A DNA stretch of 64,000 nucleotides. Source: a virus. Its lineage: Duplodnaviria; Caudoviricetes. The notes under the pieces are model-generated. The model was not told the origin of the DNA and searched no databases. It saw only the letters and a program-made list of their open reading frames with translations. The DNA lies in IMG/VR virus record IMGVR_UViG_2706796257_000001, positions 64,001 through 128,000 of that record; one strand, written 5' to 3'. The translations under genes and the position numbers were made by a program. Of the stretch, positions 1 through 64,000 are shown in pieces; positions within the stretch are counted from its first letter, which is position 1; the number at the start of each line of letters is the position of its first letter.

Positions 1-363
1 ATTATTTGTATTTTTGAAGTATTGTTCACGAAGAACTTCTTCATGAGCTTCTACAACAAATTCACACATTCTGATAGCTTTTTCCTTTTTATCGAGTGCA
101 GCTTGACGTTCATCGCCTTCAGCTACTGATTTTTTAATTGCAGCTTCAAGCGGACTATTCGCGCGGCGTTCTTCAATTTCTTTAATAGCGTTAAGAGTTT
201 CCTGCGAGACTTGAGAAGTTGCACGAGTATAAACCATCCCAGAAGCTGGTTTGTAAACCAAATTACCTTCACTTCCATAATGTGGTTGCGAATAAGGTTG
301 AATAGAACAACCTGCTAAAGTAGTTGCTGCTATAACAATCAGTGATTTCAAATTAAATTTCAT
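1..363 (-). CDS. Predicted lipoprotein at the imm.1 position (3' end runs off window)
   Basis: Manual translation MKFNLKSLIVIAATTLAGCSIQPY..., lipobox LAGC, SD GAGG, own early promoter, directly downstream of gene 43. Confidence 0.7.
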   Translation of the reverse strand, partial: MKFNLKSLIVIAATTLAGCSIQPYSQPHYGSEGNLVYKPASGMVYTRATSQVSQETLNAIKEIEERRANSPLEAAIKKSVAEGDERQAALDKKEKAIRMCEFVVEAHEEVLREQYFKNTNN

Positions 364-393
364 TTTATTTTCCTCATTTGTTTTGATGAGATA

Positions 394-423
394 ATAGTAA
401 CACATCCTTCCATGGATGTAAAC
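394..423 (-). promoter_or_regulatory. T4-type early promoter
   Basis: GTTTAC-N18-TACTAT; spacer holds inverted repeat ACATCC..GGATGT. Confidence 0.85.
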
Positions 424-425
424 GG

Positions 426-3119
426 TTAGAAGTCAAACATATCTTCTAATGATGCTTTCTCTTCGTAGTCCATACCAGCAGCCTCACACATGCCAGTCAA
501 AGGTTTGACAAAAGACTTCTGAAAGAGCGTGGTGTAATCCATCCAAGCCAATACTTCTGAACGAATTTCCTGTGGCAACTCAGTACCTGATGGCCAAGCA
601 ATACACTTATCACCAAACGGGTTTCCTTCACGCAAAGGAACAATCATTACTTTGTTCCCCTCAAGAATTGGAGTAGCGCTGAACCCAGCAGTCGCTCGGT
701 TGTAAGTCAAAGCACCTCGAATGTGGAACGGACACTTAAATCCAGGCCATCCGTTATCGTCATACTTGGCGATGTCATTACATGTCTTAACTTCTGCAAT
801 GATTTTGTAATCAAGACCACGGTATTCTTTTTCAAATTGCTTGTAATATTCTTGTACTGATTTTTCACCTTCTTGAAGCATACGACGAATACTTTCTTCC
901 AATGCTGCCTGCACCGCCTTTGGAGTGGAAGATTGCTGAGTTTCCATACCCATGATTTTTAGATGCGGCTCAGTGTAACGAGTATCTTCCATGTCATATA
1001 CGTTCAATGCATAACGTTTCTTAGCTTTCCAGAAACCGCCAATACCCTTTGAACCAAGAGGAGGACAAGAAATAGCCTCACGGTCCATATGCATTAAGTG
1101 TTCTTTATTATTCATGTACTCGCAAAGCTCACGGTAAGCTTTGTCAATCATAGGTTCCATTTTTTTCTTACCAAATTGGTTCATGAATTCAACCAAATCA
1201 TTGGTATTTTTAAAACGCTCTAAACCTACTTTTTCAATTACTTTATCAACAGAAACGTAAACTGAGTCAGTGTCGCCTGCCGCTATAAAATCTTCATTTG
1301 TTGTACCGCATACTCGGTTCAGATACTCGTTAATCTTACGAGCAATCCACTGGATACCAACCTGACCGAACAGAGTGATAGCAGTCGCATTACGAAGGTC
1401 AAAATATCGGAAATAAATGTTACCGAGAGCACCATAAAGACTGTTGATGAGAATTTTACGGTTCAACTGGTTTGTATTAGCCAAAATACTCGCAAGTTCA
1501 CAATCATGCAGCATCGCTTTCAGAGCTGACACACTTAACCTGTGGAGTTCATTCTTCACTTCATCGCTAAAATCTTTATAACGCTCAACCTGAATTTTAC
1601 CGCCAGTTCCACCGGATTTTGAAGCGATAACAGCATTAATAACTTCGATGTTACGGTTTTCGGCTTGCTGCTTTTTCTTCCAATCTTTACGTTGGAAAAA
1701 TACCTTCGCAATCTCAACCGGGATAATACCCTCACGGTCTTTATGATACATCCAACCGTTTGGTGAACATGAATATGTATCACTAGGCCGCGGTGCTGTT
1801 CCATTGATGTATTCATGAATTGGATGAAGCTTAAACTGACCAGCGATAGTTTCTGGACTGATATTCACTTGACGAATGATACTTGGATAAAGAGACGTCA
1901 AGTCAAAACTCATGATATAATTACGAGCACATGCTTTTGGTTCAAATACATAAGCACCCGGGAAGCTCTGCTTAACATGCGAACGTCCTTGTGGAACCAC
2001 TCGCTTATCTTCTTTGAGACTATTGAAAATAATAGCATCCCAGGTTTTAATCGGGCTCATTACACCGCCAAAAGGCATTTTAGCGTAATAAGACATACTA
2101 ATTGCTAGGTCGATGAACCCACGAACTTGGTCGATACCTTGCACCGATTCAACGTCCATGATGTTATAACTGATATAACGTTGATGGTTCGTTTCGCGCA
2201 ATTTGTTAATTGGACCATCATAAGGCAGTTTACCTTTTTTGGTCTCATATTTTGCAACATAATCCAAAGTATAAGACGGTTGGTTCGTGAAACTGTACTT
2301 TTTGTACAAATCCATGTAATCAAGAATAGTTACGCCGTCAATGCTAAATACTTCTTTATCACCATACATGTTAGTGATAATTTTAGATTTCACGCGATTG
2401 ATTGGTGAAAAACGCTTCATCGAACGTTCACCTAGAACTTGCTTAACGCGGTTCATGATATACGGAATATCAAAACCTTCAATGTTCCAACCGGTGAAAA
2501 TTGCTGGACGCTTTTGTTCCCAAAGACGAATATATTCCATCAATAGTTCGGCTTCAGTTTCAAACGGTAGATAAACAACCCGGTCAAGAATATCTTGTGG
2601 AACTTCGTCACCGCCCTCTGCTTCACAACGAGCTGCTAACTTTTTATCCCATTTGGATACCGACCCATACAATGAATGGAGTAAATCAAAGACATAAAAT
2701 TTGTCATCAATAGAATCGTAATGAGTGATAGCATCAATTTCATATTCTGCTTTCATCGGGTCTGGGAATTTATCGCCAGTAACTTCGATGTCACAGTTCG
2801 CTACACGAATGAATTTTCGGTCATAAACAATTTCGGAACCATATGTGTCACTGATATATGCGAGTTTAAAATCATCCATGCCCATTGCTTCAAGACCGAC
2901 GTCTTCCATGCGCTTGAACCAATCACGAGCATCCTTCATTGTAGGAAAATTGATTGGCTCGCAGTCCTTTCCATAGATGTCTTTGAATTTTGATGGTTTA
3001 TCAACATGACGGAACAAAGTCGGAGAATATTCGATACGACGAGTTTTTTCTACGCCATCTTCAATATATCGTTCAACAATATCATTACCAACACTTTCTA
3101 CAGATACATAAAATTTCAT
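426..3119 (-). CDS. 43: DNA polymerase gp43 (family B)
   Basis: Exo motif DIEV, SFDLTSLYPS, KILINSLYG, AAGDTDS, C-terminal clamp peptide SLEDMFDF. Confidence 0.99.
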   Translation of the reverse strand: MKFYVSVESVGNDIVERYIEDGVEKTRRIEYSPTLFRHVDKPSKFKDIYGKDCEPINFPTMKDARDWFKRMEDVGLEAMGMDDFKLAYISDTYGSEIVYDRKFIRVANCDIEVTGDKFPDPMKAEYEIDAITHYDSIDDKFYVFDLLHSLYGSVSKWDKKLAARCEAEGGDEVPQDILDRVVYLPFETEAELLMEYIRLWEQKRPAIFTGWNIEGFDIPYIMNRVKQVLGERSMKRFSPINRVKSKIITNMYGDKEVFSIDGVTILDYMDLYKKYSFTNQPSYTLDYVAKYETKKGKLPYDGPINKLRETNHQRYISYNIMDVESVQGIDQVRGFIDLAISMSYYAKMPFGGVMSPIKTWDAIIFNSLKEDKRVVPQGRSHVKQSFPGAYVFEPKACARNYIMSFDLTSLYPSIIRQVNISPETIAGQFKLHPIHEYINGTAPRPSDTYSCSPNGWMYHKDREGIIPVEIAKVFFQRKDWKKKQQAENRNIEVINAVIASKSGGTGGKIQVERYKDFSDEVKNELHRLSVSALKAMLHDCELASILANTNQLNRKILINSLYGALGNIYFRYFDLRNATAITLFGQVGIQWIARKINEYLNRVCGTTNEDFIAAGDTDSVYVSVDKVIEKVGLERFKNTNDLVEFMNQFGKKKMEPMIDKAYRELCEYMNNKEHLMHMDREAISCPPLGSKGIGGFWKAKKRYALNVYDMEDTRYTEPHLKIMGMETQQSSTPKAVQAALEESIRRMLQEGEKSVQEYYKQFEKEYRGLDYKIIAEVKTCNDIAKYDDNGWPGFKCPFHIRGALTYNRATAGFSATPILEGNKVMIVPLREGNPFGDKCIAWPSGTELPQEIRSEVLAWMDYTTLFQKSFVKPLTGMCEAAGMDYEEKASLEDMFDF

Positions 3120-3146
3120 ATAGTTTTCCTCATGATTAATTTAAAA

Positions 3147-3851
3147 TTATTTTATACTATTTTTCTTAATGCAATTAAAGTAATCTATAATTTTCTGATA
3201 ACTAGTAATTGGAAAACCATTGGCTATTGCTATTGTTTTAAATTTTCCACATTTTGGATTTTCAAAAGATTCCCATAAATCAAATAACTTGCTAAATAAC
3301 GGTTCTGACCATATAGGATGAGTACGTTTTATTTTACGTTGAATATCTTTTGCTTCAATTGAACTATGCCATTTTTTAAGACTCGCTGAAATACGTTCTC
3401 GTATTTCAGGATTGTTGTGATACGACAATTTCTGCGCTTTTGAGCAATTCTCTATAACTTTGTTATTCGAATAAACCTTTTTCATTGTGTTAGAATGAGC
3501 TTTTAAATTTTCAGGATTTTTGAAATACTCTTTCATTTCCTTTGATTTTTCTTTTACAAATATTTCTCTATTTTTACTGTATTCTTTAGAATTTAATTCT
3601 ACTGAATTTAGATGCATTCTTGTTGTCATTCGCCATAAAGCATATTTCAACGCTGAATTTTCAGGATACATTTTAGTTAAAAGCCAATGAGCTATATAGT
3701 GGTCTTTAGAGCTCAAATTAACTAAATTGCTTTTATCATTTGTTCCTCCCATACATTTTGGAATTATGTGATGAGATTCCGTGTATTCAAAATTATAAGT
3801 GGAAGATTTAGCTGCGTTTATGAGAGATTCGTATTCAAAATTGTAGTTCAT
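3147..3851 (-). mobile_element. Free-standing Mob-type HNH homing endonuclease
   Basis: MNY..HHIIPKCMGG.N...NLV.L...H..AH motif with basic C-terminal region; lies between regA and 43. Confidence 0.9.
3149..3175 (-). promoter_or_regulatory. Putative MotA middle promoter for gene 43 inside the HNH gene 3' end
   Basis: ATTGCATTA-N12-TAAAAT. Confidence 0.5.
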
Positions 3852-3876
3852 TATATCATCCAAATTTATAGCAGAA
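3850..3876 (-). promoter_or_regulatory. Putative middle promoter (P43-like)
   Basis: TTCTGCTA-N13-TATAAT; the -10 overlaps the HNH ATG. Confidence 0.5.
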
Positions 3877-3895
3877 AAGGCCCACGGGCCTTTTC
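3874..3895 (-). terminator. Rho-independent terminator after regA
   Basis: GAAAAGGCC-CGTG-GGCCTTTTC. Confidence 0.8.
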
Positions 3896-3902
3896 ATTTG
3901 AG

Positions 3903-4265
3903 TTATGCACCTATAGTATATTTCGCGATAAGTTTCCAATCGTCTTTTTGCTTAAATGTGATGACGCGGAAATTATTTTGCATAGCTTGAAGAGAACCTC
4001 TGTCTACAAGTTCGATTAAACCCCAATCTTCTAGGAGTTGAGCAATCGAGTCACGGCGGATAATATCTTCATCGTCAATAGTGACTGGTCGTCCGTCCAG
4101 TTTAAGCATCTCTTTAAAATGAACTACATAATAAAGACCCTGCTTCTGCAAGATATGACAACTTTGATATAATACACGGTCTCTGTTATTAGCAATACCC
4201 ATGCGAGTAAGAGTTTCTTTTACTTTCAGGAAGTCTTCAGGTTGTTTCAGTTTAATTTCGATCAT
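3903..4265 (-). CDS. regA: Translational repressor RegA
   Basis: MIEIKLKQPEDFLKVKETLTRMGIANN...YQSCHILQK, synteny. Confidence 0.98.
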   Translation of the reverse strand: MIEIKLKQPEDFLKVKETLTRMGIANNRDRVLYQSCHILQKQGLYYVVHFKEMLKLDGRPVTIDDEDIIRRDSIAQLLEDWGLIELVDRGSLQAMQNNFRVITFKQKDDWKLIAKYTIGA

Positions 4266-4267
4266 TT

Positions 4268-4831
4268 TTACCATTCCAATGCTTGTTTTTTAAATTGTTT
4301 TTGTTCTTTAACATTTTTGGTCACGTCTTTCAAAAATTCATCTGTGACCAACCCTTTGGCTTCTTTTAATACTACGCCCAATTTACCTTTACGTTCTAGG
4401 GTTTCTCTATAAACCTGAGCGTCATTTAAATTAATAGTATAATATTTCATTAATACCCTGAGAATAAGTATCTCCTGGGTATCCTCTATTAACTTAGCCC
4501 ACTTACCAAAACGTCGGCCTTGAGGTACAGCAGCTACCATATAATTGAAATGAGCTTCATCCGATAGTCCAGAACCGATAAGATTCATTGTATAAACTGC
4601 TGTCATACATTCTGGATGTTGCGATAACGCATTTTCAACCATGAATTTGTTATATTCTTTTTGAGCAATGGAACACTGTTTCTTTTCGTTTATTGCACTG
4701 ATTATTTCAAAAAATTCATTTTCTGCTTTCTGTTTGAAAGTATCAGCCATTTCTTGAACTTTGTTCCAATCTTTAGAATACCAAGCTACCTGGTGCTCAT
4801 TAAATTGGATGTCATCATCAAATAAACTCAT
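4268..4831 (-). CDS. 62: Clamp loader small subunit gp62
   Basis: [17 protein letters not shown], synteny. Confidence 0.97.
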
Positions 4832-5787
4832 TTCCAATCCATCTCTAAAGTAAGCTGAATAAGCATATAAACGATATGTAGTTCTGTATTTGCCGCAATA
4901 CCATGATATTGGTTGTTTTCACCAATAATTTCATACATCCTAATGATACTTGGGCCTTTTACGAGATTGTAAAGTTCATTTGAAAGCTTATCAACAAACC
5001 AAGAATAATCTACCGCATATTTTGGAGCGAGAGCACGAAGCTGCTTAACATCTTTAGCTTTTAATGCATCTAAAACATCATTAACTGAACCATTGTCATT
5101 AGTTACAATACTCAGAATTCCAGCATCCAAGACACCTTTGGACGAATACATATCAAGTTCGCCAATAGTCTTACGAAAATCTGGAAAGTTCTTTTTAACT
5201 AAAGCAGCAACAACTTTTAAATCGGCGATTTCAATATTTTCATTTTTGCATATTTCAACCATACGACGAATCATCTGTTTCATCATTGTTGTACGGTCTT
5301 CTTCTGTTGCTTGGCCAAATTTAATTACTCGGCAACGCGAACGAAGTGGTTCAATAATGCCGTCAATATTGTTGGCAGTAATAATAACAGAACAGTTACT
5401 TGAATATGCTTCTAAAAATGAACGCAAATGACGCTGAGATTCAGCAAGTCCAGAACGGTCAAATTCGTCAATAACAATAACTTTTTGACGACCTTCAATA
5501 GAAGCAGAACTTGCAAAATTAGTTAATGGCCCACGGACAAAATCAATTTTACAATCTGAACCATTCACAAACATCATATCAGCATTTGTGTCATTACACA
5601 AAGCTTTTGCTGTAGTTGTTTTACCTGTACCTGGTGAAGCAGATACCAGAATCATATGAGGGATTTTACCGCTTTTAACAATTTTATTCATTGTTTCGCG
5701 GTCGGCGGCGGGAAGGATACATTCTTCAATTGTAGAAGGACGATACCGTTGTTCAAGGATGTGTTCTTTTTCGTTAATTGTAATCAT
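4828..5787 (-). CDS. 44: Clamp loader AAA+ subunit gp44
   Basis: [16 protein letters not shown] motif. Confidence 0.99.
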
Positions 5788-5813
5788 AATTTCCTCATAT
5801 TAATATTCAAAGC

Positions 5814-5833
5814 AATGGGGCCGTAACCCCATT
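5814..5833 (-). terminator. Hairpin between genes 45 and 44
   Basis: AATGGGG-TTACGG-CCCCATT. Confidence 0.55.
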
Positions 5834-5855
5834 TTAAATCATTTTATTTACAGCA

Positions 5856-6542
5856 TTAAAAATCATGAGTAGAATCAGCTTCCATAGCTACTACATAACT
5901 TGCATGTTCACCTTCAAACTTAGCTGCTGTTTTCTTACCATCAGCCCACAGCATCAATTTGTATGAAGCGGGCTGCATTTTCATATTAGCCATGTTAATA
6001 ACAAAGTTAAAGTTATTAGTGCCGTCGTAGTCACCCAAAGTCAAAGAATATTTTACACGAACCAAAGCAGAATCTTCAACTTTATTATAACCATTCAGAA
6101 TAATTTTACCATCTTTGTTAGTGAATGTGATGGTATCAATCTGCAAACCGCGAGAAACTCGCATCAGCTGCTGAAGGTCTTCACCTTTAAAATCTACAAT
6201 AACTGAAGCGACCGGGAACGGAATTGGTTTGCTTGGAAAAACAATGGTGCTTGGGTCAGCTGCTGGCCAGAAAATAGTTGAACGAGCATCTGCGATTTTC
6301 ACATTACCATCATCTGCCATGGAAATCTCTGCGTCTTCATTGACTAAACCAAGAATACCCAGAAAACCATTCAAATCATAAATTGCTACTTCAAAATCAA
6401 TTGTGTCTGCGATAGTTGCTTCAGCATAAGTTGTGCCGTTTACAGCACGTGTCATGATAAAGTTACCCTGCTTAAGCATGATACCAGAGTTAATAGTAGA
6501 GAAATTTTTCAGAATATTCAGAGTATCTTTAGACAGTTTCAT
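5856..6542 (-). CDS. 45: Sliding clamp gp45
   Basis: MKLSKDT..ILKNFSTINSGIML...EADSTHDF. Confidence 0.99.
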   Translation of the reverse strand: MKLSKDTLNILKNFSTINSGIMLKQGNFIMTRAVNGTTYAEATIADTIDFEVAIYDLNGFLGILGLVNEDAEISMADDGNVKIADARSTIFWPAADPSTIVFPSKPIPFPVASVIVDFKGEDLQQLMRVSRGLQIDTITFTNKDGKIILNGYNKVEDSALVRVKYSLTLGDYDGTNNFNFVINMANMKMQPASYKLMLWADGKKTAAKFEGEHASYVVAMEADSTHDF

Positions 6543-6583
6543 TATTTTTCCTTTCAATTACACGTTTAATAAGATTTATTATA

Positions 6584-6976
6584 TTACTTAAAAGTTTTTG
6601 CAAGTTCTTCGATAACTTCTTCAGATACCAGCAAAGCAGCAGAAATTAATTGTTCATCAGCGTTAACACAGAAATCATCTTCAAGACGCTCGCCACCAAT
6701 ACGGTCCAGAACAAATTTAGCACCGGCAGAAACAGATTCATTGTAATGCTTCCGCATCAGTTCAATCCATTTATCATTTACGGAGCGGTCAATTGACTGA
6801 TAATATGCATGCCGCGCTTCAGCAATAGGGATACGTTTGCGGATAAGTTCAGCACCTTGTTCACCCATAGCAAGTACCCATACTCGACGAATTTTGTTTT
6901 GGTTATTAGGGTTAGAGTCAGTACGTACATTTTTAGGCTGGATATCTTTAGTATCAATTGCAAAATTCAAGTTCAT
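6584..6976 (-). CDS. rpbA: RNA polymerase-binding protein RpbA
   Basis: [22 protein letters not shown], synteny. Confidence 0.95.
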
Positions 6977-6992
6977 AATATTTCCTATTCAA

Positions 6993-7184
6993 TTAATCAA
7001 AATATTCTATTACTGTCCAAGCGGTGTTGCGGTTAGACATTATTTTAACATATTCGTCTTTAAAAGCATCTCTGAGCTGTATTTCAGTAACTAAGTGGTC
7101 TTCACCTGAAAAATTATTAGTCAGAATATATCTTTTAATTTCCGGTACGGCCAACAGCTGTTGGCCATTTTTAAAGTCTGTCAT
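6993..7184 (-). CDS. 45.2: gp45.2 conserved hypothetical
   Basis: YILTNNFSGEDHLVTE, synteny. Confidence 0.85.
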   Translation of the reverse strand: MTDFKNGQQLLAVPEIKRYILTNNFSGEDHLVTEIQLRDAFKDEYVKIMSNRNTAWTVIEYFD

Positions 7185-8866
7185 TTTTCCATTACCGTGA
7201 ATCTGCCAACTTTCTTCATCTGAAGATGTTGCCCATAATCCTGCGGGTCATGGTCTTTATGGCTTATGATAAAGATATTACTATCAGTCATTCCATTGAG
7301 AATTGTTCCTACTCGCTTAATACCTTCATTATCAAACGCGCCATCATAAACTTCATCAAGAAAGAGACAGTTAATTTTAACATTAGAAACTTTTTCAGCA
7401 ATGTCTCGCCATGTGAATAGCAGCGCAATATCAATACGAGCTTTTTCACCTTGGCTAAATGACGCATAACTGAATTCTTCGCGACCGCGAGATTTAATAG
7501 TTTCGGTGAATTCTTCGTTCAAAGTAAAGACATAATCAGCTTCCATAATTTTAAGATACTGATTAATCTGTTTGTTGAACATCGGAATATATTTGCTAAT
7601 AATAGCTCCCTTGATACCCGAATCTTTCAGCATTTCAGTTAAAATGCCTCGATGATATTTTTCCATAACCATATTGGATTTGGTATCAACTATTTTATTC
7701 AATTCTTCGTTAAGCGTTTTAATCTCATCGGCATGATTGATGAATTCTTTTGATGCTTTTTCAATCGCCGCTTTTACTTTTTTAGCCTTTTCTACTGTTG
7801 AAATTAAAGTTTGCTTTTTAGATTTTATGTCTTGAGCAAGTTCTCGTTGCGTTCTAACGTTGCTCTCATATTCATGCACTAGTGTCTCGAGATTGGCTCT
7901 ATGACTTTCTAACGACTCTGATGTATGTTTACATTCATTAATCTTATCGTTAATCTGAGTGACTAGAGATGACCCAGAGTCTAATTGTTGCATGCATGTT
8001 GGGCATGAACCTCCAGAATGATACAAAGAAACAACCTTGTTATATGAGTCAATTTTAGACTTAATCAACAGAGTTTGATTACCAATTTCAGTAAACGCGG
8101 ACCGAGGGTCTTCATCAAGAACGATAGATGTTAAACGTTCAGTTGCTTTTTCAATTTCAGATTTGATAGAACGTGCTTCAGTCGCAAGTTCATCGTACAT
8201 GGTCTGAAAACGAGCTATGTTTTCTCCTGATAGCTTTTTCTGACGTTCAACGTTCTCTTCATAAATTTTAATCTGTTGGATAATTCCGTCTTTCTTTGCG
8301 TCCAACACAGAGACTTGTGAATTAATTTCTCTTATATGAGATTTATTCAATTTATCCATTTCAGCTAATGTAGAAACTTCGAGCAAGTCTTCTACTAACT
8401 TCCGCCGGGCTGGAGTACTCAAACCCATGAACGGTGTATAACCAGCTGTACCAAGCACAACTACTTGCTTAAAGCTGGAATAAGACATTTTGATAAGTTC
8501 TTCAAAATAGCTTTGAAAATCTTTAACAGAAGCTGCCTCATCCAAGCGAACTCCGTCTCGAGTTATTTCAAAGATATTCGGCTTTTGCCCGCGCTTTATA
8601 TAAAAATGCTTACCGTCATACTCCATCCAAAGCTCTACTAACATATCTTTTTTATTAATAGAGTTTACTAGTTGTCCTTTCTTAATATCACGGAACGGTT
8701 TGCCAAATAAAGCAAATGTAATAGCTTCCAGCATGGTACTCTTACCACCGCCATTTTTGCCGGTGATGAGAGTTTTTTGTACCTTATCAAGTTGAATATC
8801 AATGGGCGAACCGCCCACTGACATAATGTTTTGGTACTTAACACGATTTAGCTTAAATGTTTTCAC
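7181..8866 (-). CDS. 46: Recombination nuclease ATPase subunit gp46 (Rad50/SbcC-like)
   Basis: GKNGGGKST, CPTC hook, FSQGE, LFLDE; GTG start. Confidence 0.99.
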   Translation of the reverse strand: MKTFKLNRVKYQNIMSVGGSPIDIQLDKVQKTLITGKNGGGKSTMLEAITFALFGKPFRDIKKGQLVNSINKKDMLVELWMEYDGKHFYIKRGQKPNIFEITRDGVRLDEAASVKDFQSYFEELIKMSYSSFKQVVVLGTAGYTPFMGLSTPARRKLVEDLLEVSTLAEMDKLNKSHIREINSQVSVLDAKKDGIIQQIKIYEENVERQKKLSGENIARFQTMYDELATEARSIKSEIEKATERLTSIVLDEDPRSAFTEIGNQTLLIKSKIDSYNKVVSLYHSGGSCPTCMQQLDSGSSLVTQINDKINECKHTSESLESHRANLETLVHEYESNVRTQRELAQDIKSKKQTLISTVEKAKKVKAAIEKASKEFINHADEIKTLNEELNKIVDTKSNMVMEKYHRGILTEMLKDSGIKGAIISKYIPMFNKQINQYLKIMEADYVFTLNEEFTETIKSRGREEFSYASFSQGEKARIDIALLFTWRDIAEKVSNVKINCLFLDEVYDGAFDNEGIKRVGTILNGMTDSNIFIISHKDHDPQDYGQHLQMKKVGRFTVMEK

Positions 8867-9885
8867 GAGTTTTGAACCTCGATATAAAGTTGATTAGCAT
8901 ATTTTATAACTGCTTTCCTGTCATCGTTGGATAAATCAGGTAAAGAGTTAATATATTCTTCCATAAGTTCAAGTAAGCTTTTAACTTCTACTTCAGCTTC
9001 TTCATCAACTTCAAGAGAATTATCAATCTTTGAAACGGTACGAAGCTCATGAACAACTTTTTCGAGTTCGCTTTCAAATTTTGGAAGGTCTTTATCAACT
9101 TCTGTAATAATGACACGAACTGAAATATTTTTGTAACGATTAATATCAAATTTACCCTTAAATGGATAAATTATTTTTTGATGCCAACATGTTTCGTTTT
9201 CGATAAAATCAAAACTGTCATCTTGAGTGTCCTGTATCCAGAAACCTCGCGGGTCATTTTCGTCTCCCGCGGTAAGTGTCCATGGCGTGCCAATATATTT
9301 GACATTAGCTGCACTAGAGATAGTATGGAAGTGTCCAGAACGAACATGTTTATATTTTTTAAGGAAATCAGGTTCCAACCCGTGGGATTTTAGTCCTTTG
9401 TAGTAATAAAAACCACTTAATTCCCAATGACCAATGCAAATATCAGCGTCAGACGTTTTGATGTGATTCATTATATCGGACGCGTTCTCTTCGCACATCC
9501 ACGGAATCATATCAATCAAACAACCATCAAAATCTACAGTCTCAGGAGTATCATGAATTATGATATGGTCATATTTACCGAGAATCTCAGTAATCGCGTT
9601 AGGATGAAGTGTGTTTTTATAATGCATGTCATGATTACCAATTAAGGTATGCATCGTAATACCAGCTTCATCCAATAGCGTTGCTATCTCACGGGCAAAT
9701 TCCATAGTCTTATGGGTGATAGCTTTACGAACGTCAAAGATGTCGCCGTACTGAACCCACGTAGTTATTCCATGTTTTTTTGAATATTCAATTTTCTGAC
9801 GCAGACCATCTCGCTGGATATTCTGGAGCCACGGGTCATCGCCCTTAACTCCTAAATGCCAGTCACCTGTGTGAAGAATTTTCAT
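8863..9885 (-). CDS. 47: Recombination nuclease gp47 (Mre11/SbcD-like)
   Basis: GDWHLG, GDIFD, GNHD, GHFH. Confidence 0.99.
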   Translation of the reverse strand: MKILHTGDWHLGVKGDDPWLQNIQRDGLRQKIEYSKKHGITTWVQYGDIFDVRKAITHKTMEFAREIATLLDEAGITMHTLIGNHDMHYKNTLHPNAITEILGKYDHIIIHDTPETVDFDGCLIDMIPWMCEENASDIMNHIKTSDADICIGHWELSGFYYYKGLKSHGLEPDFLKKYKHVRSGHFHTISSAANVKYIGTPWTLTAGDENDPRGFWIQDTQDDSFDFIENETCWHQKIIYPFKGKFDINRYKNISVRVIITEVDKDLPKFESELEKVVHELRTVSKIDNSLEVDEEAEVEVKSLLELMEEYINSLPDLSNDDRKAVIKYANQLYIEVQNS

Positions 9886-9914
9886 ATTTTAACCTGTACA
9901 AAAAATGATAATTA

Positions 9915-9940
9915 ATTATATCAAATATATAAAAAGCAAA
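9915..9940 (-). promoter_or_regulatory. MotA middle promoter upstream of 47
   Basis: TTTGCTTT-N12-TATAAT. Confidence 0.8.
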
Positions 9941-10270
9941 TTAGTACACGCACAATATTTTTGAAACGTTTGACCGGTTAATTTTGTGAATAAACACACA
10001 TTTTTCTTCTGGTGATAATTCGTGATTTCTGATGAGTGTCGCACAAGGATATTTTGGTGGATAATCTTTCTTTAAAACTAAAAGTAACTCATCCAAATAT
10101 CCGCAGCTACCATAAGCATGCCGAAGTTTAACGATATCAACATGCTTAATGCGTTCAAAATCTTTAGAGCTTTGCACTGTACTTCGCCAATGCACTTCAT
10201 TATCTTTAGTCGTTGGAGAAATATAAACTGCAACTCTTAGTTCGGTGTCATTTAATTTAATTTTTTCCAT
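9941..10270 (-). CDS. Hypothetical protein in the slot where T4 has a-gt/mobB
   Basis: ORF with GAGG SD before MEKIKL. Confidence 0.75.
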   Translation of the reverse strand: MEKIKLNDTELRVAVYISPTTKDNEVHWRSTVQSSKDFERIKHVDIVKLRHAYGSCGYLDELLLVLKKDYPPKYPCATLIRNHELSPEEKCVFIHKINRSNVSKILCVY

Positions 10271-10287
10271 TATTACCTCAAAGAACA

Positions 10288-10307
10288 AAGGGAGCCGAGG
10301 CTCCCTT
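10288..10307 (-). terminator. Rho-independent terminator
   Basis: AAGGGAGC-CTCG-GCTCCCTT followed by TGTTCTTT. Confidence 0.75.
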
Positions 10308-10449
10308 AAATTTTACGATATGTTATAGTATTTTCGGCTTTTGCTTTATCGTGTAATAGTTTGAATTGTGACATCATTTCAGACATGCTGTTATGTATTT
10401 TTGTATAATCAACAGTCTTCTTTGGAGTTTCTGTCACGATTTTTACCAT
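10306..10449 (-). CDS. a-gt.2-like small protein (47 aa, not in ORF track)
   Basis: Manual translation MVKIVTETPKKTVDYTKIHNSMSEMMSQFKLLHDKAKAENTITYRKI; synteny. Confidence 0.7.
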   Translation of the reverse strand: MVKIVTETPKKTVDYTKIHNSMSEMMSQFKLLHDKAKAENTITYRKI

Positions 10450-10655
10450 TTCCACCACCGTTTAACTTGAAAAGTATCAGCCCAAACTAATGTTTTTTCA
10501 TCTATAGCAATATCTGAACTTTTAGCTACACCATACGGACCAAGAATTTTGTATGTGTTTTTAGAAGTTTTTAGAGCCATTGTTCCATTAACCATAGATA
10601 GAGTGAAACAGGCATTAACTTTAAGACGTTTGAATTTAACCTTTACTATTGTCAT
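10443..10655 (-). CDS. a-gt.3: a-gt.3 conserved hypothetical
   Basis: KFKRLKVNA.FTLS...VKRWWKW. Confidence 0.8.
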   Translation of the reverse strand: MTIVKVKFKRLKVNACFTLSMVNGTMALKTSKNTYKILGPYGVAKSSDIAIDEKTLVWADTFQVKRWWKW

Positions 10656-10965
10656 TTACAATTTCCCAAATCTGTCGACGAGTGGTTTCCCACTGTACTT
10701 TGACAAGTTCATCTGTGTAAGGTTGGCGTAAAATGTCCCGAGATTTCTCGATAGCATATTTGTACGCCGCGAAGTTATTTTCTAGGACTGCTCTTTGCGC
10801 ATGCTCATTTAAACGTTTAAGTTCTTTTGCATGCTTTTTATAAATTTTCGCTGCTTTAGCATTGGCTTCTTGGCGTGTTGCTTCTTCCATTCGAGCGATA
10901 ATTTGTTCTACTTCTTCTGGGTTTTCATCAATTTTATTAATATTATCAATAATCTCTGGAGACAT
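10636..10965 (-). CDS. a-gt.4: a-gt.4 conserved hypothetical
   Basis: KELKRLNEHAQRAVLENNFAAYKYAI. Confidence 0.85.
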   Translation of the reverse strand: MSPEIIDNINKIDENPEEVEQIIARMEEATRQEANAKAAKIYKKHAKELKRLNEHAQRAVLENNFAAYKYAIEKSRDILRQPYTDELVKVQWETTRRQIWEIVNDNSKG

Positions 10966-10974
10966 TTAATTACC

Positions 10975-11202
10975 TTATTTTGGAAAATAATCCAATGAAA
11001 AATAAAATCCGTCAGGAGATACAACATATTGATGAGGAACTTCTTTTCCATCAACAATAAATGTAATATCATGCGGATTAGTTGGGTCAATATGAATATC
11101 CATTTCGAGAACTTCCCTTAAATACATTTTTAGTATATAAGGAATAGCTTCTAATTCTGGAATATCTTCAAGCATTCCTGCGAGGTCAATCTTCAGCCTC
11201 AT
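10975..11202 (-). CDS. a-gt.5: a-gt.5 conserved hypothetical
   Basis: [24 protein letters not shown]. Confidence 0.85.
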
Positions 11203-11725
11203 ATAAAAAATCCAAATTCGGAGAATCGTCTACTTCAACACTCTTTTTGTCAGACCCTGGTGCTTTATAGGTCGATTCTTCATAATGCGTCATTTTATCA
11301 TAGATGTCCTGAATAAACGTTTCATCTGCTAACGCGACCATATCATCGTCACGACTGTCATAGACATTGTGAACAAAATAGCTATATTTCTTTGCCATCT
11401 CTTTGCGTTCTTTTTTGATACGCTGAACGAAAGCATTAAAACAAGCCTGAGTTATGTATGCATGTGGGTTTTTGTATTTCTCTTCGTCAAAGTTTTTGAG
11501 ACCTTTAATAGCAGCCTCAACTCCGTCAGAAATCATTTCATCTTTCCATGATTGGGTGTATCCTGAAAAGTTAAAACGCTTTGACAATCCCTCGGAAATA
11601 AGCATAATAGCTTTTCCAATAGTGTCATTCTGACGGACAAGCGTTCCTTCTGGAGCTTCTCTACATTTTTGTTTCCATTCACATATTGCGTTGTAAAGCT
11701 CTTTGTTGTTTACATAGTCAGCCAT
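11186..11725 (-). CDS. 55: Late-transcription sigma factor gp55
   Basis: [46 protein letters not shown]. Confidence 0.99.
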
Positions 11726-11760
11726 TAATACCTCATCGCCTCAAGTTTATATATACTTTT

Positions 11761-11785
11761 ATTATATCATATTTGCAGGGCAAGA
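11761..11785 (-). promoter_or_regulatory. Putative middle promoter for 55
   Basis: TCTTGCCC...TATAAT (variant MotA box). Confidence 0.45.
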
Positions 11786-11794
11786 GGTTATTTG

Positions 11795-12082
11795 CTAATT
11801 AAAAGAACGAAGAATGCAATACATCTGAAAAAGTTGCTCGCCAATTTCTTTGAATTCATCAAATAACAGAAAATAAGCTGTGTATGAATACAAGTCGTTA
11901 TCTTCCCAAAAATCATTGAAACTATTAAACATTTCGGTATAATCTTTTTGGTTAAGTTTTGAAGCATGAGAATGCCAATATACTCCAGGCATCACGTCAG
12001 TTTCAAACTTAATTCCCATCATATAATCAACGCTAAAAACACCAAAATTCTCGATAGTTAATTTAAGTTCTGTTCTTTTCAT
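11795..12082 (-). CDS. Hypothetical protein
   Basis: ORF packed in early/middle operon. Confidence 0.75.
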   Translation of the reverse strand: MKRTELKLTIENFGVFSVDYMMGIKFETDVMPGVYWHSHASKLNQKDYTEMFNSFNDFWEDNDLYSYTAYFLLFDEFKEIGEQLFQMYCILRSFN

Positions 12083-12084
12083 AA

Positions 12085-12309
12085 TCACATTTTCTTAGCA
12101 GCTTCTAAAGCTTTATCCATTGAACTGAATGCATCTACTGAGTAATAATCTTTGCCCGTGTATTCATATAACCACCAGGCGCCAAAATCTTCTTCAATAA
12201 CGTAACCAACACCGTTCTTCGAAGTACCTTCAATCATCAGCCGCCCATCTTCAACAGATGCATCAAATCCAGCGAGTTCTAAATCGGCAACAATCTGTTC
12301 TTTAGTCAT
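12085..12309 (-). CDS. Hypothetical protein
   Basis: ORF overlapping upstream stop. Confidence 0.8.
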   Translation of the reverse strand: MTKEQIVADLELAGFDASVEDGRLMIEGTSKNGVGYVIEEDFGAWWLYEYTGKDYYSVDAFSSMDKALEAAKKM

Positions 12310-12565
12310 TCAGATATTCCTCAAGCTCTTTTATTGTTAATCCTTCATTCCACATAATTTTAGGATTAGAATGGTCAGTGTCGCTAGCACTAACAGGATA
12401 ATATCTCATTTCTTTACCAAGAGCATATAAACAACCAAATGCTTGGTAATAATTGACAGCTTGGTAAGTTTCAATCAGTTCCGGCAACGAAACAGCCTTT
12501 GCACCTGTAGTAGTGGGTTTTAAGTAAACCGCAATCAACGCTATACCTTCACCAAAATCACTCAT
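12302..12565 (-). CDS. 55.1: gp55.1 conserved hypothetical
   Basis: LIAVYLKP...YQAFG.LY...PVS.S.TD...GLT..ELE. Confidence 0.75.
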   Translation of the reverse strand: MSDFGEGIALIAVYLKPTTTGAKAVSLPELIETYQAVNYYQAFGCLYALGKEMRYYPVSASDTDHSNPKIMWNEGLTIKELEEYLND

Positions 12566-12900
12566 TTAGCCGCCTTAACAATTTTGAGGTCAACGAATCC
12601 TTTCTTGCGTTGATTTTTCATTTTACGAATTGCGCTATCAGAAATTTGTTTAGGTTTGTTAGTTGGAATACCAAAAGCGTCTAGATTAAATTCATCAATA
12701 ATATAGCAAACAATCAATTCACGAATTCGAGCTTTTCCAATCTTTTGGTCATTCTCTTTCATAGTTCCGTGAAGAGCAGTTTCCCATTCATCTAAAATTT
12801 CAGGTGTGACAATAACAGATTTGAATTCACCATCAACTTTCATTTCTTCAACTTTAGGGAAAACAAAAGAGTTCAGAACGTTTTTGATAGCTTGCGACAT
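12562..12900 (-). CDS. 55.2: gp55.2 conserved protein
   Basis: MSQAIKN..., LHGTMKE..QKIGKARIREL, SAIRKMKNQRKKGF. Confidence 0.9.
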   Translation of the reverse strand: MSQAIKNVLNSFVFPKVEEMKVDGEFKSVIVTPEILDEWETALHGTMKENDQKIGKARIRELIVCYIIDEFNLDAFGIPTNKPKQISDSAIRKMKNQRKKGFVDLKIVKAAK

Positions 12901-12968
12901 GTTATTTTCCTCGTTGGTCATAGTTGTTTGACATAGAGATTTTAATTTAAAAATCCCTATAGCAAATA

Positions 12969-13247
12969 CTACGCGGCTCTTACAGCATTAATTAATTCTT
13001 GTACAACAATATCCAGTTCATCCGGGTATACATCCAGAACAAGAGCTTTAATACAATTACTCATTCGGCCTGGATAGTGTCTGGCGTGATTGAGCGAAAC
13101 CTCTGTTCGACAACCCTTAGCACGAAAAACAACTTCTTCATCAGAAATTTCAACCGTGAGCGGCACTTTATCGGTAGATGAAGTACGAATAGTCATTTCA
13201 TACTTAATCATGCTTGTTTTAGATACGATAATCATCTTATTCACCAA
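12969..13247 (-). CDS. Hypothetical protein
   Basis: ORF track; start uncertain. Confidence 0.65.
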   Translation of the reverse strand: MVNKMIIVSKTSMIKYEMTIRTSSTDKVPLTVEISDEEVVFRAKGCRTEVSLNHARHYPGRMSNCIKALVLDVYPDELDIVVQELINAVRAA

Positions 13248-13518
13248 AAATCATGTTAGGAAATCCGGATTCCATAATGTTTTTACCTTCAAGGTCCATT
13301 AAACCCCAGACGTATCGTATTAACTCAGAAGCTTCTACAATTGAAGTGGAAACTTCAAAAGCCATTTGCTGAATTATTTTAGCGCCAATTGCCTTGAAAA
13401 TTGAGCTATCTACTCCAGGCCGGTAAATGGCAATCTCACGGTAAAACAAGTCAATTTTTACTATAACAGATTCTCCGTCAGAATTACGTAGATAAACTTC
13501 AATATTATCAACTTTCAT
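13237..13518 (-). CDS. Hypothetical early protein
   Basis: GGAGAATAAAATG start after early promoter. Confidence 0.8.
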   Translation of the reverse strand: MKVDNIEVYLRNSDGESVIVKIDLFYREIAIYRPGVDSSIFKAIGAKIIQQMAFEVSTSIVEASELIRYVWGLMDLEGKNIMESGFPNMIFGE

Positions 13519-13562
13519 TTTATTCTCCAAGTTGGTTTTTACCATTTGTTTGGTATGAAGTA

Positions 13563-13592
13563 ATAGTAACACAGTTTTTGGAGGATGTAAAC
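13563..13592 (-). promoter_or_regulatory. Early promoter
   Basis: GTTTAC-N18-TACTAT. Confidence 0.85.
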
Positions 13593-13601
13593 GGTTCATT
13601 C

Positions 13602-13631
13602 AAAAGAAAAGAGGGACCGCTAGGGTCCCTT
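13602..13631 (-). terminator. Rho-independent terminator
   Basis: AGGGACC-CTAGC-GGTCCCT then CTTTTCTTTT. Confidence 0.8.
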
Positions 13632-13683
13632 TAATTTAAAGTTAATATATTATATTAGAATGGCGTAAGAATGGGATAGAGTA

Positions 13684-13995
13684 TCACTCTTCGTCCAGGT
13701 TATAACCTAAGACGCTAAGTTGTTCTAATAGGTGGGATTTGTTGCGTATTCTTTGGTTGTTCAGAAAAACAATGGGATATCGTAGAGCTAAACTTGGATA
13801 ACTACCTACGCGTTTAGCCGCTTCAGTAATTCGGTCTCTGTCGTAGACAAATCCAACTTCGTTTTTATTTGGAATTATTACATCGTAAAAAGCATAAGGG
13901 ATATTTTCATCATCCAAAGTTTTACGAATTGAATAGCAGGCCGGACACCGGCCTGCTGTCTCAGGAATTCCGTATATTTCTATTTTTGCAGACAT
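13684..13995 (-). CDS. nrdH: Glutaredoxin-like NrdH
   Basis: KIEIYGIP...GRCPAC...RYPIVF. Confidence 0.93.
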   Translation of the reverse strand: MSAKIEIYGIPETAGRCPACYSIRKTLDDENIPYAFYDVIIPNKNEVGFVYDRDRITEAAKRVGSYPSLALRYPIVFLNNQRIRNKSHLLEQLSVLGYNLDEE

Positions 13996-14348
13996 CTTAT
14001 TTCTTCAATAAGCGCTTCAATTTGTTTAAGTTTATCTTCAATTGAAGCTTTGGAGGTTGATTCAATTATGTATTTCTCGTCAACTTCATATAGAACATCT
14101 TTGTCGTAGAAGTTGAATAAACAGCTTTGGTCAAAATCGTCCGCGTCAAAAATACGCTTATCATGACTAAGAATTCTCATGACTTCAGCGTGTTCACCAT
14201 ACCCATTTAATTCTAGTACTTTGAATGCGCCGCCTTTGAGCTCGTCATAAAGTTTTTCATCACCTTTTGCCCGGCCCACAGATAACCATTTGCTTACTTC
14301 CGCCGGGTTATAAGCGTACCATTGATCTGCTTTGAATTCAGTAATCAT
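13980..14348 (-). CDS. Hypothetical protein
   Basis: Start reassigned to MITEFKAD, directly after upstream small ORF. Confidence 0.75.
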   Translation of the reverse strand: MITEFKADQWYAYNPAEVSKWLSVGRAKGDEKLYDELKGGAFKVLELNGYGEHAEVMRILSHDKRIFDADDFDQSCLFNFYDKDVLYEVDEKYIIESTSKASIEDKLKQIEALIEEIRCLQK

Positions 14349-14349
14349 A

Positions 14350-14466
14350 TTAATATTGTCCAAAGAAAATGAAAGCATAAAGAGCGGGGAACTCTTCACC
14401 AAAACGCTCAATGTAACTGTACATGTACACTTGAAGTTCATGAATCCAAGGATAGTGAATCTGCAT
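14350..14466 (-). CDS. Small hypothetical protein (38 aa)
   Basis: Manual translation MQIHYPWIHELQVYMYSYIERFGEEFPALYAFIFFGQY. Confidence 0.65.
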   Translation of the reverse strand: MQIHYPWIHELQVYMYSYIERFGEEFPALYAFIFFGQY

Positions 14467-14929
14467 TTAACCATTCCTCATTGTGTTGTTTCCATAGCCG
14501 CTGGTTATCTGAACCACGCCATGGCTTATCAGTTGGGTTATCTTGTTCATATTTACCATCAATAATAACATCAATGTATTTTAGCAATTCGAGGTGCTTG
14601 ATGTCTTCAAACTTGTAACCAGTCCACATCCAGATATCTTTTTTGGGAAAACGCGCTTTAACCCATTTAACTAGAGCTTCAATATCTTCTCTGTTGCCTC
14701 GATAAAGAGGGTCTCCTCCAGTAAGAGTAAGTCCTTGGATGTATGGTTTTGAAAGATGTTCTGCGATTTCTTTTACTGTATTAGAGTTAAATGTCTCACC
14801 GTTGCAAGGGTTCCAAGTGCTTTTATTATAGCATCCTTGGCATTTGTGAATACAACCCGTAACGAAAAGAACGACCCTGCAGCCAGGGCCATTCACAAAA
14901 TCGCATGGATAAATTCTATCATATTTCAA
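14438..14929 (-). CDS. nrdG: Anaerobic RNR activase NrdG (radical SAM)
   Basis: CIHKCQGC, GLTLTGGDP, WRGSDNQR; TTG start. Confidence 0.98.
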   Translation of the reverse strand: MKYDRIYPCDFVNGPGCRVVLFVTGCIHKCQGCYNKSTWNPCNGETFNSNTVKEIAEHLSKPYIQGLTLTGGDPLYRGNREDIEALVKWVKARFPKKDIWMWTGYKFEDIKHLELLKYIDVIIDGKYEQDNPTDKPWRGSDNQRLWKQHNEEWLNADSLSLDS

Positions 14930-16742
14930 TGTGTTTTGTCCTATGCATGATTTCTTTATTCTTACCTAGGTTAAATCCTCGGTCAGAAGGATTACCAAGA
15001 TATCCGCAAGTCCTTCTAATAGTATTCATCTTCTTAGGATTAGTCTCGCCACAAACAGTACATTCAAATCCGTTTTCAGTTGGTTTCATTTCATGAGTTG
15101 ACCCACAACTCAAACATTTATCAACTGGCATATTAACACCAAAATAATCCAGTTTTTCTACAGCATAATCCCAGACTGCTTCAAGAGCTTGAATATTTCT
15201 CTTCATATCAGGCAATTCAACATAAGATATGTGTCCACCCTTTGCAATGAAGTGGTATTTTGCTTCTTGGTCAATTTTTTCAAATGGAGAAATTTTTTCT
15301 TCAACTGAAACATGGAAGCTATTAGTATACCATCCTTTGTCGGTTACGCCTTTGACTATTCCGTGTTTTTCTGCGTCAATTTTACAGAAACGATAACATA
15401 ACGATTCTGCCGGGGTACTATAAAGGCTAAAAGCATATCCTGTTTCTTCGGTCCATTCGCGGAGATAATCATTCATGTGTTTAAGCACTAATTCACCGAT
15501 GCCTTTGTAGGTCATTAGCTCAAGCTCGTGAATTCCGATATATCCAAGTGAAATAGAACTTCTACCATTTTTAAACAACTCAATGATTTCATCATCCGGT
15601 TTCATTCGAACGCCAAAAGCTCCTTCTTGATACAGAATCGGAGCCACCGAAGCTTTTACGCCTTTCAGTGATTCGATACGAAGCATCAGCGAGTCTTTAC
15701 AGATCTTCATTCGGCAGTCTAGTAGATGCATGAACATGTTTAAATCTGTTTTGCCATTGACCTGAGAATCCAAAGCTATACGAGGAAGATTTAATGTAAC
15801 AACACCTAGATTATTGCGTCCATCAAGAATAAATTTACCATCGGAATTTTTCCATGCGCTCAAAAAGCTTCTACACCCCATTGGAGATACAGGAATAGGA
15901 GAACCAGTAATCTTACGATTATTCTTGGCGCTAATAATATCGGGATACATTCGCTTAGAAGCGCATTCTAAAGCTAGTTGTTTGATATCATAATTTGGGT
16001 CTTCACTGCGAAGATTTAAACCTTCTTCAACGAACATAACCAATTTAGGAAAAATTGGAGTAATTCCATGACGACCTAATCCCCGAATACGATTTTTAAG
16101 AATAGCTTGTTGAATTAGTTTTTCTTCCCAAGATGTCCCCATACCAAATGTAATGGTAACGAAAGGTGTTTGGCCGTTAGAACTGAAAAGAGTATTAACT
16201 TCATATTCATATCCTTGAAAAGCATCGAATACATCTTTTTCTGTTTTTTCTTGAGCGTATAATTCAGCTTCTGGAATATGATATCGGCGAGCGTCTTCGA
16301 TATGTTTGTTGAAAGTTGCTTCTACATAAGGAGCTAGTACTTGGTCGACATTAGCAAATGTAGTTCCACCATATTGATGAGAAGCTACTTGAGCTGTAAT
16401 TTGAGCCATTACGGCAGTTGCTACACCAATTGAATTTGATGTTTCAATTTCAGCATTACCGAGTTTAAACCCATTTTGAAGCATTCCGGCTAAATCTACT
16501 AAGCAACAGTTAGTAAACGGAAGCGATGGTGAATAATCCATGTCATGAAAATGGATAATTCCTTTATCATGAGCATCTAGTATAGAGACTGGAATGACCT
16601 TACGGGCGACATGCTTAGAAACAATGCCGGCCATAAGGTCGCGTTGGGTGGGAAATACTCGCGAATCTTTATTCGCGTTTTCATTTAAAAGGTCTGTATT
16701 AGTTCTATCAAACAGACCTTTGATTTCAGTTTCAATTGTCAT
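14919..16742 (-). CDS. nrdD: Class III ribonucleotide reductase NrdD, intronless
   Basis: NENANKDS, NCCL, MGCRSF, RRTCGYLG glycyl-radical loop. Confidence 0.99.
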   Translation of the reverse strand: MTIETEIKGLFDRTNTDLLNENANKDSRVFPTQRDLMAGIVSKHVARKVIPVSILDAHDKGIIHFHDMDYSPSLPFTNCCLVDLAGMLQNGFKLGNAEIETSNSIGVATAVMAQITAQVASHQYGGTTFANVDQVLAPYVEATFNKHIEDARRYHIPEAELYAQEKTEKDVFDAFQGYEYEVNTLFSSNGQTPFVTITFGMGTSWEEKLIQQAILKNRIRGLGRHGITPIFPKLVMFVEEGLNLRSEDPNYDIKQLALECASKRMYPDIISAKNNRKITGSPIPVSPMGCRSFLSAWKNSDGKFILDGRNNLGVVTLNLPRIALDSQVNGKTDLNMFMHLLDCRMKICKDSLMLRIESLKGVKASVAPILYQEGAFGVRMKPDDEIIELFKNGRSSISLGYIGIHELELMTYKGIGELVLKHMNDYLREWTEETGYAFSLYSTPAESLCYRFCKIDAEKHGIVKGVTDKGWYTNSFHVSVEEKISPFEKIDQEAKYHFIAKGGHISYVELPDMKRNIQALEAVWDYAVEKLDYFGVNMPVDKCLSCGSTHEMKPTENGFECTVCGETNPKKMNTIRRTCGYLGNPSDRGFNLGKNKEIMHRTKHIEI

Positions 16743-17824
16743 TTTAAGCCTTTCTTTAAATAAGAGACATAATCTTCAAGCCATTCTATTGTCAATAGAA
16801 TTTCTTCGGGGCTTTTTAAATTAGCCTTTATTTCTTTAAAAGAATTTGTCATTATTTTAGAAGTATGTTCAATTTTAATAGTTTCTACTAAATTTAAAGT
16901 CGAAAGTCTCTCAATGTAAGACTTTTTATCTTCAATTTGTAATTTAATAATCTCGCCAGATTTAACAAATTTAGAACAGCTTCCACGATTAGAACCAAAG
17001 AATTCTTCGACTTCGGAATTTGACGCAAACTTTTTACCAGTTTCCACATGTTGAAACTTCCATCGCTGACGTCGAATTGAAGGATGCAGTGTCCATCGAT
17101 CTTTTATAATATCAAGTTTTCCATTTAATAAATTTGTAATATTAGACGATGAAATATCATTTTTTCTTGCAAATTCAGCTTGATTTATTACTTCGATTTC
17201 GCACGAATTTAGTTCATCCCAAATTTTAAATTTAGAAACAGAATGATACACTGATAATTTTTCTTCCTTTGAGCGACCAAATTGCCAGCCAGAATCTAAA
17301 TACTTTTGAACATCATCGGGTTTAACATATTTGGTTTTTTGACCAATTTTATACATCATCGGCCATGAAACATGCTCATTTCCTTTGTCAAAATTCATCC
17401 ATCGAGCAATATCTTCTTCTGTTAAATCATCGAAGCAGTTAGGGTTAAAATGCCCGCCAATTTGTTTGTTTAACCACATAGGGTCTCGTAATACGTCATT
17501 AGCAAGTTGCATTTCCATTTCAGCCATTAAAGTTTTACCCCAAGTTGGATACCATCCAACAATTAGATATTCTTTAGGCTTTATACCATTTTCCAACATC
17601 GAATTCAATTCATTTGATGAAGATGTATAAGTCTTCCAATCTGATTCTTCAAATCCTTTTTTAGGACCGCGTTTAAACGTTGAAGGGGCAGCTTTAATTC
17701 TTTTCCAAATCTTTTTAGCGCCTACATACTTTTTACCGTCTTCAAACGTGATTACATAAACAAATCCAATATTATTTTTAATATCTGTTTCTTCAAAAAC
17801 AGACCAATGACCATAATCTGACAT
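16739..17824 (-). CDS. GIY-YIG endonuclease with NUMOD-like DNA-binding modules, occupying the gene 49 position
   Basis: GFVY-x9-YVG, ESDWKTY.SSS, E..Q..DVL...WLN; GWQFGR and two HTH-like repeats. Confidence 0.85.
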   Translation of the reverse strand: MSDYGHWSVFEETDIKNNIGFVYVITFEDGKKYVGAKKIWKRIKAAPSTFKRGPKKGFEESDWKTYTSSSNELNSMLENGIKPKEYLIVGWYPTWGKTLMAEMEMQLANDVLRDPMWLNKQIGGHFNPNCFDDLTEEDIARWMNFDKGNEHVSWPMMYKIGQKTKYVKPDDVQKYLDSGWQFGRSKEEKLSVYHSVSKFKIWDELNSCEIEVINQAEFARKNDISSSNITNLLNGKLDIIKDRWTLHPSIRRQRWKFQHVETGKKFASNSEVEEFFGSNRGSCSKFVKSGEIIKLQIEDKKSYIERLSTLNLVETIKIEHTSKIMTNSFKEIKANLKSPEEILLTIEWLEDYVSYLKKGLK

Positions 17825-17865
17825 TATAAATACATCCTTTTTACTAATATTATGATGTATTTATA
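17825..17865 (-). promoter_or_regulatory. Late promoter within an RBS-sequestering hairpin
   Basis: TATAAATA at 17858-17865; perfect 12-bp inverted repeat TATAAATACATC/GATGTATTTATA overlapping SD AAGGA. Confidence 0.9.
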
Positions 17866-17872
17866 CAATAAG

Positions 17873-18028
17873 CTAAACCATTAATTTATCTAAATTATAG
17901 AGCCAATACGTCCTTGCCCATTTCTTACGGTTTCGGATTTGAGCTTTAGTCGGCTTAGTAGAGAACCACCAAGAAATTTTATACCCATCATCTTCAATAA
18001 TTTCAAAAACTTTATTCACTAAACTCAT
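17873..18028 (-). CDS. Small hypothetical protein (51 aa)
   Basis: Manual translation MSLVNKVFEIIEDDGYKISWWFSTKPTKAQIRNRKKWARTYWLYNLDKLMV. Confidence 0.65.
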   Translation of the reverse strand: MSLVNKVFEIIEDDGYKISWWFSTKPTKAQIRNRKKWARTYWLYNLDKLMV

Positions 18029-18039
18029 ATTAAATTCCA

Positions 18040-18390
18040 TCACTTTTTAGTATTAGGAGTATCAAATAATGATATGATGCAATCCGGATTTCCGGTTATA
18101 TGGCAGCTTGTAAACAGTGCCCAGCGGCTTAAAGCCCATTTACCTAAAATTGCTTTAGACCTTTTATTGCATTCTTCAATGCCAAGAGTCATATTAAGTC
18201 TTGGAAAATAAACAGAAGTTATACCAGTGATTTCTCCGGTGTCAGTAAAACTTGAATAGCATTTGGAAATAACAAGTTCATCACCAGGGATAACACCCAT
18301 ATCTTTGAAATAGTCTATCACATCTCCAAGCTCATGCTTGACTTTAAAAACTTCCGGTTTTACCGTAAGTTTAAGTCCAGTTAAATTCAT
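18040..18390 (-). CDS. Hypothetical protein at the pin position
   Basis: ORF follows 49.1; no convincing Pin identity. Confidence 0.7.
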   Translation of the reverse strand: MNLTGLKLTVKPEVFKVKHELGDVIDYFKDMGVIPGDELVISKCYSSFTDTGEITGITSVYFPRLNMTLGIEECNKRSKAILGKWALSRWALFTSCHITGNPDCIISLFDTPNTKK

Positions 18391-18529
18391 TAAAGCCCTC
18401 ACAATCTAGTATCTCGTTCATCGTGGGTTCATTATAACATGGTTCTTCATCTGTGTAAACTGGTTCTTCTGGTTCGGGCTCTATGGTTTCCCACCGAGCT
18501 GCCCACCATGGTTTTAAAGCGTAACCCAT
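18371..18529 (-). CDS. 49.1: gp49.1 (52 aa, not in ORF track)
   Basis: MGYALKPWWAARWETIEPEPEEPVYTDEE..YNEPT. Confidence 0.9.
   Translation of the reverse strand: MGYALKPWWAARWETIEPEPEEPVYTDEEPCYNEPTMNEILDCEGFNEFNWT
18431..18460 (-). promoter_or_regulatory. Early promoter inside 49.1
   Basis: GTTTAC-N18-TATAAT. Confidence 0.8.
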
Positions 18530-18822
18530 TCTGTGATTGTCCTCGTCACGACGCGTTCTTGTTTTTCAACAAGCGAAACATCAGGTTTATTGTAATACCA
18601 ATCCGAATGATATGAACCCGAACGAGTTTCATTTACAGCAACATGAACATCATGCTTTTTGCTGTAGTAAACTACCTGTCGGTATTGATATTTGTGGCCT
18701 TGAACCCAGTCTTCGGCTTCCACTTTTTCGAGATATTCAGAATCGTCAAAATCATAATATTCGTTATACCCATCATGGTCTTCCATGATTTCTTTAAGAA
18801 TATCAGTTTGTCCAGGAGTCAT
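18514..18822 (-). CDS. 49.2: gp49.2
   Basis: HKYQYRQVVYYSKKHDVHVAVNETRSGSYHSDWYY. Confidence 0.85.
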   Translation of the reverse strand: MTPGQTDILKEIMEDHDGYNEYYDFDDSEYLEKVEAEDWVQGHKYQYRQVVYYSKKHDVHVAVNETRSGSYHSDWYYNKPDVSLVEKQERVVTRTITEWVTL

Positions 18823-18986
18823 TATTCACCTCGTAAATGATTAAGCTGTTCGTCATTGACCCAGCTCTCAAGACCAGATGGCAGGTCGCATTCAATCTGC
18901 CAAAGTAACTCTTCAACTTCATAAAGTCTAAATAGTTCTTCTTGTTTAATAACTGCTTCGTCGTCATTCAATTCAATCGTTTTCAT
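18822..18986 (-). CDS. Hypothetical protein
   Basis: MKTIELNDDE..., ATGA coupling. Confidence 0.75.
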   Translation of the reverse strand: MKTIELNDDEAVIKQEELFRLYEVEELLWQIECDLPSGLESWVNDEQLNHLRGE

Positions 18987-19174
18987 TGCAATGTCCACAT
19001 AAATTTGAAAAGATTTTCTTGGACTACAGCATCGTCCCAGCCCCAAACATTAATGTCTTCTGCTAATTCGCTTGGAAGCACATCAAGAACTTGCTGAATA
19101 CTAGGAGCTGATATACCAATTCTTTTAGCACATCGACTATAAGCAGCTAAAAATTCATCATAGTTATTAATCAT
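18983..19174 (-). CDS. Hypothetical protein
   Basis: ORF, overlapping neighbours. Confidence 0.75.
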   Translation of the reverse strand: MINNYDEFLAAYSRCAKRIGISAPSIQQVLDVLPSELAEDINVWGWDDAVVQENLFKFMWTLQ

Positions 19175-19394
19175 AAAGTTTCACCATACAATCGCCATAT
19201 TTCCACTTTGACATAACCTTTTCGCCGGTAGAGTAAGTTACTTCAACCTTAGCTCGGTGATTTTTTATTTGAACAATTCTACCGGTTTCAAGACCACCGA
19301 AGCCATAATAAAGCGCAATTATATCATTAACGAAAAGCTCTTTTCCGCGATAATCACGCATGTAATCTTGGCCTTCGACCATATGTTCTCTCAT
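19167..19394 (-). CDS. Hypothetical protein
   Basis: ORF, ATGA overlap with nrdC. Confidence 0.8.
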   Translation of the reverse strand: MREHMVEGQDYMRDYRGKELFVNDIIALYYGFGGLETGRIVQIKNHRAKVEVTYSTGEKVMSKWKYGDCMVKLYD

Positions 19395-19654
19395 CGAAAA
19401 TACTCGCGCAATTTATCAAAACCACCAATATAACTTCCATCTGGAGCAAATATCTGCGGTACAGTAAGACCGATTTGCGTATCTCTTCCAAGACGAGTCA
19501 AAAGTTCAGCAATAATTTCATCATCAAATACGCCTTTTTCTGGCATGATATTGATGAACTCATATGGTTGCTTTTTAACATTCAGAAGACGTTTAGCGTT
19601 ATCACAGAATACACATTTATGAATGTTGCTGTCGTAACCGAATACTTTGAACAT
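19391..19654 (-). CDS. nrdC: Glutaredoxin/thioredoxin NrdC
   Basis: MFKVFGYDSNIHKCVFCDNAKRLL...PQIFAPDGS.IGGFD. Confidence 0.98.
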   Translation of the reverse strand: MFKVFGYDSNIHKCVFCDNAKRLLNVKKQPYEFINIMPEKGVFDDEIIAELLTRLGRDTQIGLTVPQIFAPDGSYIGGFDKLREYFR

Positions 19655-20160
19655 TATTTTACCTCTACCGGGAACACTTGGGCCAATTTTGCGGCAATAG
19701 CTTTATCAATAATTTCGCTAAAACTTTCATTCAATCGAGAAACAATCATTTCTTCATATTTGCGTTCATTAATCTTGATTGCATCGGCGATATAATTTTC
19801 CATTCGCTTAGCTGCAGTATCAGCGACCTTTTTAAGAGCGTTAAAAAGTTGTTCATGAGCTACTCGTTCTGCTTCTTCTTTCATTACTCGTTCAAGCTCA
19901 AAAGTACCTTCGGGCTTCCAGCCTTTACGTTCAAAGAACTTCTTTAATTCTTCACGGACTGCGTATTCTACGTTAGGAATACGGGCACCTTGTAAAGCAA
20001 TTTCAGATTTAACCGCTTCAGTAATTTTATTTTTGGTGTCCTTAACAACGAGTTCTTTAACAATATTGTTAATCACGGATTGTTGTAAAGCAACTCGCAT
20101 TGCAGAGCCTTCAGGAAACAACTGACGAACTGCGTGAGTATCTAATTTTAAATCAATCAT
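19654..20160 (-). CDS. Hypothetical helical protein
   Basis: ORF, TAATG coupling. Confidence 0.8.
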   Translation of the reverse strand: MIDLKLDTHAVRQLFPEGSAMRVALQQSVINNIVKELVVKDTKNKITEAVKSEIALQGARIPNVEYAVREELKKFFERKGWKPEGTFELERVMKEEAERVAHEQLFNALKKVADTAAKRMENYIADAIKINERKYEEMIVSRLNESFSEIIDKAIAAKLAQVFPVEVK

Positions 20161-20480
20161 TCTGTAATAACCTCATAATATGCGTCACTCGCTGCTAGAT
20201 AAATTCTATCAGATATATTTTTATACGGATTTTTAATAAATTTTTGATGCGCTTTATATTTAAAATAAATTACATCAAAAGCTGTAGCCGCATTAATACA
20301 GTTATGAATAAAATTAATATCAGTTTTTTCGCCAGCGTCGATAGTGTGTTGTACAATAATTTCAGCATGTAATTTACGAAGTTCTTTAAAAAGAGACTTC
20401 ATTTCTTCTGATTCGCACATTGCGTCAGATGAACTAAAGGGATTCATAACTAACCTCAATATCAAATTGACCGATTTCAC
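20157..20480 (-). CDS. Hypothetical protein
   Basis: ORF; start uncertain. Confidence 0.65.
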   Translation of the reverse strand: MKSVNLILRLVMNPFSSSDAMCESEEMKSLFKELRKLHAEIIVQHTIDAGEKTDINFIHNCINAATAFDVIYFKYKAHQKFIKNPYKNISDRIYLAASDAYYEVITE

Positions 20481-20661
20481 GAAAAATTAAATTCAACAAA
20501 TCTTCTTCAGTGAAATTGGACGATGAGCAGCAACTAGCGAATGGATGAAGTTCGTTATATTGTACACCATCAATAACTACATCGTATCCCTCGGCTGAAT
20601 TCCAGCAACCCAGATCGCAATCTCCACTATCAGCATACAGTTTAGTTACTTCAATTTTCAT
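20434..20661 (-). CDS. Hypothetical protein
   Basis: ORF. Confidence 0.7.
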   Translation of the reverse strand: MKIEVTKLYADSGDCDLGCWNSAEGYDVVIDGVQYNELHPFASCCSSSNFTEEDLLNLIFREIGQFDIEVSYESL

Positions 20662-20881
20662 TTAGCACCTTTGTAAATTTATGTTTGCATTTACGGCATT
20701 TCATTTTAAGAACTTCAGTGTGCCAATCCGCTAATTGGACTTGATTGGTTCCGCACGCCGGACAAGGAGTAACTTGTTTCATGGACCGCTCACGACGGTC
20801 CGCAATTTCTAATACAGTATTCCAATCAATTTCAAAATCTTCTTCGTCTTGAACTAAATCTTCTTTTAATTGGTTCCGCAT
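20651..20881 (-). CDS. Zinc-ribbon protein
   Basis: CPACG...CRKC. Confidence 0.75.
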   Translation of the reverse strand: MRNQLKEDLVQDEEDFEIDWNTVLEIADRRERSMKQVTPCPACGTNQVQLADWHTEVLKMKCRKCKHKFTKVLNEN

Positions 20882-21855
20882 AATACTGCATTAGCCTCTT
20901 TTAGTTTCTGTGATTGTTCTTTAAGACGTTTAAGTTTTAAATTAGACTTGTTAATTTTATCACTTAACTCTTTTTGCACTGATACTTCTTTTTCAATTTC
21001 CACTTTAATTAAGTCAATAAAGTGCTGGATCTGATTAGAAACATGAGTTTCTACCAATACATCAGTTGTCTCAAACTGCATCGATGGGGAGAATTTATTA
21101 TAAACCACCGGATTATTAGCGTCAATACGGCGCGAATAAGTTCCACTAATAGTATCTTTCATATCTTCGGTCTCTTTCAATTTGATATTAATTTTAATTC
21201 TTGTTTTACGTTTTGCATCACCGTAGCTAATATCGGCATTAACATTTTCAACAACGTTCATATGCTTTAAACCGGCGGCAAGTTGTTCAGCTATAATTCT
21301 AGAAACAGTATCAGACTGCCCAATCATCATTTTAATTGAAAATTGAATATCATAATCTCTTAGAGGAGACATAGTTACTTCAGTTTGAACATATCTCAAC
21401 CGGTTGATAAAACACTGAGAATATTCATGAATTAACGTTTTACGGCCAAGTGTAATAATTTGTTTGTATTCACTCTTTAAAGCATTAATAAATTTATATT
21501 TAAAAATTTCAGACTTTTCACAAATAATTTTTCGTTCGCTTGTTGAATTTCTTTCTTCAGTGAACATATTTGATGCGCTTAATTCCATGAATGAGCGCAA
21601 GCGCATCACTGACGTGATATACGAAGTTATTTTACAACGAGTCACTTCTTGAAAAAATTCATCATATGTTTTAGTAGAATACAGATTGTAATTAAATTTG
21701 TTGAACATAAAATTCAATATTTTAGCGTCAAAACCTTTTGAAACTAAAACGTCAATATACTGTTGTATCTTAGTTTTATTTTCATAGCCAAAATCAAACG
21801 TTGGTTTCATGTATTCTTTCAAATCTGCTGCTGTTTTAATTTCTTCAAATTTCAT
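20866..21855 (-). CDS. nrdC.4-family hypothetical protein with C-terminal coiled coil
   Basis: GGAG SD before MKFEEIK; resemblance to the T4 nrdC.3-6 family. Confidence 0.7.
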   Translation of the reverse strand: MKFEEIKTAADLKEYMKPTFDFGYENKTKIQQYIDVLVSKGFDAKILNFMFNKFNYNLYSTKTYDEFFQEVTRCKITSYITSVMRLRSFMELSASNMFTEERNSTSERKIICEKSEIFKYKFINALKSEYKQIITLGRKTLIHEYSQCFINRLRYVQTEVTMSPLRDYDIQFSIKMMIGQSDTVSRIIAEQLAAGLKHMNVVENVNADISYGDAKRKTRIKINIKLKETEDMKDTISGTYSRRIDANNPVVYNKFSPSMQFETTDVLVETHVSNQIQHFIDLIKVEIEKEVSVQKELSDKINKSNLKLKRLKEQSQKLKEANAVLCGTN

Positions 21856-21883
21856 TTCAATTATCTCCAGAACCCGTAAACCC

Positions 21884-21911
21884 ATTATAACACTATTAAT
21901 TGGTAAGCATT
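21884..21911 (-). promoter_or_regulatory. MotA middle promoter
   Basis: AATGCTTA-N14-TATAAT. Confidence 0.65.
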
Positions 21912-22678
21912 TTAACAGCAGATGGGCGTTTATAAAAAGCGTGAGTATTATCGTCTTTTGCTCGTTCAAACGTAGCTTTGAACTCAATTTCACCACGATA
22001 GTCCATTGGAACCGCTTTTGGCAATGAGCCGTAAGCAGTAGCTCCATTTTCTAAACGAACCATCATTTTAACTTGCATTCCATAATAATCTTCCCAGCAC
22101 TTGACTGATACAACCTTTCCTTTGACTGTCTGCTTACCTTCGGGAGCTTCTCCTTTATTCTCATTAAGCTTAGCGTAAATCTCTGAGAATTTTTCTTCGG
22201 AATATTTCTGAATTGCTTCAAGAATACTTTTATGAGCTCTGATTTCTGCCATCAAAACCGTAGTATTATCTTCAAGCTCCCAATGCTTATATGGTTCACG
22301 GATTTCAATAGGGCATCCGTAAAGCTTAAGCTCATTAAACATATCAGATGTTAAACGAAGTTTCCACCATCCAAAATCTCCAGTGAATTCCGGCTTATCT
22401 AAAACATCAAGCTCAGTAACATATGGAAGATAACTTCCTCCATGATAAGCTTCAACTTCACCAAGTTCGTTTTCCCAAAGATAACCATCAAAAGGAGCAT
22501 GTGGACGGTCGTCGATTCCCCACGTTGGGGCAACCACCTTTTCAAATCCTTCGCGACTGTAGAGAGTCTTCGCCCATCCTGCGTTCAATTCCTGAGCGCG
22601 TTTTTCAACTTTCGCTCGGCGAGCAGCACGTGCTTTGCGATTTTCATCTAAGATTGAATTGATGATATCAGTTAACAT
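21896..22678 (-). CDS. Conserved hypothetical early protein, possible C-terminal OB fold
   Basis: ORF with SD after early promoter; V.GKVVSVK strand pattern. Confidence 0.8.
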   Translation of the reverse strand: MLTDIINSILDENRKARAARRAKVEKRAQELNAGWAKTLYSREGFEKVVAPTWGIDDRPHAPFDGYLWENELGEVEAYHGGSYLPYVTELDVLDKPEFTGDFGWWKLRLTSDMFNELKLYGCPIEIREPYKHWELEDNTTVLMAEIRAHKSILEAIQKYSEEKFSEIYAKLNENKGEAPEGKQTVKGKVVSVKCWEDYYGMQVKMMVRLENGATAYGSLPKAVPMDYRGEIEFKATFERAKDDNTHAFYKRPSAVKMLTN

Positions 22679-22707
22679 TTTAGTCTCCGTTAGTAGATTA
22701 CGAGACT

Positions 22708-22737
22708 ATCATATACTAAACTTAATGTGTTGTAAAC
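22708..22737 (-). promoter_or_regulatory. Early promoter with A-tract UP element
   Basis: GTTTAC-N18-TATGAT. Confidence 0.8.
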
Positions 22738-22848
22738 GGTTGAAGTAAAAATTTTTTGAATTCACCAGAACGGCTGAGAGGAACTTTCTTAGGAAGGATG
22801 ATTAATCATATTACGAGGATATAAAAATGCCCCAGCGGAGCCGGGGCG
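22731..22848 (-). repeat. Terminator-spacer-promoter cassette, copy 1
   Basis: Shares TGTAAACGGTTGAAGTAAAAATTTTT, ACCAGAACGGyTGAGAG and ATAAAAATGCCC..GGGCGT with 37367-37487. Confidence 0.8.
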
Positions 22849-22852
22849 TACA

Positions 22853-23182
22853 CTAGTGGTAAGATGGTGCAACATCGTCGCCTTGGAACCAGGCCGAATT
22901 GGAAGATACTTTATTAGCGTATTCCCATTTTTCTGTTAAGTCATTTAGCCCAGCTTGCATTTTCGCGTATGACGCTTGCTGATATCGGTCCATTGTTATT
23001 AAAGATTTTGTCATTGTGGACAAAAGTTTTCGCCTACCTTCATTGCCATAATTGCGAATAAGCGCTCTATTATATTCCGGCACTAAAAACGAAAGCGAGT
23101 GCCCGATGTCAGACAAATGCTCAGCCTTTAATTTTAATCTTTTAACTGCAATAGTTTTTCTTAACTTTTCAATCATTGTCAA
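22853..23182 (-). CDS. Hypothetical protein
   Basis: ORF with GAGG SD. Confidence 0.7.
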   Translation of the reverse strand: MTMIEKLRKTIAVKRLKLKAEHLSDIGHSLSFLVPEYNRALIRNYGNEGRRKLLSTMTKSLITMDRYQQASYAKMQAGLNDLTEKWEYANKVSSNSAWFQGDDVAPSYH

Positions 23183-23368
23183 TTATCCTCGGTTTGCTAA
23201 TGCGTATTCAATATCATTAGCATTAATATAATCCTCAGCAAAAACGATATCACCAACTTTTAGTTGAATTACAAATAAAGTGTCTAAAAACCCAGGTGGT
23301 TTAATCTCAATAGACATTTCTTCTTTAATAACTTCTATTACGACACGGTGTAATTCATCTTTAGTCAT
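23183..23368 (-). CDS. Hypothetical protein
   Basis: ORF, ATGA coupling. Confidence 0.75.
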   Translation of the reverse strand: MTKDELHRVVIEVIKEEMSIEIKPPGFLDTLFVIQLKVGDIVFAEDYINANDIEYALANRG

Positions 23369-23715
23369 AAACCTAACGCATCCCGTTCTGATTCGGTTAA
23401 TTTTGCTAAAGCTTGTTCGCGTACTCGTTTAATACGCTCTTCTTTGTCTTTGGCAGATTCTCGTTGAATATTAAAACCATTTTTAACAATAAATGAAAGC
23501 TCTTTTCCATCCGCGAATATAACAGTTAAAGCTTCTTTTGACGTGTCTGAAACATGTCCATCGCTGCCGTACCAGGATTTACCAGCGACACTCTCTCGCG
23601 CCTTTTCATACGAGTCATAGTATCCATAATGCTGAGTTTTGCGGTCATCTGGGGATATTGTAGCTTCCCAGACCTTTTCAATTTTACTGCTAACAATAGT
23701 TGTATTATTAATCAT
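23365..23715 (-). CDS. Hypothetical protein
   Basis: ORF; C-terminal ALAKLT..ER.ALGL motif common in phages. Confidence 0.8.
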   Translation of the reverse strand: MINNTTIVSSKIEKVWEATISPDDRKTQHYGYYDSYEKARESVAGKSWYGSDGHVSDTSKEALTVIFADGKELSFIVKNGFNIQRESAKDKEERIKRVREQALAKLTESERDALGL

Positions 23716-23717
23716 TT

Positions 23718-23996
23718 TTAATTCCTCATAAATGGCTTTCGTAATTCATCTTTAAAAAATTCTGCCCGGTCGGCGCGCTTAGGTTCACAGTTCCAATATT
23801 TATCTTTACATGGAGTGCTGCAAAATTTATGTTGCCAACTGCGCTTCGTAATAATCTTTCGGCAATAAGGACAATACATTTTTGTCCCTACTTTCACTAA
23901 AGTGTTGTTATCGTAAATTGGTTTCATTATATTATAACGAGTATCTAATTCTTCCTCTTCAACGTAATCCCAATCTTCATCTAATCCGTATCCCAT
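23718..23996 (-). CDS. Zinc-finger-like protein
   Basis: CPYC...HKFCSTPCK. Confidence 0.75.
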   Translation of the reverse strand: MGYGLDEDWDYVEEEELDTRYNIMKPIYDNNTLVKVGTKMYCPYCRKIITKRSWQHKFCSTPCKDKYWNCEPKRADRAEFFKDELRKPFMRN

Positions 23997-24018
23997 TATC
24001 CTTTGCTCCGGTTATTAA

Positions 24019-24996
24019 TTATTTCAACATTGTTACTTCTGAGATTTCACGCCAATTTTTCTCATCTGTTGCCACGAAATCCGCCAAATACAAGGCAGTA
24101 CGTAACGATACATTACGAAGACGGCTTACGTTTTCTTTCATAAATTCAAGAACGTCAACAACTTGTGAATTTCTTAATCCGCGATTCTGCAACATCCGGG
24201 TATTCATAATAACTTCTTCAACGCGGACCATTATTTCTTCATTTGAATGGACGCCTAAATCCAAATAAACTGAACGTGATACCAAAGCAGCGAGATGTGG
24301 TGCTAATTTACTTCCACGTTCTAATTCTTTATCAATATCAACGTTAGTGATGAAAACTACCGTTCCTTCAAATTCAAATTCGTTTGGAATTAGTTTTTCT
24401 TCTAAATAAGAAGACGCTGTGCTCCAACAAACTTTACGCTTTTCACCTGAATCCAAAGCAGCTTTAAGAAGATTTAAAATATCCATATCAGAAAATACAT
24501 CCACATCATCAATAAGCAGAACAGAGTTAGCTTCGCGAGATTCCCAAAGTCGGCAGTAAAGACCAATCCCTGAAATTTTACCATTGACTGATTTATATTC
24601 AATTCTATTATCATTATGAGCATTTTCCAATGCTTTATCTAAGGTGTAAGTTTTACCAATACCCGCAGCACCCGAGATGATAAGTGAACGAATGTTACCA
24701 TTTATAATACCATTCGTCATAAATCCCATAACGTTAAAGCGTTTATTGATACGAGCTTTCATATCATCTACGCTTTCAATCAGTTCAATCTTTTTAGCTA
24801 CTCCGTTGTAAGAAATGTCTGACTTGTAAACCCAAACACCTTTTTTCTTACCGTCGATGATAACGAAAACTTTACCATCACCTTGAGCGGCATCTTCAGG
24901 TTTCAGAGTTTCTGGGAACCATTCCCCAACTAATTCGAAAGTGCCAGAAATTTCTTTACCGAAGTTAATACCTTTAGTAATAGTGATGGTTGTCAT
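24019..24996 (-). CDS. nrdC.10: AAA-family ATPase NrdC.10
   Basis: SGAAGIGKT, LLIDDVD, LLKAALD; 325 aa. Confidence 0.9.
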   Translation of the reverse strand: MTTITITKGINFGKEISGTFELVGEWFPETLKPEDAAQGDGKVFVIIDGKKKGVWVYKSDISYNGVAKKIELIESVDDMKARINKRFNVMGFMTNGIINGNIRSLIISGAAGIGKTYTLDKALENAHNDNRIEYKSVNGKISGIGLYCRLWESREANSVLLIDDVDVFSDMDILNLLKAALDSGEKRKVCWSTASSYLEEKLIPNEFEFEGTVVFITNVDIDKELERGSKLAPHLAALVSRSVYLDLGVHSNEEIMVRVEEVIMNTRMLQNRGLRNSQVVDVLEFMKENVSRLRNVSLRTALYLADFVATDEKNWREISEVTMLK

Positions 24997-25033
24997 TTTA
25001 TTCTCCGAATTTCTATTTGTTTGGTATGAAGTA

Positions 25034-25063
25034 ATAGTATCATCATCTCATACCAATGTAAAC
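25034..25063 (-). promoter_or_regulatory. Early promoter
   Basis: GTTTAC-N18-TACTAT. Confidence 0.85.
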
Positions 25064-25084
25064 GGTTTAGCAAAAATTATTGCA

Positions 25085-25264
25085 TTAATCTTGAATCGGT
25101 AAATCATACTTAGATAGCTGAATAGTTGATACAACTTCTCCGTTGAGAGTTAAGTCAATATCCAAAGCATCATCTGAAGATTTGTACTCAATTTTGATTT
25201 CTTCACGGATAACGCGTTGAACTTCAGCTGCGATCATCTCTTTAATCTGTTCTGCCGTAATCAT
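25085..25264 (-). CDS. Small hypothetical protein (59 aa)
   Basis: Manual translation MITAEQIKEMIAAEVQRVIREEIKIEY...; GGAG SD. Confidence 0.75.
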   Translation of the reverse strand: MITAEQIKEMIAAEVQRVIREEIKIEYKSSDDALDIDLTLNGEVVSTIQLSKYDLPIQD

Positions 25265-25329
25265 ATTTTATTCTCCGAATCCGTATCAGTTGATAGTTGT
25301 ATAGTATCATAGGTCCCTTTTATGCTGGT

Positions 25330-25815
25330 TTATTCCATTTCTATTATATGCATGTTCTTTTTGTTATCAAAATATATGTTTTTAACTGTTAACTCCGAAC
25401 TAATTGGCAATAAAAACTCTCTTTCATAATCCACCATAGAAAGATTATCATAAAGCTTATTAAGCTTATCATCATCAATCTGGCCAGATTCTTCAATTGC
25501 GATTAAATTTTCTAAAATTTCAATCATAGCAGTTGAATAGTCAAAAATGTTTGCATTTTTTAACACTATTAAAACATTAGTCATATAGCGTTCTGCTGCA
25601 AATGTTTCAGCTATATGAGATTCACTACTAAAGGAAGTTATTCTTTTAAATTTGATTCTCTTATTAACTTCAAACTTATAAGATAGTACTTCCTCTATTG
25701 TAAGTCCTCTAAAAAGTACGTCTTTAATCTCAAGTTTATCTTTAATGTAATCATTAACACGCTTATGATTAAAATCATTAATTTTGTTGCCAAGGCATTT
25801 CATTAAAATATGCAT
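25330..25815 (-). CDS. ModA/ModB-like mono-ADP-ribosyltransferase
   Basis: R-S-E triad LFRG / TSFSS / EREFLL; GAGGAG SD before MHILMKC. Confidence 0.8.
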   Translation of the reverse strand: MHILMKCLGNKINDFNHKRVNDYIKDKLEIKDVLFRGLTIEEVLSYKFEVNKRIKFKRITSFSSESHIAETFAAERYMTNVLIVLKNANIFDYSTAMIEILENLIAIEESGQIDDDKLNKLYDNLSMVDYEREFLLPISSELTVKNIYFDNKKNMHIIEME

Positions 25816-25862
25816 TGTGTTTCTCCTCAATTTTTAAAGAACAATTAATTAACTACAAATAT

Positions 25863-25892
25863 ATTATAATATGCTTTATAGTAGAAGTAAAC
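25863..25892 (-). promoter_or_regulatory. Early promoter
   Basis: AAAAAGT-GTTTAC-N18-TATAAT. Confidence 0.85.
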
Positions 25893-25913
25893 ACTTTTTG
25901 CGAACTTTCTTCA

Positions 25914-25940
25914 AAAACAACAAAACCTCCCGAAGGAGGT
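25914..25940 (-). terminator. Rho-independent terminator
   Basis: ACCTCC-TTCG-GGAGGT then TTTGTTGTTTTT. Confidence 0.9.
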
Positions 25941-26176
25941 TAAGAAGAGTGTTTGTTAATCTGGGCTTCAGCAAATCGCTTTGGCCACATCAGTAACCAT
26001 GCTAGGGTTCTCCAGATGATCGAGACGACCACGACAGGTAACCATAATAGTAATATAAAGATATAGCCTTGAGGTGTCTCTATTGCCCCTCGTTTAACGA
26101 GAGCGTTTACGATGTACCAAGCGGCTATGAGGTAAATCACTGCGATTATCACAGGCACTATGTACCACCAAATCAT
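25940..26176 (-). CDS. Membrane protein, two TM helices
   Basis: Hydrophobic segments. Confidence 0.8.
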   Translation of the reverse strand: MIWWYIVPVIIAVIYLIAAWYIVNALVKRGAIETPQGYIFILLLWLPVVVVSIIWRTLAWLLMWPKRFAEAQINKHSS

Positions 26177-26403
26177 ATTTCATCCCAATATAAAGAGAAC
26201 CGAAGTCTTTCGATTGCCCATCTTTTGAATTTTCTAATCTGCTTTTTAGTAGGACGAACAACGAACTTAGCATTCACTCTTCGTCCTGTCTCACGGCAGA
26301 CTGCTTCCAAGTACCGCCCGTCGGTGGTACGAGGATGGATTCTACCATAAGAGATATAAAGCGAGATTTCCTTAGTTACTGTAATACGAGTTGTGATTGT
26401 CAA
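26173..26403 (-). CDS. Basic hypothetical protein
   Basis: RPTKKQIRKFKRW motif; TTG start. Confidence 0.7.
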   Translation of the reverse strand: MTITTRITVTKEISLYISYGRIHPRTTDGRYLEAVCRETGRRVNAKFVVRPTKKQIRKFKRWAIERLRFSLYWDEI

Positions 26404-27385
26404 GATAAACCTCTTCTAAGAACTTATCCCAGAAACTCATATCAACCTTCGAAGGCATACCGTTCTTGTGAGCTTGGATACTTAAACGCTCAACCTCATC
26501 TACTGTGTCTTCGAGCATTTGCTGAACTTGAACAAATGGAAGTTTACCAAGTTTAACATCGAGAATATCTTGTGCATTTCGAAGCGGATATTTCAAGTCG
26601 CCGGTGGAGTAGATTTCTTGGAGTTGAAGCCCGCCGCGTAAAGCATGACTCAATGCTTTCCAGTCAACACCCTCGTTCGCTTCTGCTTTACGAGCTCGTT
26701 CGCCATATTCAGCTTCAAGTTTAGTCAAGGAGTACTTCATTTCAGCAACAGTGATAGTGGTCTGGAATTTACGACCAAGCACATGATAGAAACGTTGCTT
26801 ACCGCATTTAGTATCAACAAAATCTTCCCAGAACAGAAATTCACTCAATGGAAGTTTGCTTGCGATTTCAGCTACTTTCCAACGACTGTTGTTAGCTTTA
26901 TCTTTCGGACGATTTTCATATTTCCACTCAGGGAACTTATTGATAACGTCTAGCACTCGACGAAGTTCAGCTAAACGAGAACCTTTAACACCATATTTAG
27001 CTGCTTGTTTACGAACGTAGCCAAGATAAGCTTTCATATCGGTAGTGTAGAACTTACTGCGGTTGTCTTGAACGAATTTCCACACCTCGGGAAGATCAGA
27101 AGCAACGACCAATTCCGGAGGAGTGTGAAGCATATCCAATGCTACTGTTTCACCGTTCTTAGCCAATTCCAAGAAATATTTCAAGGAGTATAACTCATGG
27201 TCCACGTCATCATGAGTGTTTTTGGTGGCAGAGTTGTTGGTGTTCAGGTTAGTGTGATTCATTGCACGACACATCAGAATATCTTTTGGATGAGGAATAA
27301 AGATTTCTTTATAATCAGTGTCGGATTCCGGAGTAGAGGTCCCATAAAGCTGGGACCCAAAATAACTTTTTACAACTGTCTTCAT
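26372..27385 (-). CDS. nrdC.11: NrdC.11 predicted nucleotidyltransferase
   Basis: FGSQLYGTSTPESDTD (GS..DxD), WKALSHA.RGGLQL. Confidence 0.95.
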   Translation of the reverse strand: MKTVVKSYFGSQLYGTSTPESDTDYKEIFIPHPKDILMCRAMNHTNLNTNNSATKNTHDDVDHELYSLKYFLELAKNGETVALDMLHTPPELVVASDLPEVWKFVQDNRSKFYTTDMKAYLGYVRKQAAKYGVKGSRLAELRRVLDVINKFPEWKYENRPKDKANNSRWKVAEIASKLPLSEFLFWEDFVDTKCGKQRFYHVLGRKFQTTITVAEMKYSLTKLEAEYGERARKAEANEGVDWKALSHALRGGLQLQEIYSTGDLKYPLRNAQDILDVKLGKLPFVQVQQMLEDTVDEVERLSIQAHKNGMPSKVDMSFWDKFLEEVYLDNHNSYYSN

Positions 27386-27927
27386 CAACTTCTCCATTTA
27401 AGGCCGAAGGCTTCTAAAGCAACGGTATCTTTAAAATTGATAACTTCGATTTTCTTATCGATGTCTCGCTCAACAACAATATTACTTACGGTGTCGTTTA
27501 CATAAACTACTGTATAAGTGCCAGAGCGATTTGGCTTAGTCAGTTCATCACCGACCTTAACTGGGACTAACACCTGTTTACGAGAAATTTTAACTCGTGA
27601 TGGATAAAGCGTTTCATCTTCATATACAATTGAAGTATCGTTATAGGTTATATCATGAACGTTGTATGTGTGAATTGCATTGGGAAGATAATGAACAATT
27701 TGTCCAGATACGTTATCGACTACAACTATTGAATGACCAGTAACATCGTCAATTTTACCAATAATGAGATTTCGACGATCGCCATCAGTCCATCTACCAT
27801 AGTTCGTGATAGTAGTGACTTTAATTAGTAGAGATTTTGTAGTTCCTTTGAGGGTCACCTTCAGACGATCACCAATTTCCAAACGAATAGTTTCTTCTGT
27901 GGATTCGAATTTATGTTTACCAATCAT
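27385..27927 (-). CDS. Hypothetical protein
   Basis: ORF, coupled stop/start. Confidence 0.8.
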   Translation of the reverse strand: MIGKHKFESTEETIRLEIGDRLKVTLKGTTKSLLIKVTTITNYGRWTDGDRRNLIIGKIDDVTGHSIVVVDNVSGQIVHYLPNAIHTYNVHDITYNDTSIVYEDETLYPSRVKISRKQVLVPVKVGDELTKPNRSGTYTVVYVNDTVSNIVVERDIDKKIEVINFKDTVALEAFGLKWRS

Positions 27928-27929
27928 TT

Positions 27930-28409
27930 TTATTCCTTAGTGAAAGTCAGAGATGGACAAAACTTTTCTTTGCGAGCGCGAATGAATTCAATCAAAATAC
28001 TCTTTTTAGGAGGGATGTAATTTGGGTCTTTACGAGCTTCTAGTTCTTGAATATATTTTTCATAATTACGTTCTTTGATTTTGTCTTCAATCAAATCTTT
28101 TAATTTGGCTAAACCGAACGGAGTGCCAAATACTACACCAACTAAACCCAAAATACCAACCGCGCCGACAGTAAATCCAGAAGCTCCAATAGCCCAGACT
28201 GAAGTAATACCAAATTTAGCTAGCCACCCGGCGGCCAATTTCCAACCAACTACAGTGAATGCAATGGACAATAATGTAATCAGTGTTGTCATACCAAATA
28301 AAGCAAATACTACTTTCCAAAAATACGGGCACAGTGAATGCGGACGAGAGTATTTGTCAAAAGCGAAATCATGTACGCGGCAATGCCAAGATTTTTCATT
28401 AATATTCAT
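27930..28409 (-). CDS. Membrane protein
   Basis: INEKSWH..SLCPYFW, TM helices, KEKFCP. Confidence 0.85.
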   Translation of the reverse strand: MNINEKSWHCRVHDFAFDKYSRPHSLCPYFWKVVFALFGMTTLITLLSIAFTVVGWKLAAGWLAKFGITSVWAIGASGFTVGAVGILGLVGVVFGTPFGLAKLKDLIEDKIKERNYEKYIQELEARKDPNYIPPKKSILIEFIRARKEKFCPSLTFTKE

Positions 28410-28637
28410 TATTCGGTTCCTTTCATAGTTGGAATAACAGAGTTCAAGTATTTTACCAAAGCTTCCGCTTCTGATTTAGTGAGTGAAACTTCATCACCAT
28501 TGTCAACATCGTAAATGCTCACATGAGTTTGATTAGCAATAACATCAAGTTCAGTGCACCACTTTTGATTAGAACCTGGAATGTCTTCTTCGATTTTTTG
28601 CGCCGTAACCGACACCTTCCCAAATTAATTTAGCCAT
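28409..28637 (-). pseudogene. Hypothetical gene with +1 frameshift in an A6 run
   Basis: MAKLIWEGVGYGAK joins IEEDIPGSNQKW... only if A6 at 28594-28599 is A5. Confidence 0.7.
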
Positions 28638-28682
28638 TATTTTCTCGTCATTAAAATTGCGATGATTAAAATCAGTAATGAA

Positions 28683-28709
28683 ATTATAATCTCATAACCG
28701 TAAAGCGAA
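28683..28709 (-). promoter_or_regulatory. MotA middle promoter
   Basis: TTCGCTTTA-N12-TATAAT. Confidence 0.75.
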
Positions 28710-28716
28710 ACAAAAT

Positions 28717-28974
28717 TCATCTCATGCTCCTGTGCCAGCAATTACGTGGTTCGCGTTTAAAAGTTTCGTCATACATTTCTTGGCATTTTACACAATACAA
28801 ACACCCCTTAATTGCTTGTCTACGAGATTCTGGAATTAGCTCTTCGCAATCAAAGCAACGATAAAGTGATTCTCGTTCAGTATTAAATTGAGACCGCGCA
28901 TGAACTACTGCAGCTTGAACTACTGCTTCAACTTCTAGTTGTTCTGCTCCGTCTTTAGCAAATCCAACAGCCAT
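28717..28974 (-). CDS. DksA/TraR-family C4 zinc-finger protein (YbiI-like)
   Basis: CFDCEELIPESRRQAIKGCLYCVKCQ. Confidence 0.92.
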   Translation of the reverse strand: MAVGFAKDGAEQLEVEAVVQAAVVHARSQFNTERESLYRCFDCEELIPESRRQAIKGCLYCVKCQEMYDETFKREPRNCWHRSMR

Positions 28975-29207
28975 TATAACTCCGGAAAACTATTTAAAAG
29001 AGCCTTAAAGCGACGAAGTTCTTCAATCTTATAAGAACCGCCGCCACATGATAAAGTTCCGCCGAATTTGAAAGAAGCACCTACAACTTCACCATTATCA
29101 AAATCGACCATCAACATGTTTTCATCATGGCCATTGTTGTATTCAATAGTGCGCTTAATAGTTTGGAATTTTTTTCCATAATCTAAAACTTTCTCAATTA
29201 TTTCCAT
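28974..29207 (-). CDS. Hypothetical protein between the repeats
   Basis: TAATG coupling at both ends. Confidence 0.8.
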   Translation of the reverse strand: MEIIEKVLDYGKKFQTIKRTIEYNNGHDENMLMVDFDNGEVVGASFKFGGTLSCGGGSYKIEELRRFKALLNSFPEL

Positions 29208-29287
29208 TATAGTTTCTCTACCAATTTTTCAATTAATGCTTCAACTTCTAGTTGTTCTGCTCCATCTTTAGCAAATCCAACAGCCAT
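29207..29287 (-). CDS. 26-aa truncated duplicate of the TraR-like N-terminus
   Basis: MAVGFAKDGAEQLEVEALIEKLVEKL. Confidence 0.65.
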   Translation of the reverse strand: MAVGFAKDGAEQLEVEALIEKLVEKL

Positions 29288-29547
29288 TATACTGCCCATT
29301 CTTTTATTTTAGAAAGTAAAAATTCTACTTGCCCAATTTCAAACCATCCAAATTCATTTTCAATTTCTTGGATATTATCTACATCTGTTTTTAAAAGATC
29401 GACCCAAGCGGTACAATGATCTGTATCAAATTCTGAAATACCTACTTCATCGATAGAAGGAATAAATTTCAAAAACAGAGTTATAATTTCTCCATGGTTG
29501 TTGATTACTTTGGTTTCGCCGAGTTTGGAATGAGTAATAATAGACAT
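29287..29547 (-). CDS. Hypothetical protein
   Basis: ORF with GAGG SD. Confidence 0.8.
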   Translation of the reverse strand: MSIITHSKLGETKVINNHGEIITLFLKFIPSIDEVGISEFDTDHCTAWVDLLKTDVDNIQEIENEFGWFEIGQVEFLLSKIKEWAV

Positions 29548-29556
29548 AAAATTACC

Positions 29557-29721
29557 TCACAGAGATTTAATAAAATAAAACATTTCTTTTTGGGCTTCCT
29601 GCATAGCTTTATATTGAGGAATTGCCGTGCCGGAACCTTCATATCGTGTAACATATGCTAAATCAGCTTGACGCAATTTTTCAATAAGATCGAGTAGCTT
29701 GATTTTGTTTTCTTCGTTCAT
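29557..29721 (-). CDS. Small hypothetical protein (54 aa)
   Basis: Manual translation MNEENKIKLLDLIEKLRQADLAY... Confidence 0.7.
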   Translation of the reverse strand: MNEENKIKLLDLIEKLRQADLAYVTRYEGSGTAIPQYKAMQEAQKEMFYFIKSL

Positions 29722-29813
29722 AATTGGCTCCAAATGAAATCGATAACATTGCGAGTGAAAAGTGGATTATTGTACTGAACGTAGAGATAAGCTACGACTA
29801 CCAAACTTTTCAT
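29718..29813 (-). CDS. Small hydrophobic early protein (31 aa)
   Basis: MKSLVVVAYLYVQYNNPLFTRNVIDFIWSQL; AGGAG SD. Confidence 0.75.
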   Translation of the reverse strand: MKSLVVVAYLYVQYNNPLFTRNVIDFIWSQL

Positions 29814-29840
29814 TTTGTTCTCCTAGTTGATTACTAGTCT

Positions 29841-29870
29841 ATAGTATCACGGTCTTTGGAGAATGTAAAC
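29841..29870 (-). promoter_or_regulatory. Early promoter
   Basis: GTTTAC-N18-TACTAT. Confidence 0.85.
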
Positions 29871-29911
29871 AGCAGAAACAAAAATGCCCCAGCATAAGCC
29901 GGAGCAGAGTG

Positions 29912-30295
29912 TCACTTAAGGGAGAGAAGATACTTGAGCTGGTAGAAAGTACCAACGATATCATCTAAGGTGCTTTGGATAGCACGAGGGACTTTAGAGT
30001 AGATCTTGTCAGATTCAGCCAAGATCAAATCAATCATTTTTATAGTGTCAGTCGGTAAAGATTTTTGCTCTGGAACTTGAGGAGCATATTTCTTTCCGGA
30101 AAAGCCAAGCCACTGTTCACCAAACTTATCGATCAAATCTGGTAACTCGTCGAATATGAAGTTGTATGCTTTATGACGAGAGTAGCTTTCTGTTTCAAAG
30201 TGGGCTGAATGAAAGTAAGAGCGAGAAGCCATCAACAACCCAAGATAAGCATCCGCTTCAGATGCTTTGCCTTTAGCAAAATCTTCAAATTTCAT
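29912..30295 (-). CDS. rI.-1: rI.-1 ferritin/Dps-like protein
   Basis: YFHSAHFET.SY.RHKAY, ELPDLIDKFGEQ, KYLLSL. Confidence 0.92.
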   Translation of the reverse strand: MKFEDFAKGKASEADAYLGLLMASRSYFHSAHFETESYSRHKAYNFIFDELPDLIDKFGEQWLGFSGKKYAPQVPEQKSLPTDTIKMIDLILAESDKIYSKVPRAIQSTLDDIVGTFYQLKYLLSLK

Positions 30296-30569
30296 GTTCT
30301 TCCTTTTCAGTAAATCGATTGGTGTAATATTCTTTAGCAACCTCTACGCCAGCAGCTTCGCACGTGCTAGTACACGGTTGTCTATCCCATTTTGACTTAA
30401 CAAATGAGAAGAATTGCTCACTTTCCCGTTTATTATAAATTTTATATTGAGTATACACTTTAAGCGCACCCTCAAAATACTCATCAAATTTAGGATTAAA
30501 CGTGTCTGCATGTACTGGAACACACATAATTCCAATAAGCGCAGATAGAAATAGAGCTCTTAAGGCCAT
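30285..30569 (-). CDS. rI: Antiholin RI (lysis inhibition)
   Basis: N-terminal signal, FD.Y.EGALKVY, two Cys. Confidence 0.9.
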   Translation of the reverse strand: MALRALFLSALIGIMCVPVHADTFNPKFDEYFEGALKVYTQYKIYNKRESEQFFSFVKSKWDRQPCTSTCEAAGVEVAKEYYTNRFTEKEEHEI

Positions 30570-30580
30570 AATCGGCCTCC

Positions 30581-30793
30581 TTATTTTTGTCCAGTGTTTT
30601 GTTTGTGCTGTAATACAGCCTTAACTTCACTGAGGTATTTTTCCAGCTTACGTTTACGTGTATAATCTGCTTTCGAACCGTATAGACGTAATTCTTCTTG
30701 AAGGTGCGAAATACCATGCCCAATCTCACGACGAAGTTCGTCCAATTGTTCTACAGTAAGATTACGAAGTTGCTTTTCGTTTAAATGCTGCAT
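30581..30793 (-). CDS. rI.1: rI.1
   Basis: [20 protein letters not shown]...[13 protein letters not shown]. Confidence 0.9.
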
Positions 30794-30817
30794 ATACACC
30801 TCATTAGTTAGTAATAG

Positions 30818-30825
30818 TATTTATA
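30818..30825 (-). promoter_or_regulatory. Late promoter for rI.1/rI
   Basis: TATAAATA. Confidence 0.85.
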
Positions 30826-30840
30826 AATGTAGTACTATTA

Positions 30841-31419
30841 TTACATACCAGTTAATTCACACCAGTGTTTGCGGCAAAGAGATACATACTTATCTTCGCC
30901 ACCTAACTCTATTGTATTACCTTCTTTCACCGCGTTTCCATTTTCATCTATACGAGCCACCATGGTAGCTTTTCTTCCGCAATGACAAACTCCTTTCATT
31001 TCTATCAATTTGTCAGCAACCGCCAAAAGAGAAGATGAACCTGTAAATAATTTACCTCTAAAATCTGTGCGCAATCCATATGCCATAACCGGAACATTAT
31101 AGATATCCACGATTTTACATAACTCATGAACATTAGCTTCAGTTAAAAATTGCGCCTCATCAACAAATACGCAATGAATATCTCGTTGGGTTTGAGCCCA
31201 TTTGAAAAATTCAAATATATCCATATCAGGCGTGATTACATTAGCTTCTTGGCGAAGACCAATACGTGACACAACTTCAGTTGCCGAATCTCTATCATCA
31301 ATTCCCGGTTTGAGAATTAGTGTACCCATACCACGTTCTTTATAGTTATGAGCAGCTGTAAGAAGAGAAGCCGATTTCCCGGCGTTCATACTTGCATAGT
31401 TGAAATACAATTGAGCCAT
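30841..31419 (-). CDS. tk: Thymidine kinase
   Basis: MNAGKS, VDEAQF, YGLRTDF, CHCG..YVSLCRKH. Confidence 0.99.
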   Translation of the reverse strand: MAQLYFNYASMNAGKSASLLTAAHNYKERGMGTLILKPGIDDRDSATEVVSRIGLRQEANVITPDMDIFEFFKWAQTQRDIHCVFVDEAQFLTEANVHELCKIVDIYNVPVMAYGLRTDFRGKLFTGSSSLLAVADKLIEMKGVCHCGRKATMVARIDENGNAVKEGNTIELGGEDKYVSLCRKHWCELTGM

Positions 31420-31607
31420 TATGAGTCCTTCACTAAATTTTCCAGATATTGTTCTAAAGCATTTTCAGCTTTTGTTAATTTATCTGAAATTTGATAATAT
31501 GTTTCAGCGCCGCCATAATCGGAATTAATCTCAAACGACAGGTCTTTTTCTAAATCAATTATATCACTAATCATCTGACGTATATCATGCTTTTGTTCCT
31601 TTGTCAT
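31419..31607 (-). CDS. tk.x-family hypothetical
   Basis: MTKEQK.. small acidic ORF. Confidence 0.75.
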   Translation of the reverse strand: MTKEQKHDIRQMISDIIDLEKDLSFEINSDYGGAETYYQISDKLTKAENALEQYLENLVKDS

Positions 31608-31777
31608 GTCGTTATCTCATCTAAATATTTTTTAAGCGCTGCTTTATCGTCATCTAAAATTTTACGATAAGTTTCCCAATCATGACCAGTAATTAATTCA
31701 TCCTCATAATTAATTTGAGAACTCAAAAGCTCTTCAACAAGAAAAATAATTTCTTGATTTTGTTCTTTTGTAATCAT
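31604..31777 (-). CDS. tk.x-family hypothetical (57 aa)
   Basis: Manual translation MITKEQNQEIIFLVEELL... Confidence 0.7.
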   Translation of the reverse strand: MITKEQNQEIIFLVEELLSSQINYEDELITGHDWETYRKILDDDKAALKKYLDEITT

Positions 31778-32252
31778 TATTCACCATCCCAATCAACCAC
31801 AATAATATCAATATCAGGAGTAAACATATCAATAATCAACTTAATTTTATTCCAATCACCGCCAGCGATGCCAGCACCAATACGAGGAATATAAACTGTT
31901 GGATTTTCCAGACATTTACTAGCCCAACGATTTAAGCCCTGGAAAGCGTAGAGTAATGCACTATAATCTAGATTGTTACCTGGCAGATATTGTGTATAAA
32001 GCTGGCAGATATTGTGTATAAAGATTGAAGCAAATTTGACCACGTTCACCAGTCGCTTGAGTGTAATTTCCCAATTTATCTGGGTCCGCATGCTCAGTTT
32101 CATGAACATCAATTGCCAAGATTGGAGGATAAGCTTTCGCTAACTGCCCGGCTACCCCGGCTCCCATTGTATGGAAACAGTTGCAACCATGAGCTACATT
32201 ATGGCCTTCTAAGAATATCTTTACAATATCGCCTTTGATATATTTTAATCAT
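31777..32252 (-). pseudogene. tk.4: tk.4 macrodomain protein, disrupted twice
   Basis: KYIKGDI, AHGCNCFHTMGAGVAG and PRIGAGIAGGDW fall in different frames; ATG out of frame; 22-bp duplication. Confidence 0.9.
31980..32023. repeat. 22-bp perfect tandem duplication
   Basis: CTGGCAGATATTGTGTATAAAG twice. Confidence 0.97.
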
Positions 32253-32650
32253 TTTTTCACCATATAAGTTGAATATTCGTCAACATCATTATATACTCTA
32301 ATAAAAAATGTATCGCACGTTTTCATTATAGTTTTCGCTGTGTTATAACTATCAAATGACGCTATCAAAAACGATTGCTCTATTTCTCCTTTAGCGCTTT
32401 TCTCGCAGCCCCTGATATTAAAATAACCAATGGGTATAACGACTTGGTCACCTTTATCATTATAATTATAAAACGATATACCAAGAAGCTCTTTAATTGG
32501 AATATAAATTAATTCTACATTTCGTTTAAAAGAACCGGAAGTTTCAATTTGTTTACCGGTTAGTGCTAAAACCTCTTCAGGATAGCCTGGGAGTTTTTCC
32601 CAGGCATTCAACGCAAATGTAATGAATAATAAACATATTAATTTTTTCAA
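32249..32650 (-). CDS. Secreted hypothetical protein
   Basis: Signal peptide MKKLICLLFITFALNA. Confidence 0.8.
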   Translation of the reverse strand: MKKLICLLFITFALNAWEKLPGYPEEVLALTGKQIETSGSFKRNVELIYIPIKELLGISFYNYNDKGDQVVIPIGYFNIRGCEKSAKGEIEQSFLIASFDSYNTAKTIMKTCDTFFIRVYNDVDEYSTYMVKK

Positions 32651-32967
32651 TTAGTTAATCCTCTCATGTATTGCTCTAATAATCTATTTCGGTAATCAAA
32701 ACAGATTTCAGTATTTGGAGCTTTATCACACAGATTATTAAGTTGTTTAGTTTTACGATTTATTAAAACGTTCCACTCCGATTTTGATTTAGATGCTCTT
32801 ACTCCGTCTTCATACGCCCCGTCCAATTGCAAGGACAAGATATCAATGCATTCTGCGTTTGTAGAACAAAATGATTTAGCGATTTTAAGCGATTCCTCCA
32901 TATTATCACCAGAAGCGTTTGCTCCCGATATAAGCAAAAGACTAAGCACAAGAGCGATTTTTTGCAT
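32647..32967 (-). CDS. vs: Valyl-tRNA synthetase modifier Vs
   Basis: Signal-like N-terminus, four Cys, AYEDG, RL...Y.RGL. Confidence 0.8.
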   Translation of the reverse strand: MQKIALVLSLLLISGANASGDNMEESLKIAKSFCSTNAECIDILSLQLDGAYEDGVRASKSKSEWNVLINRKTKQLNNLCDKAPNTEICFDYRNRLLEQYMRGLTN

Positions 32968-33515
32968 TATTCTACCTCAATTCTCAATAGTTTATTTGAC
33001 TTTAGATAATATGCTTTTTCTAGGACTTGACTAGCATATCTGTTTCCAGATTTCCAGTTGTTCCCGGCGTTGTAACTTGCAATAGCTTTTCGCATATTAC
33101 CATTATATCTATTTAACCAATAAGAAAGTTCAATATATGACCATGACGCTGAATTCGATCGTTTATTCAACATTTTAATTATTTCAGCGTCAGTCATTTC
33201 CCACCCAATTTGTTTCAATCTAGCCCGCATTGTTGGAAGATAGTTTTGAAACATTCCATATGCTTGGTGACCAGATTTTCCTTTGGTTTTTAACCCAGCG
33301 GAAGATTCTTGCCAGACCAAAGCTGCCATAATATAACCTAGCCCTTTATTATCATAGCGGTTTGCTTGTGTTTTATATTTGCCATCCTTTGCAAATTGCT
33401 CTCCAAACTGATAAGCATAATTCAGATTTTCGAGTTGGACATTACTGAAGTTGTGCTCGGACCCAAAGGCCATTGAACAAAAGGCCAATAGACCTACGCA
33501 TAGAGCTTTTTTCAT
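32967..33515 (-). CDS. vs.1: Vs.1 (lytic transglycosylase-like)
   Basis: WQESSAG, YGMFQN, AIASYNAG. Confidence 0.92.
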   Translation of the reverse strand: MKKALCVGLLAFCSMAFGSEHNFSNVQLENLNYAYQFGEQFAKDGKYKTQANRYDNKGLGYIMAALVWQESSAGLKTKGKSGHQAYGMFQNYLPTMRARLKQIGWEMTDAEIIKMLNKRSNSASWSYIELSYWLNRYNGNMRKAIASYNAGNNWKSGNRYASQVLEKAYYLKSNKLLRIEVE

Positions 33516-33533
33516 GTTTACCTCATTTAAAAC

Positions 33534-34001
33534 TTAAAGATAAATTACGTGTTTGCTAGTTTTTCCTTCGTATCTATTTGTATTAACAAAAGCCATCCGA
33601 CACTGCATAGAATAAGGAGTAGAGAAAGTTTTACCAGGAGTAGGTTTTGAAACAGTGAAACCAAGCCAAAGAGTTTTGTCAGTGATTTCAAGGCGAAGAG
33701 GTCGATACTCAATATTTGGGTCTAAATTTTCTTCTGTATCTGGTCGTTCCGGGAGCTCAAGAAATTCATTAACTTCGACGACATGATTTGAAAGCTTGTG
33801 AAAAAGTTCAAAAACATAGTTCTCGTCAATTTCTCGTTGAATGGCGCGGTCCAACAAATGTTGAGAGTATTTTACATGAAAACCTGGAACTCCGGCGGAT
33901 TCGCAGGCGGCTTTTATTTCGGAATTAATTTTAGCAAATTCCGTTTCAAAAAGACGACGAAGTTTGTTGCGGCGGATGAATACTTCTGCATTAGTTGACA
34001 T
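33534..34001 (-). CDS. regB: Endoribonuclease RegB
   Basis: EVFIRRNKLRR.FETEF, KYSQHLLDRAIQREIDE. Confidence 0.96.
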   Translation of the reverse strand: MSTNAEVFIRRNKLRRLFETEFAKINSEIKAACESAGVPGFHVKYSQHLLDRAIQREIDENYVFELFHKLSNHVVEVNEFLELPERPDTEENLDPNIEYRPLRLEITDKTLWLGFTVSKPTPGKTFSTPYSMQCRMAFVNTNRYEGKTSKHVIYL

Positions 34002-34029
34002 TTATTTCTCCTCTTTATGATATAAGATT

Positions 34030-34059
34030 ATAATAACACATAAAGAGGAGAAAGTAAAC
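34030..34059 (-). promoter_or_regulatory. Early promoter for regB
   Basis: GTTTAC-N18-TATTAT. Confidence 0.85.
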
Positions 34060-34061
34060 GG

Positions 34062-34342
34062 TTAGTATTTTTCTTCTGGTTGGAACACTGAACGACATGC
34101 CCACATAGATGCTTCTTTAAGACGTTCTTTGGCTAAACGAATCTGGGACACACGCGCTGTTGCTTCATCTAACTCGGAATTAGACACATTATCTTCACTT
34201 GCAAGCCCAATGTAGTAATCAGCATGAGACTTTTCAATTCGCTTAAAAAGGGTGCCTAAAACTAATTCAATTTCTTTGATTCGTTTACTACCGTGATTTT
34301 ATCGTCTGTATGTGGTTTATAGCCTTTAATATCTTCAATCAT
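34062..34342 (-). pseudogene. vs.4: Vs.4/Acb2 anti-CBASS cyclic-nucleotide sponge, -1 frameshift
   Basis: MIEDIKGYKPHT... and LKEASMWACRSVFQPEEKY in different frames; 281 nt. Confidence 0.88.
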
Positions 34343-34565
34343 ATTTCACTTCCTCATTTGTAGCAATATCATATTCAACTAGACGAATAGGCTCTTCCAT
34401 CCCATACCCGCTCATAGAAATATAAGTGGATGGATAAATTGTTTCCTTTCCGTCCCAAGTTCCACCGGCCCATGCTTCCATAAAGTCTTGTTCACCGGAA
34501 TTAACTAGCCAATCAACGAATGATTTAAGGGCCATTTCCGACCCTTCAATAACTATTTTAGCCAT
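34335..34565 (-). CDS. vs.5: Vs.5
   Basis: MAKIVIEGSE...NSGEQ.F.EAW...EPIRLVEYD. Confidence 0.8.
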   Translation of the reverse strand: MAKIVIEGSEMALKSFVDWLVNSGEQDFMEAWAGGTWDGKETIYPSTYISMSGYGMEEPIRLVEYDIATNEEVKYD

Positions 34566-35095
34566 TATTGTGTTCCTATAACAAAAAATAGAGGTAGCTC
34601 ATTGGTGTTCTTGAATGAAGAACAATGAGGACCTTTGAAATGAGCTTCGTAAAATTTGTTAATGTCAGGCAATCTAATTGGCTCGTCTATGATATAAAGA
34701 ATACGATTAAGTGTTCTTCCACGGCATTGGTATCCACCATTGTCAATAAAAGACCTGACTGTTTCTACAAAACAATGATTGTTAAATTCTTGTTTGTTAT
34801 AATTGTGATTTCTATTAGAGAAAAACTTATCACTAATAGCAGCATGGGTGATTTTAGCGTATGACTGTTTATTGGAAATTATAATAACTGAGCCGCCATC
34901 ATTTAACCAGTCGGAAGCGAATTCAGTTATAGCAGTAGTTTTACCAGACTGCCTTCCCCCGTCTAAACGAAGTGTTCGATTATCTCTGATATCTGAAATT
35001 GGGTCATAGCAAAAATTTGGATTATTTGAGCGACTGAATGCTTGGTCTTTAAAGGCATGCATCAGGGTCAGATAAATTGGTGTTAAGTATTTCAT
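34565..35095 (-). CDS. vs.8: Vs.8 P-loop NTPase-like protein
   Basis: MKYLT.IYLTLMHAF, LDGGRQSGKT, YIIDEP. Confidence 0.85.
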   Translation of the reverse strand: MKYLTPIYLTLMHAFKDQAFSRSNNPNFCYDPISDIRDNRTLRLDGGRQSGKTTAITEFASDWLNDGGSVIIISNKQSYAKITHAAISDKFFSNRNHNYNKQEFNNHCFVETVRSFIDNGGYQCRGRTLNRILYIIDEPIRLPDINKFYEAHFKGPHCSSFKNTNELPLFFVIGTQ

Positions 35096-35104
35096 ATTTC
35101 TCTC

Positions 35105-35260
35105 TTTTGTTGGGGCCGTTCCGTGGCACATGGATGGTCCATTTATCCAATGTAACTGGCATTACCGCACTTGGGCTAGGCCTTTTTACAGGCTCCAGAA
35201 GCTACTTCACTCAGAGGACTCGACGTTCATGAGGAGAGGTCTGGCTGCTTTTTATGAAGA
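35105..35260 (-). ncRNA. Candidate structured leader RNA upstream of vs.8
   Basis: GC-richer intergenic tract with several short stems and no credible ORF. Confidence 0.45.
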
Positions 35261-35265
35261 GACTA

Positions 35266-35529
35266 TTAATATTTTCCGCTTGTTAGTACGCCAAAATTAT
35301 CAAAATCGTCTTCAACATCAGAAGGGTCTACCTTTTTACCAGGTACAACATAAGCAATTTCGCGGCGTTTAGCATGAGTAACAATTTCTTTACCTAAGCC
35401 GTTAAAGAAAGAATAGCCATTTCGTTTTAGAGACCCAAAGTCTTCTGCGTCGCCAGTAAATGCACGAACTTTAAATGCGCCTTTTGGAGCTTTTACTGAC
35501 TCGTTAATAAATTCTTCGTAAGTTTTCAT
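35266..35529 (-). CDS. Internal head protein
   Basis: Capsid-targeting sequence MKTYEEFINE. Confidence 0.85.
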   Translation of the reverse strand: MKTYEEFINESVKAPKGAFKVRAFTGDAEDFGSLKRNGYSFFNGLGKEIVTHAKRREIAYVVPGKKVDPSDVEDDFDNFGVLTSGKY

Positions 35530-35577
35530 TTTTAATTTCCAGTATTAACCAAATAGTTAGTAACGTTCTGTAGAATA

Positions 35578-35607
35578 ATTATAACATCATCTACAGAACG
35601 TGTAAAC
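35578..35607 (-). promoter_or_regulatory. Early promoter
   Basis: GTTTAC-N18-TATAAT. Confidence 0.85.
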
Positions 35608-35614
35608 ATTTAAA

Positions 35615-36091
35615 TTATTTGATTGATTTGACGTATCGGGTAACACCTTTGTCATTGACAAATGCAATCTTACCGCGGCTGTTATACATTGTCACAGTAC
35701 GCTGATAGCCATAAGTCTGTTTACCCGCCTGATAACCAATCAAAGCGAAGTTATCTTCACCAGGCTTGTTCAGTTTAGCTTTGATACGTTCATGGCCATA
35801 AGCCATTAAACTTCTCTGATCACCTGTGTTCAATGCTTTGCGAACACTTTCATCGTCAACAGAGGAAACAAAATCCTCAAATGAGCTGAACTTGGCGTGG
35901 CTCTTGTTGTAAAGTTTGCCTTCAACTACATAATTATAGCCCATAACATCCATATCAACTTCAGTACCATCTTCAAGTACTACAGTGATTTTCTGACCTT
36001 TCTTGTATTTCAGCAGACCATCAGTAGATTCGTTAATGATAATCTGAGAAATTACGCGGGCTTCATTGATAAAATCTTCATAAGTTTTCAT
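35615..36091 (-). CDS. Internal head protein (Ip4-like)
   Basis: [10 protein letters not shown]; [30 protein letters not shown]. Confidence 0.85.
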
Positions 36092-36578
36092 ATGCTTTCC
36101 AAGTTCCTTTTTCAAAAGTTTTAATAACGCGACGAGCGCGATTAGTTGTTTGTTTGTACCATTTAGATTGAGCTAAATTTACAGCAGCTCTATCCCAATC
36201 TTTAGCTTTTAATAAAGCCATAGAATTTTTAAAACCCGCTACACCAGCTACACCCATTTGAAAAACCATGTTAATCAGAGCAGCCAGACGAGGTTCATCA
36301 CCAATAAAAGAATTATATACAGGTTTTAATGTAGCATTTTTAAGAATTCCAGAAACTGCAGTTTCAACATCATTCTTGAAAATAAGTTCAGCTTCTGATT
36401 GAGTAATTTTGCCAGACGTATTACGACCAACAAGACGGTCCAACTCGCTGATAGCTACAGATTTATTAGGGTTTTTAGTCAAAAGATGACCTATACCGAC
36501 GGTCCAAAAACCTTCGGTATCTTTATAAATTTCAAGTTTTAAACCTTCGTCGATGCGAAGCATGTCAAAAATGTTCAT
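36078..36578 (-). CDS. e: Endolysin (T4 lysozyme)
   Basis: [13 protein letters not shown]...YKDTEG.WT.GIGHLL. Confidence 0.99.
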
Positions 36579-36608
36579 AATACCTCCCCTTTAATAGAGG
36601 TATTTATT
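36579..36608 (-). promoter_or_regulatory. Late promoter variant and RBS-sequestering hairpin of e
   Basis: AATAAATA; AATACCTC..GAGGTATT stem. Confidence 0.85.
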
Positions 36609-36834
36609 AATCCCAACTTTTGACAAAAAGGTCCGCCATGAATTCTTCTAGTCGGGTTTCTACAGAAGCGGACACTCCTGAAGATATAGAAACCAGATAA
36701 CCGCAAATAGGCTTAAAACTTTCTAGGTTATTTTCCATTTCATATTTAATTTGCTCTTCGGACTCGTTATCACCAAATGAATAGAGATAATTATATCCAT
36801 TTTTTGAATTTACATAAATTGCTACGCTCATCAT
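36607..36834 (-). CDS. Hypothetical protein
   Basis: ORF. Confidence 0.7.
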   Translation of the reverse strand: MMSVAIYVNSKNGYNYLYSFGDNESEEQIKYEMENNLESFKPICGYLVSISSGVSASVETRLEEFMADLFVKSWD

Positions 36835-37079
36835 ATCACCCATGAATAACGCATCATTAACATACCAGAAGCCGCTAACGGCTCAACAGAATAAATCCAC
36901 GTTTTTGTATATTTTCTGCATAAGTCTACTAACTCACCTATGTCATGAACCACAACGGATGTTAAAGGTAGAGTTATATGACCCGTATTAGTTAATACTA
37001 TCGCTTTCGGGTCATCAATAACTAAGTGCTCAATCTTCTCGTCTTCTAAATAATTTACAAGTTCTTCGAGTTTATTCAT
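36831..37079 (-). CDS. Hypothetical protein
   Basis: ORF. Confidence 0.75.
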   Translation of the reverse strand: MNKLEELVNYLEDEKIEHLVIDDPKAIVLTNTGHITLPLTSVVVHDIGELVDLCRKYTKTWIYSVEPLAASGMLMMRYSWVI

Positions 37080-37091
37080 ATACCATCCAAA

Positions 37092-37292
37092 TTATATAGT
37101 ACGTCCTTCGACGATTTTAGCTAAAGACCAATTTTTAGTAATGAATTCAATGATTAAATTCAATTCTTTAGCTTCGACAATATCAGTTACGTGGTTTTCG
37201 TGATTTCCAGTATTCAGAACAGCACGAAAATGATCGAATTTACCAAAATCATTAGTTACTTTATCGATAGTTACAGTGTTAAATTTAGCCAT
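37092..37292 (-). CDS. Hypothetical early protein
   Basis: GGAG SD before MAKFNTV. Confidence 0.8.
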   Translation of the reverse strand: MAKFNTVTIDKVTNDFGKFDHFRAVLNTGNHENHVTDIVEAKELNLIIEFITKNWSLAKIVEGRTI

Positions 37293-37343
37293 GATTTTAT
37301 TCTCCAAGTTAATTTTGTTTTACCATTTATTTGGTATGAAGTA

Positions 37344-37373
37344 ATAATAACACATCCGTCCATGGATGTAAAC
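37344..37373 (-). promoter_or_regulatory. Early promoter
   Basis: GTTTAC-N18-TATTAT; spacer nearly identical to 394-423. Confidence 0.85.
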
Positions 37374-37487
37374 GGTTGAAGTAAAAATTTTTAAAGTTAA
37401 CCAGAACGGTTGAGAGATTGGATACAGAAAGGATAATAGATTATAAATCTATACAAATAAAAATGCCCTAGAGTTAAACTAGGGCGT
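37367..37487 (-). repeat. Terminator-spacer-promoter cassette, copy 2
   Basis: Homologous to 22731-22848; hairpin GCCCTAG..CTAGGGC followed by ATTTTT. Confidence 0.8.
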
Positions 37488-37493
37488 GAGAGA

Positions 37494-38054
37494 TTAAATC
37501 TTATAGAACCTGAACGGATTTATATGGAAAGCAAGCATTGCTCTAGGTATCGGACGGGATAACAAGCTTTTAAGTTTCCACCCGCAATAAACTCGTAGGT
37601 AAAATTGAATTTTTCCAATTCTTAGATAAGGAACAGCAGCAAAAACTCCCCAAGCGTCATCGTTCCACATAAACAGCCATCCATGATGAGCTTTATCCGG
37701 AGAACCCGATTCTACATTAGGGTTTCCACGATAATGAAACTCTGAAGTAGCGGGGCGGCCAAGGACATAATATGCAAAGTTATAAGCTTTATTTCGCCAC
37801 AGCCATGCTACGCGTTGAAAGTATTTACCTAAAACTGGAATTTTACGAATTTTCGACCAGCGCTCAATATGTCCACGGTCTCCATCAATAGGATTGTCGT
37901 ATGTTTCCATCCAACGGAATCCTTTAGGTAAGTGACCAGTCTTTTCAGAATAGAATGGAACAATAAATGGAGCCAATACAACAGCTAAAACCATAGAAAT
38001 GAAATCTAGTGGAACAAGAAAAATCCATGAAGCGTATTTTAGAAATTTAGTCAT
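37494..38054 (-). CDS. Trp-rich membrane-associated phage protein
   Basis: N-terminal TM, T.DNPIDGD, WLWRN.AY.F, GWKL. Confidence 0.8.
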   Translation of the reverse strand: MTKFLKYASWIFLVPLDFISMVLAVVLAPFIVPFYSEKTGHLPKGFRWMETYDNPIDGDRGHIERWSKIRKIPVLGKYFQRVAWLWRNKAYNFAYYVLGRPATSEFHYRGNPNVESGSPDKAHHGWLFMWNDDAWGVFAAVPYLRIGKIQFYLRVYCGWKLKSLLSRPIPRAMLAFHINPFRFYKI

Positions 38055-38075
38055 AATCTACTCTAATTAAAATAT

Positions 38076-38519
38076 TTATTGAAGCGAATTTCGAATTCTA
38101 GTCAATTGAGCGCAAAATTCCCGCTCCGTAAGAATAGTTTCCGTTTCTTTATTTTTACCCATTGAATGAGTTAATGTAGCGTTACGGGTTGCTAAAAGAG
38201 CTCTTTTGAACCCGTCGTTTTGGGACAGTGCATCATATGCTCTTGTGATTAAATTTTGATAAGCCTCTGACGACCGATGAATAGGAACACCACGCCAGTA
38301 CAATGTCTGAGTTGGCCACCATCGTTTCTTTTTACCTTTGAATTTAGCTTGTCTTCCAACTAAAGTGCAAACATGCTCTTGCATTTCAACCGAAGAAAAT
38401 TTGAGGGATTGTAAAAATCCCTCCATTGAAGCACATTTAACTCCGTCAATTTCAAATGAATGTGGAGCAAAGTTGCTTAATGAAGACGACGGATAACCCG
38501 ACCCTGAACCAATATCCAT
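38076..38519 (-). CDS. NADAR-family protein (T4 gp30.3-like)
   Basis: LSNF, EGFLQ..K, TLYWRG, F..ALLAT....L.HS, TILTE.EF. Confidence 0.85.
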   Translation of the reverse strand: MDIGSGSGYPSSSLSNFAPHSFEIDGVKCASMEGFLQSLKFSSVEMQEHVCTLVGRQAKFKGKKKRWWPTQTLYWRGVPIHRSSEAYQNLITRAYDALSQNDGFKRALLATRNATLTHSMGKNKETETILTEREFCAQLTRIRNSLQ

Positions 38520-38541
38520 TTAATCAACCTTATAAACAAAT

Positions 38542-38562
38542 ATGGAGGGATTTATCCCTCCA
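38542..38562 (-). terminator. Rho-independent terminator
   Basis: ATGGAGGGA-TAAA-TCCCTCCAT then ATTTGTTT. Confidence 0.75.
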
Positions 38563-38567
38563 TCATA

Positions 38568-38834
38568 TTAATACTGACTACGCATTTTAGCTTTAATGGC
38601 TTTAAGTTGCGGAGAATCATTGCCGTATGCTTTCCAAACGACCATTTCAGCACCGTTGTTTTCCATGGAGTGAACGATAATTTTACCGTTCTTGCCTTTT
38701 TCTACACCAGCTTGATAGCGTTGGAAATCGCTGTTAGTAATTTTCTTAAAGTCTTTGATATCACCTTCAATCTCATATGAGAAATTGAAGCCGCTCCACT
38801 TACTTTCATTGATAAATTCTTGGTAAGTTTTCAT
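38568..38834 (-). CDS. Internal head protein
   Basis: [10 protein letters not shown]. Confidence 0.85.
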   Translation of the reverse strand: MKTYQEFINESKWSGFNFSYEIEGDIKDFKKITNSDFQRYQAGVEKGKNGKIIVHSMENNGAEMVVWKAYGNDSPQLKAIKAKMRSQY

Positions 38835-38881
38835 TGTTATCTGCCTAGTTAATAAAAATATATTTATTATAGCATAAAGAG

Positions 38882-38963
38882 TTGAAATAAGGATTTGAAA
38901 CTTATATAGTTGCACAGACGTATCTGCCTTCGAATTCCTCACTAAGTTTAAGCAACTATTCAA
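38882..38963 (-). ncRNA. Candidate pseudoknotted RNA in tRNA-Arg 3' trailer
   Basis: TAGTTGC/GCAACTA, AAACTTA/TAAGTTT, GCAGA-TACG-TCTGT, TTGAA/TTCAA. Confidence 0.4.
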
Positions 38964-38969
38964 TTAAAT

Positions 38970-39046
38970 TGGTCGAGACAGAAGGATTCTAACCTTCAAC
39001 CTACGGTTTAGAAGACCGTTGCTCTATACTATTAAGCTATGCCTCG
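38970..39046 (-). tRNA. tRNA-Arg (TCT)
   Basis: Full cloverleaf, ACGGT-CTTCTAA-ACCGT, encoded CCA, A20. Confidence 0.93.
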
Positions 39047-39564
39047 GAAATAGTTTTGCGTCTATATACTTCTCCGTCGTAATATTTATCGACAAGACGC
39101 TTTACTTGACTGTGTGATATTTTTAATATTTTAGAGGCTTCAGAAACCCACCCAAATTTAGTTTTATCCACGTCTTTTATTAAGTTTAATTGAGACGTAG
39201 ATAATTCTAGACCTCTAATCTTGGCTTTAGCACTACCAGCTTTTCCTAGTTTAACACCGGCCAAATAAAGTTGTTCCTTGGTTCGAGTATCAACTCTTTT
39301 TCCATTTGTATGGAGGTCTTTATTATTTTGGCTATTAGTAGCGCAATAAACATTTTCAATAGAATAAGGTCCAGAATCACCGATGCGACACATACAATAT
39401 TGTTGAGCTTTATTACCGCGTTTTTCTAATTTTCCAGTTGAAATCCACCAATTAAGCCAGGACTCATATGTAAATAACCATTCTATGTTTCTAGCCTTCG
39501 CCTTTCTTCTTTGATTTTCATATTTAACTTTCATGTTTATTGCTTTCACATTTATCGCTTTCAT
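39037..39564 (-). mobile_element. HNH-like (His-Me finger) endonuclease in tRNA cluster
   Basis: AKARNIEW.FT...W..WW, YCMCRIGDSGPYS.ENV...T.SQN, C-terminal HTH-like region. Confidence 0.8.
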
Positions 39565-39685
39565 TCGGCTATCCAATTTTAAGAAGAGTGAGAGTCTTAG
39601 TCTTGTACGGAGTAACCTTTTATACATTGGCAGCTATCGCGCGATTCGCACTTCCGATAAATGGAGTTACCGTTACACTCTAATT

Positions 39686-39761
39686 TGGCTGGGAATACTG
39701 GGCTCGAACCAGTGCATCCCGGAATCAAAATCCGGTGCCTTACCAACTTGGCTAATTCCCA
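39686..39761 (-). tRNA. tRNA-Gln (TTG)
   Basis: Cloverleaf, CCGGA-TTTTGAT-TCCGG, GTTCGAG, CCA. Confidence 0.97.
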
Positions 39762-39767
39762 ATTATT

Positions 39768-39843
39768 TGGTGGCCCCTGCTGGACTTGAACCAGCGACCA
39801 AGCGATTATGAGTCGCCTGCTCTAACCACTGAGCTAAGGGGCC
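39768..39843 (-). tRNA. tRNA with CAT anticodon, most likely Ile2 (lysidine)
   Basis: GGCCCCTTAGCTCAGTGGTTAGAGCAGGCGACTCATAATCGC..., matches recalled enterobacterial ileX. Confidence 0.92.
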
Positions 39844-39902
39844 GTAATTCTATTATGAAAGGCTCTATGTTAAGAACCTTTGGTAATAGAGGGTACTTAT
39901 TA

Positions 39903-39929
39903 ATAATAACACTAATTTCTTAAAGCATA
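39903..39929 (-). promoter_or_regulatory. MotA middle promoter for tRNA cluster
   Basis: TATGCTTTA-N12-TATTAT. Confidence 0.75.
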
Positions 39930-40399
39930 TTAATGCGCTTCACATCTGGCATAACGATTGGCTCATCAATGATGAATAACTTAACGCTCTCGACTACGCG
40001 CAAGAAATCAGAATCATATTCTACCGGATAACCTAGGAGCTCTTGTAAACCTTCTAAGAGGTCATACTCTTCTTGCTCGTCACCATCAATAAGTAATTGC
40101 AGGTCTTGGAAGAAAAGAACCTTTTTAATGAATTCAATAGTCAACTGCCCCGATTCAATACCGTTAGCAATATGTTTAACAACACTACCCTTAACTATGT
40201 CCCATTCCTCATTGCCACATTTCTTGCTGTTGTTGCAATGAGACTCTTTGAACAGTTCCAGAATATATTTGTACTGTTGGATTTCTTGTTCTTCAACACC
40301 GATGACAGTCTGGGTTTTATAATGGTCAGCATCATTTTCCCATGTCTGGATTTCAAGCATGTAACCTTTAGGGATAGTTTGTCCGAATTTAATTTCCAT
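39920..40399 (-). CDS. Hypothetical protein
   Basis: ORF; TWENDAD.Y motif. Confidence 0.8.
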   Translation of the reverse strand: MEIKFGQTIPKGYMLEIQTWENDADHYKTQTVIGVEEQEIQQYKYILELFKESHCNNSKKCGNEEWDIVKGSVVKHIANGIESGQLTIEFIKKVLFFQDLQLLIDGDEQEEYDLLEGLQELLGYPVEYDSDFLRVVESVKLFIIDEPIVMPDVKRINML

Positions 40400-40692
40400 T
40401 AAAATATACTCGCATATTGTTGTTTGATTACACTAAGGTTCAAAGAATTTTCAAAAATATTGTATTCCTTTCGCCCATCTTCAGTTAGTAAAAAGAACTC
40501 AAAATTGACCGTGTTGAACTCGCGCTCATTTCCTACCATTTTAACAACAGAAGAGCTTCGGTCAATGTCAATATATTCAACTTCAAAATATGATAAAATT
40601 CCGTGTTCTTCAATTAATGATTTGGCAGCCACCTGGTCAGTTGCGTATCCGTTTTCAGTATTATTTACAGCTGTGTAGAGAATCATCACCAC
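40399..40692 (-). CDS. trna.2: Trna.2-like protein
   Basis: ENGY..DQ.AAK.LI...GIL..FEVE...IDRSSS. Confidence 0.8.
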   Translation of the reverse strand: MVMILYTAVNNTENGYATDQVAAKSLIEEHGILSYFEVEYIDIDRSSSVVKMVGNEREFNTVNFEFFLLTEDGRKEYNIFENSLNLSVIKQQYASIF

Positions 40693-40898
40693 ATTCCTTC
40701 GTCAATAATAATGTGAGTGTTGGTATTCACGATTTGCCACCAGTCGAAATGACCATCACTATCTTTAGGCTTTTTCTGATTTTCTTCGATAAGTTCACGA
40801 AGCTCATCTTCAGAAAAAGCAGTAGCAATTAAATCATTGTATCTGCCAGCGGGATAATAATTATCACCGCCAAATAACAAGAAATTGACTTTAGTCAT
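40686..40898 (-). CDS. Hypothetical protein
   Basis: FLLFGGDNYYP.G...DWWQIV. Confidence 0.8.
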   Translation of the reverse strand: MTKVNFLLFGGDNYYPAGRYNDLIATAFSEDELRELIEENQKKPKDSDGHFDWWQIVNTNTHIIIDEGMW

Positions 40899-40900
40899 AT

Positions 40901-41086
40901 TTACCTTTTAAACATCTGATGAGTCATGTAGACAATAACCGCTAACCATAAAAATACACTATTAATCGACGTTAAGACAAGGCCTGCTATAATTCCAGCA
41001 AAAGCAAAATCCCATTCAGTGAATTCTTTCTTGTCAAAATTATAGTTTTTTCTAAAATATTTCTGAATTTCTTTAAGCTTTTTCAT
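40901..41086 (-). CDS. Small membrane protein
   Basis: Hydrophobic C-terminal half. Confidence 0.7.
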   Translation of the reverse strand: MKKLKEIQKYFRKNYNFDKKEFTEWDFAFAGIIAGLVLTSINSVFLWLAVIVYMTHQMFKR

Positions 41087-41258
41087 TAGAAATTTTGTCC
41101 ATAACAAATGATACTACGCCGAGAACAGCTACGGCAATGAAAGCACTCATAGTTTCAGCTTGAGATAAAATTTCTAAAGACCCTGCCATGGTAGAAAAAC
41201 CAAAGCCACCAAGACATAATACTGCAGATATATTACGAATAAGTTCACAACGTTTCAT
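41073..41258 (-). CDS. trna.4: Trna.4-like membrane protein
   Basis: MKRCELIRN...MDKIS. Confidence 0.8.
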   Translation of the reverse strand: MKRCELIRNISAVLCLGGFGFSTMAGSLEILSQAETMSAFIAVAVLGVVSFVMDKISNEKA

Positions 41259-41288
41259 TTTATTTTCCTCATTTGTTTTGATAGGGTT

Positions 41289-41318
41289 ATAATATCATAA
41301 CCCTCAAGGAAAGTAAAC
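41289..41318 (-). promoter_or_regulatory. Early promoter
   Basis: GTTTAC-N18-TATTAT. Confidence 0.85.
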
Positions 41319-41320
41319 GG

Positions 41321-41554
41321 TTAAATCGCGCCGTCGTCTTTTGCAATATTAAGAATAGTATCATACAATTCCTCAGCTTCTTTCTTACGTGCTGAGATTT
41401 TGGTGTACTCTTCATATTGCTCAATCTTAGAAAGCATAGATTTTACAGATGAATAATGGTTTTTCAACTTTTTGATTTCAGAAATAGTAAAACGTTTATC
41501 TAGGCCTTCGTTCAAATAAGTCGATTCGTTAACAAATTCTTTAAAAGATTTCAT
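41321..41554 (-). CDS. Internal head protein
   Basis: MKSFKEFVNE. Confidence 0.8.
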   Translation of the reverse strand: MKSFKEFVNESTYLNEGLDKRFTISEIKKLKNHYSSVKSMLSKIEQYEEYTKISARKKEAEELYDTILNIAKDDGAI

Positions 41555-41581
41555 AATAGTTCCATGTTTGTTGATAGAGTT

Positions 41582-41611
41582 ATAGTATCATAACCTGCAA
41601 GAAATGTAAAC
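41582..41611 (-). promoter_or_regulatory. Early promoter
   Basis: GTTTAC-N18-TACTAT. Confidence 0.85.
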
Positions 41612-41614
41612 ATT

Positions 41615-42583
<969 letters not shown>

Positions 42584-42587
<4 letters not shown>

Positions 42588-43309
42588 TTTAAAACCTTTT
42601 TAATTTTTGCATAAAGTTCTTCTAAAGAACCGTCATTAGTAATAACTGTATCGCCTTGTTTAATAGGCAAGCCAGCTTCTGTTATATGAGTGTCAACTTT
42701 TGAATTGACTGAGCTAGGACGAACTACATGAATTACCGTAGCACCCATCGCCCTAGCCGCGTCCAATTCATGGTCTTGACGAGTGTCTGGTACTATAAAA
42801 TAATCGAGATTTTTTCCAAAATTATCTAAATAGACCAGAGAAAACCATTTAACCCAATACATACGGTCGAAGTGATTGACCATGATGTCTGTCCCAAGGG
42901 TCTGCATGAGACGACGAACTGACCATTCATCTTCAATACTATTTATAGTGTCTTTAATTATTGAAAGAGAACGATGGTCGATATATCCGTTATAAAAATA
43001 AGCATTTTTAATAGATAACGTACCACTTAGCCATGACATGGCAGACTCAATGATGTTTATAACTTGCACCTTTGAAATTTTCAAATCAACTTCACGGTCA
43101 TAATCAATTCCTTCCCAATCACTTCGGGTTAAAGCTGGAAACAATTTACCGACGTCTTTTGACATGATAGCAACTTGATAAGCATAACAAAGAGCGTCTT
43201 TAATTGGCCCGGCTAATTGGTGCTTAATTGCACCATAATTTTCCATTATGTAATCGGCAGTTGTGTCTTTTCCGCTTCGTTTTTTACCAATCAAAAAAAT
43301 TAATTTCAT
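42584..43309 (-). CDS. 1: dNMP kinase gp1
   Basis: GKKRSGKDT, RRLMQTLGTD, PDTRQDHE, HITE.GL. Confidence 0.98.
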
Positions 43310-43896
43310 TATTTCCTCATAGATGGATGCATTCCAATACGTTGATTAGCAGCCTCGGCCATATTTTGCCGTGTTGTAATAATTCTACCATCTTTTTCTA
43401 TTTGCAAATACTTATACGGCATGATGGCTTGACATGTTACAGCTGGGTCAGTATCTTCTGTGTAGTTGTATTCCACTTCGCCTAAGTCGCTTATCCAACA
43501 TCCATAGTAATGAATAGACAAAACAATTCTAGTTTTGCTATTGTCTAAAATATGAACACTAACATGTTGAGGCATACTACCATCGCGCCAGGCGAAGTTA
43601 TCTCCAGTTTGGTAGTTATTTATGCCTATCATCCATTGATACATCTGCAGCCAAGAGTCCAGTTCTTCATCCACCAAAAATCTGATAACCAATGGATCGA
43701 ATTCGAACGTTGAACCAGGAAGGTTCGCTCGTCCAAGACCCATAGTGCCAGAGGGAATATCAGTAACAGGAATTCTTATACCAGGTATATTAGCTGATTG
43801 CGCATTAAGCGTAAAACCTTTTGTCAAGCCAACATCCGGAATGTCTACAACAAAGTTAGTTATGTTGGTTTGATTGTATATCTGTTGTGTGTTCAA
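43309..43896 (-). CDS. 3: Tail tube terminator gp3
   Basis: NQTN.TNFVV.IPD, PGSTFEFDPL, VDEEL.SW; TTG start. Confidence 0.95.
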   Translation of the reverse strand: MNTQQIYNQTNITNFVVDIPDVGLTKGFTLNAQSANIPGIRIPVTDIPSGTMGLGRANLPGSTFEFDPLVIRFLVDEELDSWLQMYQWMIGINNYQTGDNFAWRDGSMPQHVSVHILDNSKTRIVLSIHYYGCWISDLGEVEYNYTEDTDPAVTCQAIMPYKYLQIEKDGRIITTRQNMAEAANQRIGMHPSMRK

Positions 43897-43968
43897 TCTG
43901 CTTTTCTCCAGATGTTGTTATAATGAATTTGTCCTTCCGGTTAATCAAATAATCAACCAGAAGAACAA
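43896..43968 (-). promoter_or_regulatory. Two leader hairpins upstream of gene 3
   Basis: 18-bp stem with four GU pairs (43929-43968) and ATCTG/CAGAT stem around the SD. Confidence 0.6.
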
Positions 43969-43982
43969 GAAAGTAAATAGAA

Positions 43983-44819
43983 TTATGATTTCCATACAGC
44001 GTTTGCGCTGAAACGTTTACCTTTACTTTGGAAATTCTGAAGAGGTAACATAACTACATTTGCCCAATCAGCAGGTTTAATTTCAGTCAAACTCCCCTTT
44101 ATATGACCAGGTAAATATGCTTTAATCATTTTATCTGCGCCTTGAAATCCCTTCACTTGACTCCAGTTCACTTTCAATTTCGTTTTGTTTGTTATAGTTG
44201 GAGTGTTAGAATACTGCTTTAGCAGCTCTTCGAGAAATTGTTGCCGAGCCTTTGGCGGAATATAGTGTAAGTTCAATCCATACATTAATGTTGAATTGCC
44301 TTGTTTACCCATTCCTAAATAAATTATTAATGGAAATCTATCCCAATATGGAAGAGTATCTTTATGCTTAGCATCATACATATAAGCATATAATTTTCCA
44401 GGTTGCGGTTTTGTTACTTGATGGCCTCTGATGTTCTTTTTGATAGTCTCGGAGAACCATTTAGCAGATTTATTATTTACTGCTGCTCCTTCATTTCTAA
44501 TTTTATCGCGAAGCGAAGACCTGAAACTATTAATCATTATCAGCTGTCTTTCTTGTTTTGACAACTTATTAGCAGGTTTTCCTTCAAGTTTAGCAATTTT
44601 TTCCGCGAACTTTATCTTAGAAGAATACCTTGACATAGCCTTAGTGAAAGTAGCATAAGGTATTTCTTTGGACTCAGCAAATTCTTTTGAGCTCATCCCT
44701 TTGGATTTAGCTTTATTAAATTCAAGTCCTATTTCAACCCATTTCTTTTCATTTCTTGAAACTGGTTTAGGACGAGTAGTAGAACTTGCAGCCTCGCCAA
44801 TGATTTCAAAAATAGCCAT
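43983..44819 (-). CDS. 2: DNA end protector gp2
   Basis: [24 protein letters not shown]. Confidence 0.97.
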
Positions 44820-45268
44820 TATCCTTTCCACCCTAGTCTTCGAAGACCATCTTCTGTTAATAATCTGAACTGTATATTATTTTTTTCTGCGACTTGTAAC
44901 GCAGCTTTCCACTTATCAGTATTTACTGAATATGTATAAATTGAATCGATGTATCTTTTCTTTGCTGCTGTAGTTAATTTAGCAGGTTTAGGAGGAGGGA
45001 CTGTTTCTTTTTTGGGTTTTACTTCAAAGAAAAACTCTTGACCTGTATCAAATTTCACCCAAAAATCCATGAAATATCGGCGTTTTTTGCCGTCGGCATT
45101 GCTAAAGTATGGAATTACCACTTCTTCTGAATTCCACTTCACTACTTGAGGATTTGTATCACACCATCTCATAAAAAACTGTTCCCATGAAGAGCGATAA
45201 GTTATTTTACGGATGTCTCCTCTATATTTTTGATGGTTCGTTGGAGTGAACCTTCCTGAATATGCCAT
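44819..45268 (-). CDS. 4: Head completion nuclease gp4
   Basis: MAYSG.F.P.N..KY.GD, YRSSWE, RYFMDF, EVKP. Confidence 0.98.
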
Positions 45269-45281
45269 TATTATCTCCTCT

Positions 45282-45304
45282 AATAAATACTAATATTATT
45301 TATA
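45282..45304. promoter_or_regulatory. Divergent late promoters for 4 and 53
   Basis: TATAAATA (-) at 45297-45304; AATAAATA (+) at 45282-45289. Confidence 0.75.
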
Positions 45305-45319
45305 TGTGGGAGAGGTTCC

Positions 45320-45895
45320 ATGATTTTTTCTTTTTTCGACCCAATTGATTATAAGGCAAAAACTGTCGATAAAAATTCCAAAACTATTAAAATGACTGAC
45401 ATCTTTCGCAATTACAAATCTTACTTTAAACGTGTTGCGGCGGGTTATCGTCTAAGAACTTATTACATTCAAGGAAGTCCAAGACCCGAAGAACTAGCTT
45501 ATCAAATTTACGGAAACTCTCAGTTATATTGGGTTCTTTTATTTTGTAATGATAATTATGACCCGTATTACGGCTGGATAATTTCACAAGATGCTTCTTA
45601 TCTTGCAGCAATGCAGCGTTATGAAAAAGCGGGAGGAGAACAAGTACTTTATCACGTAGATGAAAATGGCGAGCGCTATTATAATCTAATAGAAGACCCT
45701 AATAACCCTGGTACTTGGTATGATAAAGGCGACCTAGAAATGAAATATCCTCAATACAATGGAGCTCTCGCTGCAGTTGATATCTATGAAGCTGCTATCA
45801 TTGATAATGAAAAAAGACGAGAAATAAAAATTATTTCTCCTAATGATATCGATTCGTTTATTAACGACTTAATTAGAGAGATGGAGATTGCTTAA
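45320..45895 (+). CDS. 53: Baseplate wedge gp53
   Basis: FSFFDPI.Y, RPEELA..IYGN.QLYW. Confidence 0.97.
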   Translation: MIFSFFDPIDYKAKTVDKNSKTIKMTDIFRNYKSYFKRVAAGYRLRTYYIQGSPRPEELAYQIYGNSQLYWVLLFCNDNYDPYYGWIISQDASYLAAMQRYEKAGGEQVLYHVDENGERYYNLIEDPNNPGTWYDKGDLEMKYPQYNGALAAVDIYEAAIIDNEKRREIKIISPNDIDSFINDLIREMEIA

Positions 45896-47628
45896 TGGAT
45901 ATGATTAATAACAACGTCGAATGGTTTGTCGGCGTTGTAGAAGATAGAATGGACCCGTTAAAACAAGGACGAGTTCGTGTGAGAGTTATAGGTCTTCATC
46001 CATTCCAGAAAGTTCAAGGCCCTGTATCGGGAATGCCAACAGAAGACCTTCCATGGATGAGTGTTTTACAACCTATAACATCCGCATCTATGTCAGGAAT
46101 AGGCGGTTCTGTCACTGGACCCGTCGAAGGAACTCATGTTTATGGTCATTGGTTGGACAAATATCGTACTAATGGTTTAGTGATGGGCACATACGGAGTA
46201 AATGCCAGAGTTAGACCAAACACTACAGAGGGTTTCTCTGATCCAACTGGCCAATATCCGCGTTACTTAGGTAATGATACTAACCTTTTGAACCAAGGTG
46301 GCGAAGCTGGATTTGAGTCAATCCCTAACGTTATTCAAGATAATAACCTTGATACGGCTATTAATCCTGACGACACAGATTTATCAAATATTCCAGAAGA
46401 TAATAATCCAAATTATACTATAGAAGCTATGCTTCGCCGCGATGAAGGTCTTCGTTTGAAAGTATACTGGGACACTGAGGGATATCCGACTATCGGTATT
46501 GGGCATCTTATCATGAGACAAAGAGTCCGTGATATGGCACAAATTAATAAAGTGCTTTCAAATCAAGTTGGAAGAGAAGTTAAAGGAAATCCAGGTTCTA
46601 TAACAATGGATGAAGCATCCGCATTATTTGCTAAAGACCTAGCTGATATGCAAAGAGATATAAAAACCAACTCAAAAGTCGGTCCAGTTTATGTCAAAAT
46701 GAATAAATCGAGACAAATGGCTCTTGAAAATATGAGTTTTCAAATGGGCGTTGGTGGTGTAGCTAATTTCACTAATATGCTTAAAGCCATGGATGAAGGC
46801 CGTTGGAAAGATGCATATAACGAATCTCGAAACTCTTTATGGTTTCAGCAGACTAAAGGTCGAGCTTCTAGAGTATCTATGATTATTCTTACTGGTAATA
46901 TGGAATCGTATGGTGTTCCTGTTAATCCGGTTCAAGGAAAATCCGTTGGTGCTCAATTAGCTACTGTTAAAGCTTCAGTTAATCCAAGCGACCCTCCTAT
47001 ACCAAGTGACAGCAGAATTCTTTTTAAAGAGCCTGTATCATCATATAAAGGACAATACCCTTATGTCCATACAATGGAAACTGAATCTGGTCACATTCAA
47101 GAATTTGATGATACTCCGGGTTATGAAAGATATCGTCTTGTTCATCCAACAGGGACATACGAAGAAGTAGCTCCTGATGGAAGAAGAACTAGAAAAACAG
47201 TAAATGATTTATACGATATTGCTAATGGTGATGGAAATTATTTAGTTTCCGGTGATAAAAAGGTAAACGTTGGTGCAGATGAAACATACTATAACATGGC
47301 CAACAGATTACATCAAATTGACGGAAATAATATTTTGTTTATCCGTGGAGATGAAACAAAAACTGTCGAAGGAGATGGAACACTTTACGTTAAAGGAAAT
47401 ATAAAGATAGTCGTTGACGGAAATGCTGATATCTTGGTTAAAGGAGATGCTAAAACTCAGGTTGAAGGAAATCACGATTATACAGTAAACGGAAACGTAA
47501 AATGGACTGTAAATGGTAGTGTTAATATGACAGTTGCTGGGAATTGGTCAGAAACTATGAGCTCAATGTCTTCTATAGCTCAGGGCCAATATACTATTGA
47601 TGGCAGTCGTGTGGACATTGGTTTATAA
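45895..47628 (+). CDS. 5: Baseplate hub / tail lysozyme gp5
   Basis: WFVGVVEDRMDPL, MLRRDEGL lysozyme, V.G beta-helix repeats. Confidence 0.99.
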   Translation: MDMINNNVEWFVGVVEDRMDPLKQGRVRVRVIGLHPFQKVQGPVSGMPTEDLPWMSVLQPITSASMSGIGGSVTGPVEGTHVYGHWLDKYRTNGLVMGTYGVNARVRPNTTEGFSDPTGQYPRYLGNDTNLLNQGGEAGFESIPNVIQDNNLDTAINPDDTDLSNIPEDNNPNYTIEAMLRRDEGLRLKVYWDTEGYPTIGIGHLIMRQRVRDMAQINKVLSNQVGREVKGNPGSITMDEASALFAKDLADMQRDIKTNSKVGPVYVKMNKSRQMALENMSFQMGVGGVANFTNMLKAMDEGRWKDAYNESRNSLWFQQTKGRASRVSMIILTGNMESYGVPVNPVQGKSVGAQLATVKASVNPSDPPIPSDSRILFKEPVSSYKGQYPYVHTMETESGHIQEFDDTPGYERYRLVHPTGTYEEVAPDGRRTRKTVNDLYDIANGDGNYLVSGDKKVNVGADETYYNMANRLHQIDGNNILFIRGDETKTVEGDGTLYVKGNIKIVVDGNADILVKGDAKTQVEGNHDYTVNGNVKWTVNGSVNMTVAGNWSETMSSMSSIAQGQYTIDGSRVDIGL

Positions 47629-47631
47629 ATA
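47624..47631 (+). promoter_or_regulatory. Late promoter
   Basis: TATAAATA. Confidence 0.8.
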
Positions 47632-47657
47632 TTAATTATTGACTAACTGGAAATTAT

Positions 47658-48167
47658 ATGGCCCAGATACTTCCCGTTAATACATCCCTCGGCGATATTC
47701 AAGAAGGCGGGGCTGTTGATTTGACTTTCACTGCTCAGCTTGATGCTACTGATACATTAAAGTCAATAAATATAATAGATTATCAGCCAACTTCTGGTAT
47801 AATAGTTGAAGGTTCCAGATACTACGGAAATTATAATAGCGTATTTTCATTTGGAGCTGATGCATTAAAATATCGTGAAGGCGATGAATTAAAAACCGCA
47901 GCAACTTGGGAGGATTTACCTCCTCCCAAAACTGCAGATTTATATATGTGGAGAGCCCCTAGTTCACTCCAGAGAACTTTTACGTATACGGTTGAATGTA
48001 TATATGATTATCAGTCGGAAGAGTCTTCTGGCGGTTCTGGTGAATCAGGAGGCACAACTACTCCACCGGTCGAACGAAGAATAACAAAAACATATACTCA
48101 ATTAGTTTACGGAAATTGGAGTCGTTGGGGAAATAAACTTCGTGAATATGTGTATGCGGGGAACTAA
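47658..48167 (+). CDS. 5.1: gp5.1
   Basis: [17 protein letters not shown]...LR.YV. Confidence 0.88.
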
Positions 48168-48460
48168 TGGCAGGTTTAAGTTTTAATCAATGTATAACAT
48201 CTGGTCATGATGCATTTCCTCCTACCGTAATTAATTCAACTCAGCCAAAAGTGTTTACTGGCGGGATTCCGGTATTAGTTGATGGAGACCAAATCACTCC
48301 TCATACACGCATCGTAAAACCATATGACACGCACGGTGGAGCAGTCCAGCCAAGAACATCTAAAGTTTATGTGACTGGAAAGAAAGCTGTTCAAATGGCT
48401 GACCCTATTTCATGCGGCGATACAGTCGCGCAATCTTCTTATAAGGTTTTCATAAAATAA
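48167..48460 (+). CDS. 5.4: PAAR spike tip gp5.4
   Basis: GH...[16 protein letters not shown]. Confidence 0.96.
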
Positions 48461-50400
48461 TGGCAGACCCAATTAACTATCAATTAACGCGCACCGTAAA
48501 CGCTATTCCGGACATTTTTGTAGGAGGAACATTCGGTGAAATCAAGAGAGATTTACTTGATTGGCTTCGCGGGCAAAACGAGTTTCTAGATTATGATTTT
48601 GAAGGTTCTCGTTTAAACGTATTATTAGACCTTTTAGCTTATAATACACTTTACATTCAGCAATTTGGTAATAGCGCAGTCTACGAATCATTTATGAGAA
48701 CTGCAAACTTGAGAAGTTCCGTAGTTCAAGCTGCTCAGGACAATGGATATTTACCTTCTTCAAAGTCAGCGGCGCAAATTGAAATAATGCTTGAATGTAC
48801 TCATGCTTTAAATTGGAACACTATAAGTATTCCTCGTGGTACAAGATTTTTGGCGTACGCGTTAGAAACTTCTGTTAACCCATATTCATTTGTAACAACA
48901 GAAGAAGTCACAGCAGTTCGTGATGCTAATAATAAGTATTTTCCACGAATTAAATTAGTTCAAGGCCGAATTGTTCGTACTGAATTACGATATGATAAAA
49001 TGAAGCCTATCATTATTCGTGATTCCAATATTGACCGTAATGAAGTTAAATTATCGGTTAATGGAGTTGAATGGACTAACTGGACCCGCCGCTCTATGGT
49101 TCACGCAGGTTCTACATCTACAATTTATTATATGCGTGAAACTGTAGACGGGCATACTGAAATTTTCTTCGGAGAAGGTGAACAGAGTGTGTCAGTTGCG
49201 GGTGGGGCTCTTGAAGCCAATTATATTGGCGGATTAAAACCGGTACAAGACTCTACCATCGTTATAGAATATATTCGCACTGAAGGAGCTGCTGCAAATG
49301 GGGCGACAGAATTCAGTTATGCTGATACTTTAAATTATATAACAGTTCAAAGAATATATGAAAACCCTGATGACTCCAAAGATTATGTTGGAGCTGACGG
49401 CGGCGGCGACCATGAAGATATAGAACGTATCCGTGAACTTGGCACGATAAAGAGAGAAACTCAACAACGTTGCGTAACTGCAACCGACTATGACACCTTT
49501 GTTTCAGAGCGTTTTGGCTCTATCGTTCAAGCAGTCCAAACATTTACTGATATGTATAAACCTGGTTATGCATTTATTGCTATCAAGCCTAAATCCGGTT
49601 TGTACTTAACTTCAGTACAACGAGAAGATATTCAGAACTATTTGAAGCAATATAACTTAGCACCTATTACTCCATCTGTTATATCTCCGAACTATTTGTT
49701 TTTGAGACATAATATTAAAGTATCTTATGCGCTGAATAAATTACAAGAAACGGACCAATGGCTCAGAGGCAAAGTCTTAGACCAGATTGATAGATATTAT
49801 ATTGACGAAGTTGAAATTTTTAATGCGTCATTTGCTAAATCTAAGATGTTAACCTATATTGACGATGCAGACCATAGTATTATTGGTTCGTCTGCGACAA
49901 TTCAAATGGTTCGCGAAGTTCAAAACTTCTTTAAAACACCGGAATCTGGTATTAAATATTATAATCAAATGATTAACAGGTCATTAGAGTCAAACTCTTT
50001 CACTTTTCACGGTGAAGATTCTGATTATATGGTTAGAATAGTTGGTTCAGACCCCGACCAAAATGGAATTGGTAAAGTTATAATTGGCCCGTTTAAAGAC
50101 GGCGATGTTAAAGAAAACCAAGATATCCAGCCTTACATGGGAACTGATTTTAATAAGCTTAATGCAGAAAATCGTGATAAGTACTATGTAATTGGGGAAA
50201 TTAATTACCCAGGAGATATAACTTATTGGAATATTTCGGCAATAGACTTAACGTCTGAGCAATTTGAGGTTCAAACTATCGAGCTTTATTCTACACCAAA
50301 GGAAGATAACATTTTCACAAGAGATGGTTCATTAATAGTTTTTGAGAATGATTTGCGTCCTCAATACACAACCATTGAATTGGAGCCTATAGCACAATGA
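48460..50400 (+). CDS. 6: Baseplate wedge gp6
   Basis: FLDYDFEGSRLNVL.DLLAYNT. Confidence 0.99.
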   Translation: MADPINYQLTRTVNAIPDIFVGGTFGEIKRDLLDWLRGQNEFLDYDFEGSRLNVLLDLLAYNTLYIQQFGNSAVYESFMRTANLRSSVVQAAQDNGYLPSSKSAAQIEIMLECTHALNWNTISIPRGTRFLAYALETSVNPYSFVTTEEVTAVRDANNKYFPRIKLVQGRIVRTELRYDKMKPIIIRDSNIDRNEVKLSVNGVEWTNWTRRSMVHAGSTSTIYYMRETVDGHTEIFFGEGEQSVSVAGGALEANYIGGLKPVQDSTIVIEYIRTEGAAANGATEFSYADTLNYITVQRIYENPDDSKDYVGADGGGDHEDIERIRELGTIKRETQQRCVTATDYDTFVSERFGSIVQAVQTFTDMYKPGYAFIAIKPKSGLYLTSVQREDIQNYLKQYNLAPITPSVISPNYLFLRHNIKVSYALNKLQETDQWLRGKVLDQIDRYYIDEVEIFNASFAKSKMLTYIDDADHSIIGSSATIQMVREVQNFFKTPESGIKYYNQMINRSLESNSFTFHGEDSDYMVRIVGSDPDQNGIGKVIIGPFKDGDVKENQDIQPYMGTDFNKLNAENRDKYYVIGEINYPGDITYWNISAIDLTSEQFEVQTIELYSTPKEDNIFTRDGSLIVFENDLRPQYTTIELEPIAQ

Positions 50401-53400
50401 CAGTAAAAGCACCATCAGTAACGAGTCTCAGAATTGTTAAATTGTCAGCAAACCATGTTCATATTAAATGGGATGATGTTGGTGCTAACTTTTACTATTT
50501 TGTTGAACTCGCAAATACCCGCACATCAGAAGGGGTCTCTTTAGACCCCTCTAGATATCAATGGAGAAATCTAGGATACACGTCAGAAAACGAATTTTTC
50601 GAAAGTGGATTTATTCGACCGAACGATTATTATGTTATGCGTGTGTCAGTTGCAGCTCAAGGGTTTGAACGCTCTAATTGGGTACAAACTGAAGAATTTC
50701 AAACATTTTTAACAAACGCATATACGTTTCAGTCTATGCTCGAAATGACTTTGGCTAATAAATTCATCAGAGAAAAATTTACTAATAACAATCAAAGTTA
50801 TGTAGATTTCAACCGTGATACAGTTATGGCGGCTTTAATGGATGAGTCATTTCAATTTAGCCCTAATTATGAAATAGTATCGTCAATTTCTGACCATATA
50901 TTATTTGAAGAAGAATATCATGAAATACAAAGTAGCATTTCTGCGGTATGTAAAGACATAAACCGAGTAATGCTAATGGAATCTGAAGGAATTTTATATC
51001 TGTTTGAAAGATTTCAGCCTGTAGTAAAAGTTTCTAACAACAAAGGTCAAACTTGGCAAGCAGTTAAATTACTAAACGACCGTGTTGGTAATCCAGTTTC
51101 CCGTACTGTGTATTATCAAAGTGAATATACAACTTATTTACTGGGATACGATAGAATTTTTTATGGACGTAAAAGTAATGATATAAGATGGTCTTCAGAT
51201 GAAGTTCGTTTTTCTTCGCAGGACGTTACTTTCGCTAAAATTGGCGACCAACTTAAACTTGGATTTGATGTTGAAATATTTGGAACATATGTATCTTTGC
51301 CGGCAGACGTTTCCAGAATTGCTGAAGCTATAACAACTACTGATGATTTCATATATGTTGTAGCCAGAGATAAAGTTCGTTTTGCTAAAACGCGCAATGC
51401 GCCTATTGACCAAGACCCATTATCGCCTACATTCGGTGAAAAATTATTTGAGCCAGAAGTACTAACAATAACTGGTAATCCAAAAGCAGTGTGCTATAAA
51501 ATGGAAGCTGTTAATGGTAAAGTTTTTGCTCTTATTACTGGTGAAGTTAAAGAAGACAGGATGGACCCGACTGTTCCAGAAAACGTAATAGATTCTCAAT
51601 CAAAAGGAATTTACATTCTTCAGTCCGATAATACATTTAAGCGTGTATTTGGTAATACAGAAGAAGAACGGCGTCGGATAGAGCATGGTTATACTTCTAT
51701 GTCTACCAACGGAACAGAAGTATTCATTTCTTCTAGCAATTTTAAATTTTTAAATGACCAAATTGTGCAAGACCCAGACACAGCGTTAAAATATGATTTG
51801 TTAGGAGCCGTTAAATATGAATTTCCGCGCGAATGGCTTTCTGATAAGCATTATCATATGATGTCTTTTAGAGCTGACGAAAAATCTGGTTATGAACAAT
51901 TTGTTCCCGGCGCTATGAATTATTATGCTGAACCATTTTTTAGCTGGTCTAGAAAATCTGGTACTCGCTGCTGGATTAATAATTCTGATAGAATTGTGGT
52001 TGTTTATTCAAATATTACTCATACAAAAATAATTGACACGCATGGTTCCGGTTCTCCAGAACGAGTTTTACATGAATTCTGGGACAAAGGCACTTGTACT
52101 GTAACTGCTCCAAATGTTGAATTCAACGGATTTACTAAATACGCTTCTGGTATTCTCTTTTATAAATCTTCCGGTGAAATAATTTCATATTACGAATTCA
52201 ATTATCGTGTTCGAGATGAAACTAAAATAATTTGGAAACCGTCTGAAATATTCCTTAAAGCTTATTTGCAAAATCAGGAACGCGAAACAGAATGGAAGCC
52301 AGAAGAACGCGACGGAATACAAGACCCAGATTTAAGACCGCTGATTAGAACTATGATGCCTGACAGCTATTTGCTAGAGGACACAAATTTTGAAAAATTC
52401 TGTGACGCATATATTCAATACTTATCTGATGGATATGGAACTCAATATAACAATCTATTGAATTTGATAAGAAACCAATATCCACGAGAAAAAGACTCAT
52501 GGGAATATCTTTGGTCTGAAGTATACAAAAGAAACATTTATCTTAACAAAGATAAGCGGGATGCGGTATCAAGATTTTTCGAAGCTAGACGTTCAGATTT
52601 TTATTCAACAAAAGGTATTGAAGCTTCTTATAAGTTTTTGTTTAAACTCTTATATAACGAAGACGTTGAAATAGAAATAGAGTCTAACTCTGGAACCGAA
52701 TATGACATAGTTATTGAATCTGATTCTATTAATGAAGACTTAGTTGGTCAAACCATTTATACTCCAACTGGACGTTGTAATGTTACTTATATTGAAAGGT
52801 CTTATTCAAAAGGAAAACTTCAGTGGAATGTAACAATTCACAACTTATTAGGACGCTTAATTCAAGGCCAAGAAGTAAAGGCTGAACGCTATCCAGGCTT
52901 TAATGGAATGATAGTTAGAGGTGTTCGTGGTAAGGAATTAGTAGAAAATACTATTGATTACATCAACCGCAACCGTTCTTATTATGTTATGAAAATACGT
53001 TCAAATCTTCCAACATCAAGATATCGTAATGATGTGTTAAGATTTGTTCATCCCGTTGGATTTGGCTTTATTGGTATTACGCTATTGACTATGTTCATAA
53101 ACGTGGGTTTAACTATGAAACATGTCCAAACTATAATCAATAAATACAAAAACTACAAATGGGATGCTGGTATACCGACTTTTTATCCAGATCGAGTAGC
53201 ATCATTAGATTCAAGTGGAAATGTAGAAAAAGACCCAGTCACAGGTGAAGTAATTTATCTTCCTGGACCAATGTCTGGTATTGCATATCCTGTCCCGGCT
53301 GACTATGACTCTGAGAATGATAATTCTATTTTCCAAGGTCAAACTCCTACTGAGCGTCGGAAATCAATGAGTCCGTTATTCGATCAATCTGCCGTAACTT

Positions 53401-53498
53401 TTTCTCAATTCAGAGACTTAGTTGAGCAGCGTTTGATTGATAAAACAGGTCTGCCTCGCGAACCTAATAATCCAACACAGGTTAAAATAGATGAATGA
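50397..53498 (+). CDS. 7: Baseplate wedge initiator gp7
   Basis: MTVKAPSVTSLRI.KLSAN, FVHPVGFGF; 1033 aa. Confidence 0.99.
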   Translation: MTVKAPSVTSLRIVKLSANHVHIKWDDVGANFYYFVELANTRTSEGVSLDPSRYQWRNLGYTSENEFFESGFIRPNDYYVMRVSVAAQGFERSNWVQTEEFQTFLTNAYTFQSMLEMTLANKFIREKFTNNNQSYVDFNRDTVMAALMDESFQFSPNYEIVSSISDHILFEEEYHEIQSSISAVCKDINRVMLMESEGILYLFERFQPVVKVSNNKGQTWQAVKLLNDRVGNPVSRTVYYQSEYTTYLLGYDRIFYGRKSNDIRWSSDEVRFSSQDVTFAKIGDQLKLGFDVEIFGTYVSLPADVSRIAEAITTTDDFIYVVARDKVRFAKTRNAPIDQDPLSPTFGEKLFEPEVLTITGNPKAVCYKMEAVNGKVFALITGEVKEDRMDPTVPENVIDSQSKGIYILQSDNTFKRVFGNTEEERRRIEHGYTSMSTNGTEVFISSSNFKFLNDQIVQDPDTALKYDLLGAVKYEFPREWLSDKHYHMMSFRADEKSGYEQFVPGAMNYYAEPFFSWSRKSGTRCWINNSDRIVVVYSNITHTKIIDTHGSGSPERVLHEFWDKGTCTVTAPNVEFNGFTKYASGILFYKSSGEIISYYEFNYRVRDETKIIWKPSEIFLKAYLQNQERETEWKPEERDGIQDPDLRPLIRTMMPDSYLLEDTNFEKFCDAYIQYLSDGYGTQYNNLLNLIRNQYPREKDSWEYLWSEVYKRNIYLNKDKRDAVSRFFEARRSDFYSTKGIEASYKFLFKLLYNEDVEIEIESNSGTEYDIVIESDSINEDLVGQTIYTPTGRCNVTYIERSYSKGKLQWNVTIHNLLGRLIQGQEVKAERYPGFNGMIVRGVRGKELVENTIDYINRNRSYYVMKIRSNLPTSRYRNDVLRFVHPVGFGFIGITLLTMFINVGLTMKHVQTIINKYKNYKWDAGIPTFYPDRVASLDSSGNVEKDPVTGEVIYLPGPMSGIAYPVPADYDSENDNSIFQGQTPTERRKSMSPLFDQSAVTFSQFRDLVEQRLIDKTGLPREPNNPTQVKIDE

Positions 53499-54504
53499 TT
53501 CAAGCGTAATTTATCGTGCGATTGTTACTTCAAAGTTTCGCACTGAAAAAATGCAGAATTTTTATGATTCGATAGGAGATTCGGCAAATAAAAATTCACT
53601 TTATATAACTTTTGGTCGTTCTACTCCTTGGGCTGATAATGAGAATGAGGTGGGGTTTGCCCCACCTTATCCAGTTGACGATACTCAGGGCGTAGTTGAT
53701 ATGTGGACTAACATGATGGGTTCTGTAAAAGTTATGCCATCAATGTTAGACGCTATTGTTCCAAGAAAAGATTGGGGTGATATAAGATATCCAAACCCAC
53801 GTAACTTTCAAATTGGAGAAATTGTTGTAGTTAATAGTGCTCCATATAATGCAACTGAGGTTGGTGCTGGTTGGTTAGTTTATCGTGTGCTTGATATTCC
53901 AGATTCTGGAACTTGTTCTATACAAGATATAAACAACAAAGATGAGTGTATTAAATTAGGTGGTAAATGGACCTCTTCTATACCAAGCGCTAATCCTCCT
54001 CGTGGAAGAGGTGATGCAGAAAAAGGGACTTTAACTATAGACACAAACGATGGATATTTATGGGAGTATTTGTATGAAATTCCGCCAGATGTGTCAATTA
54101 ACAGATGTACAAATGAATATATTGTCGTTCCTTGGCCCGATGAAATAGCTGAAGACCCAATCAGATGGGGATTGCAGAATAATCTTTCTTGGCAACAAGA
54201 TGATTATGGGTTGATTTATAGAGTAAAAGCTTACACTATGAGATTTAAAGCGTACTTTGACTCAGTTTATTTTCCCGAGGCCGCTCTTCCCGGCAATGAT
54301 GGTTTTAGGCAGATTTCAGTTATAGTCAATCCGCTTGAAAAGAAAGATAAACCTAATGACCCTAATGTTAAGGCTGAAGATTTGTACTACAAGCCTCATG
54401 ATTTGGAACGTCATTCAGGCGAGATGATTTACATGGAAAATAGAGCTCCTATTATTATGGCAATGGACCAAACTGAAGAAATAAATATCATTTTTGAATT
54501 CTAG
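53491..54504 (+). CDS. 8: Baseplate wedge gp8
   Basis: MNDSSVIYRAIVTSKFRTEKM. Confidence 0.99.
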   Translation: MNDSSVIYRAIVTSKFRTEKMQNFYDSIGDSANKNSLYITFGRSTPWADNENEVGFAPPYPVDDTQGVVDMWTNMMGSVKVMPSMLDAIVPRKDWGDIRYPNPRNFQIGEIVVVNSAPYNATEVGAGWLVYRVLDIPDSGTCSIQDINNKDECIKLGGKWTSSIPSANPPRGRGDAEKGTLTIDTNDGYLWEYLYEIPPDVSINRCTNEYIVVPWPDEIAEDPIRWGLQNNLSWQQDDYGLIYRVKAYTMRFKAYFDSVYFPEAALPGNDGFRQISVIVNPLEKKDKPNDPNVKAEDLYYKPHDLERHSGEMIYMENRAPIIMAMDQTEEINIIFEF

Positions 54505-54505
54505 C

Positions 54506-54532
54506 AGGGACTCCTTCGGGAGTCCCTTTTTT
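54506..54532 (+). terminator. Rho-independent terminator
   Basis: AGGGACTCC-TTCG-GGAGTCCCT-TTTTT. Confidence 0.95.
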
Positions 54533-54542
54533 ATTGCATAAA

Positions 54543-54550
54543 TATAAATA
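54543..54550 (+). promoter_or_regulatory. Late promoter for 9
   Basis: TATAAATA. Confidence 0.85.
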
Positions 54551-54584
54551 TAAAGAATAGACGGATATCACTTGAGGAATAGAT

Positions 54585-55457
54585 ATGTATAATCAAGAAC
54601 CAAAACAATTAATCGACGTCGGTGAAATCGGTAACGCCTCTACTGGTGATATCTTATTCGACGGCGGTTTAAAACTTAATTCTAATATGAACGCAATTTA
54701 TAATTCGTTCGGTGACCAACGCAAAATGTCTTTAGATAGCGGGCAAGGAACTACTGGTCAAGTTATCCATGCCACAGGTTATTACCAAAAATCAGAAAAT
54801 CCGGCGGTAGATTTTCAAACTCCGGTGCAAAATGGCTCTATGCATGACATTGATACATCAGCTGGTCCAGTCGTTGTTAGATTAGACCAAGGTGTCCGTG
54901 GAGAAGGTGTGTTTTTTATTAACTCAAGCGGCTCTATTTCAGTCCAGAACCCACTGACAATAGAACCTAAAGACAATTTTGTCGGCATCTCTGGACCGCT
55001 TGTAGTGACTTCTCCATTTAGTGAAATTAAAGTATGGTGTATTTCTGATGACGGCGGACGGTCAGTATGGAACTATTCAATCAGAAACATGTTTGGGGAT
55101 TATCATGACCCGGTCCAAGGAACTTGGCAAATACCAGTTGCGGGGGTAGTTGATTTTCCTCTTTTTCATAAAAATGAATATATAGCTTCAAAACTTTTAG
55201 TTACTTCTAGGTCTAATGACGGTAAAAGAATAAAGTCTTCCGAAATAAATATATTAATAGATGTAGTAACTAATACAGTGATATCTACTGAATACGCTGT
55301 TATGCGAGTAGGAGCGTTAACAGAAGAGGATGATATCGTAACTTATTCTTTTAGTATAAGCGGAACAGGAATGATAACGATGACTGCTAACGGCGCATCA
55401 GGATTAAGAGTAGCTGTTAAATCTATCACAACTCAGAAAATCGGGGCAGCACAATGA
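54585..55457 (+). CDS. 9: Baseplate tail-fibre socket gp9
   Basis: QEPK.LID.GEIGNASTGDILFDGG. Confidence 0.98.
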   Translation: MYNQEPKQLIDVGEIGNASTGDILFDGGLKLNSNMNAIYNSFGDQRKMSLDSGQGTTGQVIHATGYYQKSENPAVDFQTPVQNGSMHDIDTSAGPVVVRLDQGVRGEGVFFINSSGSISVQNPLTIEPKDNFVGISGPLVVTSPFSEIKVWCISDDGGRSVWNYSIRNMFGDYHDPVQGTWQIPVAGVVDFPLFHKNEYIASKLLVTSRSNDGKRIKSSEINILIDVVTNTVISTEYAVMRVGALTEEDDIVTYSFSISGTGMITMTANGASGLRVAVKSITTQKIGAAQ

Positions 55458-57262
55458 AACAAGATTTAAAAATTGGAGCTGTGGTTGATGACGGCTCTGG
55501 AGACTACCTGCGTAAAGGTGGCGAAAAAATTAATAATAACTTCAATGAGTTGTATTATCAACTAGGCGATGGTGATTTCCCGCATGCAGCAGGCGCGTGG
55601 AAAACTTTCAAATCAGCTGATAACTCAATTCTGACAGCCGACTTTGGGCGTTCTTATGTTTTAGATACAACCGCTGGCAGAATGACGTTTGAATTACCAA
55701 AGGGAAATACTCCAGATTATAACCATGTTATTCGAGTTAGAGATGTATTTGGTACTTGGCAGACAAATCCGGTTACCATTACTCCAGCGGCGGGAGATAC
55801 TCTGAAGGGTAATCCAAACCCAATCGAATTTAATGTTCCACTGACTGATTTGGAACTTGTTTATTGCCCTCCTGGACGCTGGGAATATGTAGAAAATAAA
55901 CAAATTAACAAAATCAGTAATTCAGATTTAGCTTCTGTAATTCGTAAAGAATTTTTAGTAGAAACTCAAGACCAAGTTGATTTTTTAGACGTTTTTGACG
56001 GGTACGATTATAATAAAGCTAATACCCAGGTCTATCATCGTGGTAACATTCTTTATTATGGAAAAGAATTTAGCGAAAATAGTGATTACGGCTCTCCTGG
56101 AGCTACACCCGATGAAGTAGTTGCTTTAAATGGTAAAGATATTCGTTTACGTCAAAAATGCAATATTGGTGATACAGTAATAGTTGTTTCTTACGTTGAT
56201 GGTATTAGTCAATGGCGTAGTTCTTATAATAAACGCCAAATTATGTTACTGGATTCTTCTAAAACAAATCAAGCTTCAGTTCCCGGTTCAACATTCGTAG
56301 GCGATTTGAAAAATACTAATACATTCACCGTAGAAATGTTTGGATTGACTTTACATGACCCGATAAATCCAAATTCATTGGAAGTTGAATTTAACGGCAT
56401 AAGTCAAGTATTAGTGGGAACAACCGGTTTGCCTGAAGTCTATTGTCAAGGAGCTGACGCAGATACTTATGAGTCTTGTGTTGCTCTTGGAGGAACTTGG
56501 GTGTCATCTAATATGGATTATTCAATCAATTTTGATTCTGATAATCGTATTATTTCTATTACAACCGATAGAGAAATGGAACACGGCGATATTATTACCA
56601 TAAAGTGGTACAATAATAATATCGGAACAACTACTAGTATGGAAGATATTATTCAAGAGACTGATTCTCTTTATATATCTCAAGGTGGTCCAATTCATTT
56701 AACTGGTCAAGTTTCAATAACCGATTATAATAATCCTCGTATTCCGAATACTGAACCAGTAGCTCCATCTGATGTTTTGGTTACAAGTCCGTATGCTTTA
56801 TTTGATTTAATTTATCCAGTTGGAACTATCTACGAAAACGCTGTTAATCCAAATAATCCAGCTACTTATATGGGTATTGGTCGATGGGTATTGTGGGGTC
56901 AAGGATTAGTTACTGTTGGTTGGAATTCAGATGTAAATGACCCAAGATTTGCTATGAATAACAACGATTTAGATATTTCTGGACAGCCATCTCACACTGC
57001 TGGTGGAACTACTGGAGAAATTTCTGTTAGCATATCAAATGAAAACCTTCCTACAACTAAAACCGACGAAAAAGTATTAATAGCAGACAACGACGGTCCA
57101 ATTGTCGTAGGTGGTTGTCAAATTGACCCAGACGATACAGGTCCAGTTTATACTAAATACCGCGAAGACCACGCGAAGACTAATGAAAGTCATGTCAATG
57201 TTAAATCACTTGACAATGTTCAACCGTCAATTACCGTATATCGCTGGTTAAGGATTGCATAA
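55454..57262 (+). CDS. 10: Baseplate wedge/pin gp10
   Basis: VVDDGSGDYLRKGG.KIN.NF, QP.ITVYRW.RIA. Confidence 0.98.
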   Translation: MKQDLKIGAVVDDGSGDYLRKGGEKINNNFNELYYQLGDGDFPHAAGAWKTFKSADNSILTADFGRSYVLDTTAGRMTFELPKGNTPDYNHVIRVRDVFGTWQTNPVTITPAAGDTLKGNPNPIEFNVPLTDLELVYCPPGRWEYVENKQINKISNSDLASVIRKEFLVETQDQVDFLDVFDGYDYNKANTQVYHRGNILYYGKEFSENSDYGSPGATPDEVVALNGKDIRLRQKCNIGDTVIVVSYVDGISQWRSSYNKRQIMLLDSSKTNQASVPGSTFVGDLKNTNTFTVEMFGLTLHDPINPNSLEVEFNGISQVLVGTTGLPEVYCQGADADTYESCVALGGTWVSSNMDYSINFDSDNRIISITTDREMEHGDIITIKWYNNNIGTTTSMEDIIQETDSLYISQGGPIHLTGQVSITDYNNPRIPNTEPVAPSDVLVTSPYALFDLIYPVGTIYENAVNPNNPATYMGIGRWVLWGQGLVTVGWNSDVNDPRFAMNNNDLDISGQPSHTAGGTTGEISVSISNENLPTTKTDEKVLIADNDGPIVVGGCQIDPDDTGPVYTKYREDHAKTNESHVNVKSLDNVQPSITVYRWLRIA

Positions 57263-57915
57263 TGAGCGTAATGAGTACTAAAGCGGGTGTTAAATCCCGC
57301 TATTCTGATAATATTCAGTTTATACCTTCGCCTAACAATAACGATGTAATGAGTAAGCAACCGTACGGTAGCTTAACAATTTCTGAGTATTCAAAAGGCA
57401 TTGAATTCCCTAACGTACAATCAGCAATTAATGATGTTAGAAATTTTACCATTCGTCCTATAAATTCTATAGAAATTAACACAGACGGCGTTTCTCCAGA
57501 AGGAATTTCTCAAACCGACACCTGGACATTCGCTGGTACAGTAGTTAAACCGGATGGAGCTACTGGCGATGCTATTATTTCTGTGTTCGGTTTTCCGGTG
57601 ACAGTAACTGTTGGAGATACTGCCGAAGAAGTTACCGCAAAAGCTAAATTAGTTTTGGAAGATGCAGTTCTTAAAAATTTCATTATTAACACAGTTTCGC
57701 AAGGGTTGACTGGGGCTGAACTTACAGTTTCTTATATTGATAACCAAACTCATGTTCTTAAACCAGAAACACGTTTTGGCATTACAGTAAGTTCAACTAT
57801 CATATCTCCAGCTAAACCGGGCTATGGAGCTTGGACACGTATAGGAACAAAAACCGAAACATTAGAAGGTTCAGCGGACCCGGTATTGTTGCACTACTTT
57901 AAGAGATTAGCATAA
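57262..57915 (+). CDS. 11: Baseplate pin gp11
   Basis: KAGV.SR, PNVQSAI.D, synteny. Confidence 0.95.
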   Translation: MSVMSTKAGVKSRYSDNIQFIPSPNNNDVMSKQPYGSLTISEYSKGIEFPNVQSAINDVRNFTIRPINSIEINTDGVSPEGISQTDTWTFAGTVVKPDGATGDAIISVFGFPVTVTVGDTAEEVTAKAKLVLEDAVLKNFIINTVSQGLTGAELTVSYIDNQTHVLKPETRFGITVSSTIISPAKPGYGAWTRIGTKTETLEGSADPVLLHYFKRLA

Positions 57916-59339
57916 TGCAAAACAACACTCTAAAACACATATCAGATGAATCCAAATATGTAACATTTGACCCAACTAATAGTGGTTTTAATGAAAATAT
58001 AACTAATGTGCAGGATGCTTTATCTGCTATTAGCGTTGATGGTATTTCAGGAGTTCCACAAGCTACGGAAACTGTCGCAGGTAAAGCTAGAATTGCAACT
58101 CAATTGGAAGTCGACGCTGGTGTTTCTGCGGATACATTTATAACACCAGCAACGTTATCATATAGGATGCAACGTCCAGAAGCGAGTACAACTGTACTTG
58201 GTGTAACTCAATATGCGACTGATGAAGAGGCTATAGCTGGAACTGCTACAAACCGCACTATTGTTGCGTCATCGTTGAAGGCCACAATAGATAATGTTTT
58301 TACAGTCAGAACATCAACTGAAACTTCCAACGGTGTTTTAAAAATATCATCTACACCAGCTGCTCAAGCCGGTGTAGATGATACTACAGCAATGACACCA
58401 TTAAAAACCAAACAAGCTATAGCTGCAGCAACTGCTCTTATTCCAGCTTGGGGACCTGCTACTGAATCAGAGCAAGGTGTAGTTCGTTTGGCAACATTGT
58501 CTCAATTAAGAGACCCTAATATAAGAGACGGTTATTCAGTGTCTCCATTTACGTTGAATCAGTGGCAATCTACTGAGTCAAATTTAGGTGCTATTAAGCT
58601 TGCAACATCAGGTCATATGGATGGAGGTTCTGACCATACAACTGCTGTAACTCCATATCGTTTTGCTTCCACTAGAGCGACAACAGGAAGAGCAGGGACA
58701 ACTATTTTGTCCAATGATTTGAATGGAGATGATTCTAAAGCATTATCAGCTAACTCAGCAGTTCTTCCAAGTAATAGGGCAGCAGTATCAGCTGGAGTAT
58801 ATGAACATGATACTGCCGCTGATAACAAGTACATGACACGAAATAATCTTAAAGCTTATTTACCTGTTGGTACTATGACACTTGCTGCTTATAATTACGA
58901 CACCGGTAATTGCTTGAAATGTAATGGCCGTTGGTTAAACAAGCATCAATGGCCTGAATTATTTGCTGTCATTGGATTTACTTACGGCGGAGATTGGGGA
59001 GATAACTTTGCTATTCCTGATATGCGAGGCTTAGTTCCGCGTGGATTTGATGATGGTCGTGGACTGGACCCGGGCCGAGGCTTTGGTAGTTATCAAGAAG
59101 ACACGATGCAGCAAATAACTGCCGGATGGACAATGGATGACCAAGCAGTAACTTCAAACTATCCTCCTTCGGGAGCCTGTGAAGCTAGAGATTATGGCTC
59201 TGTCAACTATGACGCAGGTTCTGATGATAGAAAATGGCGCGGATTTAGAATGTATTTCGACTCAGCTAGACAAACTCGAGTTTCTCATGAAACTCGTCAG
59301 AAGAACCTTGCACTTAACTATGTAATTGTAGCTCGATAA
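57915..59339 (+). CDS. 12: Short tail fibre gp12
   Basis: NNT..HISDES.YV.FDP, AT...G repeats, collar PDMRG...RG. Confidence 0.95.
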   Translation: MQNNTLKHISDESKYVTFDPTNSGFNENITNVQDALSAISVDGISGVPQATETVAGKARIATQLEVDAGVSADTFITPATLSYRMQRPEASTTVLGVTQYATDEEAIAGTATNRTIVASSLKATIDNVFTVRTSTETSNGVLKISSTPAAQAGVDDTTAMTPLKTKQAIAAATALIPAWGPATESEQGVVRLATLSQLRDPNIRDGYSVSPFTLNQWQSTESNLGAIKLATSGHMDGGSDHTTAVTPYRFASTRATTGRAGTTILSNDLNGDDSKALSANSAVLPSNRAAVSAGVYEHDTAADNKYMTRNNLKAYLPVGTMTLAAYNYDTGNCLKCNGRWLNKHQWPELFAVIGFTYGGDWGDNFAIPDMRGLVPRGFDDGRGLDPGRGFGSYQEDTMQQITAGWTMDDQAVTSNYPPSGACEARDYGSVNYDAGSDDRKWRGFRMYFDSARQTRVSHETRQKNLALNYVIVAR

Positions 59340-59349
59340 AGAGGAAAGT

Positions 59350-60741
59350 ATGGAATTAAAGCCATTACCGTTTGTTAATGGCCTTCCAGAAGAAGGCCAA
59401 CAGCGTATAAATTGGATTAAAAATGGGGAGGAACTAACTGGTGCCAGCACGAAATTTGGTACTGATGGTGAACTGAACCGTGGACCCAACCAAGTACAGG
59501 CTAACGTGGTTGTTTTGGATGAAAACGTTAGAAAAATTGGAACGGCTTCTACTGAGATGTCGGCTCAAATAAAAACAATTAATAGCATTTTAGAAGTTTC
59601 TGATAATACAGAAGCTTTGTCCCAAATTGGTAAAAATACAACAGACATCGGTTTATTAAAGCAGTCTGTTACTACTATTCAAGACGGAGTTCTTGAACTT
59701 GATACTAGAACAACTTTCATTGAAGAAGATATTGGAGTTTTTAATTCTTCTTTAGATAGTGTTCATCGTCCTATTCGTGACGATTTATACTGGATTAAAA
59801 AAGAAATTGGCCAATATCCGGGCCAGGATATAAATGGACAAGCTGTAACCGGAAATGAAGCGACCGGGATGAAACGCCGAATTATTAATAACTCTTCAGC
59901 AATTAATAATAACAATGAGCGTTTATCTAAACTCGAGAAATCTTTTTCCGATTCGGATGTAGGTTCTTTAACATCTGAAGTTACCAGCATTAGGGCAGAA
60001 TTAGGGCCGAAGCCTACTGGAACTATTGACCCAATATATTCCCGTTTAACAAAAATGAATGGTAGTATTGGCGGTCTTGCTATTAACATGGAAGACGTCA
60101 TGGATTCCATAGGATATAACTCCGGTGTAACAAGCATTATTGGATTAGTAAATACAAACACTTCCGATATTGTTGGTATAAATGGAAAATTATCTAACTC
60201 AACTACGGGAGTTATACCAAGATTAGATATTGTTGAAGCTAAAATCGGAGACGATGCTTCTACAAATTCAATCAATGGAAGAATAAAAACAAACACTAAT
60301 TCAATTAACAATTTAAATCAAATTGTTGGGGCTGATACTTCTTCCGGATTGAGGGGACAAGTAGCCTGGATAAATCAAACAGTAGGTATTGTTCCTAGTG
60401 GTTCTTCTCCATCTCCGACTTCTGTGATTTATAGAGTAGACCATTTAGAAACTCAACAAGATGCTACTAATAGTTCAATTCAAGATTTACAAATTGAAAT
60501 TGGTAATAACACTGAGGGACTTAAAGGTCAAGTAATTCGTTTAAATACTACTATTAATGGTACTTCTTCTGGCGGGACAGTAGAACAAAAAGGATTGCTT
60601 CCTACGGTCAAAGAGCACGAAGAAAGTATCGATAAAATAAACCTAGATATGCAAAATCTTATTCCAGAAGCCCCGATGGACGGAAAGGCTTATGTGCGTA
60701 GAGATGGTGCATGGGTTGATATTACAACTTTAACTCCATAA
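59350..60741 (+). CDS. wac: Fibritin (whiskers)
   Basis: LPFV.G.P..GQ.RI.WI, C-terminal foldon IPEAP.DG.AYVR.DG.WV. Confidence 0.98.
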
Positions 60742-60745
60742 TATA

Positions 60746-60763
60746 AAGGGCCGAAAGGCCCTT
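60746..60763 (+). terminator. Hairpin after wac
   Basis: AAGGGCC-GAAA-GGCCCTT. Confidence 0.7.
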
Positions 60764-60772
60764 GAGGTACTT

Positions 60773-61702
60773 ATGTCTATTCACGCTCCACAAAACCCTA
60801 AAGAATTAAAAGACGCTATTTTAACTAGACTTGGCGCTCCAATTTTAAATGTTGAACTCACAGAAGACATGATTTATAATTGCATTCAAAGAGCGCTTGA
60901 ATTATTCGGAGAGTATCATTATGATGGTTTAAATAAAGGCTATCATATGTTTTATATTGGTGATGATGAAGAACTTTATAAGCATGGAGTATTTGATTTA
61001 AGAGGTTCAAATATTTTTGCTGTAACTAAGATAGTTCGCACTAATGTTGGCTCTATTACTTCTATGGACGGAAACGCGACTTATCCATGGTTTACTGATT
61101 TTTTATTAGGAATGGCTGGTATAAATGGCGGAATGGGAAGTTCTTGTAACAAATTTTACGGCCCTAACGCTTTTGGTGCAGACTTGGGGTATTTTACTCA
61201 GTTAATGACTTATATGACTATGATGCAAGACATGCTGTCTCCATTGCCAGATTATTGGTACAATGGAGCTAATGAGCAATTAAAGGTCATGGGTAATTTC
61301 CAGAAACACGATATTATTATCATAGAAGTTTTTACACTAGCTTATTCGGGAGTTGATAAAACTGCTGGAAACAAAGCTGACTATGGATACGCAGGTAAAG
61401 CTGACCAATGGTCTATTTCTGACCAATGGGATAATATGGACAGGTCTTTGCCACAACGGCGTGCAGGAGAAGATGCAAACGTTAAGCAGGGCGCATATAA
61501 TAATCGTTGGGTAAAAGATTATGCGACTACCTTAGCGAAAGAACTTCTAGGCCAGGTTTTAGCTAAACACCAAGGAATGCAATTACCCGGTGGAGTCACT
61601 CTAAACGGAGAGAGATTGTTAGACGAAGCTGAAAGAGAAAAAGAAAGATTGCGGGAAGAATTATATTTACTCGATCCTCCTTTTGGGATTTTGATTGGTT
61701 AA
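60773..61702 (+). CDS. 13: Neck protein gp13
   Basis: [23 protein letters not shown]. Confidence 0.98.
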
Positions 61703-61718
61703 TTGAGAGGAATTAAAA

Positions 61719-62489
61719 ATGATGAATAATAATTTATTCGCAAAGTTAGAAAATAAAAACGGATATGAAAAAACAAATGTTGCTAATATTCTCAATCCGT
61801 ATGTAAATTTTAACGGGCATAAAAACACCCAATCATTGGCAGACACTCTTGTAGCTGAATCAATTCAAATGCGCGGCGTGGAATGCTATTATATTCCAAG
61901 AGAATATGTTAAACCTGACCAGTTATTTGGAGAAGACTTACAAAATAAATTTACTAAAGCTTGGATGTTTGCTGCTTATGTTAACTCATTTGAAGGATAT
62001 GAAGGAGCTAACTCATTTTTTAGTAAATTCGGTATGCAAGTTTCCGACGAAATAACTTTATCTATAAATCCTGGATTATTTAAGCACCAAACCAATGGAA
62101 CTGAGCCAAAGGAAGGAGATTTAATTTATTTCAAAATGGATAATAGTTTGTTTGAAATAAATTGGGTTGAACCTTACGACCCGTTCTACCAAGTTGGAAC
62201 TAACTCAATTCGTAAAATAACAGCAGGTAAATTTATTTACTCAGGCGAAGAACTTAATCCAGAATTGCAAAAAAATCCTGGTATTGAAATTCCAGAATTT
62301 AGCGAATTGGATTTATCTCCGGTTAAAAATCTTGATGGTCTTGCTGATATTGGAGAAATTCAATATGAGGAAGTCGACCAGATTAATAAAGAAGCTTCTG
62401 AATTTGTTAAAGAATATGTAGTAATAAACGGACGCGGCATTAATGACCCGCAGAACGCTAGCCCATTTGATGATGGTTTTATGTCATAA
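61719..62489 (+). CDS. 14: Neck protein gp14
   Basis: [17 protein letters not shown]. Confidence 0.98.
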
Positions 62490-62536
62490 ATATAATTATA
62501 AACATACTAGGCCCTTAGTGGCCTTTGGAGAAAAAA

Positions 62537-63376
62537 TTGTTCGGACATTTTTATAACTCGTCTTTCAGACGGTACATTTTGCTTATGGGTGATTTATTCT
62601 CTAATATTCAAGTAGCAAGAACCCGCGAAGACACTGGAACTAGATACATAAAAGTCCCTGTTACTTATGCATCAAAAGAACATTTTATGATGAAACTTAA
62701 CAAATGGACTTCAGTTAACTCTCAACAAGATGTTGCTAAGGTTGAAACAATTCTTCCACGAATTAATTTACATCTCGTTGATGTTATGTATAACGGAACA
62801 TATAAAACTAATATATCTAATAGGACTGCTCTTCAACAAGCTGATCCTAAACCAACTACTATTTCTCAATTTAATCCAACTCCATATAAAATGATTTTTG
62901 AATTGGGAATTTTTACGCGGTATGAAGATGATATGTATCAAATTGTTGAGCAGATACTTCCATATTTTCAACCTCATTTCAACACTACAATGACCGAACA
63001 ATTCGGTGATGAGATTGAATTCGAACGAGATATTAGAATTGTTTTTCAATCTATATCAGTAGATGAACAAATTGATGGAGACAACATCAGTAGACGTAGA
63101 CTTGAATGGTCTATTATGTTTGAAGTTCAAGGCTGGATGTATCCGCCGCAGCGTGATATTAAAGGCGAAATCAGAACAGTTTATTTGGATTTTCATGCTA
63201 ATACCCGTGAATTAGTTCCAGAAGGAATTTTCGAATCCGTTGACTCAGAAGTTGAACCACGGGATGTCAATGTTCAGGATTGGAACGGAGACTCTAAACA
63301 AACTTATTCTTCTAATATACCTATTCCTACTCCGCCTGCCCCTCCAGGGCCAAGAATTATAAAAGAAGATGATTAG
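62537..63376 (+). CDS. 15: Tail sheath stabiliser gp15
   Basis: TTG start after GGAG; FG.FYNSSFRRY. Confidence 0.97.
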   Translation: MFGHFYNSSFRRYILLMGDLFSNIQVARTREDTGTRYIKVPVTYASKEHFMMKLNKWTSVNSQQDVAKVETILPRINLHLVDVMYNGTYKTNISNRTALQQADPKPTTISQFNPTPYKMIFELGIFTRYEDDMYQIVEQILPYFQPHFNTTMTEQFGDEIEFERDIRIVFQSISVDEQIDGDNISRRRLEWSIMFEVQGWMYPPQRDIKGEIRTVYLDFHANTRELVPEGIFESVDSEVEPRDVNVQDWNGDSKQTYSSNIPIPTPPAPPGPRIIKEDD

Positions 63377-63385
63377 TGAGGAAAA

Positions 63386-63883
63386 ATGAGCGAACAATTA
63401 GATATTACCAAACTCTTAGATATCGGGGACCTCCCCGGCATTGATGGGGAAGAAACTCCGGTATATGAAAAATTAGAATTAGTAGAAGTAAAAAGTAATC
63501 CAAATGACCGTAAACCAGACTTAGAAGATGATTACACGGTCGTTCGTAAAAACATGCATTTTCAACAACAGATGTTGATGGACGCCGCAAAAATATTTTT
63601 AGAGACTGCTAAAAACGCGGATAGTCCAAGACACATGGAAGTATTTGCTACTTTAATGGGTCAGATGACGACTACTAACAAAGAAATTCTAAAACTTCAC
63701 AAAGAGATGAAAGAAATTACTGCCGAAAACGTTGGAACGCAAGGCGGCAATCAAACTAATAACATTGAAAACGCAACGTTCTATATGAGTTCTCCTACTG
63801 ACCTGATGGACGAATTAGGAGATTCGTATGAATCTCAAGAGCGTCAGGAGAAATTAGTAAATGGAACAGACTCAACCGTATAA
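63386..63883 (+). CDS. 16: Terminase small subunit gp16
   Basis: [26 protein letters not shown]. Confidence 0.98.
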
Positions 63884-64000
63884 CGTTCTGAATGACGCTC
63901 ATCCGCTGAATGATGCCAATAAAATTGTAATTAAACACCCAGGTCAGCTAGAAAGAATGGTTGACCAAGGAATTAATTGGATTAAATCGCAGTGGGACGA
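63861..64000 (+). CDS. 17: Terminase large subunit gp17 (5' part only)
   Basis: [17 protein letters not shown]...WIKSQWD overlapping gene 16. Confidence 0.92.

What the first reader, a model, noticed from the sequence alone, without database searches (positions are those of the whole stretch)
16739..17865. Endonuclease VII (gene 49) slot is taken by a GIY-YIG nuclease: possible non-orthologous replacement of the Holliday-junction resolvase
Seen: between 49.1/49.2 and nrdD there is no gp49 (no CxxC..DHDH..RGLLC..CN motif in any ORF of the window). A 361-aa GIY-YIG protein sits there, preceded by a late promoter in an RBS-hiding hairpin and ending KKGLK in an ATGA overlap with nrdD. Its tail IEWLEDYVSYLK resembles the recalled Endo VII segment LEWLENLLTYLK. 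Known: T4 gene 49 occupies this position with this type of control and junction, and is essential for debranching DNA before packaging; GIY-YIG enzymes such as Slx1 can cut branched DNA. Inference: either a homing endonuclease was domesticated as the resolvase, or it displaced gene 49, which now lies elsewhere. The NUMOD-like modules argue for a homing origin.
Basis: partly seen in the sequence, partly recalled or inferred. Interest (0 to 1): 0.85.

Follow-up and report, generated by a model that had tools for sequence, protein, structure and literature searches.

The report
GIY-YIG nuclease replaces phage resolvase gene
In this T4-type Salmonella phage the gene for the DNA-debranching enzyme endonuclease VII is missing from the whole genome, and a homing-endonuclease-like nuclease that still carries a short piece of the lost enzyme sits exactly in its place, so it probably took over the job.

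Summary
Window 16739-17824 (-) is a 361-aa SegE-type GIY-YIG protein. It lies between the 49.x genes and nrdD, overlaps nrdD by ATGA, and follows a TATAAATA motif that forms the 5' arm of a 12-bp hairpin ending at the start codon.

Endonuclease VII (PF02945) is absent from the window's 158-kb genome and from the complete S16 genome. It is over cut-off in 0 of 14 genomes carrying this protein or a homologue, and in 5 of 5 sister or control phages.

In five phage groups, close relatives carry either gene 49 or this gene at the same spot. In the vibriophages that spot is a different genomic neighbourhood.

Three metagenomic homologues (427-499 aa) are fused in frame to the Endo VII C-terminal half, which includes Pfam's dimerisation domain. 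The S16-type tail aligns to Endo VII residues 82-98. The gene therefore arose inside gene 49.

"Gene 49 lies elsewhere" is refuted. "Domesticated as the resolvase" is the best reading (about 0.6) but rests only on comparison; no biochemistry exists.

Petrov et al. 2010 already named "putative alternative nucleases" to gp49 in RB16 and Aeromonas phage 65. The fusion forms, the Endo VII remnant and the recurrent swap turned up in none of my literature searches.

The parts
16739..17824 (-). 361-aa SegE-type GIY-YIG nuclease gene occupying the gene 49 slot
   Evidence: ORF. PF19835 E 2.3e-33. phrog_7363 E 3e-193. 99.4% identical to the S16 'homing endonuclease' gp48.
17459..17800 (-). GIY-YIG catalytic domain (residues 9-122)
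   Evidence: Pfam stretch 9-122; the same stretch was found in the genome search (G000:C1:81459-81800). Model residues 19-122 match the I-TevI catalytic domain 1ln0, Z 6.0, rmsd 2.8, 81 aligned. Y23, Y33, G35, E102 and N119 are invariant in 35 sequences.
16877..17257 (-). Homing-endonuclease-type modular DNA-binding region (residues about 190-316)
   Evidence: AF2 pLDDT mostly above 85 here. VIA-align: I-HmuI 1u3e residues 111-174, Z 6.5, rmsd 2.8, 60 aligned. I-TevI DNA-binding domain 1t2t, Z 5.0, rmsd 1.8, 40 aligned.
16748..16798 (-). C-terminal helix that is a remnant of Endo VII (residues 343-359, aligning to gp49 82-98)
   Evidence: MAFFT alignment A1. hhalign E 0.036, the only alignment returned. 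The T4 Endo VII sequence is shown. Fused relatives continue from this point into the rest of Endo VII.
17825..17865 (-). Late-promoter-like TATAAATA (17858-17865) forming the 5' arm of a 12-bp hairpin whose 3' arm abuts the start codon and covers part of the Shine-Dalgarno region
   Evidence: Sequence. Fold dG -10.3, z -2.8, 2 of 200 shuffles as good. The same layout appears upstream of gp49 genes and GIY-YIG genes in 13 of 13 loci folded.
14919..16742 (-). nrdD, translationally overlapped (ATGA) with the end of the GIY-YIG gene, as it is with gene 49 in CkP1
   Evidence: Window-CkP1 homology runs through nrdD to window 16747 and resumes at 17884.
17873..18043 (-). Upstream 56-aa ORF (DUF7279), the first conserved flank on the other side of the swapped segment
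   Evidence: PF23945 E 1.1e-10. 83.5% identical to the CkP1 ORF just upstream of gp49.

Best explanation
A SegE-type GIY-YIG nuclease gene has replaced gene 49 (endonuclease VII) in situ. The protein has three parts: an I-TevI-like catalytic domain (residues 9-122), a homing-endonuclease-type DNA-binding region (about 190-316), and a C-terminal helical hairpin whose last helix is what is left of Endo VII.

Shown: the replacement, the absence of any Endo VII gene, the descent of the tail from Endo VII, and the either/or alternation of the two genes among close relatives.

Inferred: the protein is made mainly late, because only late transcripts starting inside the hairpin free the ribosome-binding site. 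It supplies the debranching and Holliday-junction-cutting activity needed before headful packaging. It probably acts as a dimer through the Endo VII-derived helices, with the GIY-YIG site doing the cutting in place of the lost Zn/HNH site. It may at the same time still behave as a mobile element that converts gene-49 alleles to itself in mixed infections.
For: 1) No Endo VII. PF02945 is over cut-off in 0 of 14 genomes carrying this protein or a homologue: own genome, S16, TG1, Bp7, Ac42, RB16, phage 65, MHG19, EcoM_005, leE, avDM2, KLB1, Vibrio D484 and CC2. It is over cut-off in 5 of 5 controls: CkP1, JS98, K566, CGG4-1 and RB43.

2) Same slot.
- In 10 of 13 named phage loci read, the gene lies between nrdC/pin/49.x and nrdD or nrdH.
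- In Vibrio D484 it lies between rnlB and a head-morphogenesis gene, where K566 and KVP40 have gene 49.
- In phages 65 and CC2 it lies between nrdA and gene 35.

3) Either/or pairs inside five groups:
- S16 / CGG4-1;
- Bp7 / JS98, flanks 94% and 90% identical;
- RB16 / RB43;
- KLB1 / KLB25;
- D484 / K566, flanks 93% and 99% identical.

4) Breakpoints hug the ORF. Bp7-JS98 homology stops 17 nt before the ATG, and Bp7 keeps the last 20 nt of gene 49 after its stop codon. D484-K566 homology resumes at the stop codon.

5) Fusion forms. P0023, P0024 and P0026 (427, 499, 432 aa) carry PF19835 plus PF09124, E 1e-11 to 5e-16.
- P0023 residues 342-424 match gp49 76-157, E 3e-16.
- P0026 residues 357-430 match T4 Endo VII 84-157, E 1.4e-14.
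- The AF2 model of P0026 matches 1e7d with Z 10.1, rmsd 9.1, 96 aligned, the only hit with Z>=8.
- One fused ORF is continuous in DNA directly after an nrdC-like gene (L019).
- In the P0023/P0026 pair the Endo VII-like part is as conserved (52%) as the middle region (55%).

6) The tail motif I-x-W-L-x-x-Y-I-x-Y-L-K is conserved across short forms that are only 52-81% identical overall.

7) Catalytic-type residues are invariant in 35 sequences.

8) No RusA, RuvC or T7 endonuclease I family was found in the genome.

9) T4 gene 49 is described as essential in T4 in PMC2993671 (passages read).
Against: No activity, oligomeric state or essentiality data exist for any member of the family.

The protein keeps a long modular DNA-binding region typical of site-specific homing enzymes. 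That is not what known junction resolvases look like.

The S16-type protein lacks PF09124, and its Endo VII-like tail is only 17 residues (E 0.036). The Vibrio and Aeromonas 65/CC2 versions lack the tail altogether.

Its patchy distribution within genera is also what a purely selfish homing gene shows.

Endo VII is not universal among T4 relatives. PMC2993671 says many quasicore genes of its group are absent in marine cyanophages. [quoted passage not shown]

The Bp7 copy carries two compensating frameshifts and EcoM_005 a 33-aa in-frame deletion. CPRSA and CPRSB copies are split, but those records have many split genes.

Fold likeness to the GIY-YIG junction nucleases is weak: Slx1 Z 2.5, At-HIGLE Z 3.4.
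Confidence: 0.6

Rival explanations
1. A purely selfish free-standing homing endonuclease whose target lies in or beside gene 49. Homing copied it over gene 49, and the phages survive because Endo VII is dispensable for them. Host RuvC, the terminase nuclease or other phage nucleases clear the branches. The Endo VII remnant and the fusions are scars of insertion.
For: The architecture is that of a Seg/I-TevI-type enzyme. Presence within Gelderlandvirus, Dhakavirus, Slopekvirus, Pseudotevenvirus and one vibriophage group is patchy. Hairpin and late-promoter control is typical of phage homing genes (PMC2988022). Gene 49 is not universally conserved among T4 relatives (PMC2993671; PMC4177764). 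There are some damaged copies.
Against: In every one of 14 genomes the gain coincides with loss of a gene that the review calls essential in T4. Known free-standing T4 homing genes sit between intact genes rather than delete their target (table and text of PMC2988022). The Endo VII C-terminal half stays in frame and recognisable in three diverged fusion proteins. The 12-residue tail motif is conserved in lineages 52-81% identical. Scars would decay. Nearly all copies are intact, with invariant catalytic-type residues.
Confidence: 0.27
2. Dual-purpose element: both a working homing endonuclease aimed at gene 49 alleles and the phage's resolvase. The selfish gene secures its own retention by destroying and then substituting for an essential enzyme. 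This is a special case of the best explanation; its probability is given in the section on the most novel reading and is not additional to the 0.6.
For: It combines the two evidence sets above. The either/or alleles have 90-99% identical flanks. The gene is found at gene 49's place in three different genomic contexts, which is easiest to explain if gene 49 sequence itself guides the event. The cassette retains gene 49's leader and 3' end.
Against: No target site is known. No co-infection data exist. The tree is rooted at the midpoint only and cannot order the events.
Confidence: 0.3
3. Endo VII is still present but is too diverged, split, or located in the roughly 6% of the genome missing from this record.
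For: The window's genome record is rated 94% complete.
Against: The complete S16 genome and 12 other complete records also lack it. The HMM found gp49 at E 1e-17 to 1e-22 in 5 of 5 control genomes, including distant vibriophage and pseudo-T-even ones. No DHDH or zinc-motif pattern occurs in any frame.
Confidence: 0.03

Closest known systems
T4 endonuclease VII (gp49; PF02945 + PF09124; PDB 1e7d/1en7/2qnc)
   Same: It has the same genomic slot, the same ATGA coupling to nrdD as in CkP1, and the same promoter-in-hairpin leader. The last helix of the protein aligns to Endo VII 82-98. Fused relatives carry Endo VII 76-157.
   Different: It has no zinc site, no DHDH/HNH-type catalytic core and no PF09124 domain in the S16-type protein. 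The nuclease fold is GIY-YIG.
Free-standing GIY-YIG homing endonucleases of T-even phages (SegA-G, esp. SegE) and I-TevI
   Same: PF19835 match. I-TevI-like catalytic fold and I-TevI/I-HmuI-like DNA-binding modules. Patchy occurrence among close relatives. Hairpin and late-promoter control.
   Different: It does not sit as an extra gene between intact genes; it takes the place of a gene called essential in T4. It carries a piece of that gene, and in some relatives half of it, fused in frame.
'Putative alternative nucleases' to gp49 noted in RB16 (RB16ORF270c) and Aeromonas phage 65 (65ORF061w) by Petrov et al. 2010 (PMC2993671), citing Petrov et al. 2006, J Mol Biol 361:46
   Same: RB16 and phage 65 both carry homologues of the window protein (58% and 31% identity) and both lack PF02945. 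These are probably the same genes. The RB43 record uses the same ORF naming style, and ORF number against map position is consistent.
   Different: I could not verify the ORF identities because the 2006 paper is not held and supplements are closed. The review passages I read say nothing of a GIY-YIG fold, of fusions to Endo VII, of an Endo VII remnant, or of S16-type phages.
Eukaryotic GIY-YIG structure-selective nucleases (SLX1, At-HIGLE, ANKLE1)
   Same: They are a precedent that a GIY-YIG site can cut Holliday junctions and branched DNA (abstracts of PMC9071465 and PMC10287932 seen in the listing).
   Different: Only weak fold likeness: At-HIGLE 7wme Z 3.4, Slx1 7cq2 Z 2.5. Accessory domains differ, and there is no evidence of common descent beyond the superfamily.
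F-CphI of cyanophage S-PM2 (homing endonuclease built on the Endo VII catalytic motif; PMC6083498)
   Same: It shows traffic between resolvase and homing-endonuclease roles in T4-type phages (abstract and passages read).
   Different: It is the mirror image. There an Endo VII catalytic core serves a homing enzyme; here a homing-type catalytic core sits in the Endo VII position.

Membership tests
GIY-YIG nuclease superfamily, SegE-like family (PF19835) | Profile match over the curated cut-off | tested here: met
   115.5 bits against a cut-off of 25, E 2.3e-33, residues 9-122.
GIY-YIG nuclease superfamily, SegE-like family (PF19835) | GIY and YIG motifs plus conserved Glu and Asn | tested here: met
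   G20-F-V-Y23 and Y33-V-G35, E102 and N119 are invariant or nearly so in 35 sequences. Their equivalence to I-TevI catalytic residues is by recall plus the fold match, not residue-level superposition.
GIY-YIG nuclease superfamily, SegE-like family (PF19835) | GIY-YIG fold | tested here: met
   I-TevI catalytic domain 1ln0 Z 6.0, rmsd 2.8, 81 aligned. Also T4 EndoII Z 3.9 and UvrC Z 3.9. These Z values are middling.
Free-standing homing endonuclease (Seg type) | Nuclease domain joined to modular DNA-binding domain | tested here: met
   I-HmuI DNA-binding part Z 6.5 and I-TevI helix-turn-helix Z 5.0. Pfam finds no NUMOD model.
Free-standing homing endonuclease (Seg type) | Optional gene, present or absent among close relatives | tested here: met
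   Five within-group either/or pairs.
Free-standing homing endonuclease (Seg type) | Inserted between intact conserved genes, with the target gene left whole | tested here: not met
   The alternative allele is not an empty site but gene 49, which is lost.
Free-standing homing endonuclease (Seg type) | Site-specific double-strand cut and gene conversion in mixed infection | not testable with these tools
   Needs enzyme assays and phage crosses.
Endonuclease VII (gp49) | Zinc-binding CxxC pairs and DHDH/HNH-type catalytic core (PF02945) | tested here: not met
   No PF02945 match in the protein or the genome. No such motif in any frame.
Endonuclease VII (gp49) | C-terminal dimerisation domain PF09124 | tested here: not met
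   Absent from the window protein at E<=0.1. Present in fused homologues P0023, P0024 and P0026.
Endonuclease VII (gp49) | Helix at residues about 82-98 preceding the dimerisation domain | tested here: inconclusive
   It was the only hhalign alignment returned, E 0.036 over 17 columns. It is supported indirectly by the fused forms.
Holliday junction resolvase (functional class) | Homodimer making paired nicks across a four-way junction | not testable with these tools
SLX1/ANKLE1-type GIY-YIG structure-selective nucleases | Close fold and sequence relationship and their accessory domains | tested here: inconclusive
   Slx1 7cq2 Z 2.5 and At-HIGLE 7wme Z 3.4, over the catalytic domain only. Pfam reports no other domain.

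The most novel reading that the evidence does not exclude
The cassette is a homing element that aims at the resolvase gene itself. It recombines into gene 49 using gene 49's own leader and C-terminal coding sequence. It throws out the Zn/HNH catalytic half and plugs its GIY-YIG nuclease onto the remaining Endo VII dimerisation helices. It thereby becomes the phage's essential debranching enzyme. A selfish gene would make itself indispensable by catalytic-domain replacement, and one protein would serve both as homing endonuclease and as Holliday-junction resolvase.
Probability: 0.3. Interest if true: 0.9.

Novelty: new variant of a known kind. Interest (0 to 1): 0.72.

Why it matters
Endo VII was the first Holliday-junction resolvase identified (ACS Omega review, PMC10956419), and Petrov et al. 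2010 (PMC2993671) call it essential in T4.

Here a nuclease of an unrelated fold stands in its place in at least 39 sequenced phages of several genera. Natural intermediates show the new catalytic domain grafted onto the old enzyme's C-terminal half, which includes Pfam's dimerisation domain.

If the protein resolves junctions, it would be the first prokaryotic or viral GIY-YIG resolvase that I know of (from recall, not a dedicated search). It would also be a clear case of a homing-type gene being domesticated, or of one enforcing its own retention.

It offers matched natural pairs of phages for direct tests: S16/CGG4-1, Bp7/JS98, RB16/RB43 and D484/K566. It also corrects annotation, because these genes are filed as 'homing endonuclease' or 'hypothetical protein', while the phages appear to lack a resolvase.

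Tried and rejected
Gene 49 elsewhere: rejected.

Other known resolvase families in the genome: none found for RusA, RuvC or T7 endonuclease I. RecU and Hjc were not searched.

Whole-model Foldseek against the PDB gave no match at E<=0.001; the best was I-HmuI at E 0.09. A family profile against PDB sequences gave nothing meaningful, best E 0.38, with neither I-TevI nor Endo VII. Endo VII was not among the 50 rows listed for the S16-type model in the VIA-align search; it appears only for the fused form.

The search for related loci with P0023 alone found no relative in IMG/VR. The alignment query found 14 loci, of which one (L019) is a fused form. A word search with the Endo VII-like part of P0023 returned only P0023 itself, so I cannot say how common such chimeras are. 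The profile search of 1.84 billion representatives gave 1464 proteins at E<=0.001 but only 19 at E<=1e-30. The full-length family is therefore small within a large SegE-like domain family.

I looked for a gp49-bearing sister of Aeromonas phages 65/CC2 by flank search, and none appeared among the 25 rows shown.

I considered arguing recent horizontal transfer from the 68-73% nucleotide identity between the Ac42 gene and the enteric-phage genes. I dropped this because most of the 1192 matching records in the same search fell in the same 60-80% identity band.

The tree nests the fused forms among short forms, but it is midpoint-rooted. I cannot say whether the dimerisation domain was lost several times or regained by recombination with a resident gene 49.

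The split copies in CPRSA and CPRSB were set aside as evidence of dispensability, because neighbouring dam, nrdC and nrdD are also in pieces in those records.

Literature searches found no paper that describes this family as a gp49 replacement other than PMC2993671. Either could hold details on RB16ORF270c/65ORF061w or on the role of Endo VII residues 82-98.


Full report
WHAT IS THERE.
The window belongs to a 158,099-bp phage record. It is about 97% identical over window 14400-19700 to Salmonella phage S16, genus Gelderlandvirus.

On the minus strand the gene order is: nrdC, small ORFs including a T4 49.2-like one, a 56-aa DUF7279 ORF (17873-18043), the 361-aa ORF 16739-17824, nrdD (14919-16742), nrdG. 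The 361-aa ORF overlaps nrdD by ATGA.

Its N-terminus is a SegE-type GIY-YIG domain (PF19835, residues 9-122, E 2.3e-33). The whole protein matches phrog_7363 'homing endonuclease'.

An AlphaFold2 model built on 35 homologues (mean pLDDT 83.4) shows:
- a catalytic domain like that of I-TevI (1ln0, Z 6.0, rmsd 2.8, 81 aligned);
- a poorly ordered linker;
- a DNA-binding region like the C-terminal part of I-HmuI (Z 6.5) and the helix-turn-helix of I-TevI (Z 5.0);
- two final helices, 321-334 and 339-360.

These Z values are middling, but the matches are mutually coherent.

Upstream, TATAAATA at 17858-17865 forms the 5' arm of a 12-bp stem. The 3' arm ends at the base before the ATG (dG -10.3, z -2.8, 2 of 200 shuffles as good).

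NO ENDONUCLEASE VII.
- The Pfam Endo VII model found nothing in the window's genome.
- It found nothing in the complete S16 genome, while it scored 1.6e-21 on Citrobacter phage CkP1 in the same call.
- tblastn with CkP1 gp49 gave nothing below E 0.44.
- No DHDH or zinc-motif pattern exists in any frame.

In CkP1 a 157-aa gp49 sits in exactly this slot with the same overlap onto nrdD. Window-CkP1 DNA homology runs through nrdD to window 16747 and resumes at 17884. The swapped segment is therefore the gene plus its leader.

THE SAME SWAP ELSEWHERE.
tblastn of the protein against 50,697 phage records found 77 records. Of these, 39 have 54-99% identity over at least 98% of the length.

I read the annotation around 13 named phage loci.
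- Ten lie in the nrdC/pin/49.x to nrdD-or-nrdH slot: S16, TG1, Bp7, Ac42, RB16, MHG19, EcoM_005, leE, avDM2 and KLB1.
- Vibrio phage D484 has a 37%-identical homologue between RNA ligase and a head-morphogenesis gene, on the opposite strand.
- Aeromonas phages 65 and CC2 have 31-32%-identical ones between nrdA and gene 35.

PF02945 is over its cut-off in 0 of the 14 genomes, counting the window's own. Two have sub-threshold hits inside large ORFs: MHG19 (16 bits, a 562-aa frame) and phage 65 (15.7 bits, a 775-aa frame). These are not gp49-sized genes.

Five of five comparison genomes are positive: CkP1, JS98, K566, CGG4-1 and RB43. The genomes are not phylogenetically independent, but five separate within-group pairs are.
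- Gelderlandvirus: S16 against CGG4-1, which has a 157-aa Endo VII after pin.
- Dhakavirus: Bp7, PSD9 and LQ5 against JS98, IME08, VR5 and others.
- Pseudotevenvirus: RB16 against RB43.
- Slopekvirus: KLB1 against KLB25.
- Vibriophages: D484 against K566.

KVP40 and its relatives also have gene 49 at the RNA-ligase site (PMC3468402 table). The replacement therefore follows gene 49 into a different genomic neighbourhood.

BREAKPOINTS.
Bp7 and JS98 are 94% identical up to 17 nt before the Bp7 start codon, inside the leader hairpin and after a shared AATAAATA motif. They are 90% identical again from the last 20 nt of JS98 gene 49 onward, and Bp7 keeps those 20 nt after its own stop codon.

D484 and K566 diverge 72 and 37 nt upstream of their respective start codons and rejoin at the stop codon, with flanks 93% and 99% identical.

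I folded the 76 nt around the start codon of 13 loci: 11 GIY-YIG genes, including one fused form, and 2 gp49 genes.
- An ATAAATA motif (11 of 13) or TTAAATA motif (2 of 13) lies 30-45 nt upstream. The exact TATAAATA occurs only in the window.
- The minimum-energy fold has a stem whose 3' arm reaches the start-codon region in 13 of 13. Only the window's hairpin was tested against shuffles.

This layout is shared by gene 49 and by phage homing genes alike (PMC2988022). It shows continuity of regulation but does not decide function.

A PIECE OF ENDO VII IS STILL THERE.
Among 45 homologues from the large protein collection, three longer ones (427, 499 and 432 aa) carry both PF19835 and PF09124, the Endo VII dimerisation domain, at E 1e-11 to 5e-16.
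- P0023 residues 342-424 align to CkP1 gp49 76-157 (36% identity, E 3e-16).
- P0026 residues 357-430 align to T4 Endo VII 84-157 in the PDB (E 1.4e-14).
- The AF2 model of P0026 (pLDDT 79.2) has T4 Endo VII 1e7d as its top structural match: Z 10.1, rmsd 9.1, 96 aligned, model 330-430 to chain 58-157. It is the only hit with Z>=8. The high rmsd is expected if the helices are arranged differently outside the swapped dimer.
- One fused ORF is continuous in DNA, 33 nt after an nrdC-like gene, with no HNH piece between them (L019).

In the multiple alignment the short forms end exactly where the fused forms and gp49 run on. The window's TIEWLEDYVSYLKKGLK lies over gp49's DYLEWLENLLVYLKND. Profile-profile comparison of the short forms with gp49 returns this and no other alignment (E 0.036).

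The motif I-x-W-L-x-x-Y-I-x-Y-L-K is better conserved than the 30 residues before it. In the P0023/P0026 pair the Endo VII-like part is as conserved (52%) as the middle region (55%).

The gene therefore arose within gene 49. The Zn/HNH half was replaced, and in most lineages the dimerisation domain was later lost or, alternatively, regained in a few. The midpoint-rooted tree cannot tell which.

HOW IT MOST LIKELY WORKS.
Shown: the replacement, the absence of Endo VII, descent of the tail from Endo VII, an intact GIY-YIG domain with invariant catalytic-type residues, and no RusA, RuvC or T7 endo I family in the genome.

Inferred: early read-through transcripts hide the ribosome site in the hairpin, and late transcripts starting inside the stem free it, as described for I-TevI (PMC2988022). 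The protein then removes branches from replicated and recombined DNA before packaging, the role the reviews give to Endo VII (PMC2993671; PMC10956419). I put this at about 0.6.

The chief rival, at about 0.27, is a purely selfish homing gene in phages that can do without Endo VII. In its favour are the site-specific-type DNA-binding region, the patchy distribution, the non-universality of gene 49, and the Bp7 and EcoM_005 lesions.

A combined reading, homing element and resolvase in one, is a subset of the first and would explain why the gene turns up wherever gene 49 is.

WHAT IS KNOWN.
Petrov et al. [quoted passage not shown] Both phages carry homologues of the window protein and lack PF02945. 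These are very probably the same genes, but I could not confirm it because the 2006 paper is not held.

None of my eight literature searches found a description of the GIY-YIG/Endo VII fusions, the Endo VII remnant, the repeated either/or alleles, or the S16 case. None found any biochemical test.

Databases label the gene 'homing endonuclease' or 'hypothetical protein'.

VERDICT.
The 'gene 49 elsewhere' branch is refuted. The 'replacement of the resolvase' branch is well supported as an evolutionary fact and plausible, but untested, as a functional one.

It is a new variant of known kinds: a Seg-type GIY-YIG nuclease in the role and place of Endo VII. It was partly anticipated in print for two relatives. 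Interest 0.72.

Noticed in passing
G000:C1:144926-145174 (+), outside the window (loci L034/L035): A second SegE-like GIY-YIG frame (214-aa open frame, 35.2 bits summed) lies elsewhere in the same genome. It is probably an ordinary free-standing Seg-type gene.
   Followed up: no
window 14438-16742 versus L037 (CGG4-1) 2070-3035: Within one genus the neighbourhood differs beyond the swap. S16-type phages have nrdD and nrdG after the GIY-YIG gene. CGG4-1 goes from Endo VII through two small ORFs straight to nrdH with no nrdD/nrdG, as do Dhakavirus, TG1 and Ac42. The GIY-YIG gene is therefore not tied to nrdD.
   Followed up: partly
L001 (S16 RefSeq) about 5505-5669 versus window about 18400-18520: S16, UTK0003 and AKM_NP4 match the window in two pieces, spanning about 179 bp more than the query. 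STP4-a and SEA1 match in one piece. This suggests a small indel among near-identical phages, possibly at the S16 'gp48.1' ORF.
   Followed up: no
W09 (MHG19) C1:31521-31694 and W07 (phage 65) C1:21303-21407: There are sub-threshold Endo VII-motif hits (16 and 15.7 bits) inside 562-aa and 775-aa open frames. They may be HNH-type inserts in large proteins and are not gp49-sized genes.
   Followed up: no
L012 (leE) 3577-3903 and L014 (KLB1) 3577-3903: Pseudotevenvirus and Slopekvirus members have an extra 108-aa ORF between the GIY-YIG gene and nrdD. It overlaps the GIY-YIG gene's stop by 4 nt.
   Followed up: no
L005 (Bp7) 3001-4065; L011 (EcoM_005) 2501-3475: The Bp7 copy needs two compensating frameshifts about 60 codons apart to be read through. 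EcoM_005 has a 33-aa in-frame deletion in the poorly ordered linker. Sequencing error versus real decay is not resolved.
   Followed up: partly
L042, L043 (Klebsiella phages CPRSB, CPRSA): These records annotate dam, nrdC, nrdD and the GIY-YIG gene all in pieces (442 and 483 features in 180 and 199 kb). This looks like indel-rich assemblies rather than biology.
   Followed up: partly
L009 (JS98) gene 49 codons about 95-98 versus L005 (Bp7) end of the GIY-YIG gene: The Dhakavirus GIY-YIG protein ends ...YLKS, matching the local gp49 ...YLKSD, whereas CkP1 gp49 has ...YLKND. This hints that the 3' junction was shaped by recombination with the resident gene 49.
   Followed up: no
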